Positions 1 through 64,000 of a stretch of 64,000 bases of DNA are shown here, piece by piece. Source of the stretch: Flavobacteriaceae bacterium UBA4439. Lineage in GTDB: Bacteria > Bacteroidota > Bacteroidia > Flavobacteriales > Flavobacteriaceae. The first letter of the stretch is position 1. Every line of letters starts with the position of its first letter. Made by a program: the position numbers and the translations under genes. The notes under the pieces are model-generated. The model was not told the origin of the DNA. It saw only the letters and a list, made by a program, of their open reading frames with translations, and did not search any database. The stretch covers positions 4,622 to 68,621 of the forward strand of contig DGPN01000047.1 in NCBI GenBank assembly GCA_002390455.1, given 5' to 3'.

Positions 1-1319
1 AAATTATGTCCAATTTCGTGGATGATGACACTGATCATTCCGAATTTTACGGAATCTGAGTAGGATCCGTCCTCATCGGGTCGTCCGTAATTCCAACATA
101 TCATCGGATACTCCATTCCTTGGTTCTTAGCATGAACCGATACGGCCTTAGGATAGGGGTAATCAAAGGTGTGATGGGAATAGGTTTTTAGGGTTTGAAC
201 AACGGCTTTGGTGGAATACTCCTCCCAAAGGGGGTTTCCTTCTTTTGGATAGAGGGACACCGCCATGACATTCTTTCCTCCCAATTTTACAGCCATCATC
301 TCCCAAATGAATTTTCGAGAACTTGCAAAACCAAAGTCCCTAACATTTTCGGCTTTGAATTCCCAGGTTTTTTTCTTTTTAGAAATACTTTTTTCTCTTT
401 CTATGGCTTCCTCCTCCGTGACAATGATTACGGGTTTGTCGAAAGAAGTTTGTGCTTGTCGATACCTTTTGAGTTCCTCACGTGAGAGGACATCTTTTGG
501 GTTTTGCAACTGACCGGTAGCCTCGACCACATGATCGGCTGGAACGGTCAATCTTACGGTATAATCCCCAAAATTGAGTGCAAACTCTCCATTGCCCCAA
601 AACTGGTGATTCTGCCAACCCTCTACATCGTTGTAAACGGCCAATCTGGGAAAGAACTGTGCGATTACGTATGCGCGGTTACCATCCTTAGGAAAATACT
701 CATATCCTGATCGGGCACGATTTTCGATATGATTGTTGACATTATACCACCATTTGATTGAAAATTTAAATTGATCTCCACTTTTCAGAGGCTGGGGTAA
801 GTCCACTCGCATCATGGTCATATTGATGGTGTGTTTTAGAGGGATTCCATTTTCATCCTTAACCCAATCTATATTAAACCCACCATCAAAAGGTTCTTTA
901 AAATATGAATTAACAAAGGTTTCGACGCGAAGAATGGGTTCGGCACCCTCACCGTTTTTTTCCAAAGCTGGTGCATCCTTTTTACGGATATTTTGATCCA
1001 ATTGAACCCACAAATAGCTCAAGTCGTCTGGAGAATTGTTGGTGTAGGTAATTTCTTCCTCACCATATATTTTTTTGTTCTCGTCATCCAATTCTATGTC
1101 CATAACGTAGTCCACCTTTTGCTGGTAATAGTCTCTACCTGGTGCTCCAGAGGCTGTCCTGTAGCTATTGGGGGTGGCCAACTCATCTTTTAGTTGTTTG
1201 AACTTATTGTTATTGGAATGGCCAACAGTGGGCAGGGAGTCACTCTGGGCATGAGCATCCAAAGAAAACTGCAAAAACAAAAAAGAAAAGAGAAGAAGTT
1301 TTAGTTTGATGATTTTCAT
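1..1319 (-). CDS. M1-family zinc metallopeptidase, N-terminal ~439 codons (the rest lies beyond the window edge)
   Basis: Absent from the ORF track because there is no stop in the window. My translation from ATG 1319..1317 gives the signal-like MKIIKLKLLLFSFLFLQFSLDAHAQ... and stays open to position 1, ending ...MISVIIHEIGHNF (HExxH zinc motif at 38..1). The + strand ORFs at 195..1193 are short antisense ORFs. Confidence 0.8.
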   Translation of the reverse strand, partial: MKIIKLKLLLFSFLFLQFSLDAHAQSDSLPTVGHSNNNKFKQLKDELATPNSYRTASGAPGRDYYQQKVDYVMDIELDDENKKIYGEEEITYTNNSPDDLSYLWVQLDQNIRKKDAPALEKNGEGAEPILRVETFVNSYFKEPFDGGFNIDWVKDENGIPLKHTINMTMMRVDLPQPLKSGDQFKFSIKWWYNVNNHIENRARSGYEYFPKDGNRAYVIAQFFPRLAVYNDVEGWQNHQFWGNGEFALNFGDYTVRLTVPADHVVEATGQLQNPKDVLSREELKRYRQAQTSFDKPVIIVTEEEAIEREKSISKKKKTWEFKAENVRDFGFASSRKFIWEMMAVKLGGKNVMAVSLYPKEGNPLWEEYSTKAVVQTLKTYSHHTFDYPYPKAVSVHAKNQGMEYPMICWNYGRPDEDGSYSDSVKFGMISVIIHEIGHN

Positions 1320-1369
1320 AAGATCGGTTTTTAAGTTGGGAATTTTATTGCAATTTATGATTTAATCTT

Positions 1370-1882
1370 TTAATTATTCAAATTCAAAAAGTCCTTTGGA
1401 ATTTCGAAAACGGATTTGGAGGAAACCGCCAAAAAACTTTTTCGTTTGGAATCGAGTTTGAGGTGAATGATGTTTTTTTGATCTGGAAGATAATCAAAGA
1501 AAATGGTGTTTTCAATACTCAATGGAGGCGCAATAGAATCCAATTGAAGTTCCATATAGGCCACCAAAACATCACTTTTGTAAACTTTACCTAAGAAATC
1601 AAAATCCATGATTTTACCATGGGCCATAAATGTGATATTTTTTCGGAAGTATTCTTCTACCAAACTGTCTATTTCTCCTTGGTCAACCTCTGGTGACAAT
1701 CGGGTTTTATCATTTCCATTTTGTCGAAGAACTGCCTCAAAATCGTCAAGGAAAACCTGTGTGGTGATTTGTAGCGATTTTTCGTCAGGCACAAACCTAA
1801 CCGAAGTGGTAGAAACATAAAAATTGTGGAAGGAAACCGCTGTGAAAAGACAGTAAAAAAAACCTAAAACCAACTTGGTCAT
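1370..1882 (-). CDS. Hypothetical secreted protein, DUF6702-like
   Basis: 170-aa ORF with an N-terminal hydrophobic signal and the motif HNFYVSTTSVRF...LQITTQVFLDDFE. It overlaps the upstream ORF by 4 nt (operon-like). The family assignment is from memory only. Confidence 0.55.
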   Translation of the reverse strand: MTKLVLGFFYCLFTAVSFHNFYVSTTSVRFVPDEKSLQITTQVFLDDFEAVLRQNGNDKTRLSPEVDQGEIDSLVEEYFRKNITFMAHGKIMDFDFLGKVYKSDVLVAYMELQLDSIAPPLSIENTIFFDYLPDQKNIIHLKLDSKRKSFLAVSSKSVFEIPKDFLNLNN

Positions 1883-2607
1883 TTTGCATTTAATTTATCA
1901 CGATAGATTTGGCTTTCAGAAATCAAATAGTCAATCAACTGAAATTGCTGACCTGTTTTGAGTAACTTTTTGGAGGGTAAACTTTTGTCAATATGTTCCA
2001 AAAAACCAATGACTTGATCGTTTTTCAGGGAGAGGTCGTTAATAAAAAAATCATCGCTAAAGACATAAGTCAGAATTTCACTGGGTTTTAATTTTTGTTT
2101 TTCTTCCTCTGTTTTGTTGCCGACCGCTTTGGCGATCAATTTTGCTATGTTAATAATGTTTAGGCCGTTTCGCAGTTGTCCTTGAGTAACGATGGTATTC
2201 TCCAGTTCTGTAGATTTGTCTCTATTGTAGTCAAAGCCTTTAAATTCTTCTTCCTTGAGGTCGAGAAACTTTTCGGTGTTTTCTGGGGTGACCACTACCT
2301 CTTCAAGTGCATTTATTTTTTCATTGACCGTAATGATCAATCTATTTTTTTTTAAAATTTCAGGGGTTATTTTCACAGTTCTGATCAGGTATTGAACAGA
2401 GGAAAAAACGACCTCATCGCCCAAAGCTACCTCAATCTCGAATCCTCCTTCTCCATCAGTAATGGTGTTGAGTTGGGCGGTATTGTTTACCACATTGGCG
2501 GCTACCACATTGCGGTTGCGATAGATCAACTGTCCCTTAATCAGTTTTCGCTGTTGACCCAAAAGCATTATGGGCAGTAGAAAAAAAAGTAAGTGGATTT
2601 TTTTCAT
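1879..2607 (-). CDS. Carboxypeptidase-regulatory-like (CarboxypepD_reg) domain protein
   Basis: 242-aa ORF with a signal peptide (MKKIHLLFFLLPIMLLGQQ), then GQLIYRNRNVVAANVVNNTAQLNTITDGEGGFEIEVALGDEVVFSSVQY, typical of the CarboxypepD_reg beta-sandwich. Confidence 0.6.
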   Translation of the reverse strand: MKKIHLLFFLLPIMLLGQQRKLIKGQLIYRNRNVVAANVVNNTAQLNTITDGEGGFEIEVALGDEVVFSSVQYLIRTVKITPEILKKNRLIITVNEKINALEEVVVTPENTEKFLDLKEEEFKGFDYNRDKSTELENTIVTQGQLRNGLNIINIAKLIAKAVGNKTEEEKQKLKPSEILTYVFSDDFFINDLSLKNDQVIGFLEHIDKSLPSKKLLKTGQQFQLIDYLISESQIYRDKLNAK

Positions 2608-2788
2608 TCTTTAAAGATAACAAGCTAATTTATTCAAATGATCATAAATAGCGTTAAAATTAGGCATCGATGACTTTACCTTTTTTAGACTCCAAGAAAA
2701 TGATGTAATTTTATATTGATTCTGAGTGTGGAAATCAAAAATTCACCCTTCTGAAGTAACGCCTTAATAGATCAATAGTTTATTGATT

Positions 2789-3508
2789 ATGAATCGACTA
2801 GAGTTTATCAATACGGGCTTGGCCATAGTGGGCTTAAGCCACTTTGAATCTGATATAAGCATGAAAACTGATCCACAATTACTCATTGGTAAGGGAAGTC
2901 CAAAGCTTGTGGGAAAAAATTACGCTTTGCTACCCGAGGCCGACAAAGCCTTTCGGGAAATGTCGGCAGCAGCCCAAAAGCAGGGTATCACTCTGAAAGT
3001 GGTTTCCTCCTACCGCTCTTTTGAAAAACAAAAAAGTATTTGGAATAGGAAATTTTTACGATTTAAAAACGAAGGCATGAGTGATGGAGCAGCAATAGCA
3101 AAAATCATTGAATACTCAACCCTTCCTGGTACTTCACGCCATCATTGGGGTACGGATCTTGACATCATAGATGCAGGACCAGCAGAGGAAGGTGATGTCT
3201 TGCTTACTGAAAAATTTCACGGCAACGGACCCTACAATACTTTGAGAGAATGGATGGAAATGTATGCCCAAGATTATGGTTTTTTATTGCCCTATACCAA
3301 AGATGAGCTTCGAAGCGGTTTTAAATATGAACCTTGGCATTATAGCTATGCTCCCAAATCCATACCGATGTTAATGCAGTATCTCGAACTTGACCACAAG
3401 GAATTGATCTACTCCAGTGATCTGAACGGTAGAAGCGGGTTGGATCAAGAGTTTTTGGCATCCTACATCAAGAGTCATGTCATGGGCATCAATCCTTCTT
3501 TGCTATGA
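2789..3508 (+). CDS. M15-family D-alanyl-D-alanine carboxypeptidase (VanY-like)
   Basis: SYRSFEKQ, SRHHWGTDLDI and EPWHYSY match the M15B zinc-peptidase signature. The ORF track starts at TTG 2783; the first ATG is at 2789. Confidence 0.8.
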   Translation: MNRLEFINTGLAIVGLSHFESDISMKTDPQLLIGKGSPKLVGKNYALLPEADKAFREMSAAAQKQGITLKVVSSYRSFEKQKSIWNRKFLRFKNEGMSDGAAIAKIIEYSTLPGTSRHHWGTDLDIIDAGPAEEGDVLLTEKFHGNGPYNTLREWMEMYAQDYGFLLPYTKDELRSGFKYEPWHYSYAPKSIPMLMQYLELDHKELIYSSDLNGRSGLDQEFLASYIKSHVMGINPSLL

Positions 3509-3509
3509 C

Positions 3510-4271
3510 TTATCTAATAAATACAGGTGCTAAAGGAGATTCGGTATGTTCCTCGCTGTAGGCATACCCACCATAATCAAAACGCAGTAGTGAATCGGCT
3601 GTAGGGTTTTCTTGATCCAGCAGATAACGCACCATCATTCCTCTGGCCTTTTTGGCATAGAAAGAAATCATTTTTAAGGTGCCATTTTTGTAATCCTTAA
3701 ACTGAGGGGTTATGACTGCTGTATTAAGTACTTTGGCATCTATAGCAGAAAAGTATTCGTTACTGGCCAAATTCACAAATAATTCGTTTTCCTCTACTTC
3801 GTCATTAATGAAAGTAGTTATTTTTTGCTTCCAAAAATCGTACAGATTTTTGTTTTTACCAATTGGGAATTTAGTCCCCATCTCCAGACGATACGGTTGG
3901 ATCAGATCCAATGGCTTTAGAACCCCATAGAGCCCCGAAAGGATGCGGAGACTGTTTTGAAGGGTTTTTATTTTTTCCGTGGGAAGGGTGTAAACATCCA
4001 ATCCAGAATAAACATCACCATCAAAAGTATAAACTGCTGGCCGGGCATTCTCTTTATTGAAAGGTGTTTTGAAATTTTGATTTCTTTCCCAGTTCAGGTT
4101 TCCGAGTTTTTCAGAAATTTTCATCATTTGTGAAAGTTCACTGGGATTTTTCTGTTTTAGCAATTCGTTGATGCGGTTGGCCTCTGCCAGAAAACAAGGA
4201 TTTGAATGATGTTCGGTAGGCAAATTGGACTCAAAATTGAGTGATTTTGCCGGGGAAATGACCATTTTCAT
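3510..4271 (-). CDS. yaaA: Peroxide stress protein YaaA (UPF0246)
   Basis: Internal start MKMVISPAKSLNFES... is the canonical YaaA N-terminus. The 39-codon upstream extension of the ORF would overlap rluD. Confidence 0.8.
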   Translation of the reverse strand: MKMVISPAKSLNFESNLPTEHHSNPCFLAEANRINELLKQKNPSELSQMMKISEKLGNLNWERNQNFKTPFNKENARPAVYTFDGDVYSGLDVYTLPTEKIKTLQNSLRILSGLYGVLKPLDLIQPYRLEMGTKFPIGKNKNLYDFWKQKITTFINDEVEENELFVNLASNEYFSAIDAKVLNTAVITPQFKDYKNGTLKMISFYAKKARGMMVRYLLDQENPTADSLLRFDYGGYAYSEEHTESPLAPVFIR

Positions 4272-4347
4272 ATTCGACTTTTTTTCAAATTTATAAGGAA
4301 TTCGCTTGAAAACCAATTCAAAAGAATTGTCTGGACTGATAAAAGGA

Positions 4348-5388
4348 TCAGAATTGCTTATGCTGGGCGTAATTCCTCCATTTATCAATGGTTGTTTTCA
4401 TGTCTTGGGGTAAGGGGGCCTCAAAATCCATCCATTTTTTTTGAGAGGGGTGCTCAAACCCCAAGTTTTTGGCGTGAAGCGCTTGCCTTGGCAAAAGGGT
4501 AAAACAATTTTGAACAAATTGTCTGTACTTGGTAAAGGTCGTTCCCTTGAGTATGTTATCCCCCCCATAACGGGCATCATTGAATAAAGTATGACCGATG
4601 GATTTCATATGGGCACGAATCTGGTGGGTTCTGCCCGTTTCCAATCGGCATTCTATGAGGGTAACATAGCCCAGCCTTTCGATTACACTATAGTGGGTAA
4701 TGGCCATTTTTCCTGAACTGGCATCGGGGAAAACAGTCATTTGTAGTCGGTTTTGGGGGTGCCTGCCAATGTGTCCCTCTATGGTTCCTTCATCTTCTTT
4801 GACATCTCCCCAAACCAAAGCCACGTACTTTCTCGAGGAAGTTTTGTCTTGAAATTGTTTGGAAAGATTGGCCATGGACGATTCGGTTTTGGCGACGACC
4901 AACAGTCCACTGGTATCTTTGTCAATCCGATGTACCAAACCTGGCCTATTACTTGAATTCATTGGTAATTGCTCGAAATGATACAACAAACCGTTGATCA
5001 AGGTTCCGGTATAATTTCCATGTCCAGGGTGAACTACCATTCCCGCTTTTTTGTTGACCACAATCAGATCGTCGTCTTCAAATTCAATGTCCAAATCAAT
5101 GGCCTCTGGAATCAATAAATTTTCATGAGGAGGATAGGAAAAAACCACTTTGACATGATCACCCCCTTTGACCTTGTAATTGGATTTGACGGAAGTATCA
5201 TTGACTTTTATGGCTCCAGATTTTGCGGCTTGCTGAATTTTATTTCGGGTGGCGTTTTCGACCCGATTCATAAGGTACTTGTCAACCCGCAAAGGCTCTT
5301 GCCCTAGGTCGGCATGAAATGCGTAATGTTCATACAGTTGATCGTCGGTAATTTCAGTCCCGACAATCGGTTTAGTTTCTTTTCCCAT
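4348..5388 (-). CDS. rluD: RluA/RluD-family 23S rRNA pseudouridine synthase
   Basis: S4-like N-terminal region plus the catalytic HRIDKDTSGLLVVAK motif; 346 aa. Confidence 0.85.
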   Translation of the reverse strand: MGKETKPIVGTEITDDQLYEHYAFHADLGQEPLRVDKYLMNRVENATRNKIQQAAKSGAIKVNDTSVKSNYKVKGGDHVKVVFSYPPHENLLIPEAIDLDIEFEDDDLIVVNKKAGMVVHPGHGNYTGTLINGLLYHFEQLPMNSSNRPGLVHRIDKDTSGLLVVAKTESSMANLSKQFQDKTSSRKYVALVWGDVKEDEGTIEGHIGRHPQNRLQMTVFPDASSGKMAITHYSVIERLGYVTLIECRLETGRTHQIRAHMKSIGHTLFNDARYGGDNILKGTTFTKYRQFVQNCFTLLPRQALHAKNLGFEHPSQKKWMDFEAPLPQDMKTTIDKWRNYAQHKQF

Positions 5389-5926
5389 TTCCTAAAACCA
5401 AATCTATTGCTGCTGTTTTCTGCAGTAATGTTCCCGCTTCGAGCGGTTCGCCTCTGTAACGCATTTCCAAAACCATATTCTTACCTATATTGTCTCTATA
5501 ACTGATTTCTCCTATGGAAAACCCTACCGATAACAAAGTGACTTCTGCATTTCTTCGGGTGATCTGAACTACATCGGGGACGCTGATTCTCCTATAGCTA
5601 GAGGGATTTAAAGTGACATAGATCATTCGGTTTTTCTTTACCATTTGTCCAGAACTTGGCTGATGCTCTATAACGCTAAGCGGCGGCAAATTGGGAGTGA
5701 ATTTTGAAGAATCAATGATTTCGTACCTGAGGTTTTTATCCGCTGTGATTTGGGGTAAATTGATCAAGGAAATGCCCTTTAGATCCGGCACTATTTGATG
5801 TTTATCGTGTAAGGTAAAGTGTTTTAAAAAGCTAAGCGTTAGATAAACAAACAACAAGGTCGCCAAAAAAGCAAGAATGAATTGGACGAGCAATGTTTTA
5901 CTGATAAGAAATTTTAAAAAGTTCAT
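5372..5926 (-). CDS. PASTA domain-containing membrane protein
   Basis: 184 aa with an N-terminal TM helix (LLVQFILAFLATLLFVYLTL) followed by PASTA-like segments (VPDLKG..., VPDVVQITRRNAEVTLLSVGFSIG). It sits between rluD and ddl. Confidence 0.6.
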   Translation of the reverse strand: MNFLKFLISKTLLVQFILAFLATLLFVYLTLSFLKHFTLHDKHQIVPDLKGISLINLPQITADKNLRYEIIDSSKFTPNLPPLSVIEHQPSSGQMVKKNRMIYVTLNPSSYRRISVPDVVQITRRNAEVTLLSVGFSIGEISYRDNIGKNMVLEMRYRGEPLEAGTLLQKTAAIDLVLGNGKRN

Positions 5927-6009
5927 TGTCTAATAACTTTCCCAAAGATAATAAATCAATGCGCTTAAGGATTAATTTTAAATGCAATACCTTTGTTAAA
6001 AGCTATTTG

Positions 6010-6999
6010 ATGAGTAAGAAGGTAGTGGGAATCGCCATGGGAGGATATTCCTCCGAACGAGAAATCTCTCTTGAAAGCGGAAACACAGTATATCAAGTTA
6101 TGTCGCCATCTCATTGGGACTGCTTTAAAATAGTAGTTGATAAAAGCCAATGGACAGTAATCGATTCACAAGAAAACCACTACCCTCTTGACCCGAAAAA
6201 TTTCACATTCAAAAGGGATGGCAAAACGGTTCATTTTGATGTAGTATTCAATGCCATTCACGGAACTCCAGGAGAGGATGGACAGTTGGCCGAAATTTTG
6301 GAGCAACTTCAAATCCCCCATACCAGCTGTGATCAAAAGACAGCAGCCCTGACTTTTAACAAACGAGATTGCCTGGAAAAGGTCAAAGAGTGGGAGATTC
6401 CAGTGGCAAAGTCATTCATTTTTGATCTAGGAGATCCTTTGGACATTAACGCCATAGCGAAGAAGGTAGGTCTGCCCTGTTTTGTCAAACCCAATCGATC
6501 TGGAAGCAGTTATGGAATCGTAAAAGTATATGAAAAACAAGACCTGAATGAAGCCATCGCTACCGCTTTGAAAGAAGACAATCAGTTGATCATAGAAGCA
6601 GCTTTGGTCGGAACAGAAATCTCTGTAGGAGCTTATGGAATCGATGGTGAAGTCATGATATTGCCCATTACCGAGATCATCTCTGAAAACGATTTTTTTG
6701 ACTATGATGCAAAATACAACGGAAAATCTCAGGAGATCACCCCGGCGCGACTGGATGCAAACACCGTTGAAGAAGTGCATAATAATGTAAAAAAACTATA
6801 TCGACAATTGGGACTCAGCGGGGTATGTAGGAGTGAATTTATTATTGAAGGGGGAACACCCCATTTGTTGGAGGTCAATACGATCCCTGGTTTGACCGCC
6901 GCCAGTCTTATCCCACAACAAGTTAGTGCTGCAGGAATTGAATTGTCAGACTTTTTCGAATCATTGCTGACAGAGGCAATGAAAAAACCACTAATTTAG
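6010..6999 (+). CDS. ddl: D-alanine--D-alanine ligase
   Basis: MSKKVVGIAMGGYSSEREISLESG..., HGTPGEDGQLAEILE, ATP-grasp region, LEVNTIPGLT. The start was moved to the internal ATG at 6010, the canonical Ddl N-terminus. Confidence 0.9.
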   Translation: MSKKVVGIAMGGYSSEREISLESGNTVYQVMSPSHWDCFKIVVDKSQWTVIDSQENHYPLDPKNFTFKRDGKTVHFDVVFNAIHGTPGEDGQLAEILEQLQIPHTSCDQKTAALTFNKRDCLEKVKEWEIPVAKSFIFDLGDPLDINAIAKKVGLPCFVKPNRSGSSYGIVKVYEKQDLNEAIATALKEDNQLIIEAALVGTEISVGAYGIDGEVMILPITEIISENDFFDYDAKYNGKSQEITPARLDANTVEEVHNNVKKLYRQLGLSGVCRSEFIIEGGTPHLLEVNTIPGLTAASLIPQQVSAAGIELSDFFESLLTEAMKKPLI

Positions 7000-7003
7000 T
7001 GGG

Positions 7004-7456
7004 ATGAAACGTGCTGTTTTTCCCGGTTCCTTTGATCCCATTACCTTGGGACATCTGGACATCATCCAGCGGAGTATTCCCCTTTTTGATGAGATCATCA
7101 TTGGGGTGGGTACCAACTCCGATAAAAAATACATGTTTCCTCTGGACAAGAGAATGACTTTTATTAAAGATACTTTTGCCGAGTTCAAAAGCATTTCCGT
7201 GACCCAGTACGAGGGATTGACCATTGAATTTTGCAAAAAAGTTCAAGCCGATTTTATCATTAGAGGATTGAGAAACCCCGCAGATTTTGAATTTGAAAAG
7301 GCTATTGCCCACACCAATAGAAAGTTGTCTGGTATCGAAACGGTTTTTCTTCTCACCGCAGCCAAAACCTCTTTTATCAGCAGCAGTATTGTCAGAGAGA
7401 TCATTTCCAACCAAGGGGATTACACCCAACTGGTACCTGCCACGGTGAAGATTTAA
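7004..7456 (+). CDS. coaD: Phosphopantetheine adenylyltransferase
   Basis: 150 aa with the signature FPGSFDPITLGHLDII. Confidence 0.9.
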   Translation: MKRAVFPGSFDPITLGHLDIIQRSIPLFDEIIIGVGTNSDKKYMFPLDKRMTFIKDTFAEFKSISVTQYEGLTIEFCKKVQADFIIRGLRNPADFEFEKAIAHTNRKLSGIETVFLLTAAKTSFISSSIVREIISNQGDYTQLVPATVKI

Positions 7457-7457
7457 T

Positions 7458-8060
7458 TTAGATCAACTCAACTTCTTCCAAAAGTATTTTGATATTATGG
7501 TAGGCATTTTTCATTAAATCGGGAATTTCTTCCTTGGTTTTCCATTCAGCCTTTACAATACCCTCATCCAATTGAGGTTCCAAAACACCATTGTAGGAAG
7601 TGGTCATCAAATACCAGTAGGTTTTCTTCAATTTATATTTACCATTCCTCGAAAAAAGATGAAAGGTATGGTTGAGGTTCTTTTTGACGATCAAATCCTT
7701 TACTCCCGTTTCCTCCATCACCTCTCTTACTGCTCCGTCAATTAAAATCTCTTTTTTTTCCACCCTACCCTTGGGCAGGTCCCATTTTTCATTCCTGTAG
7801 ATGAATAAAACCTTACCGCTTTGATGTTCAACAAGACCTCCTGCAGCCTCGACCAAAGAGAATATTTTTAACAGCTTTTTCCACAACTTGTCCTCCTTAG
7901 CATGATATAAATAAATGGCCTTCGTTTTTTTGGATTTCAAAGCAGAAATAATCTGTTTTTGGTCACTATATTTAATATAGAATAAAGGCGTTTCATCGTC
8001 GTGATCAACTATTTTTGTGGTCAGTAAAACAACCTTTCTATTGAAAAAAACTTTATACAT
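7458..8060 (-). CDS. NUDIX hydrolase
   Basis: Nudix box GKWDLPKGRVEKKEILIDGAVREVMEETGV. The start is chosen at MYKVFFNRK (8060); the longer ORF start at 8093 would overlap pyrE. Confidence 0.75.
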   Translation of the reverse strand: MYKVFFNRKVVLLTTKIVDHDDETPLFYIKYSDQKQIISALKSKKTKAIYLYHAKEDKLWKKLLKIFSLVEAAGGLVEHQSGKVLFIYRNEKWDLPKGRVEKKEILIDGAVREVMEETGVKDLIVKKNLNHTFHLFSRNGKYKLKKTYWYLMTTSYNGVLEPQLDEGIVKAEWKTKEEIPDLMKNAYHNIKILLEEVELI

Positions 8061-8066
8061 TTGCTT

Positions 8067-8711
8067 ATGATTTATAATCAAGAGACGGCACATAAGACCG
8101 CTAAATCCCTACTGCAAATTAATGCAATAAAATTGAATCCAAAAAATCCTTTTACTTGGGCCAGTGGTTGGAAGTCACCCATTTACTGTGACAATAGGAT
8201 TGCACTTTCTCATCCTAAAACAAGAAGTTTTTTGGCTCAAAAAATAGCCGAACAAGCCCAAGAAATTTACGGTGAGGGATATGTGGTGGCAGGAGTGGCT
8301 ACTGGAGCGATTGGAATAGGGATGTTGGTCGCTGATGTTCTCAATGCTCCATTTGTCTATGTCAGGCCAGAGCCTAAATCTCACGGAAGACAAAATCAAA
8401 TTGAAGGTCAGCTGGATCGTAACCAAAAGGTATTGGTCATCGAGGATTTGATCTCTACGGGAAAAAGCAGTCTCAATGCGGTAAGAGCACTCAAAAAAGA
8501 AGGGATTGAGGTCTTGGGTATGTTGGGGCTATTCGATTATGGGTTTGATTTGGCTGTGGAGAATTTCAAAGCCGAAAACATCCAACTCCACACTTTGAGT
8601 GATTATGATCATTTGATTACTGAAGCCGAAAAATCCAATTATATCGAAGCTCAGGAAATTTCAGTGCTTAAATCCTGGAGGCGCTCTCCTTCCGAATGGC
8701 AACCCGCTTAG
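8067..8711 (+). CDS. pyrE: Orotate phosphoribosyltransferase
   Basis: FTWASGWKSPIYCDNR and the PRPP-binding loop VLVIEDLISTGKS. The ORF track starts at TTG 8061; the first ATG is at 8067. Confidence 0.9.
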   Translation: MIYNQETAHKTAKSLLQINAIKLNPKNPFTWASGWKSPIYCDNRIALSHPKTRSFLAQKIAEQAQEIYGEGYVVAGVATGAIGIGMLVADVLNAPFVYVRPEPKSHGRQNQIEGQLDRNQKVLVIEDLISTGKSSLNAVRALKKEGIEVLGMLGLFDYGFDLAVENFKAENIQLHTLSDYDHLITEAEKSNYIEAQEISVLKSWRRSPSEWQPA

Positions 8712-9445
8712 AATATTATTTTAATGGCCCCATGGGGATAGTTGAGGACTTCTCCCGAAGTTTTTTGAATGATTAACAAGCCTTTGTCAGTAATGCCTTT
8801 GATGACTCCTTGGAATTTTTCTTTTTGGTCTTCAAACGTAGATATTTTTCCTTTTCGAAAAAGCATGGCTTCGTATTCCAATTTTAATGCTGGCAAACTG
8901 TCGGCAGACAGCCTATTGAAATAGCCCTCCAAAGCGGATAAAATCCGGTTGAGAACCTGGTCAATTTCTAGTTTAACTCCTGTTTTTAGAAACAGAGAAC
9001 TCGCATGGGGAAGTCCTTCAAAACGCTCTTGATTGATGTTGATCCCAATGCCGATGATGGAGCCATTAATCCGGTTTCCTTTGACCATGTTTTCAATCAA
9101 AACTCCTCCAATTTTATTATTACCTGACAAAATGTCGTTGGGCCATTTTAACATAAATTCAATGTTCGCAATCTCAGACAGTGCCTTTGTGACCGCCAAA
9201 GTTACCGCACAATTGATGGTAAAAGCGTTTTCCAGGGTCAGCTTGGGAAAAAGCTTAAACAGGCTGAAGGTTAGGTTTTTCATGGGTTCGGTTTGCCAAA
9301 GCTTATCCCTTTGCCCCCTCCCTTGGGTTTGGTTTCTCACCCACACCACATCTCCGTCGGAGCAATCCCCCTCCATATACTTATTCTTTAGCCAGTCGTT
9401 TGAGGAGGCTGTGGCATCAAGTTTGATTGTATTGAAATAGCTCAT
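8708..9445 (-). CDS. birA: Biotin--[acetyl-CoA-carboxylase] ligase (no N-terminal HTH)
   Basis: GRGQRDKLWQT (GRGRxGRxW-type biotin-binding loop) and KWPNDI; 245 aa, the size of a group I BPL. Confidence 0.8.
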   Translation of the reverse strand: MSYFNTIKLDATASSNDWLKNKYMEGDCSDGDVVWVRNQTQGRGQRDKLWQTEPMKNLTFSLFKLFPKLTLENAFTINCAVTLAVTKALSEIANIEFMLKWPNDILSGNNKIGGVLIENMVKGNRINGSIIGIGININQERFEGLPHASSLFLKTGVKLEIDQVLNRILSALEGYFNRLSADSLPALKLEYEAMLFRKGKISTFEDQKEKFQGVIKGITDKGLLIIQKTSGEVLNYPHGAIKIIF

Positions 9446-9503
9446 GGTTTAGAACGCTATGAATATAAAATGTAATAAATTTGTGTAAAACTAAAATTTT
9501 TTA

Positions 9504-9875
9504 ATGTCAAAACCGAAGTCCACTGAGGATGCCCTTATATCAAACATCATTTCGGGCATTGATAATGTAAAAGGACTAGACGTAAGTCTTTTGGATCTCA
9601 GGGATATTGAGAACACTGTTTGTAGCTATTTTGTGGTGTGTACTGGAAGTTCGAATACCCACGTCAACGCCATTGTTAGCTCGATTCAAAAAACGGTAAG
9701 TAAAGATTTGAAAGAGAAGCCTTTTCACACCGAAGGAAATGACAACGCTGAATGGGTTTTGATAGATTATGTCAATGTAATCGTTCATGTATTTCAGAAA
9801 CAAATCAGAGAATACTACAATATTGAAGAACTTTGGGGAGATGCAAAAACCACAAAAATCGCATCGAATTATTAA
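9504..9875 (+). CDS. rsfS: Ribosome silencing factor RsfS
   Basis: 123 aa. LDLRDIENTVCSYFVVCTGSSNTHVNAI...EWVLIDYVNVIVHVF matches the RsfS/iojap family. Confidence 0.85.
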   Translation: MSKPKSTEDALISNIISGIDNVKGLDVSLLDLRDIENTVCSYFVVCTGSSNTHVNAIVSSIQKTVSKDLKEKPFHTEGNDNAEWVLIDYVNVIVHVFQKQIREYYNIEELWGDAKTTKIASNY

Positions 9876-9881
9876 TTGACT

Positions 9882-11855
9882 ATGAAAGAAGGAAACAACA
9901 AAAACAATAACAATAATAAGTTAAAGTTCAGCCCCTATTGGGTTTATGCCGTTATCATTACCATACTGCTGGGTATGAGTATGTTTGGGGGAGATGGCAG
10001 CTGGCAATCGATCAGCAAAACGAATATTTCGGATTTTGAGCGATATCTCAACGAAGGCGATGTTGAACAAGTGATTGTGGTTAATCAAAAGTTGGCTAAA
10101 GTTACCCTCAACAGTTATGGTTTGGAGAAAAGCGTTCACAAGAGCATAAAATCCAAGAACATCTTAGGTCAGGAAAACACTGGTGGCCCACACTATGAAT
10201 TTGAAGTGGGGAACTTGGAACTTTTCCAACGAAAACTGGAGCAGGCTGAGGACAAAGGCATACAGTTCCGTTATGAGTTTATGACCGTTGAAAATCGTTG
10301 GATGGATGTCATCCTTGGTTTTCTTCCCATCATCATCATCATCGGAGTATGGATTTTCCTCATGCGAAGAATGTCTGGCGGAGGAGCTGGAGGGCCTGGA
10401 GGTCAGATTTTTAATATTGGAAAATCCAAAGCAAAACTATTCGATCAAAATACCGAGGTCAAAACTACTTTTAAGGATGTAGCCGGATTGGAGGGTGCCA
10501 AAGAAGAAATTCAGGAGATTGTCGATTTTCTCAAAAACCCTAAAAAATATACCGTATTGGGCGGTAAGATCCCCAAAGGAGCCCTTTTGGTTGGCTCTCC
10601 GGGAACGGGTAAAACACTATTGGCCAAGGCGGTGGCTGGTGAGGCCAAAGTGCCTTTTTTCTCCCTATCCGGATCGGATTTTGTCGAAATGTTTGTAGGA
10701 GTAGGTGCCTCAAGGGTTAGAGATTTATTCAAACAAGCCAAAGACAAATCTCCTGCTATCATTTTTATAGACGAAATTGATGCCATAGGACGTGCCAGAG
10801 GAAAAAACAATTTTACTGGCTCTAACGATGAGCGAGAAAATACATTGAACCAATTGCTTACAGAAATGGATGGTTTTGGTACCGATACCAATGTCATCGT
10901 ATTGGCGGCGACCAACCGATCGGATGTTTTGGATAAAGCACTAATGCGTGCTGGTCGATTTGACCGACAGATATATGTTGATCTGCCCGACTTAAATGAA
11001 AGAAGGGAGATTTTCAAAGTTCACCTCAAGCCGTTAAAAAGTGTAAAAAGTTTGGATGTAGAATTTTTGTCCAAACAGACACCTGGTTTCTCAGGTGCCG
11101 ACATTGCCAATGTTTGTAACGAAGCTGCACTGATTGCTGCGAGAAAAAACAGAAAGTCGGTAGGTAAGCAAGATTTTCTCGATGCTGTAGATCGTATTGT
11201 AGGAGGACTGGAAAAGAAAAATAAAATTGTCACACCAGAGGAAAAGAAAACCATCGCATTTCACGAAGCAGGACATGCCACGGTCAGTTGGTTGCTCGAA
11301 CACGCTGCCCCTTTGGTAAAAGTAACAATCGTACCCCGAGGTCAATCCCTTGGTGCGGCATGGTACTTACCCGAAGAGCGAATGATCGTCAGAACGGAGC
11401 AAATGTTGGATGAAATGTGTGCAGCACTGGGAGGAAGAGCCGCTGAAAAAATTATGTTTAATAAAATTTCTACTGGTGCACTCAGTGATCTGGAAAAAGT
11501 TACCCGTCAAGCTCGAGCCATGGTTTCTATCTATGGTCTGAACGACACTTTAGGTAATATTACCTATTACGACTCCACCGGTCAGATGGAAAACAGTTTT
11601 ACAAAGCCTTATTCCGAAAAAACAGCACAGGTGATTGACAAGGAAATCTCTGACATCATCGAGCGACAATACAAAAGGGCTTGTGATCTTTTGAAAAAGA
11701 ACAAAAACAAGCTCATGCAACTTGCCGAAAGGTTGTTGGAAAAAGAAGTGATTTTCAAAGATGATCTTTTCAATATCCTGGGAGAGCGACCCTATGATGT
11801 GAAACCCGACAAGAAAGAAGACGGTAAAGATGGAGTGAAGGTAGCAGTCAACTAA
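9882..11855 (+). CDS. ftsH: ATP-dependent zinc metalloprotease FtsH
   Basis: Two TM segments, Walker A GSPGTGKTLLAKAVAGEA, the second region of homology (SRH), and the zinc motif HEAGHA. Confidence 0.95.
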   Translation: MKEGNNKNNNNNKLKFSPYWVYAVIITILLGMSMFGGDGSWQSISKTNISDFERYLNEGDVEQVIVVNQKLAKVTLNSYGLEKSVHKSIKSKNILGQENTGGPHYEFEVGNLELFQRKLEQAEDKGIQFRYEFMTVENRWMDVILGFLPIIIIIGVWIFLMRRMSGGGAGGPGGQIFNIGKSKAKLFDQNTEVKTTFKDVAGLEGAKEEIQEIVDFLKNPKKYTVLGGKIPKGALLVGSPGTGKTLLAKAVAGEAKVPFFSLSGSDFVEMFVGVGASRVRDLFKQAKDKSPAIIFIDEIDAIGRARGKNNFTGSNDERENTLNQLLTEMDGFGTDTNVIVLAATNRSDVLDKALMRAGRFDRQIYVDLPDLNERREIFKVHLKPLKSVKSLDVEFLSKQTPGFSGADIANVCNEAALIAARKNRKSVGKQDFLDAVDRIVGGLEKKNKIVTPEEKKTIAFHEAGHATVSWLLEHAAPLVKVTIVPRGQSLGAAWYLPEERMIVRTEQMLDEMCAALGGRAAEKIMFNKISTGALSDLEKVTRQARAMVSIYGLNDTLGNITYYDSTGQMENSFTKPYSEKTAQVIDKEISDIIERQYKRACDLLKKNKNKLMQLAERLLEKEVIFKDDLFNILGERPYDVKPDKKEDGKDGVKVAVN

Positions 11856-11861
11856 TCTATT

Positions 11862-12455
11862 GTGGGGTTCTGGAATCAACTGTTCGGTAGAAAAAAAAAC
11901 AATCCAGACACAGGGGCCAACAGCCCCTACCTTCCTGAAAAGAAAAATGATGTCGAAATCATTTTTGCCGAAAAGTTTACCCAAAAAGGAGGAAAATTTA
12001 TCTACAGTGAGGATGTAAAATCCACCGATGATTTTTTTAAACTCATTCTAGAAGAAAATCATTGGTCCAGTCAAGACGTATTGTGTTTTGATCCCCAACT
12101 GATCCAGAGGTTCGGACTGGAACCCTCAGCCGATTCTATTGATCCCCAAAAGTTCAAAGCCCTGCTCATCAGCTGTGAGTATTTGATCGCCAACAAAGGA
12201 ACAGTGCTGATTTGTCATCACCAACTCAAAGATTTTAAACTCGATACCCTACCCGATTTTTTTATTGTTTTTTCGGGTCTGGACAACTTTGTAAACGATG
12301 TGAGCGAAGGAATGAGCCAGCTCAAAAACAAGTATGCCGATCATCTGCCCAATAACATCACCACACTGAATGTGAAAAACTCAAAAGACGAAAAAGATTT
12401 TTTATCGTATGGGAATAGTGCGAAAAACCTATATTTAGTTCTTCAAGAGCATTGA
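11862..12455 (+). CDS. LUD (LutC/YkgG-like) domain protein
   Basis: 197 aa with a GTG start 6 nt after the ftsH stop. ftsH-LUD-cdsA-psd is a common Bacteroidota arrangement (from memory); the similarity call is weak. Confidence 0.5.
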   Translation: MGFWNQLFGRKKNNPDTGANSPYLPEKKNDVEIIFAEKFTQKGGKFIYSEDVKSTDDFFKLILEENHWSSQDVLCFDPQLIQRFGLEPSADSIDPQKFKALLISCEYLIANKGTVLICHHQLKDFKLDTLPDFFIVFSGLDNFVNDVSEGMSQLKNKYADHLPNNITTLNVKNSKDEKDFLSYGNSAKNLYLVLQEH

Positions 12456-12459
12456 GTTA

Positions 12460-13263
12460 ATGAGAGAACTATTTGTCAGAGGAATTTCAGGACTGTTTTA
12501 TGTCGGTTTGATACTGGGGTCTGTTTACTATGATCGGTTGATCTTTACTTTGGTGATTCTGATCTTTTCAGGCTTGGCAATGGTTGAATTTCAGCGACTG
12601 GTCAATCACAAAAGTTATATGCCCATTGCGTTGGCCATCCTTCTTGCATACAATTTCTACCAATCAAAAATCAATACACCCGAATTATTCTACCCATTAC
12701 TGAGTGTTTTTATGGCTCATGTTTTTTTGATCTATTGGCTTTATAGTAACAAAAGTATATCATTGGGTTATCTTTCCAGAACCCTACTCAGCTTATTCTA
12801 TATTGGTTTGGGATGTTTTTTTATCATTGCTCTGGCTGGAAATGTCAACCAATATCAACCCCAAAACATTTTATTATTTTTTGTGCTGATTTGGATCAAC
12901 AACTCATGTGCCTATTTCATTGGAAAAAAGCTGGGGAAAAATCCTCTTTTCTTACGTGTGTCCCCCAAAAAAACTTGGGAAGGTTTTGTTGGAGGACTCA
13001 TTTTCACTTTGATCACAGCCTTAATTTTTCATCATTTTTATGCCAATCAATCCATACTATACTACCTCATCATTGCTTTGATCACCAGTGTTTTGGCGAC
13101 CTTGGGCGATCTGATTCAATCCCTTTTCAAACGATATGCAAAAGTTAAGGACAGCGGTTCATTGATTCCAGGACACGGAGGTTTTTTTGATCGCATGGAC
13201 AGTGCTATTTTTGTAGCCCCTTGGTTTTATTTATTACTCAATTACAAAGAATATGTTTCATAA
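12460..13263 (+). CDS. cdsA: Phosphatidate cytidylyltransferase
   Basis: Polytopic membrane protein with the signature SLFKRYAKVKDSGSLIPGHGGFFDRMDS. Confidence 0.9.
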   Translation: MRELFVRGISGLFYVGLILGSVYYDRLIFTLVILIFSGLAMVEFQRLVNHKSYMPIALAILLAYNFYQSKINTPELFYPLLSVFMAHVFLIYWLYSNKSISLGYLSRTLLSLFYIGLGCFFIIALAGNVNQYQPQNILLFFVLIWINNSCAYFIGKKLGKNPLFLRVSPKKTWEGFVGGLIFTLITALIFHHFYANQSILYYLIIALITSVLATLGDLIQSLFKRYAKVKDSGSLIPGHGGFFDRMDSAIFVAPWFYLLLNYKEYVS

Positions 13264-13903
13264 AGAAGGTTTTAAAATCATCATCAACACATTTTTACTA
13301 TGTGCAGTTCTTGCATTATTGGCTGAGTATCGCATTGAAAATTTATGGATCCAAAAAGCCGTTCAAGTTGTAAGTGTGGTCTTACTGATATTGGTACTTC
13401 AGTTTTTTAGAAATCCGAAAAGGAGAACCGTTCTCAACGAAAACCACATCATTTCGCCTGTGGATGGAAAAGTGGTGGTCATCGAAGAAGTTTTTGAGAA
13501 AGAGTTTTTTAAAGACAAGCGATTACAGGTGTCCATTTTTATGTCACCCCTCAACGTACATGTCACCCGCTATGCCATCAGTGGATCGGTTGTTTTTAGC
13601 AAATACCACCCTGGGAAATACTTAGTGGCATGGCATCCCAAATCGTCTGAGTTGAATGAAAGGACTACGGTGGTGTTAGAAAATAATACGGTCGGCAAAA
13701 TCTTATATCGCCAAATTGCTGGAGCAGTCGCTCGTAGGATCGTAAACTACGCCAAGGTGGGTGACAAAGTGGTTCAGGGAACAGATGCTGGCTTTATCAA
13801 ATTCGGTTCTCGTGTTGACTTATTTTTGCCCATAGGGACAAAGGTCAATGTTGAAATCGATCAGATCGTCAAAGGCGGAAAAGACTGTATCGCAGCCATC
13901 TGA
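13253..13903 (+). CDS. psd: Phosphatidylserine decarboxylase family protein
   Basis: 216 aa with an N-terminal TM helix, the FMSPLNVHV motif and C-terminal FGSRVD (the self-cleavage G-S site region). Confidence 0.8.
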   Translation: MFHKEGFKIIINTFLLCAVLALLAEYRIENLWIQKAVQVVSVVLLILVLQFFRNPKRRTVLNENHIISPVDGKVVVIEEVFEKEFFKDKRLQVSIFMSPLNVHVTRYAISGSVVFSKYHPGKYLVAWHPKSSELNERTTVVLENNTVGKILYRQIAGAVARRIVNYAKVGDKVVQGTDAGFIKFGSRVDLFLPIGTKVNVEIDQIVKGGKDCIAAI

Positions 13904-13921
13904 TTTGGAGTTTTAGCGGTT

Positions 13922-16261
13922 TTACAGACTGTGGTTTTTGAAAATGTCGGAGTAATTATCTTGTGTTATACTTTTACTACCTTTGTTAGCGTAAGCATTA
14001 TTTGTTATGGCTTGAGGATCACCCCAACTGTCTCCATCGCTGTCCATATACCATTTTTTGTTGGGATAATAGGATGCATTGTTGTCATCGCAGTCCAGAC
14101 TGTCGCTAACATAGCCTTGTTGGGGTTGATGGCTGTAAAAAACAAAGTTGTTGATGTCTCCAAACTGATCTCCGTCTTGATCCCTGTAAAAACGACGGGG
14201 AGCAATGTTGTCGATCTTATCAGTGGAATCGTCATAATCTTGGGAGTTCAGAACATAGCCAGTGGAGCTGATACATTGGGTTTGACTCAACCTACCCCCC
14301 CAGCCATCGCCATCGCTGTCAAGGTACCAGACCGTTTGAGGATGGATAAGCGTATCGCTGTCGTTACAGTCTAAGTTGTTGATCACATAGCCCTCTGGTT
14401 TTTCGCTATAGCGTAAATGATCGTTGGGGTCGCCATAGTCATCCCCGTCTTGATCCCGATAAAAGTCTTGGGGGGCAATGTTGGTGATCTTTTCCGTAGT
14501 GTCGTCATGATCTTCTTTGTTCAGAACGTAGTTCTCAGGCTGTTCGCATTGTTGGAGCGTTTGTTCTGAATCTCCCCAACTGTCCCCATCACTGTCAAGA
14601 TACCATAGGGTCTCGGGGTGGATTAAAGCATCGCTGTCATTGCAGTCTCCAAATGCAACAGCGTAGCTATCATTAGGTTTTTGACTAAAAAGTTTGGCTT
14701 GATCTTCAACTCCGTATTGGTCGCCATCGCTGTCTTTGTAATAGTATTCTGGAAGGGTATCGGTAATGTCAGAGTCCTGATCATCAAAGTCGTCTTGATT
14801 GAGAACATAGAGGTTACCAGAGTAGCAACCTGTGATGGTAATCGATACGGTGGATGGTGCAATATTTTTGTCAGGTGTTCCTCTTAGTAGATTGGTCTGC
14901 TCTAGTTTGGTCGGGTTATAGCCCTTACCGTCTTGGTCCTGATCGATGTACCAAAGGGTAAAATCATGAAGTAAAGCATCGGTATCATCACAATCGGTGG
15001 CTTGGGTAACATAGTTTCCTGTATCTGGTTTTACACTGTGATACAAATATTGGTCGGGATTCCCATGTCCGTCTCCGTCCTGATCCTCGTAAAAGTATTG
15101 AGGAGTAATGTTGGTGATTTTAACGTTACTGTCATTAATATCGCTGCGATTCAATACATAACCACTGGGTTGGGAACATTGTTTTCTAGATTGGCTTGGG
15201 TTTCCAAAGCCATCGCCATCGCTGTCGCGGTACCATACGGTATTGCTGTGAACCAAACGGTTACTGTCGTTACAGTCCTTGTTGTTGGTTACATAGCCCT
15301 TTGGTCGGAAACTGCAATAATTAGTGGATTTAGAATTACCCTCGCCATCGCCATCGGCGTCTCGGTAATACATCTGTGGATAGATGTTGGTGATACAAGG
15401 TTCATCGTCATCGTAGTCCGAACCATTGGAAACATAGCCCGTGGGTTGCTCACAGGTTTGTTTGATCTGATCTCCTCCCCAGCCATCGCCATCGCTGTCA
15501 AGGTACCAAACGGTTTTGGGATGAATGAATTTGTTGTCGTCGTTACAGTCATCGGCAGTGGCGTAATAGTTTTCAGGAGCAAGACAGGCCTTGGTATTAA
15601 TGGCAGAAGCTGCGTATCCATCTCCGTCGGAATCGTAATACCAGGTGTAAAGGCTGGTGGTATTAGCATCGTTATCACAGGCATCGTCCGTAGTCAGGAC
15701 GTATTGATTGGATGGAGGCGTACAACCTGTAAAAGCAGTACTCCCTCCAATTGTGTCTCCGTCATTGTCCAAATACCAAACCGTTCGGGAATGGATCTGT
15801 GGGTCGTTGTCATTGCAATCTGCTGCCCGTCTTTTGACGTATTTGGGATCGGGAGCACAATCAAAAGCCTTGGATCGGCTTGGGTCTCCGTCGCCGTCAC
15901 CGTCGTTGTCATAATACCATACAGAGCCAGGGTAGATGTCGGGATCTAAATCGTCGCAGTCATCGTCATTATCAACAAACTCCTCCACATATGAAACCTG
16001 ATAATCCGCAAGAACACTATTCATACAGCCATACATTAAGTGGGATCCGAAAACATAGCCAACATTGGAATTGTTATAATAGTTATGTATGAGGTCGTCT
16101 TTCATACTTTGGGTATATTTTTGATTTCCATATCCATCCCCATCATTATCAAAATAGTAAAACTCAGGGTTGTAACAACCACTATTGTTTTGCGCCATAA
16201 TTCCCAAAGAATTTAAAGCAAAACATAACAAAACCCATAAATAATTAAAACTGTGGGACAT
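13922..16261 (-). CDS. Secreted Asp-rich repeat protein with 15 [WFY]Y-x-D-x-D-G-D-x-x-G cores (resembles the MopE-type putative metal-binding motif / DxDxDG Ca-binding loops)
   Basis: 779 aa. It has a signal peptide (MSHSFNYLWVLLCFALNSLGIMAQ) and 15 cores such as WYLDSDGDGWGG and FYRDQDGDDYGD, separated by ...GYV.N..DC(N/D)D...IHP... linkers. No recognisable T9SS C-terminal domain. Confidence 0.75.
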   Translation of the reverse strand: MSHSFNYLWVLLCFALNSLGIMAQNNSGCYNPEFYYFDNDGDGYGNQKYTQSMKDDLIHNYYNNSNVGYVFGSHLMYGCMNSVLADYQVSYVEEFVDNDDDCDDLDPDIYPGSVWYYDNDGDGDGDPSRSKAFDCAPDPKYVKRRAADCNDNDPQIHSRTVWYLDNDGDTIGGSTAFTGCTPPSNQYVLTTDDACDNDANTTSLYTWYYDSDGDGYAASAINTKACLAPENYYATADDCNDDNKFIHPKTVWYLDSDGDGWGGDQIKQTCEQPTGYVSNGSDYDDDEPCITNIYPQMYYRDADGDGEGNSKSTNYCSFRPKGYVTNNKDCNDSNRLVHSNTVWYRDSDGDGFGNPSQSRKQCSQPSGYVLNRSDINDSNVKITNITPQYFYEDQDGDGHGNPDQYLYHSVKPDTGNYVTQATDCDDTDALLHDFTLWYIDQDQDGKGYNPTKLEQTNLLRGTPDKNIAPSTVSITITGCYSGNLYVLNQDDFDDQDSDITDTLPEYYYKDSDGDQYGVEDQAKLFSQKPNDSYAVAFGDCNDSDALIHPETLWYLDSDGDSWGDSEQTLQQCEQPENYVLNKEDHDDTTEKITNIAPQDFYRDQDGDDYGDPNDHLRYSEKPEGYVINNLDCNDSDTLIHPQTVWYLDSDGDGWGGRLSQTQCISSTGYVLNSQDYDDSTDKIDNIAPRRFYRDQDGDQFGDINNFVFYSHQPQQGYVSDSLDCDDNNASYYPNKKWYMDSDGDSWGDPQAITNNAYANKGSKSITQDNYSDIFKNHSL
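14018..16159 (-). repeat. In-frame degenerate tandem modules (~45 aa each, paired into ~90-aa di-repeats) inside the 779-aa gene
   Basis: Repeated coding strings for WYLDSDGD(G/S)WG, FYRDQDGD(D/Q)(Y/F)GD and DCNDSD.LIHP. The antisense strand lacks stop codons over long stretches as a by-product (GAT/GAC codons read as ATC/GTC). Confidence 0.8.
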
Positions 16262-16522
16262 CGATTTAGTTTTTGATACGCTCCCACTATTTTATTGCGT
16301 AGGCTTATATTGTGCAAATTTTATTTTGAGGTGACTAAAAAATTATTGACTAAGGATAGAAAAGTGTTAATCATTGTAAATCAATATTTTAAAGAAAAAA
16401 GCGAAGTGCCGAACATCGGTTAAAAAGTGAGGAGAGTCTCCTGAAAAATTACTTATTAATAGTAAGAAAAATCCTTCAAATCAAACTGTCTGGAAAAAAC
16501 AGAACGTATCGCAGTCATTGGA

Positions 16523-19144
16523 TTAAAACTGACTAAGGCTTTTCTTTAATAAGACAATTCTCTCCTGAGCATCCGATGCTTTTTTACGTTCTAGTTCAAT
16601 TACCTTTTCAGGGGCATTAGACACAAAACGTTCATTGGATAGTTTTTTCTCTACCGATTTGAGAAATCCTTCTGCATATTGTAATTCCTGCGTCAGTTTC
16701 TTACGCTCCTCCTCAGGGTCAACGGCTTCGTTTATGGGTATAAAAAATTCTGATTTTCCGACCCTAAAAGAGCCTAGGGCTTGGCTTTCGTCCTGGATTT
16801 TGGCTTCAATAGATTCCAGCTGGGCCAGTTTAAGAATAACCTCTGGATAAGGGATTTGAGCCTCGGAAATCAAAATCAACTGTTCTTTGAATCCGATATT
16901 TTTTTCTTTTCTAAAGTTTCTTATGCCTGCAATGATTTGTTTGACCCTTTCAAAATCATCTATGTATTGTTGATCTACTTTCTCTAAGATCGGCCATTGG
17001 GAAACCACCAGTGCGTCAGAGGTGTCTCGCTTACCGATGTGGTGCCAGAGCTCTTCGGTGATAAAGGGCATAAAAGGGTGAAGCAGCCTGAGGTTGTCCT
17101 CAAATAAATTTTTTACTTCCTCAAGAGTACCACTGTCTATGGGATCTCCATAGCTGGGCTTGACCATTTCCAAAAACCACGAACAATAATCATCCCAAAT
17201 CAATTTATACAAACTCATCAAAGCATCGGAAATTCTGTACTTGCTGTAGTGATCATCGATCAGACTAAGGGTTTGATGAAATAGGTTTTTGTACCAATGA
17301 ATGGCTGCCTTGTTAACGGCAGGTATTTCTAGGGTTGGATTTACCTCCCATCCCTCTACCAAACGGTAGGCGTTCCAGATTTTATTGGCAAAATTTTTGC
17401 CTTGTTGGCAAAGGCTTTCATCAAAAAGCAAATCATTTCCAGCGGCAGAACTCAACATCAGCCCAACCCTAACAGCATCAGCTCCATATTCTTCTATCAA
17501 AGCCAGTGCATCGGGAGAATTGCCCAATTGTTTAGACATTTTTCTGCCCTGTTTGTCCCGCACCAATCCTGTCAAATAAACGTTGGAAAAAGGCTTTTCG
17601 TTTCGCAGTTCGTATCCAGACATGATCATCCGTGCCACCCAAAAAAATAAAATATCGGGGCCAGTAACCAAATCTTGGGTGGGATAATAATAGCTAATTT
17701 CGGGATTGTCGGGTTCCAGTACTCCATTAAATACCGATATGGGCCACAACCACGAGGAAAACCATGTGTCCAAAACATCTTCGTCTTGACGTAAATCAGA
17801 GGCTTGAAGTTGGTCATTTCCAGCCTTGGCCTTGGCCAGCTCAAGGGCGGTGGCTTTATCTTTGGCCACTACAAATTGGGAATTGTCCTTTCCGTAGTAG
17901 AAGGCAGGGATTTGCTGTCCCCACCACAACTGTCTGGAAATATTCCAATCGCGGATGTTTTCCATCCAATGACGGTAGGTGTTTTTGAACTTTTCGGGGA
18001 CCAATTTCACTTCTTTGCTTTCCAAAACTGCGTCAATTGCAGGCTGGGAAAGGCCTTCCATTTTGAGGAACCACTGATCCGAAAGTCGAGGTTCGATCAC
18101 CGCTTTGGTGCGTTCTGATGTCCCCACTTTGTGGCGGTGGTTTTCTTTTTTGATCAATTGACCGCTGGCCTCTAAGGCCTTGGCTATTTTTTTTCGGGCT
18201 ACAAAACGATCCATGCCTTCAAATTCCAAACCGTGATGGTTTAGGCTTGCATCAGCATTAAAAATATCTATTACCTCCAATTGGTGTTTTTCGCCCAGGG
18301 CTTTGTCATTGATATCATGGGCTGGAGTCACTTTAAGACAACCCGTACCAAATTCTATGTCCACGTATTCGTCTTGGATGATTGGGATTTTGCGATTGGC
18401 AATGGGAACGATTAATTGCTTTCCTTTGAGGTGAGCATAACGTTCATCCTCGGGATGGACACAAACAGCGGTGTCGCCCAAAAGGGTTTCGGGGCGAGTC
18501 GTTGCAATGATCACTTTTTCTTCACTGTCCACCACAGCATAGGCGATATGATAGAGTTGGCCATCACGCTCTTCGTAGATCACCTCCTCATCGGAAAGGG
18601 TGGTTTTGGCTTCGGGATCCCAATTGACCATTCGGTAACCCCTGTAAATTAACCCTTTGTTGTAGAGCTTTATAAAAGTATCAATTACCGAAGCCGACAT
18701 GTTCTCGTCTAAGGTAAATTTGGTTCGGCTCCAATCACAAGAACAACCCAGTTTTTTGAGCTGTTCAAGGATGACCCCTCCATACTCGTGAGTCCAATCC
18801 CAAGCGTGCTTTAAAAAATCTTCGCGACTGAGTGAGGATTTTTCAATGCCTTGTTCTTTGAGTCTGGCCACTACTTTGGCCTCTGTGGCGATGGAGGCAT
18901 GATCGGTCCCCGGAACCCAACAAGCATTATAGCCCTTCATTCTGGCACGACGAATGATGATGTCTTGAAGTGTATTGTTCAACATATGCCCCATATGCAA
19001 AACCCCAGTAACATTGGGGGGAGGAATCACTATGGTGTAAGGGTCTCTATCGTCTGGAGTAGAAGAAAAAAAATCTTTTTCCATCCAATAGGAATACCAT
19101 TTATCTTCAACGTCTTGGGATATAAACTTAGATGGAATCTCCAT
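16523..19144 (-). CDS. valS: Valine--tRNA ligase
   Basis: 873 aa with [13 protein letters not shown] (HIGH motif), KMSKQLGN (KMSKS motif) and a C-terminal coiled coil. Confidence 0.95.
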
Positions 19145-19263
19145 GAAATGTAGTAAGCCTTTTAAATGCTTGACAAAAGTAACAACCCTTTAGGGATTAT
19201 AAAACCCTGTCATTTTTGGTTTTCTTATTAAAGTTGTAAATTTATAGAATAGAATTTATAAGA

Positions 19264-19644
19264 ATGAAAAAAGCAATCCTTTTTATTTTATTGATTTTTG
19301 CTCCGCTTGCATTAAGTGCTCAAGCTTCTGGCCCTATGATAAACTTTGACATGGATACCATTGATTATGGTGAAATTGTTAAAGGAAGCGATGGGGGCCG
19401 GACTTTTACCTTTGAAAACACAGGAGATGCACCGTTGGAGATTCAAGGAGTCCGATCCAGTTGCGGCTGTACCATCCCCAAAAAACCAGAAGCACCCATT
19501 GCTCCCGGAGAAAAAGGGGAAATTACGGTAAGGTATGACACCAATCGAGTTGGGGTATTCAGAAAAACAATCACCGTGAATACCAATGTTGCTTCTGCCA
19601 GTATCATCGCCCTAAAAATTAAGGGCAACGTATTGGCCGATTGA
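19264..19644 (+). CDS. DUF1573 domain protein (secreted)
   Basis: 126 aa with a signal peptide. DYGEIVKGSDGGRTFTFENTGDAPLEIQGVRSSCGCT...PIAPGEKGEITVRYD is the characteristic DUF1573 pattern. Confidence 0.8.
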   Translation: MKKAILFILLIFAPLALSAQASGPMINFDMDTIDYGEIVKGSDGGRTFTFENTGDAPLEIQGVRSSCGCTIPKKPEAPIAPGEKGEITVRYDTNRVGVFRKTITVNTNVASASIIALKIKGNVLAD

Positions 19645-19733
19645 TTTGTTTCCATCCACCTATCAATTAATTTTTGACCTTCAGTTGAGAAACAGGGCTT
19701 TTTTTTTGAATATTTGCATTCATAAATTATAAG

Positions 19734-20927
19734 ATGCCAAAAATTTCCAAAAAAGGTCAAGAATTGCCCTCGTCTCCCATCCGGAAACTGGTTCTTCACT
19801 CAGATGAAGCCAAAACTCGTGGAGTAGAAGTTTTGCATCTCAATATTGGTCAACCGGATATCGAGGCCCCCAAAGAGGCCATGGAAGTGGTGAGGGATCA
19901 ACGCCTAAATCTCCTGCCCTATGGCTCCTCTCAAGGTCCATTGTCCTATCGAACTCAACTTTGTCGTTACTATGAACAACATGATATATCCATTGAACCC
20001 GATGATATCATTGTAACTACAGGAGCCAGTGAGGCTTTATCATTTACCCTCAACGTGATCTGTGATGCCGGGGACGAAATCATTATTCCCGAACCTTTTT
20101 ATGCTAATTATAATGGATTTGCAGCTGCTTGTAGTGTGGAAGTGATTCCTGTGGTTTCGCATTTTGAAAATCGATTCGAATTGCCTCCCATAGCCCTATT
20201 AGAAGAAAAAATTACTAAAAAGACTCGAGCCATACTGATTTGCAATCCCAGTAATCCAACGGGTTACCTATACAGTGAGGCGGAAATCAAGGACTTGATT
20301 AATCTGGCCGTAGCACACGATATTTTTATCATCGTAGATGAAGTATACCGAGAATTCATCTATACTAAACAGTCCCATTATTCTGTTTTAAAGTCTGAAA
20401 AAGGCAGTCAACATGCTGTGATGATCGATTCAGTATCCAAACGTTATAGTTTATGTGGAGCAAGGGTAGGCTGTATGATCTCCAAAAACAAAGCACTGAT
20501 GGCCACTGCCCTTAAATTTGCTCACCTTCGCTTGTCTCCTCCTGCTTTGGCCCTAATGGTCAGTGAGGCCGCCGTTTCCTCACCCCCTTCCTATTTGGAG
20601 GATGTAAAAAAAGAATACGAAAAAAGGAAAAACGTTACCGTTGCTGCACTGGAAAAAATCGAGGGTGTAGAAGTCTCCAATCCCATGGGAGCATTTTATT
20701 GTATTGCCAAACTCCCTATCGATAGTGCCGAAGATTTTTCTAAATTTTTGCTCACCGATTTTGAAGATCAAGGACAAACCGTTATGCTGGCTCCTGCTGC
20801 GGGCTTTTACTCTTCACCCGAATTGGGCAAAGATCAAGTCCGATTGGCGTTTGTATTGGAAAGCAAAAAACTCCAACGAGCCGCCGAAATTTTAGAAAAA
20901 GCTTTGACGGCCTATCGTAATTCCTAG
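19734..20927 (+). CDS. Class I/II PLP-dependent aminotransferase (aspartate/aromatic type)
   Basis: SPIRKL, LNIGQPD, CNPSNPTG, SVSKRYSLCGARVG (PLP-lysine region). Confidence 0.85.
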   Translation: MPKISKKGQELPSSPIRKLVLHSDEAKTRGVEVLHLNIGQPDIEAPKEAMEVVRDQRLNLLPYGSSQGPLSYRTQLCRYYEQHDISIEPDDIIVTTGASEALSFTLNVICDAGDEIIIPEPFYANYNGFAAACSVEVIPVVSHFENRFELPPIALLEEKITKKTRAILICNPSNPTGYLYSEAEIKDLINLAVAHDIFIIVDEVYREFIYTKQSHYSVLKSEKGSQHAVMIDSVSKRYSLCGARVGCMISKNKALMATALKFAHLRLSPPALALMVSEAAVSSPPSYLEDVKKEYEKRKNVTVAALEKIEGVEVSNPMGAFYCIAKLPIDSAEDFSKFLLTDFEDQGQTVMLAPAAGFYSSPELGKDQVRLAFVLESKKLQRAAEILEKALTAYRNS

Positions 20928-20947
20928 GCATTTTTCTATCTTTCCCT

Positions 20948-21958
20948 ATGGTTTTGAATTTCCAAAAAGACATTTCTCTACGCACCTATAATACATTTGG
21001 CATCGATGTTAAATCAAAAAAATTCATCGGCATTCAATCCACTGATGTATTAAAAGCGGTTTTGGCCGAAAATCAAGGAGCCCAAGTTCTTCTATTGGGA
21101 GGTGGAAGTAATCTCTTACTTACAAAGGATTTTGACGGATTGACCATCAGAATTGAAAATCGTGGAATAGAAATTCTTAAGGAGGATGAATACGGGGCGA
21201 GGATCAAAGTCGCAGCGGGTGAAAACTGGCATGATTTCGTACTGTGGTGTTTGAAAAAAGATTTTGGTGGTGTAGAAAATTTAGCCCTGATCCCTGGCAG
21301 TGTGGGGGCGGCTCCCATCCAAAATATCGGAGCCTATGGGGTGGAGCTAAGTCAAGTTTTTGAAAGCTGTGAAGCCATGTCTCGAGAGACGGGAGAAATC
21401 AAAACCTTTAACAAAACCGAATGTGAATTTGGTTACAGAAATTCTATTTTTAAAAATACACTCAAAGAACAATACATCATTACTTCGGTTGAGTTCAATC
21501 TGACCAAGGCACCGCATCAAATCAATACCTCCTATGGGGGATTGTCCGAAAAAATAGAGTCTAAATCCCCAAGCATACAGACCGTCGCCCAGACGGTGAT
21601 CGAAATCCGGTCGGCCAAATTGCCCGATCCCCGTCATATCGGAAACAGTGGTAGTTTTTTTAAAAATCCCGTGCTAGGTTCAGAACAGTTTGCAGCATTG
21701 CAACAACAATACCCCAACCTGCCTCACTATCCAGATCAAAAAGGGAAAGTCAAAATTCCTGCTGCTTGGTTGATCGACTACTTGGGCTTCAAAGGCTATC
21801 GCAAGAATGATACTGGTGTCCACCAAAACCAAGCCTTAGTTTTGGTCAATTATGGCAATGCTTCTGGTGCTGAAATCAAAAAACTGGCCCAGCAGATCAA
21901 AGACAAGGTTTTGGAAAACTTTAAGATTGACTTAGAATTTGAGGTGAATATACTCTAG
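20948..21958 (+). CDS. murB: UDP-N-acetylmuramate dehydrogenase
   Basis: 336 aa with FAD-binding LLLGGGSNLL, GVENLALIPGSVGAAPIQNIGAYG and a C-terminal MurB domain. Confidence 0.9.
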   Translation: MVLNFQKDISLRTYNTFGIDVKSKKFIGIQSTDVLKAVLAENQGAQVLLLGGGSNLLLTKDFDGLTIRIENRGIEILKEDEYGARIKVAAGENWHDFVLWCLKKDFGGVENLALIPGSVGAAPIQNIGAYGVELSQVFESCEAMSRETGEIKTFNKTECEFGYRNSIFKNTLKEQYIITSVEFNLTKAPHQINTSYGGLSEKIESKSPSIQTVAQTVIEIRSAKLPDPRHIGNSGSFFKNPVLGSEQFAALQQQYPNLPHYPDQKGKVKIPAAWLIDYLGFKGYRKNDTGVHQNQALVLVNYGNASGAEIKKLAQQIKDKVLENFKIDLEFEVNIL

Positions 21959-21960
21959 AG

Positions 21961-22413
21961 TTATTCCTTGTTTTTGGAGTCAATCACAATGGTTACAGGC
22001 CCATCATTCAACAAACTGACTTTCATATCTGCACCGAAAACACCCTTGGCTATTTTTTTTCCCAATTTTTGCTCTGACAAGAGTACAAACTGCTCGTATA
22101 AGGGAATGGCTGTTTCATGGCGGGCGGCTCTGACATAAGAAGGTCGATTACCTTTTTTGGTCGAAGCCATTAGCGTGAACTGACTGATCACCAACAATTC
22201 TCCCTTTACCTCAGAAAGACTGAAATTCATTACACCTTTTTCATCATTGAAAATCCTCAGATTGATCAATTTGTTGACCAACCACTCTACATCGGAGGAA
22301 TTATCATCATTTTCAATTCCCAACAGTACCAAAAGGCCTTTTCCTATGGCACCTACGGATTTTCCTTCCACTTTCACTTCCGCACGACTGACCCTTTGAA
22401 TGACAATTCTCAT
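21961..22413 (-). CDS. dtd: D-aminoacyl-tRNA deacylase
   Basis: 150 aa: MRIVIQRV...SQFTL...NRPSY... Confidence 0.9.
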   Translation of the reverse strand: MRIVIQRVSRAEVKVEGKSVGAIGKGLLVLLGIENDDNSSDVEWLVNKLINLRIFNDEKGVMNFSLSEVKGELLVISQFTLMASTKKGNRPSYVRAARHETAIPLYEQFVLLSEQKLGKKIAKGVFGADMKVSLLNDGPVTIVIDSKNKE

Positions 22414-22415
22414 AA

Positions 22416-23348
22416 TTATCTGTAGAGGGCATCCTCCTCCAAAAGTTGTAAATAAGACTTATAACGGCTTTGAGCTATTTCCCCCGCTTCCAATGCTGAT
22501 TTAACAGCGCAGTGAGGTTCTTTGGTGTGCATGCAATTGTTGAACTTGCACTGCGATTTCAAAACGGAAAATTCTCTAAAATAACCCGACAATTCTTCTT
22601 TTTGGATGTCCACCACTCCAAATCCTTTGATCCCAGGAGTGTCGATGATTTTGGCACCATCGTCCACATCAAACATTTCGGCAAAAGTCGTTGTGTGTTG
22701 CCCTTGCTGATGCTGATCTGAAATGCGGCCAGTTTTTAAATCCAAATCGGGAGCCAAAGTGTTGACCAATGTAGATTTTCCGACCCCACTGTGTCCCGAA
22801 AACATACTTACTCTATTTGCCATTTTTTTTTGAATAACATTTAGAGTATTGAGTTCGGTTGCAATGACTTCATAACATTGGTAACCTATTTTTTCATAAA
22901 TGGATTTCAAAATCCTCATGTTCTCTAATTCGTCTAAACTGTACAAGTCTGTTTTGTTAAAAACCAAAACTACCTTGATGGCATAAGCTTGGGCAGTAAC
23001 CAAAAAACGATCGATAAAAGCGGGGTAAGTAGGAGGTGTTTTGAGTGTGATCATCAAAAATACCTGATCAATATTGGAAGCAATGATGTGGGTTTGTTTG
23101 GATAGATTCACCGATTTTCGGATGATGTAATTTTGACGGGCTTCGATATCAGTAATCACCCCTGTTTTTCGCTCCTCCTCCCCTTCTGTCTCAAACAAAA
23201 CCTTGTCTCCTACTGCCACTGGATTGGTGCTTTTAATGCCTTGGATTCGAAATTTTCCTTTGATTCTACAATCGTAGAACAGTGCATCAGATTTTACACG
23301 ATAATGGCTGCCAGTTGAACAATAAACAATCCCTTTTTTGATCATCAT
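22416..23348 (-). CDS. rsgA: Ribosome small-subunit-dependent GTPase A
   Basis: NKTDL (G4), GHSGVGKSTLVN (G1), DTPGIKGFG, and the zinc knuckle CKFNNCMHTKEPHCAV. The start was moved to MMIKKGIVY (23348). Confidence 0.9.
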   Translation of the reverse strand: MMIKKGIVYCSTGSHYRVKSDALFYDCRIKGKFRIQGIKSTNPVAVGDKVLFETEGEEERKTGVITDIEARQNYIIRKSVNLSKQTHIIASNIDQVFLMITLKTPPTYPAFIDRFLVTAQAYAIKVVLVFNKTDLYSLDELENMRILKSIYEKIGYQCYEVIATELNTLNVIQKKMANRVSMFSGHSGVGKSTLVNTLAPDLDLKTGRISDQHQQGQHTTTFAEMFDVDDGAKIIDTPGIKGFGVVDIQKEELSGYFREFSVLKSQCKFNNCMHTKEPHCAVKSALEAGEIAQSRYKSYLQLLEEDALYR

Positions 23349-23432
23349 TGCAAAGAAACAACAAATATTTTTTTCCCTAGTTGTAAAGAATACTCGCAAA
23401 GGGAATTACTATCTTTGTAAAAAAGATTTTTA

Positions 23433-24950
23433 ATGACCCAAAAAGTAATTTTAATGATCTTGGATGGTTGGGGTTTTGCCCCTAACCCTGAGGTTTCTGC
23501 CGTTGATTTAGCCCATACCCCCAATATGGATGCTTGGTCCGATAAGTATCCTCACGCCTCTCTTTTGACCCATGGAGAAAACGTGGGTCTCCCCCACGGT
23601 CAAATGGGAAACAGCGAAGTGGGGCATATGAACTTGGGAGCAGGAAGAATTGTTTACCAAGACTTGGTTAAAATTTCGAAAGCCATTGCCGACAAAAGTG
23701 TTGAAAAGAATCCAGTTTTGGTAGAGGCTTTAACTTACGCACAAACGCAAAGGAAAAATGTACATTTTTTGGGACTACTTTCCGATGGAGGTGTACATGC
23801 GCATCTGAATCACTTGGAGGGGCTTTTGGAAATGGCGGCGCAATACGATGTTCCCCAAGTTTTTATACACGGTTTTACCGATGGTCGGGATGTGGATCCC
23901 AAATCAGGAGTCGGCTATCTTCAAAAATTATCCCAAAAGCTTGATGAGACCAAGGCAAAGTTGGCCTCCATCACTGGGCGTTACTATGCCATGGATCGTG
24001 ATAATAGATGGGAAAGGGTCAAAAAAGCCTATGATGCATTGGTACACGCCAAAGGTACTCCTACCCAAAATATGATCGAAAGCATTGAAGCCAGCTATGC
24101 TGAGGGAGTTACGGACGAGTTTATCGAACCCCTTATTGCGGTTGACTCCAACGAGCAGCCCTTGGGTAAAATTTTGCAAGGGGATGTAGTGATCTTTTTC
24201 AATTACCGTACCGACCGCGGGCGTCAATTGACCAATGCACTATCACAACGTGCTTTCCCAGAACAGGACATGATGCCTTTGGATTTACATTATGTAACGC
24301 TGACCAATTACGACAAAACCTTTAAAGACATAAAGGTTGTCTTTGAAAAAGACAACTTGGAAGACACTTTGGGCGAAACACTTTCCAAAGCAGGGAAAAC
24401 CCAAATAAGAATTGCAGAAACCGAAAAATACCCCCACGTCACCTTCTTTTTTAATGGAGGTCGAGAAGAGGCTTTTGATGGAGAAGAGCGCATCATGTGT
24501 CCCTCACCCAAAGTGGCCACCTATGATTTACAACCCGAAATGAGTGCCTTCGACGTAAGAGATGCAATCCTCCCCAAAATAGTGAAAGAGCAACCCGATT
24601 TCATCTGTTTGAATTTTGCCAATCCAGATATGGTAGGCCACACTGGAGATTTACAAGCCGCCATTAAAGCCTGTGAAACGGTAGATCAATGTGCTGGAGA
24701 AATTATTGCTGCTGCGCTAGAAAACCAATACAAAATCATTGTCATCGCCGATCACGGAAATTGTGAAACCATGGTCAATGCCGACGGCTCCCCCAATACG
24801 GCCCATACGGTAAACCCAGTGCCATTGATTTTGGTCGATAAAGACAATACCCCCATCGTTGATGGTGTGTTGGGTGACATTGCACCCACCATTCTTAAAC
24901 TTATGGCGTTGGAGATTCCCACTGCCATGACAGGAAAACCTCTGGTCTAA
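23433..24950 (+). CDS. gpmI: 2,3-bisphosphoglycerate-independent phosphoglycerate mutase
   Basis: 505 aa: MILDGWG, GNSEVGHMNLGAGR, ADHGN. Confidence 0.95.
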   Translation: MTQKVILMILDGWGFAPNPEVSAVDLAHTPNMDAWSDKYPHASLLTHGENVGLPHGQMGNSEVGHMNLGAGRIVYQDLVKISKAIADKSVEKNPVLVEALTYAQTQRKNVHFLGLLSDGGVHAHLNHLEGLLEMAAQYDVPQVFIHGFTDGRDVDPKSGVGYLQKLSQKLDETKAKLASITGRYYAMDRDNRWERVKKAYDALVHAKGTPTQNMIESIEASYAEGVTDEFIEPLIAVDSNEQPLGKILQGDVVIFFNYRTDRGRQLTNALSQRAFPEQDMMPLDLHYVTLTNYDKTFKDIKVVFEKDNLEDTLGETLSKAGKTQIRIAETEKYPHVTFFFNGGREEAFDGEERIMCPSPKVATYDLQPEMSAFDVRDAILPKIVKEQPDFICLNFANPDMVGHTGDLQAAIKACETVDQCAGEIIAAALENQYKIIVIADHGNCETMVNADGSPNTAHTVNPVPLILVDKDNTPIVDGVLGDIAPTILKLMALEIPTAMTGKPLV

Positions 24951-24975
24951 AAATCATCCCCCAAATATTCAAACT

Positions 24976-25515
24976 ATGAAAAAAGTTTTTATAATCAGCT
25001 TGAGCATCTTGTTCGTTAGTTGTGGTACTTCTCCTCAAAAGCCTTTGGTAACCCAACCGATAAAAGCCAGCAGTGGCGAAATGATTCTCTTGGGTAAAAT
25101 CAACATGGCCAATTTACAAAGCTCGGATGTCAGCTCATGGTTTAAGGAAGAATACAACAAGGTTTCGGTCGATCCTCAGTGGGGAAAAGACTTACAACCT
25201 TATCTTAAAGATTTGAAAATAAAAGTTTTTATGGGGACTTGGTGTGAAGACAGTCAGCGGGAAATTCCTCATTTTTTCAAACTGCTCGATGCGCTGGATT
25301 TCGACCAGCGTCATTTGGAAATGTATGCCATGAGTGAGGAAAAAACCACTCCTCAAAATTTTGAAAAGGGTTTAGAGGTTTTCAATGTTCCCACCCTTAT
25401 TTTTTTTAGAAATGGAAACGAAATCAATAGATTTGTAGAGTTACCCGTAAACAGTCTCGAATCTGATATTGCAAAAATCATTAAAGGGGAGTCCTACACC
25501 CATTCGTATGAATAG
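24976..25515 (+). CDS. Thioredoxin-fold lipoprotein with a CxxS active-site variant
   Basis: Lipobox LFVSC near the N-terminus and a thioredoxin-like core with GTWCEDSQREIPHF (WCxxS rather than WCxxC). Confidence 0.7.
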   Translation: MKKVFIISLSILFVSCGTSPQKPLVTQPIKASSGEMILLGKINMANLQSSDVSSWFKEEYNKVSVDPQWGKDLQPYLKDLKIKVFMGTWCEDSQREIPHFFKLLDALDFDQRHLEMYAMSEEKTTPQNFEKGLEVFNVPTLIFFRNGNEINRFVELPVNSLESDIAKIIKGESYTHSYE

Positions 25516-25518
25516 TAA

Positions 25519-26337
25519 ATGGTAAAAATCAAAAGTTTAGAGGAAATTGAGTTGATGCGTGAAAGCGCATTGATTGTTTCTCGAACCTTGGGCATGTTGG
25601 CCAAAGAAATTAAACCAGGAGTGACCACACTCCATCTGGATCGCTTGGCCGAAGCTTTTATTCGAGACCACGGAGCTGAACCAGGTTTTTTGGGATTGTA
25701 TGACTTTCCAAATACACTTTGTGTAAGCCCCAACGAAGAGGTCGTCCATGGAATTCCCAACAACAAACCCCTAGAGGAGGGAGACATCCTCTCTGTAGAT
25801 TGCGGAGCACTTAAAAATGGGTTTTACGGTGACCACGCTTATACCTTCGAACTGGGAACGGTGGGCGATGAGACCAAAAAGCTATTGGAAGTTACCAAAA
25901 AATCGCTCTATATAGGCATAGAAGCCTTTTGCCACGGAAACCGTGTAGGTGATTTGGGTCACGCCATTCAAAGCTATACAGAATCTTTTGGCTATGGGGT
26001 AGTGAGAGAATTGGTAGGACATGGTTTGGGAAGAGAAATGCACGAATCTCCCGAAATTCCAAACTATGGTAAAAGAGGTCGGGGGAAAAAATTTAGTAAC
26101 GGCATGGTCATCGCTATAGAGCCCATGATCAATATGGGTACCAAAAACATACGTCATTTTAGCGATGGATGGACCATCAAAACCGCCGACAATCAGCCCA
26201 GTGCTCATTTTGAACACAATGTGGCTTTGATAGACGGAAAACCACAACTGCTTTCCACCTTTGATTATATCTATGAGGCTTTGGGGTTTGAATCCGAAGA
26301 AGAAATTCCCTTTAAAAAACTTACCGCTAAGGCATGA
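25519..26337 (+). CDS. map: Type I methionine aminopeptidase
   Basis: 272 aa: VVHGIP, the metal ligands in DILSVDCGALKNGFYGD, HGLGREMHE, and AIEPM. Confidence 0.95.
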   Translation: MVKIKSLEEIELMRESALIVSRTLGMLAKEIKPGVTTLHLDRLAEAFIRDHGAEPGFLGLYDFPNTLCVSPNEEVVHGIPNNKPLEEGDILSVDCGALKNGFYGDHAYTFELGTVGDETKKLLEVTKKSLYIGIEAFCHGNRVGDLGHAIQSYTESFGYGVVRELVGHGLGREMHESPEIPNYGKRGRGKKFSNGMVIAIEPMINMGTKNIRHFSDGWTIKTADNQPSAHFEHNVALIDGKPQLLSTFDYIYEALGFESEEEIPFKKLTAKA

Positions 26338-27089
26338 AGTGGATGCTACGCTTTTTTCCAAGATCTTTTTTGATTCGGATGAGTCTGCTGTTTCAACCTC
26401 TGCTGCGAATGTATTTCAAAGGGAATCGATTCACTGACCCCATTGATGGCTCTCAATACCGAAAATTCCTCCCCTATGGCTATCGTAAAAATCTCCGCCC
26501 CAACGCCCTATGTCCTGGGACACTATCCTTGGAACGCCATCGCTTACTCTGGCTTTATATGGATAGGAAAACTGAGTTTCTAAGCCAAAAACTCAGGTTA
26601 CTGCATGTCGCTCCAGAGCAAGTTTTTTACCACAAATTCAAACAATTTGAACATTGGGATTATACCACCACCGACCTCCACTCTCCCTTGGCCGATGTGA
26701 AAGCAGATATTTGCAACTTACCTTTTCAAGACGATCAATACGATTTGATCTTGTGCAATCATGTTTTGGAGCACATTCCCGATGATCTTAAAGCCATGAG
26801 GGAATTGTATCGGGTTTTGAAAAAGGGCGGAACACTGATCGCACAAGTTCCATTAGAAGAAGAAAGAGCGAAAACATTTGAAGACGACAGCATAACAGAC
26901 GCAAATGAACGGACAAAAGTTTTTGGACAATACGATCACGTAAGGGTCTATGGGCTGGACTACTACCACCGAATGGAGTCAGTAGGTTTTTCTACTGAGC
27001 GTATTCTTATACAAAAGGACTTGACCCCAGAGGAGATAATTCGTTTTGCCCTTCCCTTACAAGAAAAGATTCCCTTAATGCGTAAATAA
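26334..27089 (+). CDS. Class I SAM-dependent methyltransferase
   Basis: LLHVAPE..., DLILCNHVLEHIPDDLKAMRELYRVLKKGGTLI. The start overlaps the map stop (ATGA at 26334..26337). Confidence 0.75.
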   Translation: MKWMLRFFPRSFLIRMSLLFQPLLRMYFKGNRFTDPIDGSQYRKFLPYGYRKNLRPNALCPGTLSLERHRLLWLYMDRKTEFLSQKLRLLHVAPEQVFYHKFKQFEHWDYTTTDLHSPLADVKADICNLPFQDDQYDLILCNHVLEHIPDDLKAMRELYRVLKKGGTLIAQVPLEEERAKTFEDDSITDANERTKVFGQYDHVRVYGLDYYHRMESVGFSTERILIQKDLTPEEIIRFALPLQEKIPLMRK

Positions 27090-27124
27090 CTTTTCTTTTT
27101 CTAAAAGCTATCCAAATATCATGA

Positions 27125-29191
27125 TCATGGAGTTGAATGATTCTCTATAACCTCAACTCTTTTGAGTAGCTTCTCTAAAGTTTTTTGATAGAGTTGATTT
27201 TGCTTCTTGAGTAGTTGGATTTCTCGCTCCAATCGTGTCACTTCTATTTGCTGAGTTGCCTCAAGTTCATTACCCTCCAAATCTGCTAAATGAATCAGTT
27301 TTTGACCAGACATATGTTCTACCAAACGAACCATTTTCATCATATCGACATTGACCTGTTTGTTTTTAAGGCTATTTTTCGAATAAAAACTCCAAGCCAT
27401 CTCTTCACTTGGTTTGCCAATGAGGCTAAAATTATGCGGAGAAATGGTGGATTCGTTCCCTTTGCTGTCAAAAGTGATCAATTCTATTATGGTCTTGGAA
27501 ACAGTAGCATACAAACCAGCCTTGTCGGGAATGAAAGCACCTCCCTCATTTAAGATGATCGTGTTTCCACTAAATGTTGTAGCCGAAACTACACCCACTA
27601 CCTCCAAGGTTTCTGTAGGAGTAATCGTTCCTATTCCTAAATTACCATTTTTTAAAAGGGTTAGAGCTGTACTTTTTTTACTACTACTGGTTCCATTTCC
27701 TATGGTCAATAATGGATCATGGTCTACCCAACTGTTTATAGAGGCTCCCGAAAAAGTTTCATTATAGCTGCCCAATAAAGTTTCCGCATATGAGCTAGCA
27801 ATTAAACTATTCCCCAACGCAACACTTCGATCGGCTTTGGCCTCGGTGTTGTAACCTAAGCCTACAGAAAACTCCCCTCTTTTGGATTCATTCCAACTCC
27901 CCTTTCCATCTCTACCAGCACGAAAAGCTCCTTTACTTTTGTCAAAAATGATTCGAGTGTCGTCATCTCCTCCTGTTTTGTTGTCCAATTGATCCGATCC
28001 AAAGACGAAATCATCGGTGGTAACATTTCCTTGAAAATTACTGACAACCCCTTTTTTTGTTGAAAAAACTCCTTTTTGATCGGATCCAATAATCATCAAA
28101 CTATCAGAGGTGTTGTGAAACTGAATCCCATTACTCGCCTGTAAGCTAATTTCATTTCCACCCTCCAATTTTATTGAAGTTTGATTGAGGGTTCCCAACT
28201 TCGTAAATTCAAGTGTTTGACCCATGTTGCTGCTATGATTAAGGTCGGATAAATCTACTACTGATTCAGTATCACTAATTGAGAGTAAATGGGTGTTTTT
28301 ATCATAGCTAAGGGTTTGGCTTTGGGGTAAACTGATCACATTACCATTTTCAATACTTAATTTAAGTCCGTTAAGGATCAATTTTTGATGATCGGTGTCT
28401 GAACCAGAGACAAGTTGAGTGGGTAGTTTAAGGGTTTTTTCTACATCACCTTCCAATTGAATTTTGATATGAGTGGTACCGCTCATGGCAAATGATGTAA
28501 TGACTTGTTCATCGGTATTGATCGGGCTTAAATCTACTTTACTATTACTTCCACTAATGGACAGTTCTTTGTTATTTAAGGATAGGGTTTGGCTGTCCGT
28601 ATTGGATATTACTGGATTATCGTCACTTCCAGTTGAAGTAGATTCTACCAAAGAACTTAGGTCTACACTCCCTCCATGGGTTAAAGAAAGTATGTTGTTT
28701 TGAAGAGTCAATTGCTGATTTTCAGTTGATGACACCTTCAGAGAACTTAAATCTACTCTTCCTCCATTGGTTAAAGAGAGTATATTTTCAGTTAAAGTAA
28801 GTTGTTGATTGACATTATAGTAATTGGTCAAATTCACCCTTTGTTTACCATTCAAAATCAACTGATGGTCATAAGTTAACTCTAATGATGAAGAAGGGAC
28901 TTGTGAGGCTCCTATGGTCTCCCAACCCTTTTTAATATTATAGACCTCCAAAGCCCCCTTGTCTGTATTAAAGATCATCAATCCATCTGGGACATCGCCA
29001 CCAAAGGCAACATCTCTTTGCGACTGAGTTAATCGAGGAAAAAGTACTCCTTGATTTTTACTTTCTAACTCAAGTAATGCATGGGTATTAATATTTTTGG
29101 GATTGTCTCCAATTTTAACTTGAGCGTGGAGACTAATGGCAATAAAAAATACTGTAAAGCCGAATGAAATAAGTAGGTTGTTTTTTTTCAT
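27125..29191 (-). CDS. Secreted repeat surface protein (about 7 x ~30-aa L.L.GN.L.LS.GG.VDLS.L repeats, a YadA-head/tail-fibre-like segment, and a C-terminal coiled coil)
   Basis: 688 aa. It has a signal peptide (MKKNNLLISFGFTVFFIAISLHAQ), repeats such as NQQLTLTENILSLTNGGRVDLSSL, the segments GLGYNTEAKADRSVALGNSLIASSYAETLLG and LLKNGNLGIGTITPTETLEVVG, and a heptad-rich tail (LEREIQLLKKQNQLYQKTLEKLLKRVE). Confidence 0.7.
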   Translation of the reverse strand: MKKNNLLISFGFTVFFIAISLHAQVKIGDNPKNINTHALLELESKNQGVLFPRLTQSQRDVAFGGDVPDGLMIFNTDKGALEVYNIKKGWETIGASQVPSSSLELTYDHQLILNGKQRVNLTNYYNVNQQLTLTENILSLTNGGRVDLSSLKVSSTENQQLTLQNNILSLTHGGSVDLSSLVESTSTGSDDNPVISNTDSQTLSLNNKELSISGSNSKVDLSPINTDEQVITSFAMSGTTHIKIQLEGDVEKTLKLPTQLVSGSDTDHQKLILNGLKLSIENGNVISLPQSQTLSYDKNTHLLSISDTESVVDLSDLNHSSNMGQTLEFTKLGTLNQTSIKLEGGNEISLQASNGIQFHNTSDSLMIIGSDQKGVFSTKKGVVSNFQGNVTTDDFVFGSDQLDNKTGGDDDTRIIFDKSKGAFRAGRDGKGSWNESKRGEFSVGLGYNTEAKADRSVALGNSLIASSYAETLLGSYNETFSGASINSWVDHDPLLTIGNGTSSSKKSTALTLLKNGNLGIGTITPTETLEVVGVVSATTFSGNTIILNEGGAFIPDKAGLYATVSKTIIELITFDSKGNESTISPHNFSLIGKPSEEMAWSFYSKNSLKNKQVNVDMMKMVRLVEHMSGQKLIHLADLEGNELEATQQIEVTRLEREIQLLKKQNQLYQKTLEKLLKRVEVIENHSTP
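28652..28831 (-). repeat. Two adjacent in-frame 90-nt units (roughly three-quarters identical by eye)
   Basis: agaacttaggtctacactccctccatgggttaaagaaagtat... at 28652 recurs as agaacttaaatctactcttcctccattggttaaagagagtat... at 28742. These encode the two NQQLTL..ILSLT.GG.VDLSSL units. Confidence 0.75.
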
Positions 29192-29221
29192 ATGAGCGAA
29201 TTTTAGGGATCAATATGATTA

Positions 29222-30165
29222 TTAATTCATGTCAAGATTGTCTTCGGATGTTTCGTCTGTATCCAACTCCTTGCCTTCCCCTTTTTTATTGTTTAATCGG
29301 ATTCGGATAATTAGTTCATGATTTCTAAAACCTAATTTAGAAATTAGATCGGGAGTAGGGAATTGATGGGCATAACCGACACTAATTGGACCTCCATTGT
29401 CAAAAAATGCAGAGAGCCCCAAGCTGCTGTTGTGGTGATAGGCAAAAAGAAACTCGGATTTTTGATAGGTAAAACCTGCATTGATAACCGAACTGATGGG
29501 GGCACTTTTTACCCATCTACCTAAGCAAGATACAATATACCTCCAGTTGGGTGCAAAAGCAGGTAAACGCAACCCCCCCGAAAAATAAAGATGGAGGTCA
29601 TCTACTGGACTTGGGTTGACAGCATCTGCATCCTTATCTTTTAAATGACCCATCAACATAGGAGCCGAAAACGAGAGATATCCCTTATCCATTTTATAAT
29701 GAACCCCTACTCCTATGTTGGGATAAAAGCGGGTGAGACTTACCAGTTTATCATCGTCATCATGAGTCATATTGATACCACTAAAATCCATACTGACGTG
29801 ATTTCCCCCTGCTTGGACTCCAAGAAATAAGGAATTTCCGTTACCTAATGGCAATCGATAGGAAAAATTGGTAAATATGTTTGTTTGACGCTCGACAAAA
29901 GTTTGGTCAACCATCAAAATGGCTCCATAAGCTAATCTTTTTTCTCCTTCAGGAATAGATAATTTAAAAAGTTGGATGTCAGGAGCCTCTTTGATACCAC
30001 TCCATTGACTTCTAAGTTTTAGCTCATTACCACCTGATCCTCTAAACCTGTTGCTGCAGGATTAAAAAATTGCAGGTTTTGCCCATAAAATGCTATAGGG
30101 ATGTCCTGTTGTGCCCAAATTAAAAGAGATAAAAGAATCAGAAAAAAAGAGCAAGTTTTTTTCAT
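29222..30165 (-). pseudogene. PorP/SprF-family T9SS membrane protein, reading frame interrupted by an apparent 1-nt deletion near 30030..30036
   Basis: ATG 30165 gives MKKTCSFFLILLSLLIWAQQDIPIAFYGQNLQFFNPAATGLEDQVVMS-stop. The -1 frame continues GGNELKLRSQWSGIKEAPDIQLF...AYGAILMVDQTF... into the 231-aa ORF 29222..29917. Joined, this matches the PorP/SprF N-terminal pattern (QQD...NPAxxG...(L/Y)R.QW.G...AP). Confidence 0.7.
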
Positions 30166-30187
30166 TTTTAATAAAATTTCAATGGAT

Positions 30188-31189
30188 TCAATCTGAAATA
30201 TATAGCCAACCTTTATGGTCTACTTTACCATCTCCATTATAGTCAATGGCGAAGAGATATGGTCCTGTGGGTACGGTATCCTTATTTTTTTTAAAATTTC
30301 CACCCCAATCATTTTTATAACCAAAAGATTTGGAAAAAACCACCTCACCCCATCGGTTGTATACAGAAACCTTGGCATTGGGATACTGCTCAATTCCCTC
30401 AATGATCCATGTGTCATTTTTACCATCACCATTCGGGGTAATGGCTTGAGAAATGTTTTTGGAATCAATTAGAGGGATCTTGCGCATCATCAGCGTAAAA
30501 GCCTTAAACTTCGAAAAATCCACCTTCTCTTTAGACTGAATATATCCTTCCAATAGGGAATTTGTAACTTCCCCGCTGTAAAAACCAGCAGTCAATTTAC
30601 TTTCAATGGGAATCCATCGGTCTCCATCGAACCCTCCGATGGTAATTAAATCCAAAGCTTTTTCTGGGCTAGGAGCATGATCTAATAATTCACCCAGATT
30701 AGAAAATACATTCCAAGAAATTAACAGCCTCCCTGATCCACGGGGGTTCCGCAATTTCCAGTATTGAGTTTTACTAACAGCTGCAATCGAATCAACAGAT
30801 TGAGATACTTCATAAGGGCGATGATGATAGGCCAAATCAAGATATTTAGCTCCCGTAAAATCGAAAATATAAACAGGCTGAAAAATATTGTCATGCCCCA
30901 GGGGAAAGACAAATTCAGAGGAGTTGTAAAAACGAATAAACCCGTCTACATGGTTGGTGTGGTTTGCCCCTGTAGAATTACTCCCTTGGGCAAAAGAGAG
31001 GATTCCCCCAGAAGTACCTCTATCGGTAATAATTTTTCCTGACTCGAAATAAAGTTGATCAGAGCCAATATGTAACTCGTTTTTTGGAGAAATGTATACA
31101 TCACCATAAAGTGCCATCTGCGAAAAGACAGAAAAGCAAGATATGGTGAAACAGAACGCACCAACAATAAGAAAACATTGCCGTTGCAT
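30188..31189 (-). CDS. T9SS type-B sorting domain (gliding-motility C-terminal domain) protein
   Basis: 333 aa with a signal peptide. The C-terminus ITPNGDGKNDTWIIEGIEQYPNAKVSVYNRWGEVVF...GPYLFAI...GWLYI is the CHU_C/type-B CTD signature. Confidence 0.8.
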   Translation of the reverse strand: MQRQCFLIVGAFCFTISCFSVFSQMALYGDVYISPKNELHIGSDQLYFESGKIITDRGTSGGILSFAQGSNSTGANHTNHVDGFIRFYNSSEFVFPLGHDNIFQPVYIFDFTGAKYLDLAYHHRPYEVSQSVDSIAAVSKTQYWKLRNPRGSGRLLISWNVFSNLGELLDHAPSPEKALDLITIGGFDGDRWIPIESKLTAGFYSGEVTNSLLEGYIQSKEKVDFSKFKAFTLMMRKIPLIDSKNISQAITPNGDGKNDTWIIEGIEQYPNAKVSVYNRWGEVVFSKSFGYKNDWGGNFKKNKDTVPTGPYLFAIDYNGDGKVDHKGWLYISD

Positions 31190-31242
31190 GGTTGGGACAT
31201 TAAGTAGGCTTTAGTATATTAATTTATACATAAAATGGGGAA

Positions 31243-32250
31243 TCACCAATTTTTGGACATTTCTACTAAAAACCCATCTTGATCAGCTACAGTCCAGAGC
31301 GCCTCCAAAACAGGGTTATTTTCGATGAGTGCTTTTCCTTCTTCTAGCGGCATAATCATAAGTGCAGTAGCCCATGCATCTGCGGTCATACAGTCAGGGG
31401 CTTTCACGGAAGTACTGAGGATATTTGTTTTTTGTGCCGATCCCGTAAGGGGGCTAATGGAGTGAACAAACCGCTCTCCAGTAGTGGGATCAATCCTGTT
31501 CTTGCGATAGTTTCCAGAACTGGCGAGAGCTTGATTATCTAGCCTTATGGTTTGCAAAAACTGACGTTCTTCTCCTTGACGAGGATCTTCAATGGCGATT
31601 TTCCATGCTTTTTGTGTTTTGGGACTGTTTCCTTTGGCAACAATCTCTCCTCCTATTTCTACCATATAATCTGAACTGCCCAGAGCTTGTAGGAAATTTC
31701 CTATAATATCAACTGTATATCCTTTGGCCAAGGCGTTAAAATCAATATAAATCTCGGGAAATTGTTTTGCTATGGTGTTGTTCTCATTGAGTACTATTTT
31801 TTGCCATCCCGTAAGCTGAAGGAGACTGTCTTTCTTCTTTGGATTGATTGAATTTGCGGAGGCTTTAGGTCCAAATCCATAGGCGTTAACCAAGGCACCA
31901 ACGGTGGGGTCAAAATAACCTCCTGTGGCTTTCCAAACTTCAGTCGCTTTCTGGAATACCTTCCTAAAGTGATGATCTACTATCACCTCAGTATCCCCTC
32001 TATTGATTTTAGAAATATCCGATTCTGGTAAATAGGTAGATAGAGATTTATTGATTACATAAAACAATGAATCAATGCCCTTTTGAATGACTTGCTCATC
32101 AACAGCAGCAACGTATTGAATATTATACGAAGTTCCAAGAGCAAAACCTTGCAATCTTTTAGATTTTGTGGGATTTGGACTGCACGAAAAAATCAGCCAA
32201 AAAAGGCCCAGACTAGTCCATAATTTGAAGTCCATCAAAATTGACTGCAT
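31243..32250 (-). CDS. apbE: FAD:protein FMN transferase ApbE (lipoprotein)
   Basis: 335 aa with lipobox LIFSC, FDPTVGALVN, the ApbE core, and a position immediately downstream of the nqr genes. An alternative start at 32235 (MDFKLW) is possible. Confidence 0.85.
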   Translation of the reverse strand: MQSILMDFKLWTSLGLFWLIFSCSPNPTKSKRLQGFALGTSYNIQYVAAVDEQVIQKGIDSLFYVINKSLSTYLPESDISKINRGDTEVIVDHHFRKVFQKATEVWKATGGYFDPTVGALVNAYGFGPKASANSINPKKKDSLLQLTGWQKIVLNENNTIAKQFPEIYIDFNALAKGYTVDIIGNFLQALGSSDYMVEIGGEIVAKGNSPKTQKAWKIAIEDPRQGEERQFLQTIRLDNQALASSGNYRKNRIDPTTGERFVHSISPLTGSAQKTNILSTSVKAPDCMTADAWATALMIMPLEEGKALIENNPVLEALWTVADQDGFLVEMSKNW

Positions 32251-32566
32251 AAGGGTCGTTTTGGGTTAAGGGTAAATCGTAGTCATCGGCATTGGCAAGG
32301 CCCACCCCTGCATAATAGGTGGTGGCTTTGTATTTGATACCATGATCTTTGACCTGCTCCATCAGTTGAGCATCAAAATTTTTAGGATTTTCGGGATACA
32401 AGCACCCCCGTACCACTATGAAATGAAGTTTTTTACCCTTTAGGCATACAAACTGCGGATCTTTTTTTGGTTGTGAATTGACCGCCAAAAATTCAAATCC
32501 ACTTGCGCTAAGGTGGTCTCCCACCTCTTTCATTGCTAATCGATGAATTTCTTGGGCATTGAGCAT
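32213..32566 (-). CDS. Hypothetical 117-aa cytoplasmic protein, translationally coupled to nqrF
   Basis: Its ATG directly abuts the nqrF TAG stop (...GGT GGT TAG ATG...), and its 3' end overlaps the apbE start by 23-38 nt. It has no TM segment and no motif I recognise. Confidence 0.6.
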   Translation of the reverse strand: MLNAQEIHRLAMKEVGDHLSASGFEFLAVNSQPKKDPQFVCLKGKKLHFIVVRGCLYPENPKNFDAQLMEQVKDHGIKYKATTYYAGVGLANADDYDLPLTQNDPYAVNFDGLQIMD

Positions 32567-33862
32567 CTAACCACCGAAATCATCAAATCGAACATTCTCG
32601 GGCGGAATGCCAAAGTCGTCGGACATTTTCTCTATCGCTTGGTTCATCAGTGGAGGACCACAGAAATAAACCTCAATGTCTTCAGGAGCTTCGTGGTGAT
32701 TAAGGTAATTATCGATCACACATTGATGTACAAATCCTTTAAATCCATCACCTTCTCCATCCAATCCTTCTTTAACCTTCCAATTGTCTTCTTCCATTGG
32801 TTCAGAGAGGGCAACATAGAACTTGAAATTTTCGAAGTCTTTTTCCAATGCCTTGAAGTGATCCAAGTAGAATAGCTCTCTCTTGGAACGACCACCGTAC
32901 CAAAAGCTTACTTTTCGTCCAGTTTTTAGCGTTCTGAACAACTCGTACAAGTGAGAACGCATGGGTGCCATACCAGCTCCACCCCCTACATAAAGCATTT
33001 CGGCCTCTGAGTGATTGATGAAAAATTCTCCGTAAGGACCAGAAATGGTTACTTTATCCCCAGCTTTTTTGGAGAAAATATAGGAAGAGGCAACTCCAGG
33101 ATTGACATCCATCCAGTTGTTTTTATTTCGATCCCAAGGTGGGGTGGCAATCCTGACGTTGAGCATGATTTCACGACCCTCGGCAGGGAAAGAAGCCATA
33201 GAATAGGCTCGCTCAACCGTTTCGGGGTTTTTCATCACCAAAGGCCAAAGGTTAAATTTGTCCCATTCCAATTTGAACTTGTCGGGTTCGCCCGGATGTT
33301 CTTCGGGATGAGCAGAAATATCGATGTCACTATATTTTACCTCGCATTTGGGAATTTCTATCTGAATATAACCCCCCGCCTCGTAATCCATAGCCTCGGG
33401 TATTTCGACGACAAATTCTTTAATAAATGAAGCAACGTTCCAGTTTCTGATTACTGTAGCTTCCCATTTTTTGATCCCAAATACTTCTTCGGGGATTTGG
33501 ATGACCATATTTTGTTTTACTTTCACCTGACAGCCCAAGCGCCATCCCTCAGCGATTTCTTTTCGGGTAAAGTGTGGGACTTCGGTGGGAAGGATTTCTC
33601 CACCTCCCTCCACAACCTGACACTTGCATTGGATACAAGTTCCACCTCCTCCGCATGCGGAAGGCAAAAATATTTTACTATTTCCCAAGGTGGTAAGCAA
33701 AGTACTCCCAGAGGAAACCTCTACATCATTATCTCCATTGATCAAAAGACTGACCGGCCCTGAGGGCAATAATTTTGCCTTGACCCCCAAAAGCATACCG
33801 ACCAATACAAAGGTGATGACCAAAAAAACCACAATACTCGCAACAATAACTGAATAATCCAT
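32567..33862 (-). CDS. nqrF: Na+-translocating NADH:quinone reductase subunit F
   Basis: N-terminal TM helix, 2Fe-2S ferredoxin motif CGGGGTCIQCKC, and an FAD/NADH-binding domain (RAYSMAS, GGGAGMAP). Confidence 0.95.
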   Translation of the reverse strand: MDYSVIVASIVVFLVITFVLVGMLLGVKAKLLPSGPVSLLINGDNDVEVSSGSTLLTTLGNSKIFLPSACGGGGTCIQCKCQVVEGGGEILPTEVPHFTRKEIAEGWRLGCQVKVKQNMVIQIPEEVFGIKKWEATVIRNWNVASFIKEFVVEIPEAMDYEAGGYIQIEIPKCEVKYSDIDISAHPEEHPGEPDKFKLEWDKFNLWPLVMKNPETVERAYSMASFPAEGREIMLNVRIATPPWDRNKNNWMDVNPGVASSYIFSKKAGDKVTISGPYGEFFINHSEAEMLYVGGGAGMAPMRSHLYELFRTLKTGRKVSFWYGGRSKRELFYLDHFKALEKDFENFKFYVALSEPMEEDNWKVKEGLDGEGDGFKGFVHQCVIDNYLNHHEAPEDIEVYFCGPPLMNQAIEKMSDDFGIPPENVRFDDFGG

Positions 33863-33872
33863 CTCTAATTGA

Positions 33873-34490
33873 CTATAATTTAATACCCATAAAACTCATA
33901 AAACCCAACGCCATCAAACCTGTTATAATAAAGGTAATTCCCAATCCCCGCAGTGGAGCTGGCACATTTGAATAAATAATTTTTTCTCTTATTGCTGCGA
34001 TGGCCAAAATGGCCAACAACCAACCGATTCCAGAACCGAATCCATAAACAGCGGATTCTGATACCCCAGAAAAATCTTTTTGTTGCATGAATAACGAACC
34101 TCCCAATATGGCACAGTTCACTGCAATTAGGGGAAGAAAAATCCCTAAGGCTCCATAGAGCGCTGGAGCATATCTTTCTACAATCATTTCTACCAATTGA
34201 ACCATAGAGGCTATCACGGCAATGAACATAATAAAACTCAAAAAGCTCAAATCAATCTCAGCATAGGAGGGATCCAACCATTGCAAGGCTCCTGGACGCA
34301 AAAGATAGGTGTCCAATAAGAAATTGATGGGAACTGTAATGGACAGAACAAAAATAACAGCGAAACCAAGTCCAACAGCCGTTTTTACGGTTTTGGAAAC
34401 CGCCAAATAGGAACACATCCCCAAGAAATAGGCGAAAATCATGTTCTCAATAAAAATACTTTTAACAAATAAGTTCAAATATCCTTCCAT
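33873..34490 (-). CDS. nqrE: Na+-NQR subunit E
   Basis: 205-aa polytopic membrane protein in the nqr gene order, with the RnfA/NqrE-type sequence [17 protein letters not shown]. Confidence 0.9.
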
Positions 34491-34493
34491 GAT

Positions 34494-35189
34494 CTAGTTC
34501 TTTTCGATGAGTTTTCTATTGCGAGCGCGTTGTATCCAAATAAAGACACCAACGGTAATTAGCGCCATGGGGGATAACAACATTAATCCGTTGTTTTCGT
34601 AACCCATTTCGTAAAATGCATCGGGGATTACCTGATATCCAAAGAGTTTTCCCGAGCCAAGAAGTTCTCTAAAAAAAGCTACCACAATGAGAATGAATCC
34701 ATATCCAGCAGCATTCCCAATACCGTCCAAGAATGATCTCCAAACTCCATTACCCAAAGCAAAGGCTTCCAATCGGCCCATTACAATACAATTGGTGATG
34801 ATCAATCCAATAAATATGGATAACTGTTTACTTACATCATAGGCATAAGCCCTGAGAATTTGATCGACCAAAATTACCATAGAAGCCACTACCACTAACT
34901 GAACGATAATTCTAATTCGATTGGGAATTAGATTTCTCAACAGTGAAATGATGACATTACTGGCTCCCATTACAGCAATTACCGATAGAGTCATCACCAA
35001 AGCTGGCTTGAGTTGAACGGTAATTGCAAGTGCGGAACATACGCCCAAAACCTGAACGGTTATGGGGTTGTTGTCGTCCAAGGGGTCGGTCAAAAGCACC
35101 CTATTTTTTTTGGAAAATAGAGGCTCTGATTCCTTATTAAGGAATAAGAGGGTTGGTTTTTTTGAAGGATTTGCTTCTTTATCTGCCAT
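34494..35189 (-). CDS. nqrD: Na+-NQR subunit D
   Basis: 231-aa polytopic membrane protein, with DPLDDNNPITVQVLGVCSALA typical of NqrD/RnfE. Confidence 0.9.
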   Translation of the reverse strand: MADKEANPSKKPTLLFLNKESEPLFSKKNRVLLTDPLDDNNPITVQVLGVCSALAITVQLKPALVMTLSVIAVMGASNVIISLLRNLIPNRIRIIVQLVVVASMVILVDQILRAYAYDVSKQLSIFIGLIITNCIVMGRLEAFALGNGVWRSFLDGIGNAAGYGFILIVVAFFRELLGSGKLFGYQVIPDAFYEMGYENNGLMLLSPMALITVGVFIWIQRARNRKLIEKN

Positions 35190-35195
35190 AGTTTG

Positions 35196-35927
35196 TTAGT
35201 TTATCGAGGCCATGGTGGTTTTTTCCTTTTCGAAATAAGGGAGGTAATGGGTTAATCGCTCGATGATCATGTCTGTAACACCGTCACCCGTAATGGTTGC
35301 TCCGGAAATGGCATCCACTTCATGATCTTCTTTATCGGTGTCCTTTGGGTCGTTGTTGGTCTTGGAAACATTGATCCCTACCAATTGACCTGAGGAATTG
35401 AATACTTTTTCTTCTTTAAATCGATCCATGAACCACTGTTGGGTGATCTCAGCACCAAGTCCAGCGGTTTCTCCTTTATGGTCAAATACAGCACCTTGAA
35501 TGGTATTAATATCGGACTTAAGGGCAATATACCCCCAAATGGCATCCCACAATCCCGAGCCGCGCAAGGGAATGATATAATAGCTGATATTGTCAACCAC
35601 TGCTTTGTATAGAGGGAAGCGCTGTTCGTTTGCGGGTTTTTTGATTTCGTTATTCAGCTTGAGTTGAAAAGCATCCACTTTCTCGTCTGGATTCCCCAAA
35701 TGATCCAAAGCCAAAGTCCCAGTAATGTATTGTTTATATAGTGTTTCGGCTTGCTCTCTATCGGTCTGAATACCAATAGTTGAAAGGATATTCTGCATTT
35801 TTTCCTTTCTGACATTATCGGCCTGAAGTGATTTGAGTGAACTGGCTGTAAAGGCCAAAGTGGAAGCGACCACCAGTACCATTGCAGCAGCAAAAAGAAA
35901 AGTATATCCGTTGGAGTCTCTATTCAT
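35196..35927 (-). CDS. nqrC: Na+-NQR subunit C
   Basis: Single TM helix plus the FMN-attachment site motif AISGATITGDG. The start is chosen at ATG 35927, 2 nt after the nqrB stop. Confidence 0.9.
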   Translation of the reverse strand: MNRDSNGYTFLFAAAMVLVVASTLAFTASSLKSLQADNVRKEKMQNILSTIGIQTDREQAETLYKQYITGTLALDHLGNPDEKVDAFQLKLNNEIKKPANEQRFPLYKAVVDNISYYIIPLRGSGLWDAIWGYIALKSDINTIQGAVFDHKGETAGLGAEITQQWFMDRFKEEKVFNSSGQLVGINVSKTNNDPKDTDKEDHEVDAISGATITGDGVTDMIIERLTHYLPYFEKEKTTMASIN

Positions 35928-35929
35928 GA

Positions 35930-37084
35930 CTAAGCAGTTTTGAGGGCTGAAGCCCATCTTTTTTTACGTTTGTTTATGTTTCCTTGAATGACATAATGGT
36001 CGATGGTGGGGGCAAAAACATTCATCAACAATATGGCCAACATTACCCCTTCTGGGTAGGCAGGATTAAATACTCTAATTAAAATACAAAATACACCCAC
36101 TAGGATTCCATAGACCCATTTTCCTTTGTTGGTTTGGGCGGCAGAAACGGGATCGGTGGCCATAAAGACAACACCAAAAGCAAAACCTCCTACGACTAAA
36201 TGATTGACCCATGAAAAGCTCATCAGGGCATTTGCACCCCAAAGGTTGAATAAGAAGCCTACTAAAGCTGCTCCAATAAAACTTCCTAAAATGATCCTCC
36301 AACTGCCCACTCCTGTGAAAATCAAGATGGCTGCTCCAATCAATACAAAAAGGGCAGAGGTCTCTGCGATTGAACCAGGAATAGATCCTTGAAACATTTC
36401 AAAGAAACTATAGTTGACATTACCCCCTGCTGCTAAAGTACCCAATATGGTTTCACCGGAAATCCCATCGATGTTGGAAGCTTCAGAAACCCAAACTTTG
36501 TTTCCCGACATATAGGTGGGGTATGCAAAAAATGCAAATGCTCTGGCGGTCAGTGCAGGATTTAAAATATTCATACCCGTTCCACCAAAAGCTTCTTTAG
36601 CAATCAATACGGCAAAGGCAACCGAAATGGCAACCATCCAAAGAGGTATGTCAACAGGCATGATCATAGGGATCAAAAGACCTGTTACCAAATATCCCTC
36701 GTTTACTTCGTGACCGCGATAGACGGCAAAAATAAATTCTATGGTCAAACCTACTACATAGGAAACGATAATCATGGGTACAATTTTCCAAGACCCGTGA
36801 ACAAATGCATCCAAAAATGTAAAAGCCTCTTCAGTTTGAATAAAATGCTGATATCCAGTATTGTAAATCCCATAGATCAAAGCGGGCATCAATGCAATGA
36901 TGACCGTTACCATTGTTCTTTTGAGATCAACCGCATCACGAATGTGAGCCCCAGTATGGGTGGTGTGGTTGGGTACAAAAAGAAAAGTGTCAAAGGCGTT
37001 GATGGCCGGAGCATACTTTTCCCATTTTTGACCTTTGCCAAAAGGTCTTTTAAGATTGTCTAATTTTTTCCTCAAAAAGTTCAT
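35930..37084 (-). CDS. nqrB: Na+-NQR subunit B
   Basis: 384-aa polytopic membrane protein with the FMN-attachment region (ISGETILG) and the nqr gene order. Confidence 0.9.
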   Translation of the reverse strand: MNFLRKKLDNLKRPFGKGQKWEKYAPAINAFDTFLFVPNHTTHTGAHIRDAVDLKRTMVTVIIALMPALIYGIYNTGYQHFIQTEEAFTFLDAFVHGSWKIVPMIIVSYVVGLTIEFIFAVYRGHEVNEGYLVTGLLIPMIMPVDIPLWMVAISVAFAVLIAKEAFGGTGMNILNPALTARAFAFFAYPTYMSGNKVWVSEASNIDGISGETILGTLAAGGNVNYSFFEMFQGSIPGSIAETSALFVLIGAAILIFTGVGSWRIILGSFIGAALVGFLFNLWGANALMSFSWVNHLVVGGFAFGVVFMATDPVSAAQTNKGKWVYGILVGVFCILIRVFNPAYPEGVMLAILLMNVFAPTIDHYVIQGNINKRKKRWASALKTA

Positions 37085-37094
37085 ACTGTAAATA

Positions 37095-38447
37095 TTATCC
37101 TGCTTCTTTAATCATTAATTCAATTCCTTCTCTGATAATTTGCTGTGCTTCGATTTTGGAAGTACTGGCATAATCAATCAACCCAAAGTCTTCGGGTATG
37201 ACTTCATAGATGCCCAAAGCTTCCATTTTTTCGATATCATTTGCCATACAGGCTTTGAGTAACTGCATGGGGTAAATGTCCATGGGGAATACTTTTTCCA
37301 TTTCTCCAGTAACCACTAAGGCTCTTTCTTCCCCATTCATATTGGTATCAACATTATAGCCTTTGTTGCCAAACAACCAAGACAAAGAAGTTTTGGACAA
37401 GCTTGGAATTTTGTTATCCATAAAGGGCAACCATCCAAACATTCTGTAATGGTTTCCTTCGGGAATAATGGTCAACAAATTGTTGTGAAAGTCCAAATGA
37501 CCATCGGGAGCCTCGGCCTTTCCGCTTAGAACATCACCGTTGATAAAACGATTTTGCTGGCTTTTGTCAAAGCCAGTAATGTCTGTTAATGAACTTATTA
37601 GGGCACCTATTTTAGTTTTGACATATTGGGGTTGTAAAACCGATTCACCGGCTACGGCCAATATCCTTTGGGAACTATACTGACCATTGTCGAACAACCT
37701 ACCAATGTTGACCACGTCCTCGGGACGCACTTCCCAAACTTTCTCCCCCATATTGATGGGCGTATGATGGTGGATTTGAACACTGACGTTTCCAGCGGGG
37801 TGTGGTCCACTAATGTGCAACAACTCTACCCCTTTTGTGTTTTCAAAAAATCCTGAAAAAGCAGCATCTACGGAAAGTATCACAGGATTCTCCACCAAGG
37901 CGTTGAGAACGTCAATTCCCTTTTGGAAGTCTTCTTTGTTGTTTTTGAGTAAAAACTCGAAGTCAACGTCCAAGGGGGCAGAGGCATAGGTAGAAACATA
38001 AATGGTCTTTGGAGTAACATCTGGGTCGGCAGTAATCCCGTATGGTCTTTGTTTTATAAAAGGCCAAGCACCACTTTTCAATAGAATTTCTCTAATATTT
38101 TCGCGATTCAAAGATTTGGAAGCGGGTATTTTGTGGGTCACTACATCCCCCGCTTGCTCTTCTATAATGATTTTTAAAATTTTTCTTTTGGCACCCCTAA
38201 CGACTTCTTTAACCGTTCCCGACACAGGAGAGACAAACAAGATTCGAGGATCTTGTTTGGAATGAAAAACAGGCGCTCCCTCCGAAATCCTCTCACCTTC
38301 TTTAACCATCAAACGAGGAACAATTCCAAAAAAATTGTCAGGTTTTAGCGCAAATGTTTTGGAAGGAGTAGCATCTGATAAAATTTTTTCAGACTCACCT
38401 TTCAATTGGATGGTTGCACCCCTACGGATGCGAATGCCTACAGACAT
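37095..38447 (-). CDS. nqrA: Na+-NQR subunit A
   Basis: 450-aa soluble subunit, first gene of the nqrABCDEF order; N-terminus IRIRRGATIQLKGE. Confidence 0.9.
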   Translation of the reverse strand: MSVGIRIRRGATIQLKGESEKILSDATPSKTFALKPDNFFGIVPRLMVKEGERISEGAPVFHSKQDPRILFVSPVSGTVKEVVRGAKRKILKIIIEEQAGDVVTHKIPASKSLNRENIREILLKSGAWPFIKQRPYGITADPDVTPKTIYVSTYASAPLDVDFEFLLKNNKEDFQKGIDVLNALVENPVILSVDAAFSGFFENTKGVELLHISGPHPAGNVSVQIHHHTPINMGEKVWEVRPEDVVNIGRLFDNGQYSSQRILAVAGESVLQPQYVKTKIGALISSLTDITGFDKSQQNRFINGDVLSGKAEAPDGHLDFHNNLLTIIPEGNHYRMFGWLPFMDNKIPSLSKTSLSWLFGNKGYNVDTNMNGEERALVVTGEMEKVFPMDIYPMQLLKACMANDIEKMEALGIYEVIPEDFGLIDYASTSKIEAQQIIREGIELMIKEAG

Positions 38448-38616
38448 ATTTGGAAGTTTCTAAAATCACACAAATTTACTAATAAAGGCCCATCTCTTAA
38501 AATGAATAAATGGCAAAAATGAATAATTTATAACAATTCTAAATAGTCGTTTAACTTTTCACAAAAGCGGCTTGGCAATGATTCACCAAATGCTTTTAAA
38601 TTCCTAATTTTACAAT

Positions 38617-39876
38617 ATGTTTAAAAATTACTTGCTTAAACGTTTTGGATTTATCCTATGCTGTATGCAAACGCTTTTGGCACAAAATTCTCAAGAAACA
38701 GTTGTTGATCAATCCATCAAATCTATTGTTTTCAAAAATCAAGCCTTAGAAATTCAATTTCCCATCGTAAAACTCGGAGAACCTTTTCAATTGCATTTCG
38801 ATGATCTGAATGGAGATGAAAGGAATTACTACTACAAAATCAAATATTTCAATCACGATTGGACCGCTTCAAACTTGTTTCAAAATGAATATCTCAAAGG
38901 TTTTGACAATTTGAGAATTGAAAACTATCAGACTTCTTTTAATACTCTCCAACCATATACCCACTACCAACTTGAATTACCCAATGAACAAACGGAATTT
39001 TTAATCTCGGGGAATTACCTTTTGGAAATCTACAACGAAGCTGATGAAATGATTTTCTCACGAAGATTTTTGATCTATGAAGACGGGGCTTCTGTGAGTG
39101 CGGGGGTTTTCAGAACTCGTAATCTTGAATTTTACCAAACCCATCAAAGTGTGCAATTCTCGATCATTCCTCCCAAGGGAGAATTTTTTCGTGATCCACA
39201 AAATCAATTACACGTTACCATCCTCCAAAACGAACAGTGGAATACTGCCCTTAATCATCTGAAGCCACAATACAACAGCGGCAGTCGCTTGGAGTACCGT
39301 TATGACGCAAAAAGCAGATTCGAAGGAGGCAATGAATACCTTTTTTTTGACACCAAGAACATTCAAATTACTAGTGCAAATGTCAGTGTGGTAGAATTGA
39401 ATCGCTTGTATGAGACTTACCTGACGACCAATTTTGTGCGCAGGGGATACCCTTACAACTTTACCCAAGACCTGAATGGGGATTTTATCATCAGAACCCT
39501 GCAAGGATCAGAAAATGGAGATATAGAAGCGGACTACAGTTGGGTTCATTTCAGTCTTTCAGCTCCGGTTTTACTCAAAGACCAAGAAATCTATGTTTAT
39601 GGGAAATTCAACAATTACGAGTTGAATGAAGCCAATAGGATTTACTACAATCCCGCTTTGGAAATTTATGAAGGGGTAATACTCCTCAAGCAAGGGATCT
39701 ACAACTACAAATTTGTGGCCAAAACGCCACAGTCCGAATTGTACAATGCCATTTGCGGTTCTCATGCGCTGACCGAAAATCGGTATTTGATTTTGGTCTA
39801 CTACAGATATTTTGGAAATCAACACGATTCACTGATCGCTATGGGAGAAACTTCCTCTTTTGAAATTATTGACTGA
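38617..39876 (+). CDS. T9SS plug protein-like (DUF5103) protein
   Basis: 419 aa with a signal peptide. The segment DDLNGDERNYYYKIKYFNHDWTASNLFQNEYLKGFDN resembles the DUF5103 signature as I remember it. Confidence 0.55.
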   Translation: MFKNYLLKRFGFILCCMQTLLAQNSQETVVDQSIKSIVFKNQALEIQFPIVKLGEPFQLHFDDLNGDERNYYYKIKYFNHDWTASNLFQNEYLKGFDNLRIENYQTSFNTLQPYTHYQLELPNEQTEFLISGNYLLEIYNEADEMIFSRRFLIYEDGASVSAGVFRTRNLEFYQTHQSVQFSIIPPKGEFFRDPQNQLHVTILQNEQWNTALNHLKPQYNSGSRLEYRYDAKSRFEGGNEYLFFDTKNIQITSANVSVVELNRLYETYLTTNFVRRGYPYNFTQDLNGDFIIRTLQGSENGDIEADYSWVHFSLSAPVLLKDQEIYVYGKFNNYELNEANRIYYNPALEIYEGVILLKQGIYNYKFVAKTPQSELYNAICGSHALTENRYLILVYYRYFGNQHDSLIAMGETSSFEIID

Positions 39877-39957
39877 TAAGGTTTTATTTAAGTTTTAAGA
39901 GTTGATTGTAACATTTATTTTAACTACATTAGCTATGACAACACTATTAAAATAGAG

Positions 39958-40344
39958 ATGATTCAACAAGTAACAAGAGGAATAAAAATCTCTGTAGAAA
40001 CGGACTTTGAAGGCAGTTTTCTCAAAGACAATGTTCTTCACTATGCTTTTACTTACCGAATTGAAATAGAAAATCAAGGTAAAAGTTCCGTACAATTGTT
40101 GACCCGTCATTGGAAAATTAAAGAAGCTTTGAACAAAACCCAATATGTCAATGGGAATGGCGTGGTGGGTAAAAAACCAATCATCAATCCTGGCGAAATT
40201 CACAAATACAAATCAGGATGTTTACTATCCTCTCCCCTAGGAGCCATGAAAGGAGCTTACATTATGATTGATTTCTCCTCTACCAAAAAGTTTAACGTGG
40301 AAATCCCCCCCTTCAAACTTTCAACCCCCTTTGTTCTAAATTAG
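39958..40344 (+). CDS. apaG: ApaG protein
   Basis: 128 aa: TRGIKISVETDF..., LLTRHWKI, GNGVVGKKPIINPGEIHKYKSGC. Confidence 0.85.
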   Translation: MIQQVTRGIKISVETDFEGSFLKDNVLHYAFTYRIEIENQGKSSVQLLTRHWKIKEALNKTQYVNGNGVVGKKPIINPGEIHKYKSGCLLSSPLGAMKGAYIMIDFSSTKKFNVEIPPFKLSTPFVLN

Positions 40345-41003
40345 TCCAAAGGACAATAGACCAATTTTTTAGTTTCAAAAAAGGCTTCGCTAAAATATTC
40401 TTTTAGTGGCAATACTTTTGCGTTTTTAAAATTCGAAAGTTCATCGCTTAGGTCTCCCCCCTTGAGACACAAAAAACCATTTCTAATCAAATGATTATTT
40501 TGACTGCTGATTCTGTCTGCTGACCAATTCATTAATGTCTCCAATGGCGCGACAGCCCTACAGACCACAAAATCCACTTTAAATTCTAGATTTTCAACCC
40601 GATCGTAATGGGTGCTAATGTTGTCCAATCCTAATTTCTCTTTTACATCATTGATGACTTTTATTTTCTTTCCGACACTGTCTGCCAAATGAAAACGTAC
40701 TTCGGGGAACACTATGGCCAACGGCACTCCAGGAAAACCACCTCCTGTACCCACATCTAGAATCCTAGAGCCCGCCTTGAATTTGAGAAATTTAGCTATT
40801 GACAGGGAATGAAGAACGTGGTGCAAATAAAAATAATCCATGTCTTTTCTGGAAATTACATTGATGCGAGAATTCCAATCTTTGTAGATTGTGAATAGAG
40901 ATTCTAGCTGTTGAACTTGCTTTGATTCGAAATCGGGAAAGTAGTCGTAAATAAAATTCAAGTCATTTTTTGATAAAAATAGAGAGAATGCCTTAAAATT
41001 CAA
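40341..41003 (-). CDS. rsmG: 16S rRNA (guanine527-N7)-methyltransferase
   Basis: 220 aa with SAM-binding ILDVGTGGGFPGVPLAI and the GidB family layout. Confidence 0.85.
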   Translation of the reverse strand: MNFKAFSLFLSKNDLNFIYDYFPDFESKQVQQLESLFTIYKDWNSRINVISRKDMDYFYLHHVLHSLSIAKFLKFKAGSRILDVGTGGGFPGVPLAIVFPEVRFHLADSVGKKIKVINDVKEKLGLDNISTHYDRVENLEFKVDFVVCRAVAPLETLMNWSADRISSQNNHLIRNGFLCLKGGDLSDELSNFKNAKVLPLKEYFSEAFFETKKLVYCPLD

Positions 41004-41032
41004 TAATTTTACAAGACCAACAATAATTAATT

Positions 41033-42142
41033 ATGACCAAAAGATTAATCCCACGTTTTTCCCGAAAGGAATCAAAAGAGTTTTTCCAAACACTCAACAA
41101 AAGAGTTAATCAGTATTTTAAAGACAACCAATTGGCCAAGACTGGTAACTGGAAACTTTACCTAAAGTCAGTCATCATGTTCACCATATTGATCGCTCCA
41201 TTTGTACTGATTCTTTCCTTAAACATCAATGATTGGTTTAAACTCCTACTGGCCGCTGTAATAGGTGTTGGCATGGCAGGAGTGGGTATGAATGTGATGC
41301 ATGATGGTAACCACGGTTCATTTTCCAAATACACTTGGATCAATAAATTGATGGGAAGCAGTATCTATATCTTGGCAGGAAATGTTTTTAACTGGAAGGT
41401 GCAACACAATGTTTTACACCACACCTACACAAACATCAAAGACCATGATGAAGATCTTGAAGCGGGGATCGTTTTGCGGTTTTCCAAACATGCAGAATGG
41501 AAACCTCATCACCAGTTTCAGCACTTTTACTCTATCCTATTATACGGTCTATTGACCCTCAAATGGGCAATAGTTTCAGATTTTGTTAGACTGAAACGAT
41601 ACCAAAAAGAAAATTTGTCTTACGCCAACAGTAAAAGTCATTCCGCACAATGGGTGGGATTGGTTATATCTAAAATAGTCTACTTTTCGATATGGATCGT
41701 ATTGCCCATATTTGTTTTTAACATTGTTTGGTGGAAGGTCTTGATTGGATTTTTTGTGATGCACTATACTGCAAGTCTGATTTTGAGTCTGGTTTTCCAA
41801 TTGGCACATGTGATTGGTGAGGCCGACATGCCGTTGCCTGATTTTAAAACTGGAAACATAAAAAACTCATGGGCAGTACATCAATTAAAGACTACTGTTA
41901 ATTTTTCAACCAAAAACAAAATTGTCAACTGGTTTACTGGAGGCTTAAATCATCAAATCGAACATCATATTTTTCCCCATATTTCTCATGTTCATTACAC
42001 CAAGATTTCTGAGATTGTCAAGAAAACAGCAAGGGAATTCAATCTGCCTTACAACGAATATGAAACTACGAGAAGTGCTATATTTTCACATTTTAAATTT
42101 TTAAAACAAATGGGCATGCGGCCTGTTTATGTTCAATCATAA
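41033..42142 (+). CDS. Membrane fatty-acid desaturase (three His boxes)
   Basis: HDGNHGS, HNVLHHTYTN and HQIEHHIFP, with flanking TM helices; no cytochrome b5 domain. Confidence 0.85.
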   Translation: MTKRLIPRFSRKESKEFFQTLNKRVNQYFKDNQLAKTGNWKLYLKSVIMFTILIAPFVLILSLNINDWFKLLLAAVIGVGMAGVGMNVMHDGNHGSFSKYTWINKLMGSSIYILAGNVFNWKVQHNVLHHTYTNIKDHDEDLEAGIVLRFSKHAEWKPHHQFQHFYSILLYGLLTLKWAIVSDFVRLKRYQKENLSYANSKSHSAQWVGLVISKIVYFSIWIVLPIFVFNIVWWKVLIGFFVMHYTASLILSLVFQLAHVIGEADMPLPDFKTGNIKNSWAVHQLKTTVNFSTKNKIVNWFTGGLNHQIEHHIFPHISHVHYTKISEIVKKTAREFNLPYNEYETTRSAIFSHFKFLKQMGMRPVYVQS

Positions 42143-42154
42143 GTCAATTTTTTA

Positions 42155-43333
42155 ATGTTATCCAATCGAATCAAGAGCCTGCCGGCCTCGGCAACTTTGG
42201 CTATGGCCGCAAAGGCCAGAGAGTTAAAGAATCAAGGAGTTGACATCATCGGACTCAGTTTGGGAGAACCCGATTTCAACACCCCAGAGTTCATCAAAGA
42301 CGCTGCCATTCAGGCTGTCAAAGACAATTACAATTCCTATTCGCCAGTCGATGGTTATGCCGATCTGAAAACAGCCATCTGTGAGAAATTTAAGCGCGAT
42401 AATGGATTGGAATATCAAGCCTCCCAGATCGTGGTCTCTACTGGAGCCAAGCAATCCATTGCCAATGTGTGTATGGTCTTGCTCGATCCGGACGACGAAG
42501 TGCTCTTGCCCGCTCCCTACTGGGTAAGCTATTCGGCCATTGCTACTTTGGCAGAGGCCAAATCCATCATCATTCCCTCATCGATAGAAGATGATTTTAA
42601 GATTACTCCCGAACAACTCGAAGCGGCCATCACCCCCAAAACCAAACTGGTAATGTTCAATTCTCCCAACAACCCCAGTGGAACAATTTATACTGAAGCA
42701 GAATACCGTGCTCTGGGTGCTGTACTTCAAAAATATCCCGACATCTTTATATTGTCGGATGAAATATACGAACACATCAATTACGGCACACCGCATTTTA
42801 GTATAGCTGCCATAGACGAATTGTATGACAGAACCATAACCGTCAATGGAGTGGCCAAAGCTTTTGCCATGACCGGTTGGCGAATTGGTTATATAGGAGC
42901 TCCAGAGTGGATTGCAAAGGCTTGTAACAAAATGCAGGGGCAAATAACTTCGGGTGCCAACTGTATCGCTCAAAGGGCTACCATTGCTGCAGTATCAGCC
43001 CCTACCAGTCAAATCCAATATATGGTTGACGAGTTCAACAACAGAAGAGGATTGATCTTAAATTTACTTTCTAAAATTCCTGGATTCAAACTCAACGAAC
43101 CCCAAGGTGCATTCTATGTATTCCCCGATGTTTCCTCCTATTTTGGAAAAACCATCAAAGGAAAAACCATCGAAAATGCGAATGATTTTGCTTTGTTTTT
43201 GTTGGAAGAAGCACATGTAGCAACAGTAACCGGCGATGCCTTTGGTAATTCTGATTGCATTCGGATTTCCTATGCCGCTTCTGAAGAAGACATCAAAACA
43301 GCTGTCGAAAGAATTAAAAACGCTTTAAGCTAA
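42155..43333 (+). CDS. Class I PLP-dependent aminotransferase (aspartate aminotransferase-like)
   Basis: LSLGEPDFNTP, NSPNNPSG, GVAKAFAMTGWRIGY. Confidence 0.85.
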   Translation: MLSNRIKSLPASATLAMAAKARELKNQGVDIIGLSLGEPDFNTPEFIKDAAIQAVKDNYNSYSPVDGYADLKTAICEKFKRDNGLEYQASQIVVSTGAKQSIANVCMVLLDPDDEVLLPAPYWVSYSAIATLAEAKSIIIPSSIEDDFKITPEQLEAAITPKTKLVMFNSPNNPSGTIYTEAEYRALGAVLQKYPDIFILSDEIYEHINYGTPHFSIAAIDELYDRTITVNGVAKAFAMTGWRIGYIGAPEWIAKACNKMQGQITSGANCIAQRATIAAVSAPTSQIQYMVDEFNNRRGLILNLLSKIPGFKLNEPQGAFYVFPDVSSYFGKTIKGKTIENANDFALFLLEEAHVATVTGDAFGNSDCIRISYAASEEDIKTAVERIKNALS

Positions 43334-43340
43334 AAATTTA

Positions 43341-43366
43341 AAAGCCTCCAGATGGAGGCTTTATTG
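43341..43366. terminator. Bidirectional intrinsic terminator between convergent genes
   Basis: AAGCCTCC-AGAT-GGAGGCTT (8-bp GC-rich stem), flanked by T-rich tracts on both strands (TTTAAATTTTTA on the minus sense, TTATTGATTT on the plus sense). Confidence 0.7.
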
Positions 43367-43368
43367 AT

Positions 43369-44451
43369 TTATCCGTTGATCACCTTTTCTTGGTGATTGA
43401 TTGACTCTTGGTGAATGGCTTTAAAAATTTGGGTGATGAATTCTTCACTCAAATTTCTTTCAACTCCCTCTGCTTGCATGGTTTCCAGAATTTCATTCCA
43501 ACGTTTGTTTTGCAGAACTGCCACGTTATTGTCTTTTTTGAGTTGACCAATGGACTCAGCTACTTTCATACGCTTGCCCAAAGCATCCAAAATGGCCTGG
43601 TCACTTACGTCGATTTTTTCCCGCAAGGTTTCAAGTTCCCTTTGGTAACTTTCCTCATAAGTTGTTTTCTTCCTGATTTTCAAATCATTCATGATTTCTA
43701 CCAAACGAGTAGGAGTTACTTGTTGCTTAGCATCGCTCCATGCATTATCTGGATCCCAATGTGATTCAATCATCAGCCCGTCAAAATTTAGATCTAAGGC
43801 TCTTTGACTGATGTCAAAAATCAAATCTCTACGTCCTGCTATATGGGAAGGGTCACAGATCAAAGGCATATCTGGAAAATTATTTTGGAATTCAACAGCA
43901 ATTTGCCATTCGGGATTGTTTCGGTACTTGGATTTGTCATAAGTTGAGAAACCACGGTGAATAACACCCAATTTTTTGATGTCAGCAGAATATAGTCTTT
44001 CCAATCCACCCATCCATAAAGCTAAATCTGGGTTTACTGGATTTTTGACCAAAACGATTTTATCTGTTCCTTTTAATGCATCAGCAATTTCTTGAACGAT
44101 AAAAGGACTAACGGTGGATCGAGCTCCAATCCACAAAATATCGATGTCTGCCTCTAAAGCCAAATTAACATGATCTTTATTGGCCACCTCGGTTGACGTC
44201 AATAGACCCGTTTGTTCTTTTACTTTTTTAAGCCAGTCCAAGCCAATGGCTCCAACCCCCTCGAACATACCAGGTCGAGTTCTAGGTTTCCAAATTCCTG
44301 CCCGGTAAACTGTTACATCAGTGTCTTTCAGTTCATGTGCAATTTTCAACACTTGTTCCTCGGTTTCTGCACTACAGGGACCAGCGATGACCAAAGGATG
44401 GTCGAGACCAAAATCGTGCAACCAGCTGCTCATTTCTTTACTATTTTCCAT
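43369..44451 (-). CDS. Bifunctional 3-deoxy-7-phosphoheptulonate synthase / chorismate mutase type II
   Basis: The N-terminal DAHPS/KDO8PS-family core (VIAGPCSAE, YRAGIWKPRTRP) is fused to a C-terminal AroQ-type CM segment (REKIDVSDQAILDALGKRMKVAESIGQLK). Confidence 0.85.
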   Translation of the reverse strand: MENSKEMSSWLHDFGLDHPLVIAGPCSAETEEQVLKIAHELKDTDVTVYRAGIWKPRTRPGMFEGVGAIGLDWLKKVKEQTGLLTSTEVANKDHVNLALEADIDILWIGARSTVSPFIVQEIADALKGTDKIVLVKNPVNPDLALWMGGLERLYSADIKKLGVIHRGFSTYDKSKYRNNPEWQIAVEFQNNFPDMPLICDPSHIAGRRDLIFDISQRALDLNFDGLMIESHWDPDNAWSDAKQQVTPTRLVEIMNDLKIRKKTTYEESYQRELETLREKIDVSDQAILDALGKRMKVAESIGQLKKDNNVAVLQNKRWNEILETMQAEGVERNLSEEFITQIFKAIHQESINHQEKVING

Positions 44452-44452
44452 T

Positions 44453-45319
44453 TTATTGATTGTTTTTGGTATTGGTAATGCCTTCTAAAATTTGACGAAT
44501 GTTGTTGATCTCGAGAATTTGCTCGTGTAATTTGTCAAATTGATTGGCATCCAAAAGTTGTTTAAATTGATTTAAATTATTGATGTATTGTGATAGTGTT
44601 TCGGTGATGTTCTCTTTATTCTGTTTGAAAATGGGAACCCACATATGGGGAGAACTTTTTGCCAAACGTACAGTAGAAGAAAACCCACTCCCAGCCATAT
44701 CAAAAATAGCGGACTGATCTTTTTCTTTTTCCATTACGGTTTTGCCCAACATATAGGAGCTGATGTGGGACAAATGGGACACATAGGTAATGTGTTGGTC
44801 GTGTTCCACTGGATCCATTTCCCTGAGATTCATTCCTATTTTTTTAAACCAATCTTGAGCCCATTCCAACAAATCGGGACGAGTTTTTTGGGTCTCACAA
44901 AGGATTTGAGTTTTATCTTCAAACAAATCGGGTAATGCAGCGGCAGGGCCCGAATATTCGGTTCCTGCAATGGGATGGGTGGCCAAAAACTGTCCGCGTT
45001 TGGAATGCAAGGCTACTTGTTGACAAATTGCGGCTTTGGTCGATCCAAAATCCATTATTAACGCATTGTCGTTGACTTCGTCCAGAAGATCAACCAATCG
45101 TTCCAATGCTATATCTACGGGTATGGCCAAAAGAATGATATCCATTTGCTTGATCATGGTCTCCTCCAATCTGAAATCAATCAATCCCAAGTCCAAAGAC
45201 TTTTGCAAGTTGGCTTGGCTTCTGTTGCTTCCGTAAATTTCTATATCTGGAATGTGTTCCCGTGCTGATAGCGCCAACGAACCTCCTATTAACCCAACAC
45301 CTATTATGCCTACTTTCAT
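44453..45319 (-). CDS. tyrA: Prephenate dehydrogenase
   Basis: MKVGIIGVGLIGGSLAL Rossmann motif, HPIAGTE, 288 aa. Confidence 0.85.
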   Translation of the reverse strand: MKVGIIGVGLIGGSLALSAREHIPDIEIYGSNRSQANLQKSLDLGLIDFRLEETMIKQMDIILLAIPVDIALERLVDLLDEVNDNALIMDFGSTKAAICQQVALHSKRGQFLATHPIAGTEYSGPAAALPDLFEDKTQILCETQKTRPDLLEWAQDWFKKIGMNLREMDPVEHDQHITYVSHLSHISSYMLGKTVMEKEKDQSAIFDMAGSGFSSTVRLAKSSPHMWVPIFKQNKENITETLSQYINNLNQFKQLLDANQFDKLHEQILEINNIRQILEGITNTKNNQ

Positions 45320-46464
45320 GCTTTCCTGATTCTTTCTAAGGCTTTACTGATTTGTAATTCCTCTACACAAAGGGAGAAGCGAATGTATCCTTCACCTTGG
45401 CTGCCAAATATACTACCAGGTGCTATAAAAATGTGGTGATTTTGTAAAATTTCTTCTATGTATTCCACCGAGGATTTTGAGGTGTCCCTCATTTTGGCCC
45501 AAACGAACAACCCACTGTTGTGAGCATCGAAGTCAGTATTGAGCAGGGAGGCCAGTTCAAAAATGAGCTTTCTTCTTTGACGGTAGATGTCGTTCAATTT
45601 TTCGAACCATGATTCCTGAGCCTGAAGTGCAGCAATAGCCCCTTGCTGAATGCCATAAAACATACCCGAATCCATGTTGCTTTTTACCTTTAACACTGCA
45701 TTGATATTTTCTTCATTTCCCAAAACCATGCCCACTCGCCAGCCAGCCATATTGAATGACTTGCTCAAAGAGTTCAATTCCATCCCAACCTCCATAGCAC
45801 CAGGGACAGACATCATGCTTTGGGGTTGATTGGTCAAAACAAAACTGTATGGATTGTCATTGACCAACAAAATATCTTTTTCCTTTGCCCAGGCAACTAA
45901 CTTTTCAAAGGTGTCTTTTTGGGCATTGGCACCCGTTGGCATGTGGGGATAATTGATCCACATGAGCTTGACAGCGGTCAGGTCCATTTGATCCAAAGCC
46001 TCCAAGTCGGGTTGCCATTGGTGTTCGGCTTTTAAATCATAAAAAACGGGTTCTGCCTCCACCAATCGAGTAATAGACTGATAGGTAGGATAGCCAGGAT
46101 TGGGAATCAATGCTTTATCACCAGGATTGAGAAAAGCCATGGAGATGTGCATTATTCCTTCCTTTGACCCCATAAGGGGAAGGATTTCACTACTGGGGTC
46201 GGCAGTGAATTGATAATACTTTTGGTAGAAGTTGGCAATGGCTTGACGCAACTCAGGAAGCCCCTGATAACTTTGGTACTGATGTACCTTGGGATGATCA
46301 AAACTATGCTTCAATGCCTCAACCACCGTTGGGTGGGCGGGAAGATCGGGACTGCCAATCCCCATATTGATAATGGGCTTTCCCTCAGCAACCATAGCCG
46401 CCACTGCTCTCAATTTTTTGGAGAAGTAGTATTCCTGTACGCTATTTAATCTTCTTGCCTTCAT
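45316..46464 (-). CDS. Class I PLP-dependent aminotransferase of the aromatic operon
   Basis: INMGIGSPD, NYPHMPTG, SLSKSFNMAGWRVG. It overlaps tyrA by 4 nt and pheA by 1 nt. Confidence 0.8.
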   Translation of the reverse strand: MKARRLNSVQEYYFSKKLRAVAAMVAEGKPIINMGIGSPDLPAHPTVVEALKHSFDHPKVHQYQSYQGLPELRQAIANFYQKYYQFTADPSSEILPLMGSKEGIMHISMAFLNPGDKALIPNPGYPTYQSITRLVEAEPVFYDLKAEHQWQPDLEALDQMDLTAVKLMWINYPHMPTGANAQKDTFEKLVAWAKEKDILLVNDNPYSFVLTNQPQSMMSVPGAMEVGMELNSLSKSFNMAGWRVGMVLGNEENINAVLKVKSNMDSGMFYGIQQGAIAALQAQESWFEKLNDIYRQRRKLIFELASLLNTDFDAHNSGLFVWAKMRDTSKSSVEYIEEILQNHHIFIAPGSIFGSQGEGYIRFSLCVEELQISKALERIRKA

Positions 46465-47285
46465 TATTTTCCAGAGGGATATTCGCCCAAAACCTTAAAG
46501 GCGGTGGCCATTATTTCTAAAAGTGACTTGGCTTTAAAGTAGTCTTCGGGCTTATCGAAAGTAACATCGACAAAAAAGGCGTATTTACCTGGGGTTTCAA
46601 TGACTGGTAGGGATTGAATTTTGGTCAGGTTGAGGTTGCAATCGCTTACCACATTTAGGGCAGTTGCAAGACTCCCGCGTTTGTGATCCAAAACAAATTT
46701 CCACGCCGCTTTACTGATGTTGTTTGACTTTTCCAATTTATCTTTTTGGACAATCACAAAACGGGTCACGTTATTTTTAATGGTTTGAATGGAAGGACTT
46801 AAAATCTCCAAACCGTAAATTTCTGCGGCTGTTTTTCCAGCAATGGCACCACGAGCTGTCATCTTATTCTTACTGATTTTGAGAGCTTCCTCTGCCGTAT
46901 CATTGCTTTCTACCAGTTTGATGTGGGGATAGGCATGAAAGAATTTTTTACACTGCAATAGTGCCATAGGATGGGAATGAACCTCTTCAAGGTCTTCAAT
47001 TTTTTGGCCGGGAAGGGCCATCAAATTATGTTCAATGCTAAGATAGTGTTCCCCAGAAATGACCAATTCATATTGATCCATTAGCGCATAGTTGGGTAAA
47101 ATAGACCCCGCAATAGAATTTTCTATGGCCATCACTGCCTGACTACAAGCTCCAGAGGCCACTGCTTGTGCGAGAACATCAAAAGAAAGGCATTCCATAA
47201 GTTCGGGAGTATGGTCATAGTATTCCTTGACCACTTGATCGTGGAATGATCCCTTAATTCCCTGTATGGCTATTCTCTGTGTCAT
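46464..47285 (-). CDS. pheA: Prephenate dehydratase
   Basis: IAIQGIKGSFHDQV, the TRFV motif, and a C-terminal ACT domain (GSLATALNVVSDCNLNLTKIQSLP). Confidence 0.9.
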   Translation of the reverse strand: MTQRIAIQGIKGSFHDQVVKEYYDHTPELMECLSFDVLAQAVASGACSQAVMAIENSIAGSILPNYALMDQYELVISGEHYLSIEHNLMALPGQKIEDLEEVHSHPMALLQCKKFFHAYPHIKLVESNDTAEEALKISKNKMTARGAIAGKTAAEIYGLEILSPSIQTIKNNVTRFVIVQKDKLEKSNNISKAAWKFVLDHKRGSLATALNVVSDCNLNLTKIQSLPVIETPGKYAFFVDVTFDKPEDYFKAKSLLEIMATAFKVLGEYPSGK

Positions 47286-47289
47286 GGTT

Positions 47290-47319
47290 CAAAAAAAAAG
47301 TCCCGATAAAATCAGGACT
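47290..47319 (-). terminator. Attenuator terminator upstream of pheA
   Basis: Minus-sense RNA AGUCCUGAU-UUU-AUCGGGACU (9 bp including one U.G pair) followed by U9. The tract ends 5 nt before the pheA AUG. Confidence 0.65.
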
Positions 47320-47344
47320 CTTTGTTTACTATATTTATAGATTA

Positions 47345-47413
47345 CTACAAAGTCCTTGCTACTTCCGAATAGAAGTAGTAAAAAGGAAAATTGTAATAAA
47401 ATTGATTTTTCAT
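47345..47413 (-). CDS. Phe/Tyr-rich leader peptide, 22 aa (MKNQFYYNFPFYYFYSEVARTL)
   Basis: ATG 47413..47411 to TAG 47347..47345. 4 Phe and 5 Tyr codons among 22, lying between a consensus promoter and the terminator hairpin. Confidence 0.6.
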   Translation of the reverse strand: MKNQFYYNFPFYYFYSEVARTL

Positions 47414-47430
47414 CTTTTATATAATCTGGA

Positions 47431-47463
47431 CAAATTTAAGATAGCTTTTGGCAAAAACAAATC
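47431..47463 (-). promoter_or_regulatory. Bacteroidota-type promoter (-33 TTTG / -7 TAnnTTTG) for the phe leader
   Basis: Minus sense: GATTTG - 19 nt - TAAATTTG, ending 17 nt upstream of the leader ATG. Confidence 0.55.
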
Positions 47464-47516
47464 ATTTTATAATTTTTTTATAGATTTATACAACCCAATA
47501 ATATCTTATTACTGAG

Positions 47517-47684
47517 ATGAAAATTTCACTTCTAACCTGCATTTTGGGGCATTTATTCCTCTTTCTTTCCATTTACCTTATTGTTAATTACAACACGAGC
47601 AATAGAGCTTACCTGATCGCTGGCGTATCCTATTTTGTTGGTTTTATGCTTAATTTAATTGGATACCTTGCCAAAAAAAGATGA
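47517..47684 (+). CDS. Possible small membrane protein, 55 aa
   Basis: MKISLLTCILGHLFLFLSIYLIVNYNTSNRAYLIAGVSYFVGFMLNLIGYLAKKR has two hydrophobic helices and a basic tail. It is below the ORF-track cut-off, with no homology evidence. Confidence 0.3.
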   Translation: MKISLLTCILGHLFLFLSIYLIVNYNTSNRAYLIAGVSYFVGFMLNLIGYLAKKR

Positions 47685-47798
47685 CTATAATTTTGGTTAC
47701 AGGAACCTTACTTTAAGGTAGAGTGAATCAAATTTAAAGATGAAGAAATCTATCCCTCAACAGAAAAATGATATATTACCCCAAAGGATAAAAAAAAT

Positions 47799-48797
47799 AT
47801 GACTGAAAAAAAGTCAAAACCCTCGGTGCGCTGGGGGATCATCGGCTGCGGTGATGTTACGGAGATAAAAAGTGGGCCCGCATATCAAAAGACAGCAGGT
47901 TTTGAATTGAAAGCGGTGATGAGACGGAACGCGGCCAAAGTCAGGGACTATGCCCACCGCCATGGAATCGAAAAATATTTTACAGATGCCGATGCATTGA
48001 TCGGTGATTCAGAAATAGACGCTGTGTATATAGCAACTCCGCCTGACAGTCATTTGTTCTACGCCCTAAAAGTGGCCGCAGCTGGGAAACCCTGTTGTAT
48101 CGAAAAACCCATGGCACCCACCCATGAGGAAAGTAAGCAAATTCAAGAAGTTTTTAACAAAAAGAACATTCCTCTTTTCGTTGCCTATTATCGTCGGTCC
48201 TTGCCACGGTTTACAAAAATAAAAGAGTGGTTGAATCAAGAAGAAATTGGAATGATCAGGCATATTAGTTGGCACCTAAGTCAGCCTCCCAACGCCTTGG
48301 ATTTGTCTGGAGACTTCAACTGGCGAACCGATCCTAAAGTAGCACCAGGTGGTTATTTCGACGACTTGGCAAGTCATGGACTCGATTTGTTTGTCTATTT
48401 ATTAGGGGAAATTCAAGAGGTTTCTGGGGTAAGCCTCAACCAACAGGGATTATATGTTGCAAAAGATGCGATTGCCGCCAGTTGGTTGCATAGAGGAGGC
48501 ATTACTGGTGCTGGCGTATGGAATTTCGGATTGGCGTCTTTAGACAGGGTAGAAATTTTCGGAAACCTAGGAAAGATATCGTTTTCGGTTTTTGAAGATA
48601 ATCCGCTGATCATAGAAAAAGAAGGTGAAAAGACAGAACTTTTTATCGAACATCCCCATCACGTTCAAATGCCTCATGTGGAAAATATGAAAAAACATCT
48701 CTTAAACCCAGATTATTCTCATCCTTCAACAGGAAAATCGGGAGCACACACCAGTTGGGTAATGGATCAAATTCTTGGCAGAAAAAGCACCAAATAG
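47799..48797 (+). CDS. Gfo/Idh/MocA-family oxidoreductase
   Basis: VRWGIIGCGDVTEIKSGPAYQ Rossmann N-terminus and CIEKPMA; 332 aa. Confidence 0.8.
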   Translation: MTEKKSKPSVRWGIIGCGDVTEIKSGPAYQKTAGFELKAVMRRNAAKVRDYAHRHGIEKYFTDADALIGDSEIDAVYIATPPDSHLFYALKVAAAGKPCCIEKPMAPTHEESKQIQEVFNKKNIPLFVAYYRRSLPRFTKIKEWLNQEEIGMIRHISWHLSQPPNALDLSGDFNWRTDPKVAPGGYFDDLASHGLDLFVYLLGEIQEVSGVSLNQQGLYVAKDAIAASWLHRGGITGAGVWNFGLASLDRVEIFGNLGKISFSVFEDNPLIIEKEGEKTELFIEHPHHVQMPHVENMKKHLLNPDYSHPSTGKSGAHTSWVMDQILGRKSTK

Positions 48798-48899
48798 TAG
48801 TTGTTCGCTTTTGAAAAATTGATTTTGACTAACTTTACTGTGGTTTTATGAATAGATCAAAACATTGTAAACTTTTTTAACCATATCTATCAAAATACA

Positions 48900-49799
48900 T
48901 TGGGCATCAAAATTCAAAATTTAACCAAAAGCTACGGCAGTAACCCTGCACTCAAAGGCCTGTCGATGACTTTTGAAAAAAAGGGGGTCGTTGGACTTTT
49001 GGGTCCGAATGGGGCGGGTAAGACTACCTTGATGAAAATTTTAACGGGATCCATTAGTCGATGGGAAGGCATGGTACAAGTTGGAAATATGGATTTGAGA
49101 AATGACCTTCAAAAAATTCAAAAACAGATTGGATACCTCCCAGAAAACAATCCACTTTACCTTGAGATGTACGTCAAAGAGTATCTGAGTTTTGTGGGGG
49201 ATTTATACGGATTAAAAAAAGTTCCCGTTGAAGAAGTCATTATAAAAACAGGACTTGAAGAGCACAGCCTTAATAAAATTGAAACCCTTTCCAAAGGCTA
49301 CAAACAGAGAGTGGGATTGGCCGCAACGCTGCTTCATAATCCCCAATACTTAATCCTGGATGAACCAACCACTGGTTTGGATCCCAATCAAGTGGTTGAA
49401 ATCAGAAAACTGATCCAAACTTTAGGAAAAGAAAAATTGGTTTTTCTATCGACCCATATACTACAAGAAGTAGAGGCCATGTGCGACCGAGTGGTCATAC
49501 TCAACAAAGGCAGTGTGGTTTTGAATCAAACGCTAAAGACATTAAAAACCGACGATCTTCAGGTGGTTGCTGTAAGTTTTGATTATCGGGTAGAAAATGT
49601 GGCACTCCAAAAAATTCCCCACGTCAAAACAGTGGTCAATACCTTCGATTTCGAATATGAGTTGACTTTTGAAACGCAAGAGGATATGCGGCCAGCAGTT
49701 TTTGACTTTGCCCACGACAATGGTCTTAAGATTCTCAATCTGCAAGAAAAAAATGAGGGCTTGGAAAAGCGATTCAATGAACTTACAAAAGGGGACTAA
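48900..49799 (+). CDS. gldA: ABC transporter ATP-binding protein, GldA-like
   Basis: TTG start, Walker A GPNGAGKTT, IGYLPENNPLYLEMYVKEYL (GldA-like), LSKGYKQR signature, and Walker B LILDEPTTGLD. gldF and gldG are not adjacent. Confidence 0.55.
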   Translation: MGIKIQNLTKSYGSNPALKGLSMTFEKKGVVGLLGPNGAGKTTLMKILTGSISRWEGMVQVGNMDLRNDLQKIQKQIGYLPENNPLYLEMYVKEYLSFVGDLYGLKKVPVEEVIIKTGLEEHSLNKIETLSKGYKQRVGLAATLLHNPQYLILDEPTTGLDPNQVVEIRKLIQTLGKEKLVFLSTHILQEVEAMCDRVVILNKGSVVLNQTLKTLKTDDLQVVAVSFDYRVENVALQKIPHVKTVVNTFDFEYELTFETQEDMRPAVFDFAHDNGLKILNLQEKNEGLEKRFNELTKGD

Positions 49800-50752
49800 A
49801 ACAAAGCAGAAGCGATTTTTTTGACGTTTTTGGATTTTCCCATGCTATAATAGTGAAGGAAAGGAACACCGTGTTGTTTTAATTCTTTGCTTTGCTGTAT
49901 GCACCACTCTACTCCAATTTCAGAAACGGCTGTATTGTCTTTTGCTTTGACGACAGCATCGATCAGATCTTTCGGTAAATCCACGTGAAAACGGTGAGGA
50001 ATCAAATTGAGTTGCTTTAGGGTGGCCAATGGTTTTAGACCTGGAATAATGGGGACATTGATCCCTGCTTCACGACATTTTGTTTCAAATTCAAAAAACT
50101 TTTGATTGTCAAAAAACATCTGTGTGATGATGTAATCGGAACCAGCTTTTATTTTTTCTTTTAAAAAATGAATATCGTTGTCCAAACTAGGTGCTTCGGC
50201 ATGCTTTTCAGGATATCCGGCTACACCAACACAGAAATCGGTGGGGGAAGAATTCAAAATTTCTTCGTCCAAATACTGTCCTTGATTCAGGTTCTTGATT
50301 TGTACTACCAAATCTTTGGCATAGGCATGTCCTCCTTTACTGGGTTTGAAATAGGTTTCAGATTTTACTGCATCCCCTCTGAGGGCTACTACATTATCAA
50401 TCCCCAAAAAATCAAGGTCAATGAGAAAGTTTTCAGTATCTTCTTGACTAAACCCACCACAAAGTATATGGGGTATGGCATCGACATGGTAGCGGTTTTG
50501 AATGGCAGCACATATCCCCACAGTACCGGGTCTTTTGCGAATGACTCTTTTCTCTAATAAGCCATTTTCGCGCTCAACATAAGTGTACTCTTCCCGGTGA
50601 TAGGTCACATCTATAAATGGAGGTTTGAACTCCATCAAAGGATCAATAGAATCAAAAATTGATTGAATGTCCTGACCTTTTAAGGGAGGTAAAATTTCAA
50701 AAGTAAACTGGGTACGTCCTTTTGCGTTCTTTTGGTGATCTGTAACTTTCAT
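49796..50752 (-). CDS. metF: Methylenetetrahydrofolate reductase
   Basis: 318 aa: FEILPPLKG, VALRGD and the MetF TIM-barrel family; last gene of the met operon. Confidence 0.9.
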   Translation of the reverse strand: MKVTDHQKNAKGRTQFTFEILPPLKGQDIQSIFDSIDPLMEFKPPFIDVTYHREEYTYVERENGLLEKRVIRKRPGTVGICAAIQNRYHVDAIPHILCGGFSQEDTENFLIDLDFLGIDNVVALRGDAVKSETYFKPSKGGHAYAKDLVVQIKNLNQGQYLDEEILNSSPTDFCVGVAGYPEKHAEAPSLDNDIHFLKEKIKAGSDYIITQMFFDNQKFFEFETKCREAGINVPIIPGLKPLATLKQLNLIPHRFHVDLPKDLIDAVVKAKDNTAVSEIGVEWCIQQSKELKQHGVPFLHYYSMGKSKNVKKIASALF

Positions 50753-50756
50753 TGGC

Positions 50757-53435
50757 TTAAATTAAATTAGGACTAAGCCATTTTTTGGCATCTTCCAATG
50801 GTATTTTTCTTCTTTTACTGTAGTCTAACAGTTGATCTTCTTTGATTTTCCCCAAACCAAAATACTTGGCTTCTGGATTGGCAAAATAGTAACCAGAAAC
50901 CGATGCGGCTGGCCACATAGCATAGCTTTCTGTAAGGCTAACTCCAATGTGTTTTTCCACTTCCATCAAGTCCCAAAGGGTTTGTTTTTCCAAATGGTCT
51001 GGGCAAGCAGGATATCCTGGAGCAGGTCGAATTCCTTTATAGGTCTCCCTGATCAGTTCTTCATTGCTAAGGCTTTCTTTCGGGGCATATCCCCAATATT
51101 TTGTTCGGATTTCTCGATGGAGGTATTCGGCAAAAGCTTCTGCCAATCGGTCGGCCAAAGCTTTAACCATGATGCTGTTGTAGTCATCATTTTCTTTTTC
51201 AAAACGGGCTGCAACATCTTCTACACCATACCCTGTGGTTACACAAAAAGTTCCCATATAATCCTTTACACCTTTTGAAAGAGGCATAACAAAATCGGCC
51301 AAAGCCAAATTGGGCTGACCTGGTCTTTTTTGGAGTTGTTGTCGCAGGGTGATCAATCTACTCCTTACCTTTTGAAAATCATTGGGATCAAAAATAAGGA
51401 TATCGTCGTCTTCGGTATTGGCAGGAAAAAGTCCAAACCGGGCTTTGGCCGTTAACCATTTTTCATCGATGATTTTTCGCAACATATTTTTAGCATCGAT
51501 AAACAAAGAGGTGGCTTCTTTTCCTACGATCTCATCTTTTAAAATATCAGGATATTTGCCGTGTAAATCCCATGAACGGAAAAAAGGGCTCCAATCTATA
51601 TAGGGTACTAAAGTTTCCAAGTCCTGATCTTCGATGGTTCTACATCCTAGGTTATCGGGGACAACAGGCTTATATTTCTCCCAATCGATATTATATTTTC
51701 TTTTTCTCGCTGTATTTATGTCAACGTATTTTTTGTTGGAAGTTCGTTCCAAAAATTTTTCTCTAAAAGAATCGTACTCCGCCGCAATTTCCGAAGTGTA
51801 AATTTTGTTTTTATCCTTATTCAAAAGATTATTGACAACGGTCACAGCTCGAGAAGCATCGTTGACATGAATGACGGGTGCGTTGGATTGTGGGGCAATC
51901 TTAACGGCTGTATGTGCTTTGGAGGTGGTGGCACCACCTATCAATAGAGGGGTTTTGAGACCGATACGATTCATCTCTTTGGCGATATAAACCATTTCAT
52001 CTAGAGAAGGAGTAATCAATCCGGAGAGGCCTATAATGTCAACATTTTCCTCTTGTGCTTTTTGTAGAATGACTTCCGGGGGCACCATTACCCCCAAATC
52101 AATAATTTCAAAGTTGTTACAAGCCAATACGACACTTACAATATTTTTTCCGATATCGTGGACATCACCTTTGACAGTTGCCATCAAAATTTTACATGCA
52201 GACTCAACAACTCCAGTTTTTTCGGCCTCGATAAAAGGCTGTAAATAAGCCACCGCCTTTTTCATCACTCTAGCAGATTTTACCACTTGGGGTAAAAACA
52301 TTTTTCCAGATCCAAATAAATCCCCAACAACATTCATTCCTTGCATCAAATTGATTTCAATCACATGCAAGGGTCGATCGGCGGCTGCTCGGGCCTCTTC
52401 CACATCTTCGATAATGTATCGATCTATGCCCCTAATCAGGGCGTGGGTGATTCGGCTTTGTAAATCCTCATTACGCCAAGCCTTATCTTCTTCCTTGGAC
52501 TGTTTTTTGTCTCCTTTTACGCGCTCTGCATAATCCAATAAAGCCTCTGTAGCATCTTCTTTTCGATTGAGTAATACGTCCTCAACTTTTTCCAAAAGCG
52601 GCTTGGGAATTTGATCATAAACCTCCAAAAGAGTGGGGTTTACAATTCCCATCGTCATACCATGCTGAATGGCATGATATAAAAAGGCCGAATGCATGGC
52701 CTCTCTGACGGAATTGTTTCCTCTAAAAGAGAAAGAGACATTACTAACTCCACCGCTGACATTGGCATAAGGAAGATTTTCACGGATCCACTTGGTAGCC
52801 AGAAAGAAATCTAACGCATTTGTTTTGTGTTCTTCCATTCCTGTTCCAACAGGAAAAATATTGGGATCAAAAATGATGTCTTCAGGGGGGAAATTAACCT
52901 GATCCACCAAAATGCGATAGGAACGCTCACAGATTTGGATTCTTCTTTCGAGGTTGTCTGCTTGACCTTTTTCGTCAAAAGCCATAACGATGACTGCTGC
53001 GCCGTACAATTTAACTTTTCGCGCTTGTTCTATAAAGGTGGATTCTCCCTCTTTAAGACTGATGGAATTGACTATACTTTTACCTTGAACGACCTTAAGG
53101 CCTGCCTCTATGATATCCCATTTGGAACTGTCAATCATTACTGGCACGCGCGCAATATCGGGCTCTGCAGCAATAAGGTTCAAAAATTTAACCATGGCAG
53201 CTTTCCCATCTATCATTCCTTCGTCCATATTGACATCGATAATTTGGGCACCTCCCTCTACTTGTTCCAAGGCTATTTCTACAGCTGATTCATAATCACC
53301 AGCCTCAATCAATCTCAAAAATTTTCTTGAACCAGTAACATTGGTTCGTTCTCCTATATTGACAAAGTTGGTTTGGGGACTCACCAACAACAACTCCTGA
53401 CCAGAAAGTGTTAAAAAGCGGTTGGGTTTATGCAT
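50757..53435 (-). CDS. metH: Cobalamin-dependent methionine synthase lacking the homocysteine-binding domain (pterin-binding, B12-binding and AdoMet-activation domains)
   Basis: [10 protein letters not shown] (pterin domain), DVHDIGKN (DxHxxG B12 motif) and [12 protein letters not shown] (activation domain). The start is set at ATG 53435 ([12 protein letters not shown]), which overlaps the upstream stop in ATGCATAA. Confidence 0.9.
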
Positions 53436-54429
53436 GAGTTTTGATTTGGGGGTTTCTGGGTTTTGATTTGGCAACTGATTGAGCAATCAGTCGAATGTGT
53501 TCTGGTGTAGTACCGCAACAGCCTCCTACAATATTCACTAAATTTTGGTTAAGAAAGGGGTCGATCAAGGCAGCCATTTCCTTTGGACTTTGGTCGTATT
53601 CACCAAAGGCATTGGGTAAGCCAGCATTGGGATGTACAGAGGTATTGAAATATGTTATTTTTGACAATCTTTTGATGTAGGTTAGCAATTGGCTGGCCCC
53701 TAGTGCACAATTAAATCCAATGCTTAGCAATGGTATGTGGGAAACCGAGATGGCAAAAGCTTCAACCGTTTGACCCGATAAGGTTCTACCGCTTTTGTCC
53801 GTTATAGTACCACTGACCATTATGGGTAAAATTATTTTTTTATCTTGAAAATATTGCTGGATGGCATACAGTGCCGCCTTGGCATTCAGGGTATCAAAAA
53901 CGGTTTCAACCAATAGTAAATCGGCACCCCCTTCGATTAATCCGGCAACTTGTTCATAGTAGGCTTCGAAAAGATCATCGAAACTAACAGCTCGGAATCC
54001 GGGGTCATTCACATCAGGTGACATGCTGGCGGTTTTATTGGTAGGTCCAATAGAACCAGCTACAAACCTCGGTTTATCTGGATTTTTGGCGCTAATTTTT
54101 TGGGCTACTGCTTTGGCAATTTTTGCTGATTCGTAATTGAGTTCATAGGCCAAATCCTCCAATTGATAATCGGCCATAGCAATAGAAGTAGAAGAAAAAG
54201 TATTGGTTTCAATGATATCTGCCCCTGCCAAGAGATATTCTTCGTGAATATTTTTTATGGCATCGGCTTGTGTAATGGATAGAAGATCGTTGTTGCCCCC
54301 CAAGGGGCAGAGATGATCTTTGAAACGATCTCCTCTAAAATCCTCCTCTGAAAATTCAAGCCTTTGGATCATGGTGCCCATTGCACCGTCCAAAACCAGT
54401 ATTCTTTCTTTTAAAAGCGCCTCTATCAT
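53428..54429 (-). CDS. Homocysteine S-methyltransferase domain protein (separate N-terminal module of MetH)
   Basis: LDGAMGT, ETNTF, and [11 protein letters not shown] (zinc-binding Cys pair); 333 aa. Confidence 0.9.
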
Positions 54430-54432
54430 GGA

Positions 54433-55602
54433 TTAAACTTTTTCAAGTGCTTGATCAATGTCTTGTTTGATGTCCTCTATATTTTCCAAACCGACAGAAA
54501 GCCTTATTAAACCATCTGTAATGCTGACCAATGCTCTTTCTTCGGGAGAAAGTTTGCTGTGAGTGGAAGTAGCGGGGTGTGTGACAATGGTTCGTGTGTC
54601 TCCTAGGTTGGCACTGAGAGAACACATTTGGATTTGATTTAGAAAAGTTTGTCCAGATATGATACCTCCTTTCAATTCTATGGTGATAATATTTCCACCT
54701 TTTAGCATTTGTTTTTTTGCAATTTCATACTGAGGATGACTCGGCAAGAAAGGATATCTGACCTGAGAAATTTTAGGATGATTTTGGAGATGTTTGGCCA
54801 GCTCTAGTGCATTTTCGCAATGGCGATCCAAACGGACAGCTAGGGTTTCTAAACTCTTGGAGAGCACCCAAGCATTGAAGGGAGAGAGTGCCGAACCCGA
54901 ATTTCGAAAAAAAGATCTTATTTCTGTAATCAAATCTTCTCGGCCCACGATCAAACCTCCCAAAACTCTTCCTTGTCCATCGATGAGCTTGGTTGCGGAA
55001 TGAATGATCAAGTCAGCTCCAAAATCAACAGGCTTTTGGAGATAGGGTGTTGCAAAACAGTTGTCCACCGCCAGAATTATTTGATGTTTTTTGGCGATAT
55101 CAGAAAGATAGCTCATATCAAGAATGTCCAAACCAGGATTGGTCGGAGTCTCAATGTATATGATTTTGGTATTGGGTTGAATCACCTCTTCAATTTGCTG
55201 GGGTGTATTGGCATTAAAGTAAGTGGTTTCAATATTCCATTTGGTGAAATATTTTTTAAAAAGGGTGTGGGTAGAGCCAAAAATAGACCTTACAGAGACA
55301 ATGTGATCACCGCTGTTGAGAAGGGCTGCAAAACTGGTATATACAGCGGCCATACCCGATGCAAAAGCCAAACCGTCTTCCGCACCCTCGAGTCTGCAAA
55401 TTTTATCAACCAGTTCTTGAGTATTGGGGTTGGAGAAACGACTGTAAATGTTGCGATCTAATTCGTCTGCAAATGAAGCTCTAAGCTCCTCAGCATTATC
55501 AAAGACAAAACTTGAAGTAAGATAAAGCGGAGATGAGTGCTCGGCATACTGTGAGCGCTCCATTTGCGTTCGTATAGCCTCTGTTTCAAAATGTTTTTTC
55601 AT
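54433..55602 (-). CDS. Trans-sulfuration PLP enzyme (cystathionine gamma-synthase / O-succinylhomoserine sulfhydrylase family)
   Basis: 389 aa with HSATKLIDGQG (PLP lysine) and Cys/Met-metabolism PLP family features. Confidence 0.8.
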   Translation of the reverse strand: MKKHFETEAIRTQMERSQYAEHSSPLYLTSSFVFDNAEELRASFADELDRNIYSRFSNPNTQELVDKICRLEGAEDGLAFASGMAAVYTSFAALLNSGDHIVSVRSIFGSTHTLFKKYFTKWNIETTYFNANTPQQIEEVIQPNTKIIYIETPTNPGLDILDMSYLSDIAKKHQIILAVDNCFATPYLQKPVDFGADLIIHSATKLIDGQGRVLGGLIVGREDLITEIRSFFRNSGSALSPFNAWVLSKSLETLAVRLDRHCENALELAKHLQNHPKISQVRYPFLPSHPQYEIAKKQMLKGGNIITIELKGGIISGQTFLNQIQMCSLSANLGDTRTIVTHPATSTHSKLSPEERALVSITDGLIRLSVGLENIEDIKQDIDQALEKV

Positions 55603-56024
55603 AATTCTGCGCCATTTAAGAAAATGGAATATTTAATTGGGGTTGAATATTCTAGTGTTTTGGCCACTGAGCAATATTTGTCAAATGATAGACAAACGGC
55701 TCTTTTTGCTTTTTCGGGGGGAATATCCCCTTCTAACCATACATTGACTTTAATTTTGTAAAATAATGAAGGAGCTACATTCGGAATTCGTTCTCCTTCA
55801 ACATCCATTTTAAGATCGGTAGGGTTTATTTTTTGTTTGTTGAGAATGGCGATAATATCAATACCACTGCAACCAGCAAGGGCCGCCAAGAGAAGTTCCA
55901 TAGGACTTGCACCTTCTACTTTTCCTTCTTTTTTGGATTTATTGTCCAGCAGTACTTTGTGTCCATTATCGTTGGTAACTTCAAAAAGATAGTTCTGATT
56001 GATCCTATTGAGATTTACTTTCAT
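55599..56024 (-). CDS. OsmC/Ohr-family protein
   Basis: GASPMELLLAALAGCSGIDI and C-terminal DKYCSVAKTL (the two conserved Cys). The start was moved to MKVNLNRI (56024); the longer ORF overlaps metX by 89 nt. Confidence 0.75.
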   Translation of the reverse strand: MKVNLNRINQNYLFEVTNDNGHKVLLDNKSKKEGKVEGASPMELLLAALAGCSGIDIIAILNKQKINPTDLKMDVEGERIPNVAPSLFYKIKVNVWLEGDIPPEKAKRAVCLSFDKYCSVAKTLEYSTPIKYSIFLNGAEL

Positions 56025-57009
56025 GAGATTGGGAATAATTTGATTTAGGTCTGAAAATGCCACTAAAGATTTGCGATACGGTCTTGTTTTCAATCAAAAA
56101 AGCATCGTGTCCATGAATGGATTTTATTTCGTGATAATAAATGTTCTCCTTAATTTTTTTACCCCTTTCAAGGGTTTTTTGATCTTCCTCGGCCGTAAAA
56201 AAGAGGTCGCTATCAATGGCGATCAGATGGATGTTGGAAGATATGTTTTCAATTATTTTTTCGAGGGAGTCTCCCTTGCGTGTAATATCAACAGAAGCCA
56301 AAAGGTGATTCATGGTTTTGTAGGCCTGCAGAAGAAATCGACTTTCCAATTTGTCACCGTGATGAACAAGCCAACTTTCAACATTAAAGAGCTTTTTTTC
56401 AGTATTGAATGTTCTCCCAAAACGCTCTGTAAATGAAGCAGGGGTTCGATAGGTGAGCATGGCATGAATGCGGGCATCCTTAAGTGGTTCGCTGGAGTTC
56501 TCCAAAAGTCTTTTCTGAAGAAATGTATTGGCAATGATCCAGTCCGAAGCTTTCCAATCGGCCGCAACCGGAATTAAATTTTCGGTCAAATGAGGGTTCA
56601 AAGCAGCCATTTCCCAAGCAATACCACCTCCGATTGATCCACCGATAAGGGCAAAAAGTTTTTGGACACCTAAAATCTGTAATCCTTGACAAAAAATTTC
56701 TGCAATATCACCAGTATGAAAATCATCGTATTTATCCAAGGTATCATTTTTGACACCGTTGCCAGGAATGTTAAAAGCCAGTATGGAATAATGATGGGTA
56801 TCAATGGTAAGGTTAGGTCCGACAATTTCACTCCACCACCCTTGTGGACCAGCAACATTGGCGTCGCCGGTCAAAGAGTGATTAATTAGAACTACGGGTG
56901 CATGGTCGAATGACTGACCAAAGTGCTGATAGTGCAAATCGATCTTGTCATAAACAACACCTGAGTCGGTAGTGAAATTATAGATGGATATGGTTTTAAC
57001 CTCAGCCAT
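56005..57009 (-). CDS. metX: Homoserine O-acetyltransferase
   Basis: Alpha/beta hydrolase with PVVLINHSLTGD and the nucleophile elbow GGSIGGG; 334 aa. Confidence 0.85.
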   Translation of the reverse strand: MAEVKTISIYNFTTDSGVVYDKIDLHYQHFGQSFDHAPVVLINHSLTGDANVAGPQGWWSEIVGPNLTIDTHHYSILAFNIPGNGVKNDTLDKYDDFHTGDIAEIFCQGLQILGVQKLFALIGGSIGGGIAWEMAALNPHLTENLIPVAADWKASDWIIANTFLQKRLLENSSEPLKDARIHAMLTYRTPASFTERFGRTFNTEKKLFNVESWLVHHGDKLESRFLLQAYKTMNHLLASVDITRKGDSLEKIIENISSNIHLIAIDSDLFFTAEEDQKTLERGKKIKENIYYHEIKSIHGHDAFLIENKTVSQIFSGIFRPKSNYSQSHESKSQ

Positions 57010-57017
57010 TAAAAAAA

Positions 57018-58289
57018 TTATATGTTCTTAAGTGCAAGATCTAAATCATCTTTTAAATCCTCCAAGTTTTCAATTCCAACCGATAGTCTTACCAAATCAG
57101 GCGTTACCCCAGTACTTTTTTGCTCCTCTTCGTTCAACTGAGAGTGAGTCGTACTGGAAGGGTGAATGATCAATGACTTGGTGTCACCAATATTGGCCAG
57201 TAATGCAAATATTTTGGTGTTTTCCGTAACTTTTTTAGCGGCTTCGAATCCTTTCTTCAATCCGAAAGTAACGATTCCACTTTTTCCATTCGGAAGATAT
57301 TCATTGGCTAAATCGGCGTATTCAGAAGATTCCAATCCAGGATAGTTTACCCAGCTGACTTCGTCGCGAGACTTCAGCCATTGGGCGAGTTCCAATGCGT
57401 TTTCTGAATGTTTTTTCATTCTAATTTCTAAGGTTTCCAAACCTTGAATGACTTGGAAACTATTGAGCGGACTGGGAGCACTTCCCAAATCTCTTAGACC
57501 TTCTACTCTTACTCTTGCAATAAAAGCAATGGGACCCAATGCATCGTGATACTTCAATCCGTGATAGGAGGGAGAAGGCTCCGTAAATTCTGGGAAGTTT
57601 CCATTGGAATAATCAAAAGTCCCCGCATCGATGATCACCCCACCAATGGTGGTTCCATTTCCTGTAATGTATTTGGTCAATGAATGGATTACGATATTGG
57701 CACCGTGAGCTATAGGGTTGAGCAAGGCTGGAGTAGCAATGGTATTGTCAACAATAAAAGGAACTTTTGCCGCTTTGGCATGCGCACTGATTCCTTTTAA
57801 GTCCAAAACGTCCAACTTGGGATTTCCCAATGATTCTGCAAAAAATGCTCTGGTATTGGGCTGAACTGCTTTGGCAAAATTCTCAACATCATCTGGATCA
57901 ACAAATGTAGTAGTGATTCCAAATCGAGGTAAAGTATTGTTCAACATATTAAAAGTTCCACCATAAAGACTGTTGGAAGCAACAATGTGATCTCCTGCCT
58001 TGAGAAGTGTCATCAATGTGGTTGCGATTGCAGCTGTACCAGATGCGGTAGCAACTGCTGCTACACCGCCCTCAACTGCTGCCAACCTTTGTTCAAGAAT
58101 ATCGTTGGTGGGATTATTCAGTCGGGTATAAATGTATCCTGATTCTGCAAGAGCAAACAAATTGGCTGCATGGTCTGAATCATTAAATACATAAGAGGAT
58201 GTTTGATAAATTGGAACGGCTCTGGTTCCCTGTGTTTTTGTCACATCATGCCCCGCATGAAGTGCATTGGTTGCTAATTTTAAACTCAT
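57018..58289 (-). CDS. metY: O-acetylhomoserine aminocarboxypropyltransferase (sulfhydrylase)
   Basis: 423 aa: [20 protein letters not shown] (PLP lysine). Confidence 0.9.
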
Positions 58290-59542
58290 AATTCGAAAAT
58301 GTTTTTAATTTTATTTATATAATCAAGTTTTTCCCAAGTAAAAAGTTCAACGGTTTTCTCCACCCTACCACTGTATGGTGATTCAAATATTTTGTTGATC
58401 TCTCTTGGCTGTCTTCCCATGTGACCATAAGCAGCAGTTTCGAGGTAGATGGGGTTTCTCAGTTTAAGTCGATTTTCGATGGCAAAAGGGCGCAAATCAA
58501 AAATTTCACTCACCTTCTTAGCAATTTCTGGGTCAGAGAGGGAAACTTTGGAAGTGTTGTAAGTGTTGATGTTGATAGAAGTTGGTTCCACCACTCCAAT
58601 GGCATAACTCAATTGAACCAATATCTCTTTGGCCACTCCTGCAGCCACTAGATTTTTGGCGATATGCCTCGCTGCATAAGCCGCACTTCGGTCTACTTTA
58701 CTGGGGTCTTTTCCACTGAAAGCTCCTCCACCGTGTGCTCCTTTGCCTCCATAAGTATCAACAATAATTTTTCTTCCAGTTAATCCTGTATCACCATGAG
58801 GACCTCCTATCACAAATTTTCCAGTAGGATTGATGTGGTAAGTGATCTCTTGATTGAATAGCTTTTGAATGTGAGCTGGTTCTTTTTCGATTACATTTTT
58901 AATGGCGATATTAATGATGTCGCTTTTGATTTTTTCGAGCATCTGTTCGTCGTCCTCTAAAAATTGATCGTGTTGGGTAGAGACCACAATGGTGTCGATG
59001 CGCAATGGTTCCCCTTGGTCAGTGTATTCAATGGTAACCTGTGATTTTGAATCAGGCCGGAGATATGTAATATCTTTGTTATCCCTTCTAAGGGCGGCCA
59101 GTTCAATCAATATTTTATGTGATAAATCCAGAGCCAACGGAATGTAGTTGTGCGTTTCATCGGTTGCATAACCGAACATGATCCCTTGGTCTCCAGCTCC
59201 TTGATTTTCTTTTTCGGCTCGGTCAACCCCCCGATTGATATCTTGTGACTGCTCATGGATCAAAGAGATTACCCCACAGGAATTTCCGCTAAACTGGTAT
59301 TCGTCTTTAGTGTATCCAATTTTGTTAATGGTTTCGCGAGCGATACTTTGAACGTCCAAGTAGGTATGACTCTTGACCTCGCCAGCCAGTATGGCTTGCC
59401 CAGTAGTAACCAAGGTTTCACAGGCTACTTTACTCTCGGGGTCGAAGGCAATAAAATTATCTAAAAGGGCGTCGCTGATTTGATCTGAGACCTTGTCAGG
59501 GTGTCCTTCGCTAACAGATTCTGAGGTGAAAAAATAAGACAT
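58286..59542 (-). CDS. metK: Methionine adenosyltransferase
   Basis: [35 protein letters not shown]. Confidence 0.95.
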
Positions 59543-59645
59543 TTGTATGTTGCTTTCTGGGGGGATTTGACAGAGTACGTCTTAAAGCAACTACTGCTTT
59601 AGCATTTTTTTAAGAGGTTGCAATCAGTCAAATCCTTCCTCAATT
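59543..59645 (-). promoter_or_regulatory. Structured 5' leader of metK; candidate SAM-responsive riboswitch (class unresolved)
   Basis: Minus-sense RNA contains a 9-bp closing helix GGAUUUGAC...GUCAAAUCC, the SAM-I-like strings GCAACC and UGCUAAAGCAG, and a GUUGCUUU segment. That segment can pair either with the upstream AAAGCA or with AAAGCAAC 7 nt before the AUG. Confidence 0.4.
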
Positions 59646-59651
59646 AGGTTA

Positions 59652-59681
59652 CAAATGTATTACTAATTTTTAAATTTCAAA
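59652..59681 (-). promoter_or_regulatory. Bacteroidota-type promoter for the metK operon
   Basis: Minus sense: TTTG - 18 nt - TACATTTG (TAnnTTTG), about 110 nt upstream of the metK ATG. Confidence 0.5.
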
Positions 59682-59803
59682 AAAAAATATTTATTTGACC
59701 GATATCGATCTCAAAAAAAATAAGTTTTTAGAAAAAATTTCAGCCATTGATAAATACGAATCAGTAAAAAAGTAACTATCTTTCAAAAACTTAAAAGTAA
59801 AAA

Positions 59804-60418
59804 ATGTACGTCGCTGTTGCCGGAAATATAGGTGCTGGAAAAACCAGTTTGGCGGAGTTACTCTCCAAACACTATGGTTGGGAAGCCCATTTTGAAGATG
59901 TTATTGACAACCCCTATTTGGATGATTTCTACAATCACATGGAACGTTGGTCATTCAATCTTCAGATATACTTTCTAAATAGCAGATTTGGGCAACTTAA
60001 AAATTTCAAAGCTTCAAACAAAGATTTCATTCAAGACAGGACCATCTATGAAGATGCTCGTATTTTCGCTCCCAATCTTCACGCCATGGGATTAATGAAT
60101 CAGCGGGATTTCAATAACTACCAATCACTTTTTGGATTGATGGAATCCATGGTCGAGGCACCAGATATGCTCATTTATCTCAGGAGTAGTATTCCCAACT
60201 TGGTTCACAAGATTCACAAAAGAGGTCGGGAATATGAAAACTCCATAAGCATAGAGTATCTGAGTAGATTGAATGAAAGATATGAAGCTTGGATTTCTAC
60301 CTATGACAAGGGAAAGCTTCTGATTGTCGATGTTGACCAATTTGATTTTGTTGAAAACAAAAGTGATTTAGGTAAAATCATCGAAAAAATTGATGCCGAT
60401 CTAAACGGTTTATTTTAA
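59804..60418 (+). CDS. Deoxynucleoside kinase
   Basis: P-loop AGNIGAGKTS, the DRTIYED (ERS-like) motif, 204 aa. Confidence 0.85.
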   Translation: MYVAVAGNIGAGKTSLAELLSKHYGWEAHFEDVIDNPYLDDFYNHMERWSFNLQIYFLNSRFGQLKNFKASNKDFIQDRTIYEDARIFAPNLHAMGLMNQRDFNNYQSLFGLMESMVEAPDMLIYLRSSIPNLVHKIHKRGREYENSISIEYLSRLNERYEAWISTYDKGKLLIVDVDQFDFVENKSDLGKIIEKIDADLNGLF

Positions 60419-60534
60419 ACCTCCAAAGCCTAAGGTATTTTTAGGTTTTAAATCATAGAAATTTATAGGCTTAAGATTGTTTTATATTAGGAATGGTTTT
60501 ACTATTTTTGGAGCCATTAAAAAACCATTATTTC

Positions 60535-62775
60535 ATGAAATTTGTAATTGACTTTTTACCTGTTTTCGGGCTATTAGCCTTGCTATTTGTATTTATAAAA
60601 AATAATTGGATTGCCAAACAAGAGATTGGCACCGAAAAAATGGCAATCATTGCCGAAAACATTGCCAAAGGAGCTATGTCTTTCCTGAAAGCTGAATATA
60701 GGATTTTATCCATTTTTGTGGTTTGCTTGGCTGTACTGTTGTACATCAAAGGAAGTAATGAAGAAGGATCACATGGAATGGTTGCCCTTTCCTTTGTGGT
60801 AGGTGCCATTTGTTCAGCACTTGCAGGTTTTATCGGAATGCGTGTGGCGACCAAAGCAAATGTAAGAACGACCAATGCCGCAAGGACTTCACTGGGTAAA
60901 GCCTTGGAAGTTGCTTTCACAGGAGGTTCCGTAATGGGATTAGGTGTTGTTGGTTTGGGTGTATTGGGTTTGAGTAGTTTGTTCGCTTTTTATCAAAACG
61001 TTTGGCCTGGTGCCGAAAACTTGACTACTGTACTGAATGTATTGACTGGGTTCTCTATGGGCGCCTCTTCGATTGCCTTGTTTGCAAGAGTAGGTGGTGG
61101 AATTTATACCAAAGCAGCCGATGTAGGTGCTGACTTGGTTGGTAAGGTTGAAGCAGGAATCCCTGAAGATCATCCTCTAAACCCCGCAACCATTGCGGAT
61201 AACGTAGGGGACAATGTAGGAGATGTTGCTGGTATGGGCGCTGATTTATTTGAATCTTATGTAGGTTCAATCATCGGGACGATGGTACTGGGAGCTTTTA
61301 TCATTACCCCCGAATTTGGAGGATTGGGTGCTGTTTATCTACCTCTTGTACTCGCTGCATTTGGGATTGTAATGTCTATCATTGGAACCTTTTTTGTGAA
61401 AGTTAAAGAAGGTGGTAACCCTCAAACCGCACTGAATCTAGGAGAATTTGGATCGGCAGGTTTGATGGTGATCGTATCCTATTTTGTGATTCAAATAATG
61501 ATTCCTGAATCAACAGAGGGCTTACCTTTCGGTGCTATGGGAGTGTTTTTAGCGACCATATCTGGATTAGTTGCTGGTTTGGGTGTTGGAAAAATTACTG
61601 AATATTACACTGGAACTGGAACCAAGCCCGTCTCTGCAATTGTTCGTCAATCTGAAACTGGAGCGGCTACCAATATAATTGCTGGTTTGGGTGTGGGTAT
61701 GATGTCAACTATGATTCCTATTCTACTCATCGCAGCTGCGATATTAATATCTCATCACTACGCAGGATTATATGGTATAGCCATTGCCGCTGTAGGGATG
61801 TTGGCCAATACAGGAATTCAATTGGCCGTTGATGCTTACGGACCCATCTCCGACAATGCAGGTGGGATTGCTGAAATGGCAGAATTGCCTGCCGAAGTAA
61901 GAGAGCGCACAGACAAGTTGGATGCCGTAGGAAACACTACTGCTGCTATTGGAAAAGGTTTCGCCATTGCCTCTGCTGCCCTTACGGCCTTAGCATTATT
62001 CTCAGCCTTTATGCAAGTAGCCAATGTCACCGCAATCGATGTTTCCAAGCCCAAAGTAATGGCTGGACTCCTTGTGGGAGGTATGTTGCCATTTGTTTTT
62101 TCTGCACTCTCCATGAATGCAGTTGGACGTGCGGCCATGTCAATGATTGAAGAAGTAAGAAGACAATTTAAAGATATTCCCGAATTGAAAGCGGCACTCG
62201 AAATTATGAGAAAATACGACGCTGATATTTCCAAAGCTAGCGCCAAAGACCGTGCTATTTTTGACGCGGCCGACGGTAAAGCAGATTACGAAAAGTGTGT
62301 TGAGATTTCTACCAAAGCCTCCATCAAAGAAATGGTGATGCCCGGACTATTGGCCATATTAGTGCCTGTAGCTGTAGGTTTACTGGGAGGTGCAGAAATG
62401 CTTGGAGGTCTTTTGGCTGGTGTTACCACTTGTGGTATACTGATGGCCATTTTCCAATCTAACGCTGGAGGTGCATGGGACAATGCCAAAAAAATGATCG
62501 AATCTGATGGAAAAAAAGGTACTGACGCTCACAAAGCGGCAGTAGTTGGTGATACTGTTGGAGATCCATTTAAGGATACTTCAGGACCTTCCCTTAATAT
62601 CCTACTAAAATTGATGTCTGTAGTGGCCTTGGTGATTGCACCAACCATTGCAATCAACGGGGATACCATGGGAGAGAAAATTGTAAAACCTGAGCATACC
62701 ATTAGTATCGAAGCAGAAGAAGAATCTGATATTGCTGACAATAGTGTTCGTTACGAAGATCTTATTGAAAAGTAG
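60535..62775 (+). CDS. hppA: Membrane-bound H+/Na+-translocating pyrophosphatase
   Basis: The start is set at [50 protein letters not shown], and the C-terminal [17 protein letters not shown]. Confidence 0.95.
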
Positions 62776-62807
62776 ATTCTACTCCAAAATTAAAAATTTA
62801 TAATACT

Positions 62808-62845
62808 AAAGACCCAGCACAATCCGAATGTTGGGTCTTTTTTTA
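62808..62845 (+). terminator. Intrinsic terminator after hppA
   Basis: AAAGACCCAGCA-CAATCCGAA-TGTTGGGTCTTT followed by TTTTT; the stem contains one G.U pair. Confidence 0.7.
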
Positions 62846-62960
62846 TTTATAAAATAAAGAAAGGAACTATTTTTTTTAGTTAATCTAACGCTTGGAAAAC
62901 TATTAAAAAATGATTCCTAAGTGAAGTTTTTTTTTTTGGAATCACCGAAAGATTAGTAGA

Positions 62961-63941
62961 TTATTTTAGGTACATCACTTTTTTAACCGCTTTGATCACA
63001 TCTTCGCTATTGGGAATCCACTCAGCCAACAAAACTGGAGAGTAAGGCGCGGGGGTATCAGCTGTATTTATTTTTTCTATGGGTGCATCAAGAAAATCAA
63101 ATATTTGATTTTGAACCTGATAAGTGATTTCAGTAGAAATATTTCCAAAAGGCCAAGACTCTTCTAGGATGACCAATCGATTGGTTTTTTTAACGGAGTT
63201 AAAAATGGCTTCATAATCCATAGGGCGTATGGTTCTGAGATCAATTATTTCACAATCGATGCCTTCTTTTGATAAAGACTCAGCTGCTTCATAAGCGACT
63301 TTGATGATTTTGCCGAAAGACACTACAGTTACGTCTTTCCCCTCTCTTTTAATATCCGCAACACCAATGGGAAGCGTATATTCTCCCTCGGGGACTTCCC
63401 CTTTGTCTCCATACATTTGTTCTGACTCCATAAAAATTACGGGATCATTATCTCTAATGGCCGATTTCAAAAGACCTTTAGCATCGTATGGATTGGAAGG
63501 AACAATGACTTTCAAGCCAGGGCAGTTGGCATACCAACTTTCGAAGGCTTGTGAATGCGTTGCGGCCAATTGACCTGCCGATGCTGTGGGTCCTCTGAAC
63601 ACAATAGGGCAAGGAAATTGTCCCCCAGACATCTGACGAATCTTGGCTGCATTATTAATGATTTGGTCAATCCCTACTAAAGCAAAATTGAAGGTCATAA
63701 ATTCGATTATTGGACGGTTTCCTGTCATGGTCGAACCTACTCCAATTCCTGCAAAACCCAATTCGGAGATGGGTGTGTCAATCACACGTTTGTCGCCAAA
63801 TTCGTCGAGCATACCTTTGGAAGCCTTGTAAGCACCATTGTATTCTGCGACCTCTTCTCCCATCAAATAGATGGATTCATCTCTTCGCATTTCTTCCGAC
63901 ATTGCCTGGCAAATAGCCTCTCTGAATTGAATCGTTTTCAT
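62961..63941 (-). CDS. pdhB: Pyruvate (2-oxoacid) dehydrogenase E1 component beta subunit
   Basis: 326 aa: MGEEVAEYNGAYKASKG, DTPISELGFAGIGVG and a transketolase-like C-terminal domain. Confidence 0.9.
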   Translation of the reverse strand: MKTIQFREAICQAMSEEMRRDESIYLMGEEVAEYNGAYKASKGMLDEFGDKRVIDTPISELGFAGIGVGSTMTGNRPIIEFMTFNFALVGIDQIINNAAKIRQMSGGQFPCPIVFRGPTASAGQLAATHSQAFESWYANCPGLKVIVPSNPYDAKGLLKSAIRDNDPVIFMESEQMYGDKGEVPEGEYTLPIGVADIKREGKDVTVVSFGKIIKVAYEAAESLSKEGIDCEIIDLRTIRPMDYEAIFNSVKKTNRLVILEESWPFGNISTEITYQVQNQIFDFLDAPIEKINTADTPAPYSPVLLAEWIPNSEDVIKAVKKVMYLK

Positions 63942-64000
63942 TTAAATATTTTTTGCATTACAAATTTAATTAAATGCTAACGGATAAGTGGTTTTAGCAT

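Follow-up and report, generated by a model that had tools for sequence, protein, structure and literature searches.

An operon for aromatic amino acid biosynthesis is preceded here by a reading frame of only 22 codons, rich in codons for phenylalanine and tyrosine, and by a hairpin with a U-run that ends just before the first structural gene. The question raised by this locus is whether the arrangement is an attenuator governed by a translating ribosome and, if so, whether such an element has already been described in the Bacteroidota. The window, as we call the entire 64,000-nt stretch of DNA analyzed, comes from an uncultured marine Flavobacteriaceae bacterium.

Pfam searches verified the gene order pheA-aminotransferase-tyrA-DAHPS/CM given in a first-pass annotation of the same DNA. 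All four genes lie on the minus strand: pheA, encoding prephenate dehydratase, is the first structural gene (46464..47285; PF00800, E = 1.7e-53), followed by a class I/II aminotransferase of the aromatic/aspartate type (45316..46464; PF00155, E = 3.3e-61), the prephenate dehydrogenase gene tyrA (44453..45319; PF02153 and PF20463, i.e., PDH_N and PDH_C), and a bifunctional DAHP synthase/chorismate mutase (43369..44451; PF00793 and PF01817, i.e., DAHP_synth_1 and CM_2). A terminator scan found the operon to end in a hairpin that resembles a bidirectional terminator (43341..43362). The neighboring gene on the other side (47799..48797) is on the plus strand, which makes the intergenic region a divergent promoter region; because no gene ends there, attenuation is the only role open to a terminator located between promoter and pheA. 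Sequence anatomy, conservation, covariation of both helices, and homology to an element of Flavobacterium psychrophilum together indicate that the operon is very probably controlled by a classical ribosome-mediated Phe/Tyr leader-peptide transcription attenuator.

The leader reading frame, its hairpins, and the promoter

The leader mini-ORF (47345..47413, minus strand) starts with an ATG at 47413, stops with a TAG at 47347..47345, and encodes the peptide MKNQFYYNFPFYYFYSEVARTL. Direct reading and the ORF list confirmed the first-pass description of 22 codons with nine Phe or Tyr codons and no Trp codon, as well as the 59 nt between the leader stop codon and the pheA ATG (47285). The aromatic codons fall within codons 5–15, F Y Y N F P F Y Y F Y (region 1; 47369..47401, minus strand), which form the regulatory codon cluster and comprise four Phe (three TTT and one TTC) and five Tyr (two TAT and three TAC) codons. 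Such a density sets the frame apart in the 64-kb window: among 648 ATG-initiated ORFs of 10–45 amino acids, it is the sole outlier with more than six Phe/Tyr codons in any 11, having nine where the runner-up small ORF has six. Pfam and NCBIfam peptide searches produced no match to the leader peptide. To our knowledge, the Shine-Dalgarno signal is absent from Bacteroidota, so the start of the leader ORF is not corroborated in that way.

The 143-nt leader RNA folds with far greater stability than shuffled versions of itself (−36.1 versus −19.2 ± 3.1 kcal/mol with RNAfold; z = −5.45, with 0 of 200 shuffles as good). The three structures proposed in the first-pass annotation, a small hairpin, an antiterminator, and a terminator, are all present where it had placed them, but the small CUACUUC/GAAGUAG hairpin (47378..47359) had to be redrawn with 8 bp and a 4-nt loop, and it proved to be embedded in a larger pairing of regions 1 and 2 that had not been described. 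This extended 1:2 structure (47342..47399, minus strand) is the RNAfold minimum free energy (MFE) fold and consists of three helices on that strand: an inner hairpin (CUACUUCU, 47378..47371, with GGAAGUAG, 47366..47359), a middle helix (UCCUU, 47387..47383, with AAGGA, 47357..47353), and an outer helix (UUAUUACAA, 47399..47391, with UUGUAGUAA, 47350..47342).

The 5′ arm of the antiterminator (region 2), AGGACUUUG (47348..47356, minus strand), corresponds to AGG ACU UUG, the last sense codons before the UAG. Its 3′ arm (region 3), CAAAGAGUCCU (47314..47324, minus strand), shares 6 nt (47319..47314) with the 5′ arm of the terminator. The duplex can be drawn as in the first-pass annotation, with GGACUUUG (47355..47348) opposite CAAAGAGUCC (47324..47315), or alternatively as eight contiguous pairs, one of them G-U, between AGGACUUU (47356..47349) and AGAGUCCU (47321..47314). 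In the window, its energy was −11.1 kcal/mol compared with −5.2 kcal/mol for shuffles (z = −2.9). The intrinsic terminator (regions 3:4; 47291..47319, minus strand) is made up of AGUCCUGAU, a UUU loop, and AUCGGGACU; its stem-loop spans 47319..47299, and its U-run (47299..47291) ends 5 nt 5′ of the pheA ATG. The hairpin itself stood as claimed, but the arm and tail given for it count the first U twice, and the total is nine U. A rule-based terminator scan of the window did not list this hairpin, probably because an extension of the stem consumes the U-run.

A Bacteroidota-type promoter is predicted at 47431..47461 (minus strand), with a −33 TTTG (47461..47458), a spacer of 19 nt, and a −7 box, TAAATTTG (47438..47431), that ends 17 nt 5′ of the leader ATG. 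The position agrees with the first-pass annotation, and the closest relatives have the same motif and 19-nt spacer, ending 16–17 nt 5′ of their leader ATG; the pattern alone, however, does not reach significance in the window (6 matches versus 3.2 expected, with 6 reached by 8 of 100 shuffles) and was dropped as stand-alone evidence. A sigma-70 promoter scan was set aside because its model is not applicable to Bacteroidota. In the F. psychrophilum homologue, the transcription start was mapped 6 nt past the TAtgTTTG box (Guerin et al., 2021; PMC9723704). Transcription in the window probably starts at about 47425–47427, approximately 12–14 nt 5′ of the leader AUG.

A described homologue and conservation across Flavobacteriaceae

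The first-pass annotation had asked whether a Bacteroidota element of this kind was already described, and it was. Guerin et al. (2021; ISME Commun 1:33, PMC9723704) reported a pheA-aspC3 mRNA leader attenuation element in F. psychrophilum THCO2-90 (THC0290_N_0195; SI Appendix D9, Table S7), with a mapped transcription start, condition-dependent read-through, and a short CDS with tandem-arranged aromatic codons. They noted its conservation in other Flavobacteriaceae genera and the lack of an Rfam hit, and their description is a prediction that draws its support from transcriptomics rather than from mutations. The published expression table has four adjacent columns in which the 5′ segment has log2 values of 11.5–12.4 and pheA of 5.9–7.9, and two others in which both are at approximately 11–12 (PMC9723704). 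We found no other description of Phe/Tyr leaders in the Bacteroidetes literature; a Bacteroides thetaiotaomicron transcriptome paper mentions leader-like sORFs generically only.

A covariance model, R1, combined the published F. psychrophilum sequence with 17 Flavobacterium loci and contained no sequence from the marine clade. It matched the window at 47292..47416 on the minus strand, over its full length, with 46.9 bits and E = 4.4e-6; overall, 39 of 41 sources gave a single match per locus, with nothing else significant in 400 kb. The window element is a member of the Flavobacteriaceae pheA attenuator already reported in 2021 and is not new. A second R1 match in the window (62715..62844, plus strand; E = 0.17) was rejected as a second leader: it is a terminator after an H+-pyrophosphatase gene.

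Conservation was assessed in the best 80 of 594 loci from a scan of a genome collection, all from Flavobacteriaceae and with pheA 60–89% identical. An in-frame Phe/Tyr-rich mini-ORF, an antiterminator, and a terminator with a U-run lie directly 5′ of pheA in every one of these 80 loci. The operon order is kept in 76 of the 80; in the remaining four, the genes or the order found differ, and at least two of these loci are short. The codon cluster contains 7–9 aromatic codons in 77 of the 80 loci.

The reading frame could in principle be incidental to a U/A-rich leader if the attenuator instead responded to something acting in trans, for instance an RNA-binding protein, a tRNA, or a small molecule. 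At the 28% G+C of the intergenic DNA, TTT and TAT triplets occur often, and there is weak, sub-threshold Rfam resemblance to PyrR (26 bits) and L20_leader (16 bits), but no Rfam family reaches its threshold. Against an incidental frame, aromatic codons are enriched only in the frame of the ATG (mean count 8.0 versus 1.9 and 2.6 in the other frames), with TTT/TTC and TAT/TAC alternating, and frame, start, and nearby stop are found in all of the best 80 of 594 loci despite 53 distinct leader peptides. The window holds no comparable small ORF, and the stop codon always sits where a terminating ribosome masks region 2. Control by a trans-acting factor is therefore very unlikely in our view, and conservation of the frame suggests that the leader ORF is translated in the window organism.

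The 5′ segment of F. psychrophilum is abundant independently of pheA, and the two belong to separate expression clusters (C143 and C53, respectively; PMC9723704), as might be expected if the short terminated transcript or the 22-amino-acid peptide were itself functional, as a small RNA or small protein, and read-through into pheA were leakage. Outside the aromatic cluster, however, the only conserved parts of the peptide are those whose codons double as RNA arms (for example, RTL = AGG ACU UUG), it has no Pfam or NCBIfam match, and the element is always attached to the same operon in the best 80 of 594 loci. The stop position also varies within Flavobacterium (FFFRK*, SRS*, and SRSEDCAMVI*), and the RNA 3′ of it is conserved; at all three positions, the antiterminator arm is within reach of the terminating ribosome. 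We regard an independent function of the transcript or peptide as very improbable.

RNAalifold and pair counts over 73 sequences showed the terminator to be paired in 100% of 511 cells, with compensatory changes at four of its seven pairs; none of 500 shuffles was as good, and slid controls reached at most 57% paired. A per-sequence duplex analysis, which was anchored on the well-aligned terminator arm and fitted to the hypothesis, found the antiterminator in all but one of 74 sequences, with the start of its 5′ arm lying anywhere from 25 nt 5′ to 2 nt 3′ of the first base of the stop codon. Column-based covariation of the antiterminator across clades was discarded because region 2 of the marine clade was misaligned with that of Flavobacterium in both MAFFT and model-fitted alignments; the same misalignment explains why RNAalifold found only the terminator. 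Three positions covary jointly in regions 2, 3, and 4: U-A-U in 50 sequences versus C-G-C in 20 at the first, G-C-G in 71 versus A-U-A in 2 at the second, and A-U-A in 40 versus G-C-G in 8 at the third, which amounts to few independent evolutionary events because the changes are at clade level. The 5′ arm of the terminator covaries with both of its alternative partners, consistent with the mutual exclusion of antiterminator and terminator claimed in the first-pass annotation.

The hairpins could also act mainly, or additionally, on pheA translation, with the terminator hairpin blocking initiation and the antiterminator opening the zone. The zone in which ribosomes land on this mRNA, which has no Shine-Dalgarno sequence, includes the end of the hairpin, 6–14 nt 5′ of the pheA AUG, and the gap from U-tract to pheA ATG, 5 nt in the window, is 2–9 nt in most relatives. 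Translational occlusion, however, needs no U-tail, and here the tail is a perfect run of nine U and is kept at 6–9 U in 74 of 74 sequences. Several Flavobacterium loci have 50–90 additional nt before pheA with the element intact, and in F. psychrophilum the level of the RNA itself falls across the element. These observations make a translational mode of action unlikely.

Ribosome position and the proposed mechanism

Folding models of 74 sequences agree with the ribosome logic put forward in the first-pass annotation, in which a ribosome at the stop codon permits the terminator and a stalled ribosome permits the antiterminator. In 62 of 74 sequences, placing the ribosome on the last aromatic codon led to sequestration of 4 nt or more of the terminator arm (mean −12.1 kcal/mol, median z = −3.1); with the ribosome at the stop codon, the antiterminator remained in 2 of 74 (mean −0.8 kcal/mol). 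The number of paired terminator-arm nucleotides fails to separate real from shuffled sequences (3.7 versus 3.4), and only the energy does so. In leaders that end in FFFRK*, a ribosome at the final codon of the aromatic cluster already covers part of the antiterminator arm and only 3 nt are sequestered in the model, so stalling in these leaders must fall at earlier codons of the cluster.

Nascent folds also bear on the state of the leader before any ribosome has loaded. In 69 of 74 sequences, half or more of the antiterminator 5′ arm is already paired with leader sequence upstream of it when region 3 has yet to be transcribed, and the 1:2 pairing exceeds that of shuffles by a modest margin (9.5 nt observed versus 7.0; median energy z = −2.2). 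We conclude with moderate confidence that the extended 1:2 structure may sequester the antiterminator 5′ arm when region 1 is free of ribosomes. When the window RNA was cut before the 3′ arm of the terminator and folded without a ribosome, the MFE structure contained the small hairpin and the antiterminator together; termination by default would therefore depend on the 1:2 helix forming first, during transcription.

Together, these data suggest the following mechanism. Transcription would begin approximately 12–14 nt 5′ of the leader AUG, and the nascent leader would adopt the 1:2 structure and tie up the antiterminator arm until a ribosome translating the 22-codon ORF melts it. With charged tRNA-Phe and tRNA-Tyr plentiful, the ribosome would reach the UAG and cover AGGACUUUG; because region 2 is then covered, region 3 would pair with region 4, and the AGUCCUGAU/AUCGGGACU hairpin with its nine U would terminate transcription 5 nt before pheA. 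With either aromatic aminoacyl-tRNA scarce, the ribosome would stall inside codons 5–15, and the free region 2 would pair with CAAAGAGUCCU, removing 6 nt of the terminator 5′ arm; the terminator would be disrupted, and polymerase would read through into the operon. Phe/Tyr-sensing attenuation, as first proposed from the window alone, is supported by conservation, reading frame, covariation, modeling, and the F. psychrophilum homologue, and it is likely that stalling and a Phe/Tyr response occur in the uncultured window organism as well.

The ratio of Phe to Tyr codons is approximately 4:5 in the marine clade and approximately 6:2 in Flavobacterium, and a UGG codon is added in the leaders of F. 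psychrophilum and the Winogradskyella lineage. We rejected the idea that the share of Tyr codons is tied to the presence of tyrA: tyrA is present in essentially all loci, and the ratio varies. Tentatively, and at somewhat less than even odds, the element may be a bivalent aromatic sensor in which limitation for Phe or for Tyr would each relieve termination, with Trp having the same effect in lineages that bear UGG and the Phe:Tyr ratio tuned by lineage. We know of no experimental demonstration of a leader-peptide attenuator that depends on Tyr codons. Leaders of the Flavobacterium johnsoniae type offer an easy system for asking whether Tyr codons are regulatory; many Flavobacterium loci have a leader peptide of the form MASNRFYFSNxFYFFFSRS.., and that of F. 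johnsoniae is expected to resemble it.

Textbook leader-peptide attenuation probably operates, and at the least is strongly conserved, throughout Flavobacteriaceae, abundant uncultured marine lineages included, in a phylum that departs from the E. coli paradigm in its promoters and in how translation is initiated. The attenuator element has no model in Rfam, Pfam, or NCBIfam; with strong covariation in at least 80 species, it is a candidate for curation as a new family, which would give annotators a well-supported, previously unmodeled cis-regulatory family of mini-ORF, antiterminator, and terminator. The practical value is modest, and no new question is raised.

Comparison with known attenuators

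The F. psychrophilum element occupies the same place, directly 5′ of the orthologous pheA, and likewise has a short ORF whose aromatic codons form two blocks, an antiterminator (GGGAUUGU/ACAAUCCC), and an A-N-UCC-N-G type terminator followed by nine U. The window peptide has 22 amino acids with five Tyr, four Phe, and no Trp, whereas that of F. psychrophilum has 27 with four Tyr, three Phe, and one Trp. The leader stop codon comes right after region 2 in the window and 21 nt beyond it in F. psychrophilum, and the long-range helix of Flavobacterium, AAUAACCGU/AUGGUUAUU, is replaced in the window by the outer helix of the 1:2 structure. The DAHP synthase gene of F. psychrophilum has its own mapped transcription start, whereas tyrA and the DAHPS/CM gene directly follow the aminotransferase gene in the window.

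An Rfam scan of the whole window returned no family at gathering level. Bacteroid-trp (RF01692) also gave no match in 46800..48000 at E values of 10 or below. The Bacteroid-trp leader is a leader-peptide type cis-regulator found 5′ of trpE in Bacteroidetes (Weinberg et al., 2010; PMC2864571), and its F. psychrophilum representative, whose peptide is MNTFLNNTWWWNNLRQTS, has been mapped (PMC9723704); because it is such a regulator, the leader-peptide mechanism is established for the phylum. It resembles the window element as a leader-peptide type regulator 5′ of an aromatic amino acid operon but differs in its Trp codons, its operon, and its RNA.

The pheL-pheA attenuator of gamma-proteobacteria (RF01859; Gurvich et al., 2011; PMC3082878) similarly has aromatic (Phe) codons in a run within a short leader ORF, followed by alternative antiterminator and terminator hairpins before prephenate dehydratase. 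However, pheL contains Phe codons only and precedes pheA alone, whereas the window leader mixes Phe and Tyr codons and its operon includes both branch enzymes and the first common step. The Phe_leader model scored 22.0 bits against a gathering threshold of 55 (E = 0.63) and did not reach it; the window element is not a homologue of proteobacterial pheL in either sequence or structure. In E. coli, tyrA and aroF are repressed by TyrR. Multivalent attenuators are also known from E. coli, where the thr leader has Thr and Ile codons and the ilvGMEDA leader has Leu, Val, and Ile codons. These leaders sense other amino acids and have no homology to the window element, but they share with it the principle of a single leader whose codons represent more than one end product of the controlled pathway.

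Leader mini-ORF and RNA structures upstream of pheA

The pheA operon is preceded on the minus strand by a mini-ORF (47413..47345) that encodes MKNQFYYNFPFYYFYSEVARTL and ends with UAG. Codons 5–15 comprise four Phe and five Tyr codons with no Trp codon, and the stop lies 59 nt from the pheA AUG (47285); sequence reading and the ORF list bore out the first-pass annotation on all of these points. Of 648 ATG-started ORFs of 10–45 codons in the six frames of the window, only this one has nine Phe/Tyr codons in any 11, all others having six or fewer. Pfam identified the downstream genes as prephenate dehydratase, class I/II aminotransferase, prephenate dehydrogenase, and DAHP synthase fused to chorismate mutase, in agreement with their earlier assignment. 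The neighboring gene (47799..48797) is divergent to the operon; therefore, no gene end falls inside the intergenic region. The proposed promoter-like motif, TTTG-N19-TAAATTTG (47461..47431, minus strand), was found where it had been placed, ending 17 nt 5′ of the leader AUG. The pattern by itself is not significant (6 matches in the window versus 3.2 expected); within the clade to which the window belongs, the motif is conserved with its 19-nt spacer, 16–17 nt upstream of the leader ATG. At the other end of the operon, the DAHPS/CM gene (ending at 43369) converges on a gene for a second class I/II aminotransferase (42155..43333, plus strand), and between the two lies a hairpin resembling a bidirectional terminator, AAAGCCUCC-loop-GGAGGCUUU (43341..43362).

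Three minus-strand RNA structures had been read from the sequence: a small hairpin, CUACUUC/GAAGUAG (47378..47359); an antiterminator pairing GGACUUUG (47355..47348) with CAAAGAGUCC (47324..47315); and a terminator, AGUCCUGAU-UUU-AUCGGGACU (47319..47299). All coordinates were correct, but the U9 tract and the terminator 3′ arm had been given as separate when they share one U: the run totals nine U, the first being the final base of that arm. The last U of the run is at 47291, 5 nt upstream of the pheA start codon. The terminator hairpin could instead act mainly on pheA translation, an explanation that we consider improbable.

The 143-nt leader RNA has a minimum free energy (MFE) of −36.1 kcal/mol, whereas dinucleotide-shuffled controls average −19.2 ± 3.1 (z = −5.45). 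In the MFE fold, the small hairpin is nested inside a larger 1:2 structure that was absent from the first-pass annotation, with helices between UUAUUACAA (47399..47391) and UUGUAGUAA (47350..47342) and between UCCUU (47387..47383) and AAGGA (47357..47353), all on the minus strand; region 1, the aromatic codons, would therefore sequester region 2, the antiterminator arm. As modeled, the layout is the classical four-region arrangement of 1:2, 2:3, and 3:4 pairings. A rule-based scan missed the attenuator terminator (47291..47324, minus strand); RNAfold and RNAalifold report the hairpin. The miss is probably explained by the flanking AAAG, which can base-pair with U residues at the start of the tail, as it does in the MFE fold; too few unpaired U residues would then remain to satisfy the scan rule.

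Conservation and covariation among relatives

Relatives were collected by a PheA alignment scan with one genome per species, and the closest 80 of 594 loci (PheA 60–89% identical) were analyzed; they come from Flavobacterium, Winogradskyella, Leptobacterium, Candidatus Arcticimaribacter, and many marine MAGs. All of these 80 loci have a Phe/Tyr-rich, ATG-started mini-ORF just 5′ of pheA, followed by a hairpin and U-run. Together they encode 53 distinct leader peptides, with free interchange of TTT/TTC and of TAT/TAC and a single added UGG in a few lineages. Across the cluster, aromatic codons average 8.0 in the ORF frame versus 1.9 and 2.6 in the two alternative frames. A factor-dependent attenuator, for which the ORF would be incidental, is very unlikely. 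The order pheA-aminotransferase-tyrA-DAHPS/CM is kept in 76 of the 80 loci; gene set or order differs in the remaining four, at least two of which are short. Two public MAG contigs (L003:1631-1775 and L006:3872-4003) contain N runs or scattered N within the leader region and were left out of the structure analyses; possible causes are strain heterogeneity and an ambiguous assembly of this locus.

Terminator pairing comprised standard pairs in 511 of 511 cells (73 distinct sequences). Four of the seven pairs changed on both sides, which none of 500 shuffles matched, and slid controls were at most 57% paired. Column alignments of the antiterminator failed across clades; instead, the terminator arm served as an anchor for finding the best duplex with the segment 3′ of the aromatic cluster. 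A duplex invading 5–8 nt of the terminator 5′ arm was found in 73 of 74 sequences, including the published F. psychrophilum sequence, with its 5′ arm starting anywhere from −25 to +2 nt relative to the stop codon's first base. The same region 3 positions covary with both partners, regions 2 and 4: the region 2/3/4 triples were U-A-U (50) versus C-G-C (20), G-C-G (71) versus A-U-A (2), and A-U-A (40) versus G-C-G (8), with wobble intermediates only.

Within Flavobacterium (loci among L012–L079; e.g., L012:3854-3994, L026:3856-3992, and L016:3855-3994), the leader stops at three positions, FFFRK*, SRS*, and SRSEDCAMVI*. The RNA 3′ of the variable stop, GGAUUGUGCUAUGGUUAUUUGA, is nearly invariant and pairs with two partners, AAUAACCGU in the ORF and the terminator-arm sequence ACAAUCC; because the stop varies and this RNA is kept, the tail of the longer peptides is conserved as RNA, not protein. 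A short RNA or peptide with an independent function is extremely unlikely. Some Flavobacterium loci (L030:3905-4003, L040, L042, L046, L064, L067, and L061:3942-4003) have 50–95 extra nt between the U-tract and the pheA ATG, including a long palindrome, AAAACTTTGTCAAAGTTTCAAACTTTGACAAAGTTG, in L061; the pheA start may be misplaced in L064 and L067.

Modeled ribosome position and the choice of structure

To model stalling, the ribosome was placed on the cluster's final aromatic codon and made to mask 13 nt counted from the first base of that codon. In this state, 62 of 74 sequences sequestered four or more nt of the terminator arm (mean −12.1 kcal/mol, median z −3.1), compared with two of 74 with the ribosome at the stop codon (mean −0.8 kcal/mol). 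Sequences that did not do so on stalling were mostly FFFRK* leaders, where the last aromatic codon is three codons from the stop; therefore, stalling would have to take place earlier in the cluster. In folds of the nascent RNA that stop short of region 3, 69 of 74 sequences had half or more of region 2 paired with the leader (9.5 nt observed, 7.0 nt shuffled; median energy z −2.2). This modeled 1:2 pairing is consistent with attenuation, less strongly than the other structures.

The best explanation, and a very probable one, is classical ribosome-mediated attenuation; conservation, covariation, modeled ribosome masking, and homology uphold the attenuator originally read from the window. Anatomy, conservation, covariation, and homology are observed; translation of the mini-ORF, the transcription start, stalling, and a response to amino acid supply are what we infer.

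Relation to described elements

Rfam 15 contains no family for the leader element; the top sub-threshold resemblances were to PyrR, at 26 bits against a gathering score of 54, and to the proteobacterial Phe_leader (RF01859), at 22 bits against one of 55 (E = 0.63). The leader peptide has no Pfam or NCBIfam model. Across the whole window, only a SAM-II riboswitch (RF01726, 75 bits, E = 1e-12; 59589..59647, minus strand) reached the gathering thresholds. It lies directly 5′ of metK (S-AdoMet synthetase), which is followed by genes for a Cys/Met PLP enzyme and an alpha/beta hydrolase (59542..58286, 58289..57018, and 57009..56005, minus strand), and just downstream of a promoter-like TTTG-N18-TAcaTTTG (59652..59681, minus strand). 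SAM-II is likewise found in front of metK in F. psychrophilum (PMC9723704).

The first-pass annotation had left open whether such a Bacteroidota element was already described; it was, in the same bacterial family. Guerin et al. (2021; ISME Commun 1:33, PMC9723704) reported strong clues of leader-peptide attenuation 5′ of amino acid operons, with putative terminator/antiterminator hairpins and read-through under specific conditions (SI Appendix D9), and mapped the transcription start of the F. psychrophilum element. In the expression table of that study, four columns have the 5′ segment at log2 11.5–12.4 and pheA at 5.9–7.9, and two others have both at ~11–12 (PMC9723704).

A covariance model, R1, was trained (alignment A3) on the published sequence and 17 loci from the genus Flavobacterium, the training set containing none from the marine clade. 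It matched the window's element at full length (46.9 bits, E = 4.4e-6). In 39 of 41 sources its sole match was the leader, and 400 kb gave no other significant match. The next match in the window (62715..62844, plus strand; 22 bits, E = 0.17) was rejected as a second attenuator; it is the ordinary gene-end terminator of the H+-pyrophosphatase gene (60493..62775), whose 3′ end carries the hairpin and U-run. From the R1 match, the window's element is a member of the family published in 2021.

The element was previously described for the same bacterial family, and its mechanism is textbook; added here are its breadth (80 species, from the closest 80 of 594 loci), three-way covariation, stop-codon polymorphism, and a quantitative ribosome-masking test. 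Although a member of neither Rfam Phe_leader nor Bacteroid-trp, it would work in the same way as both.
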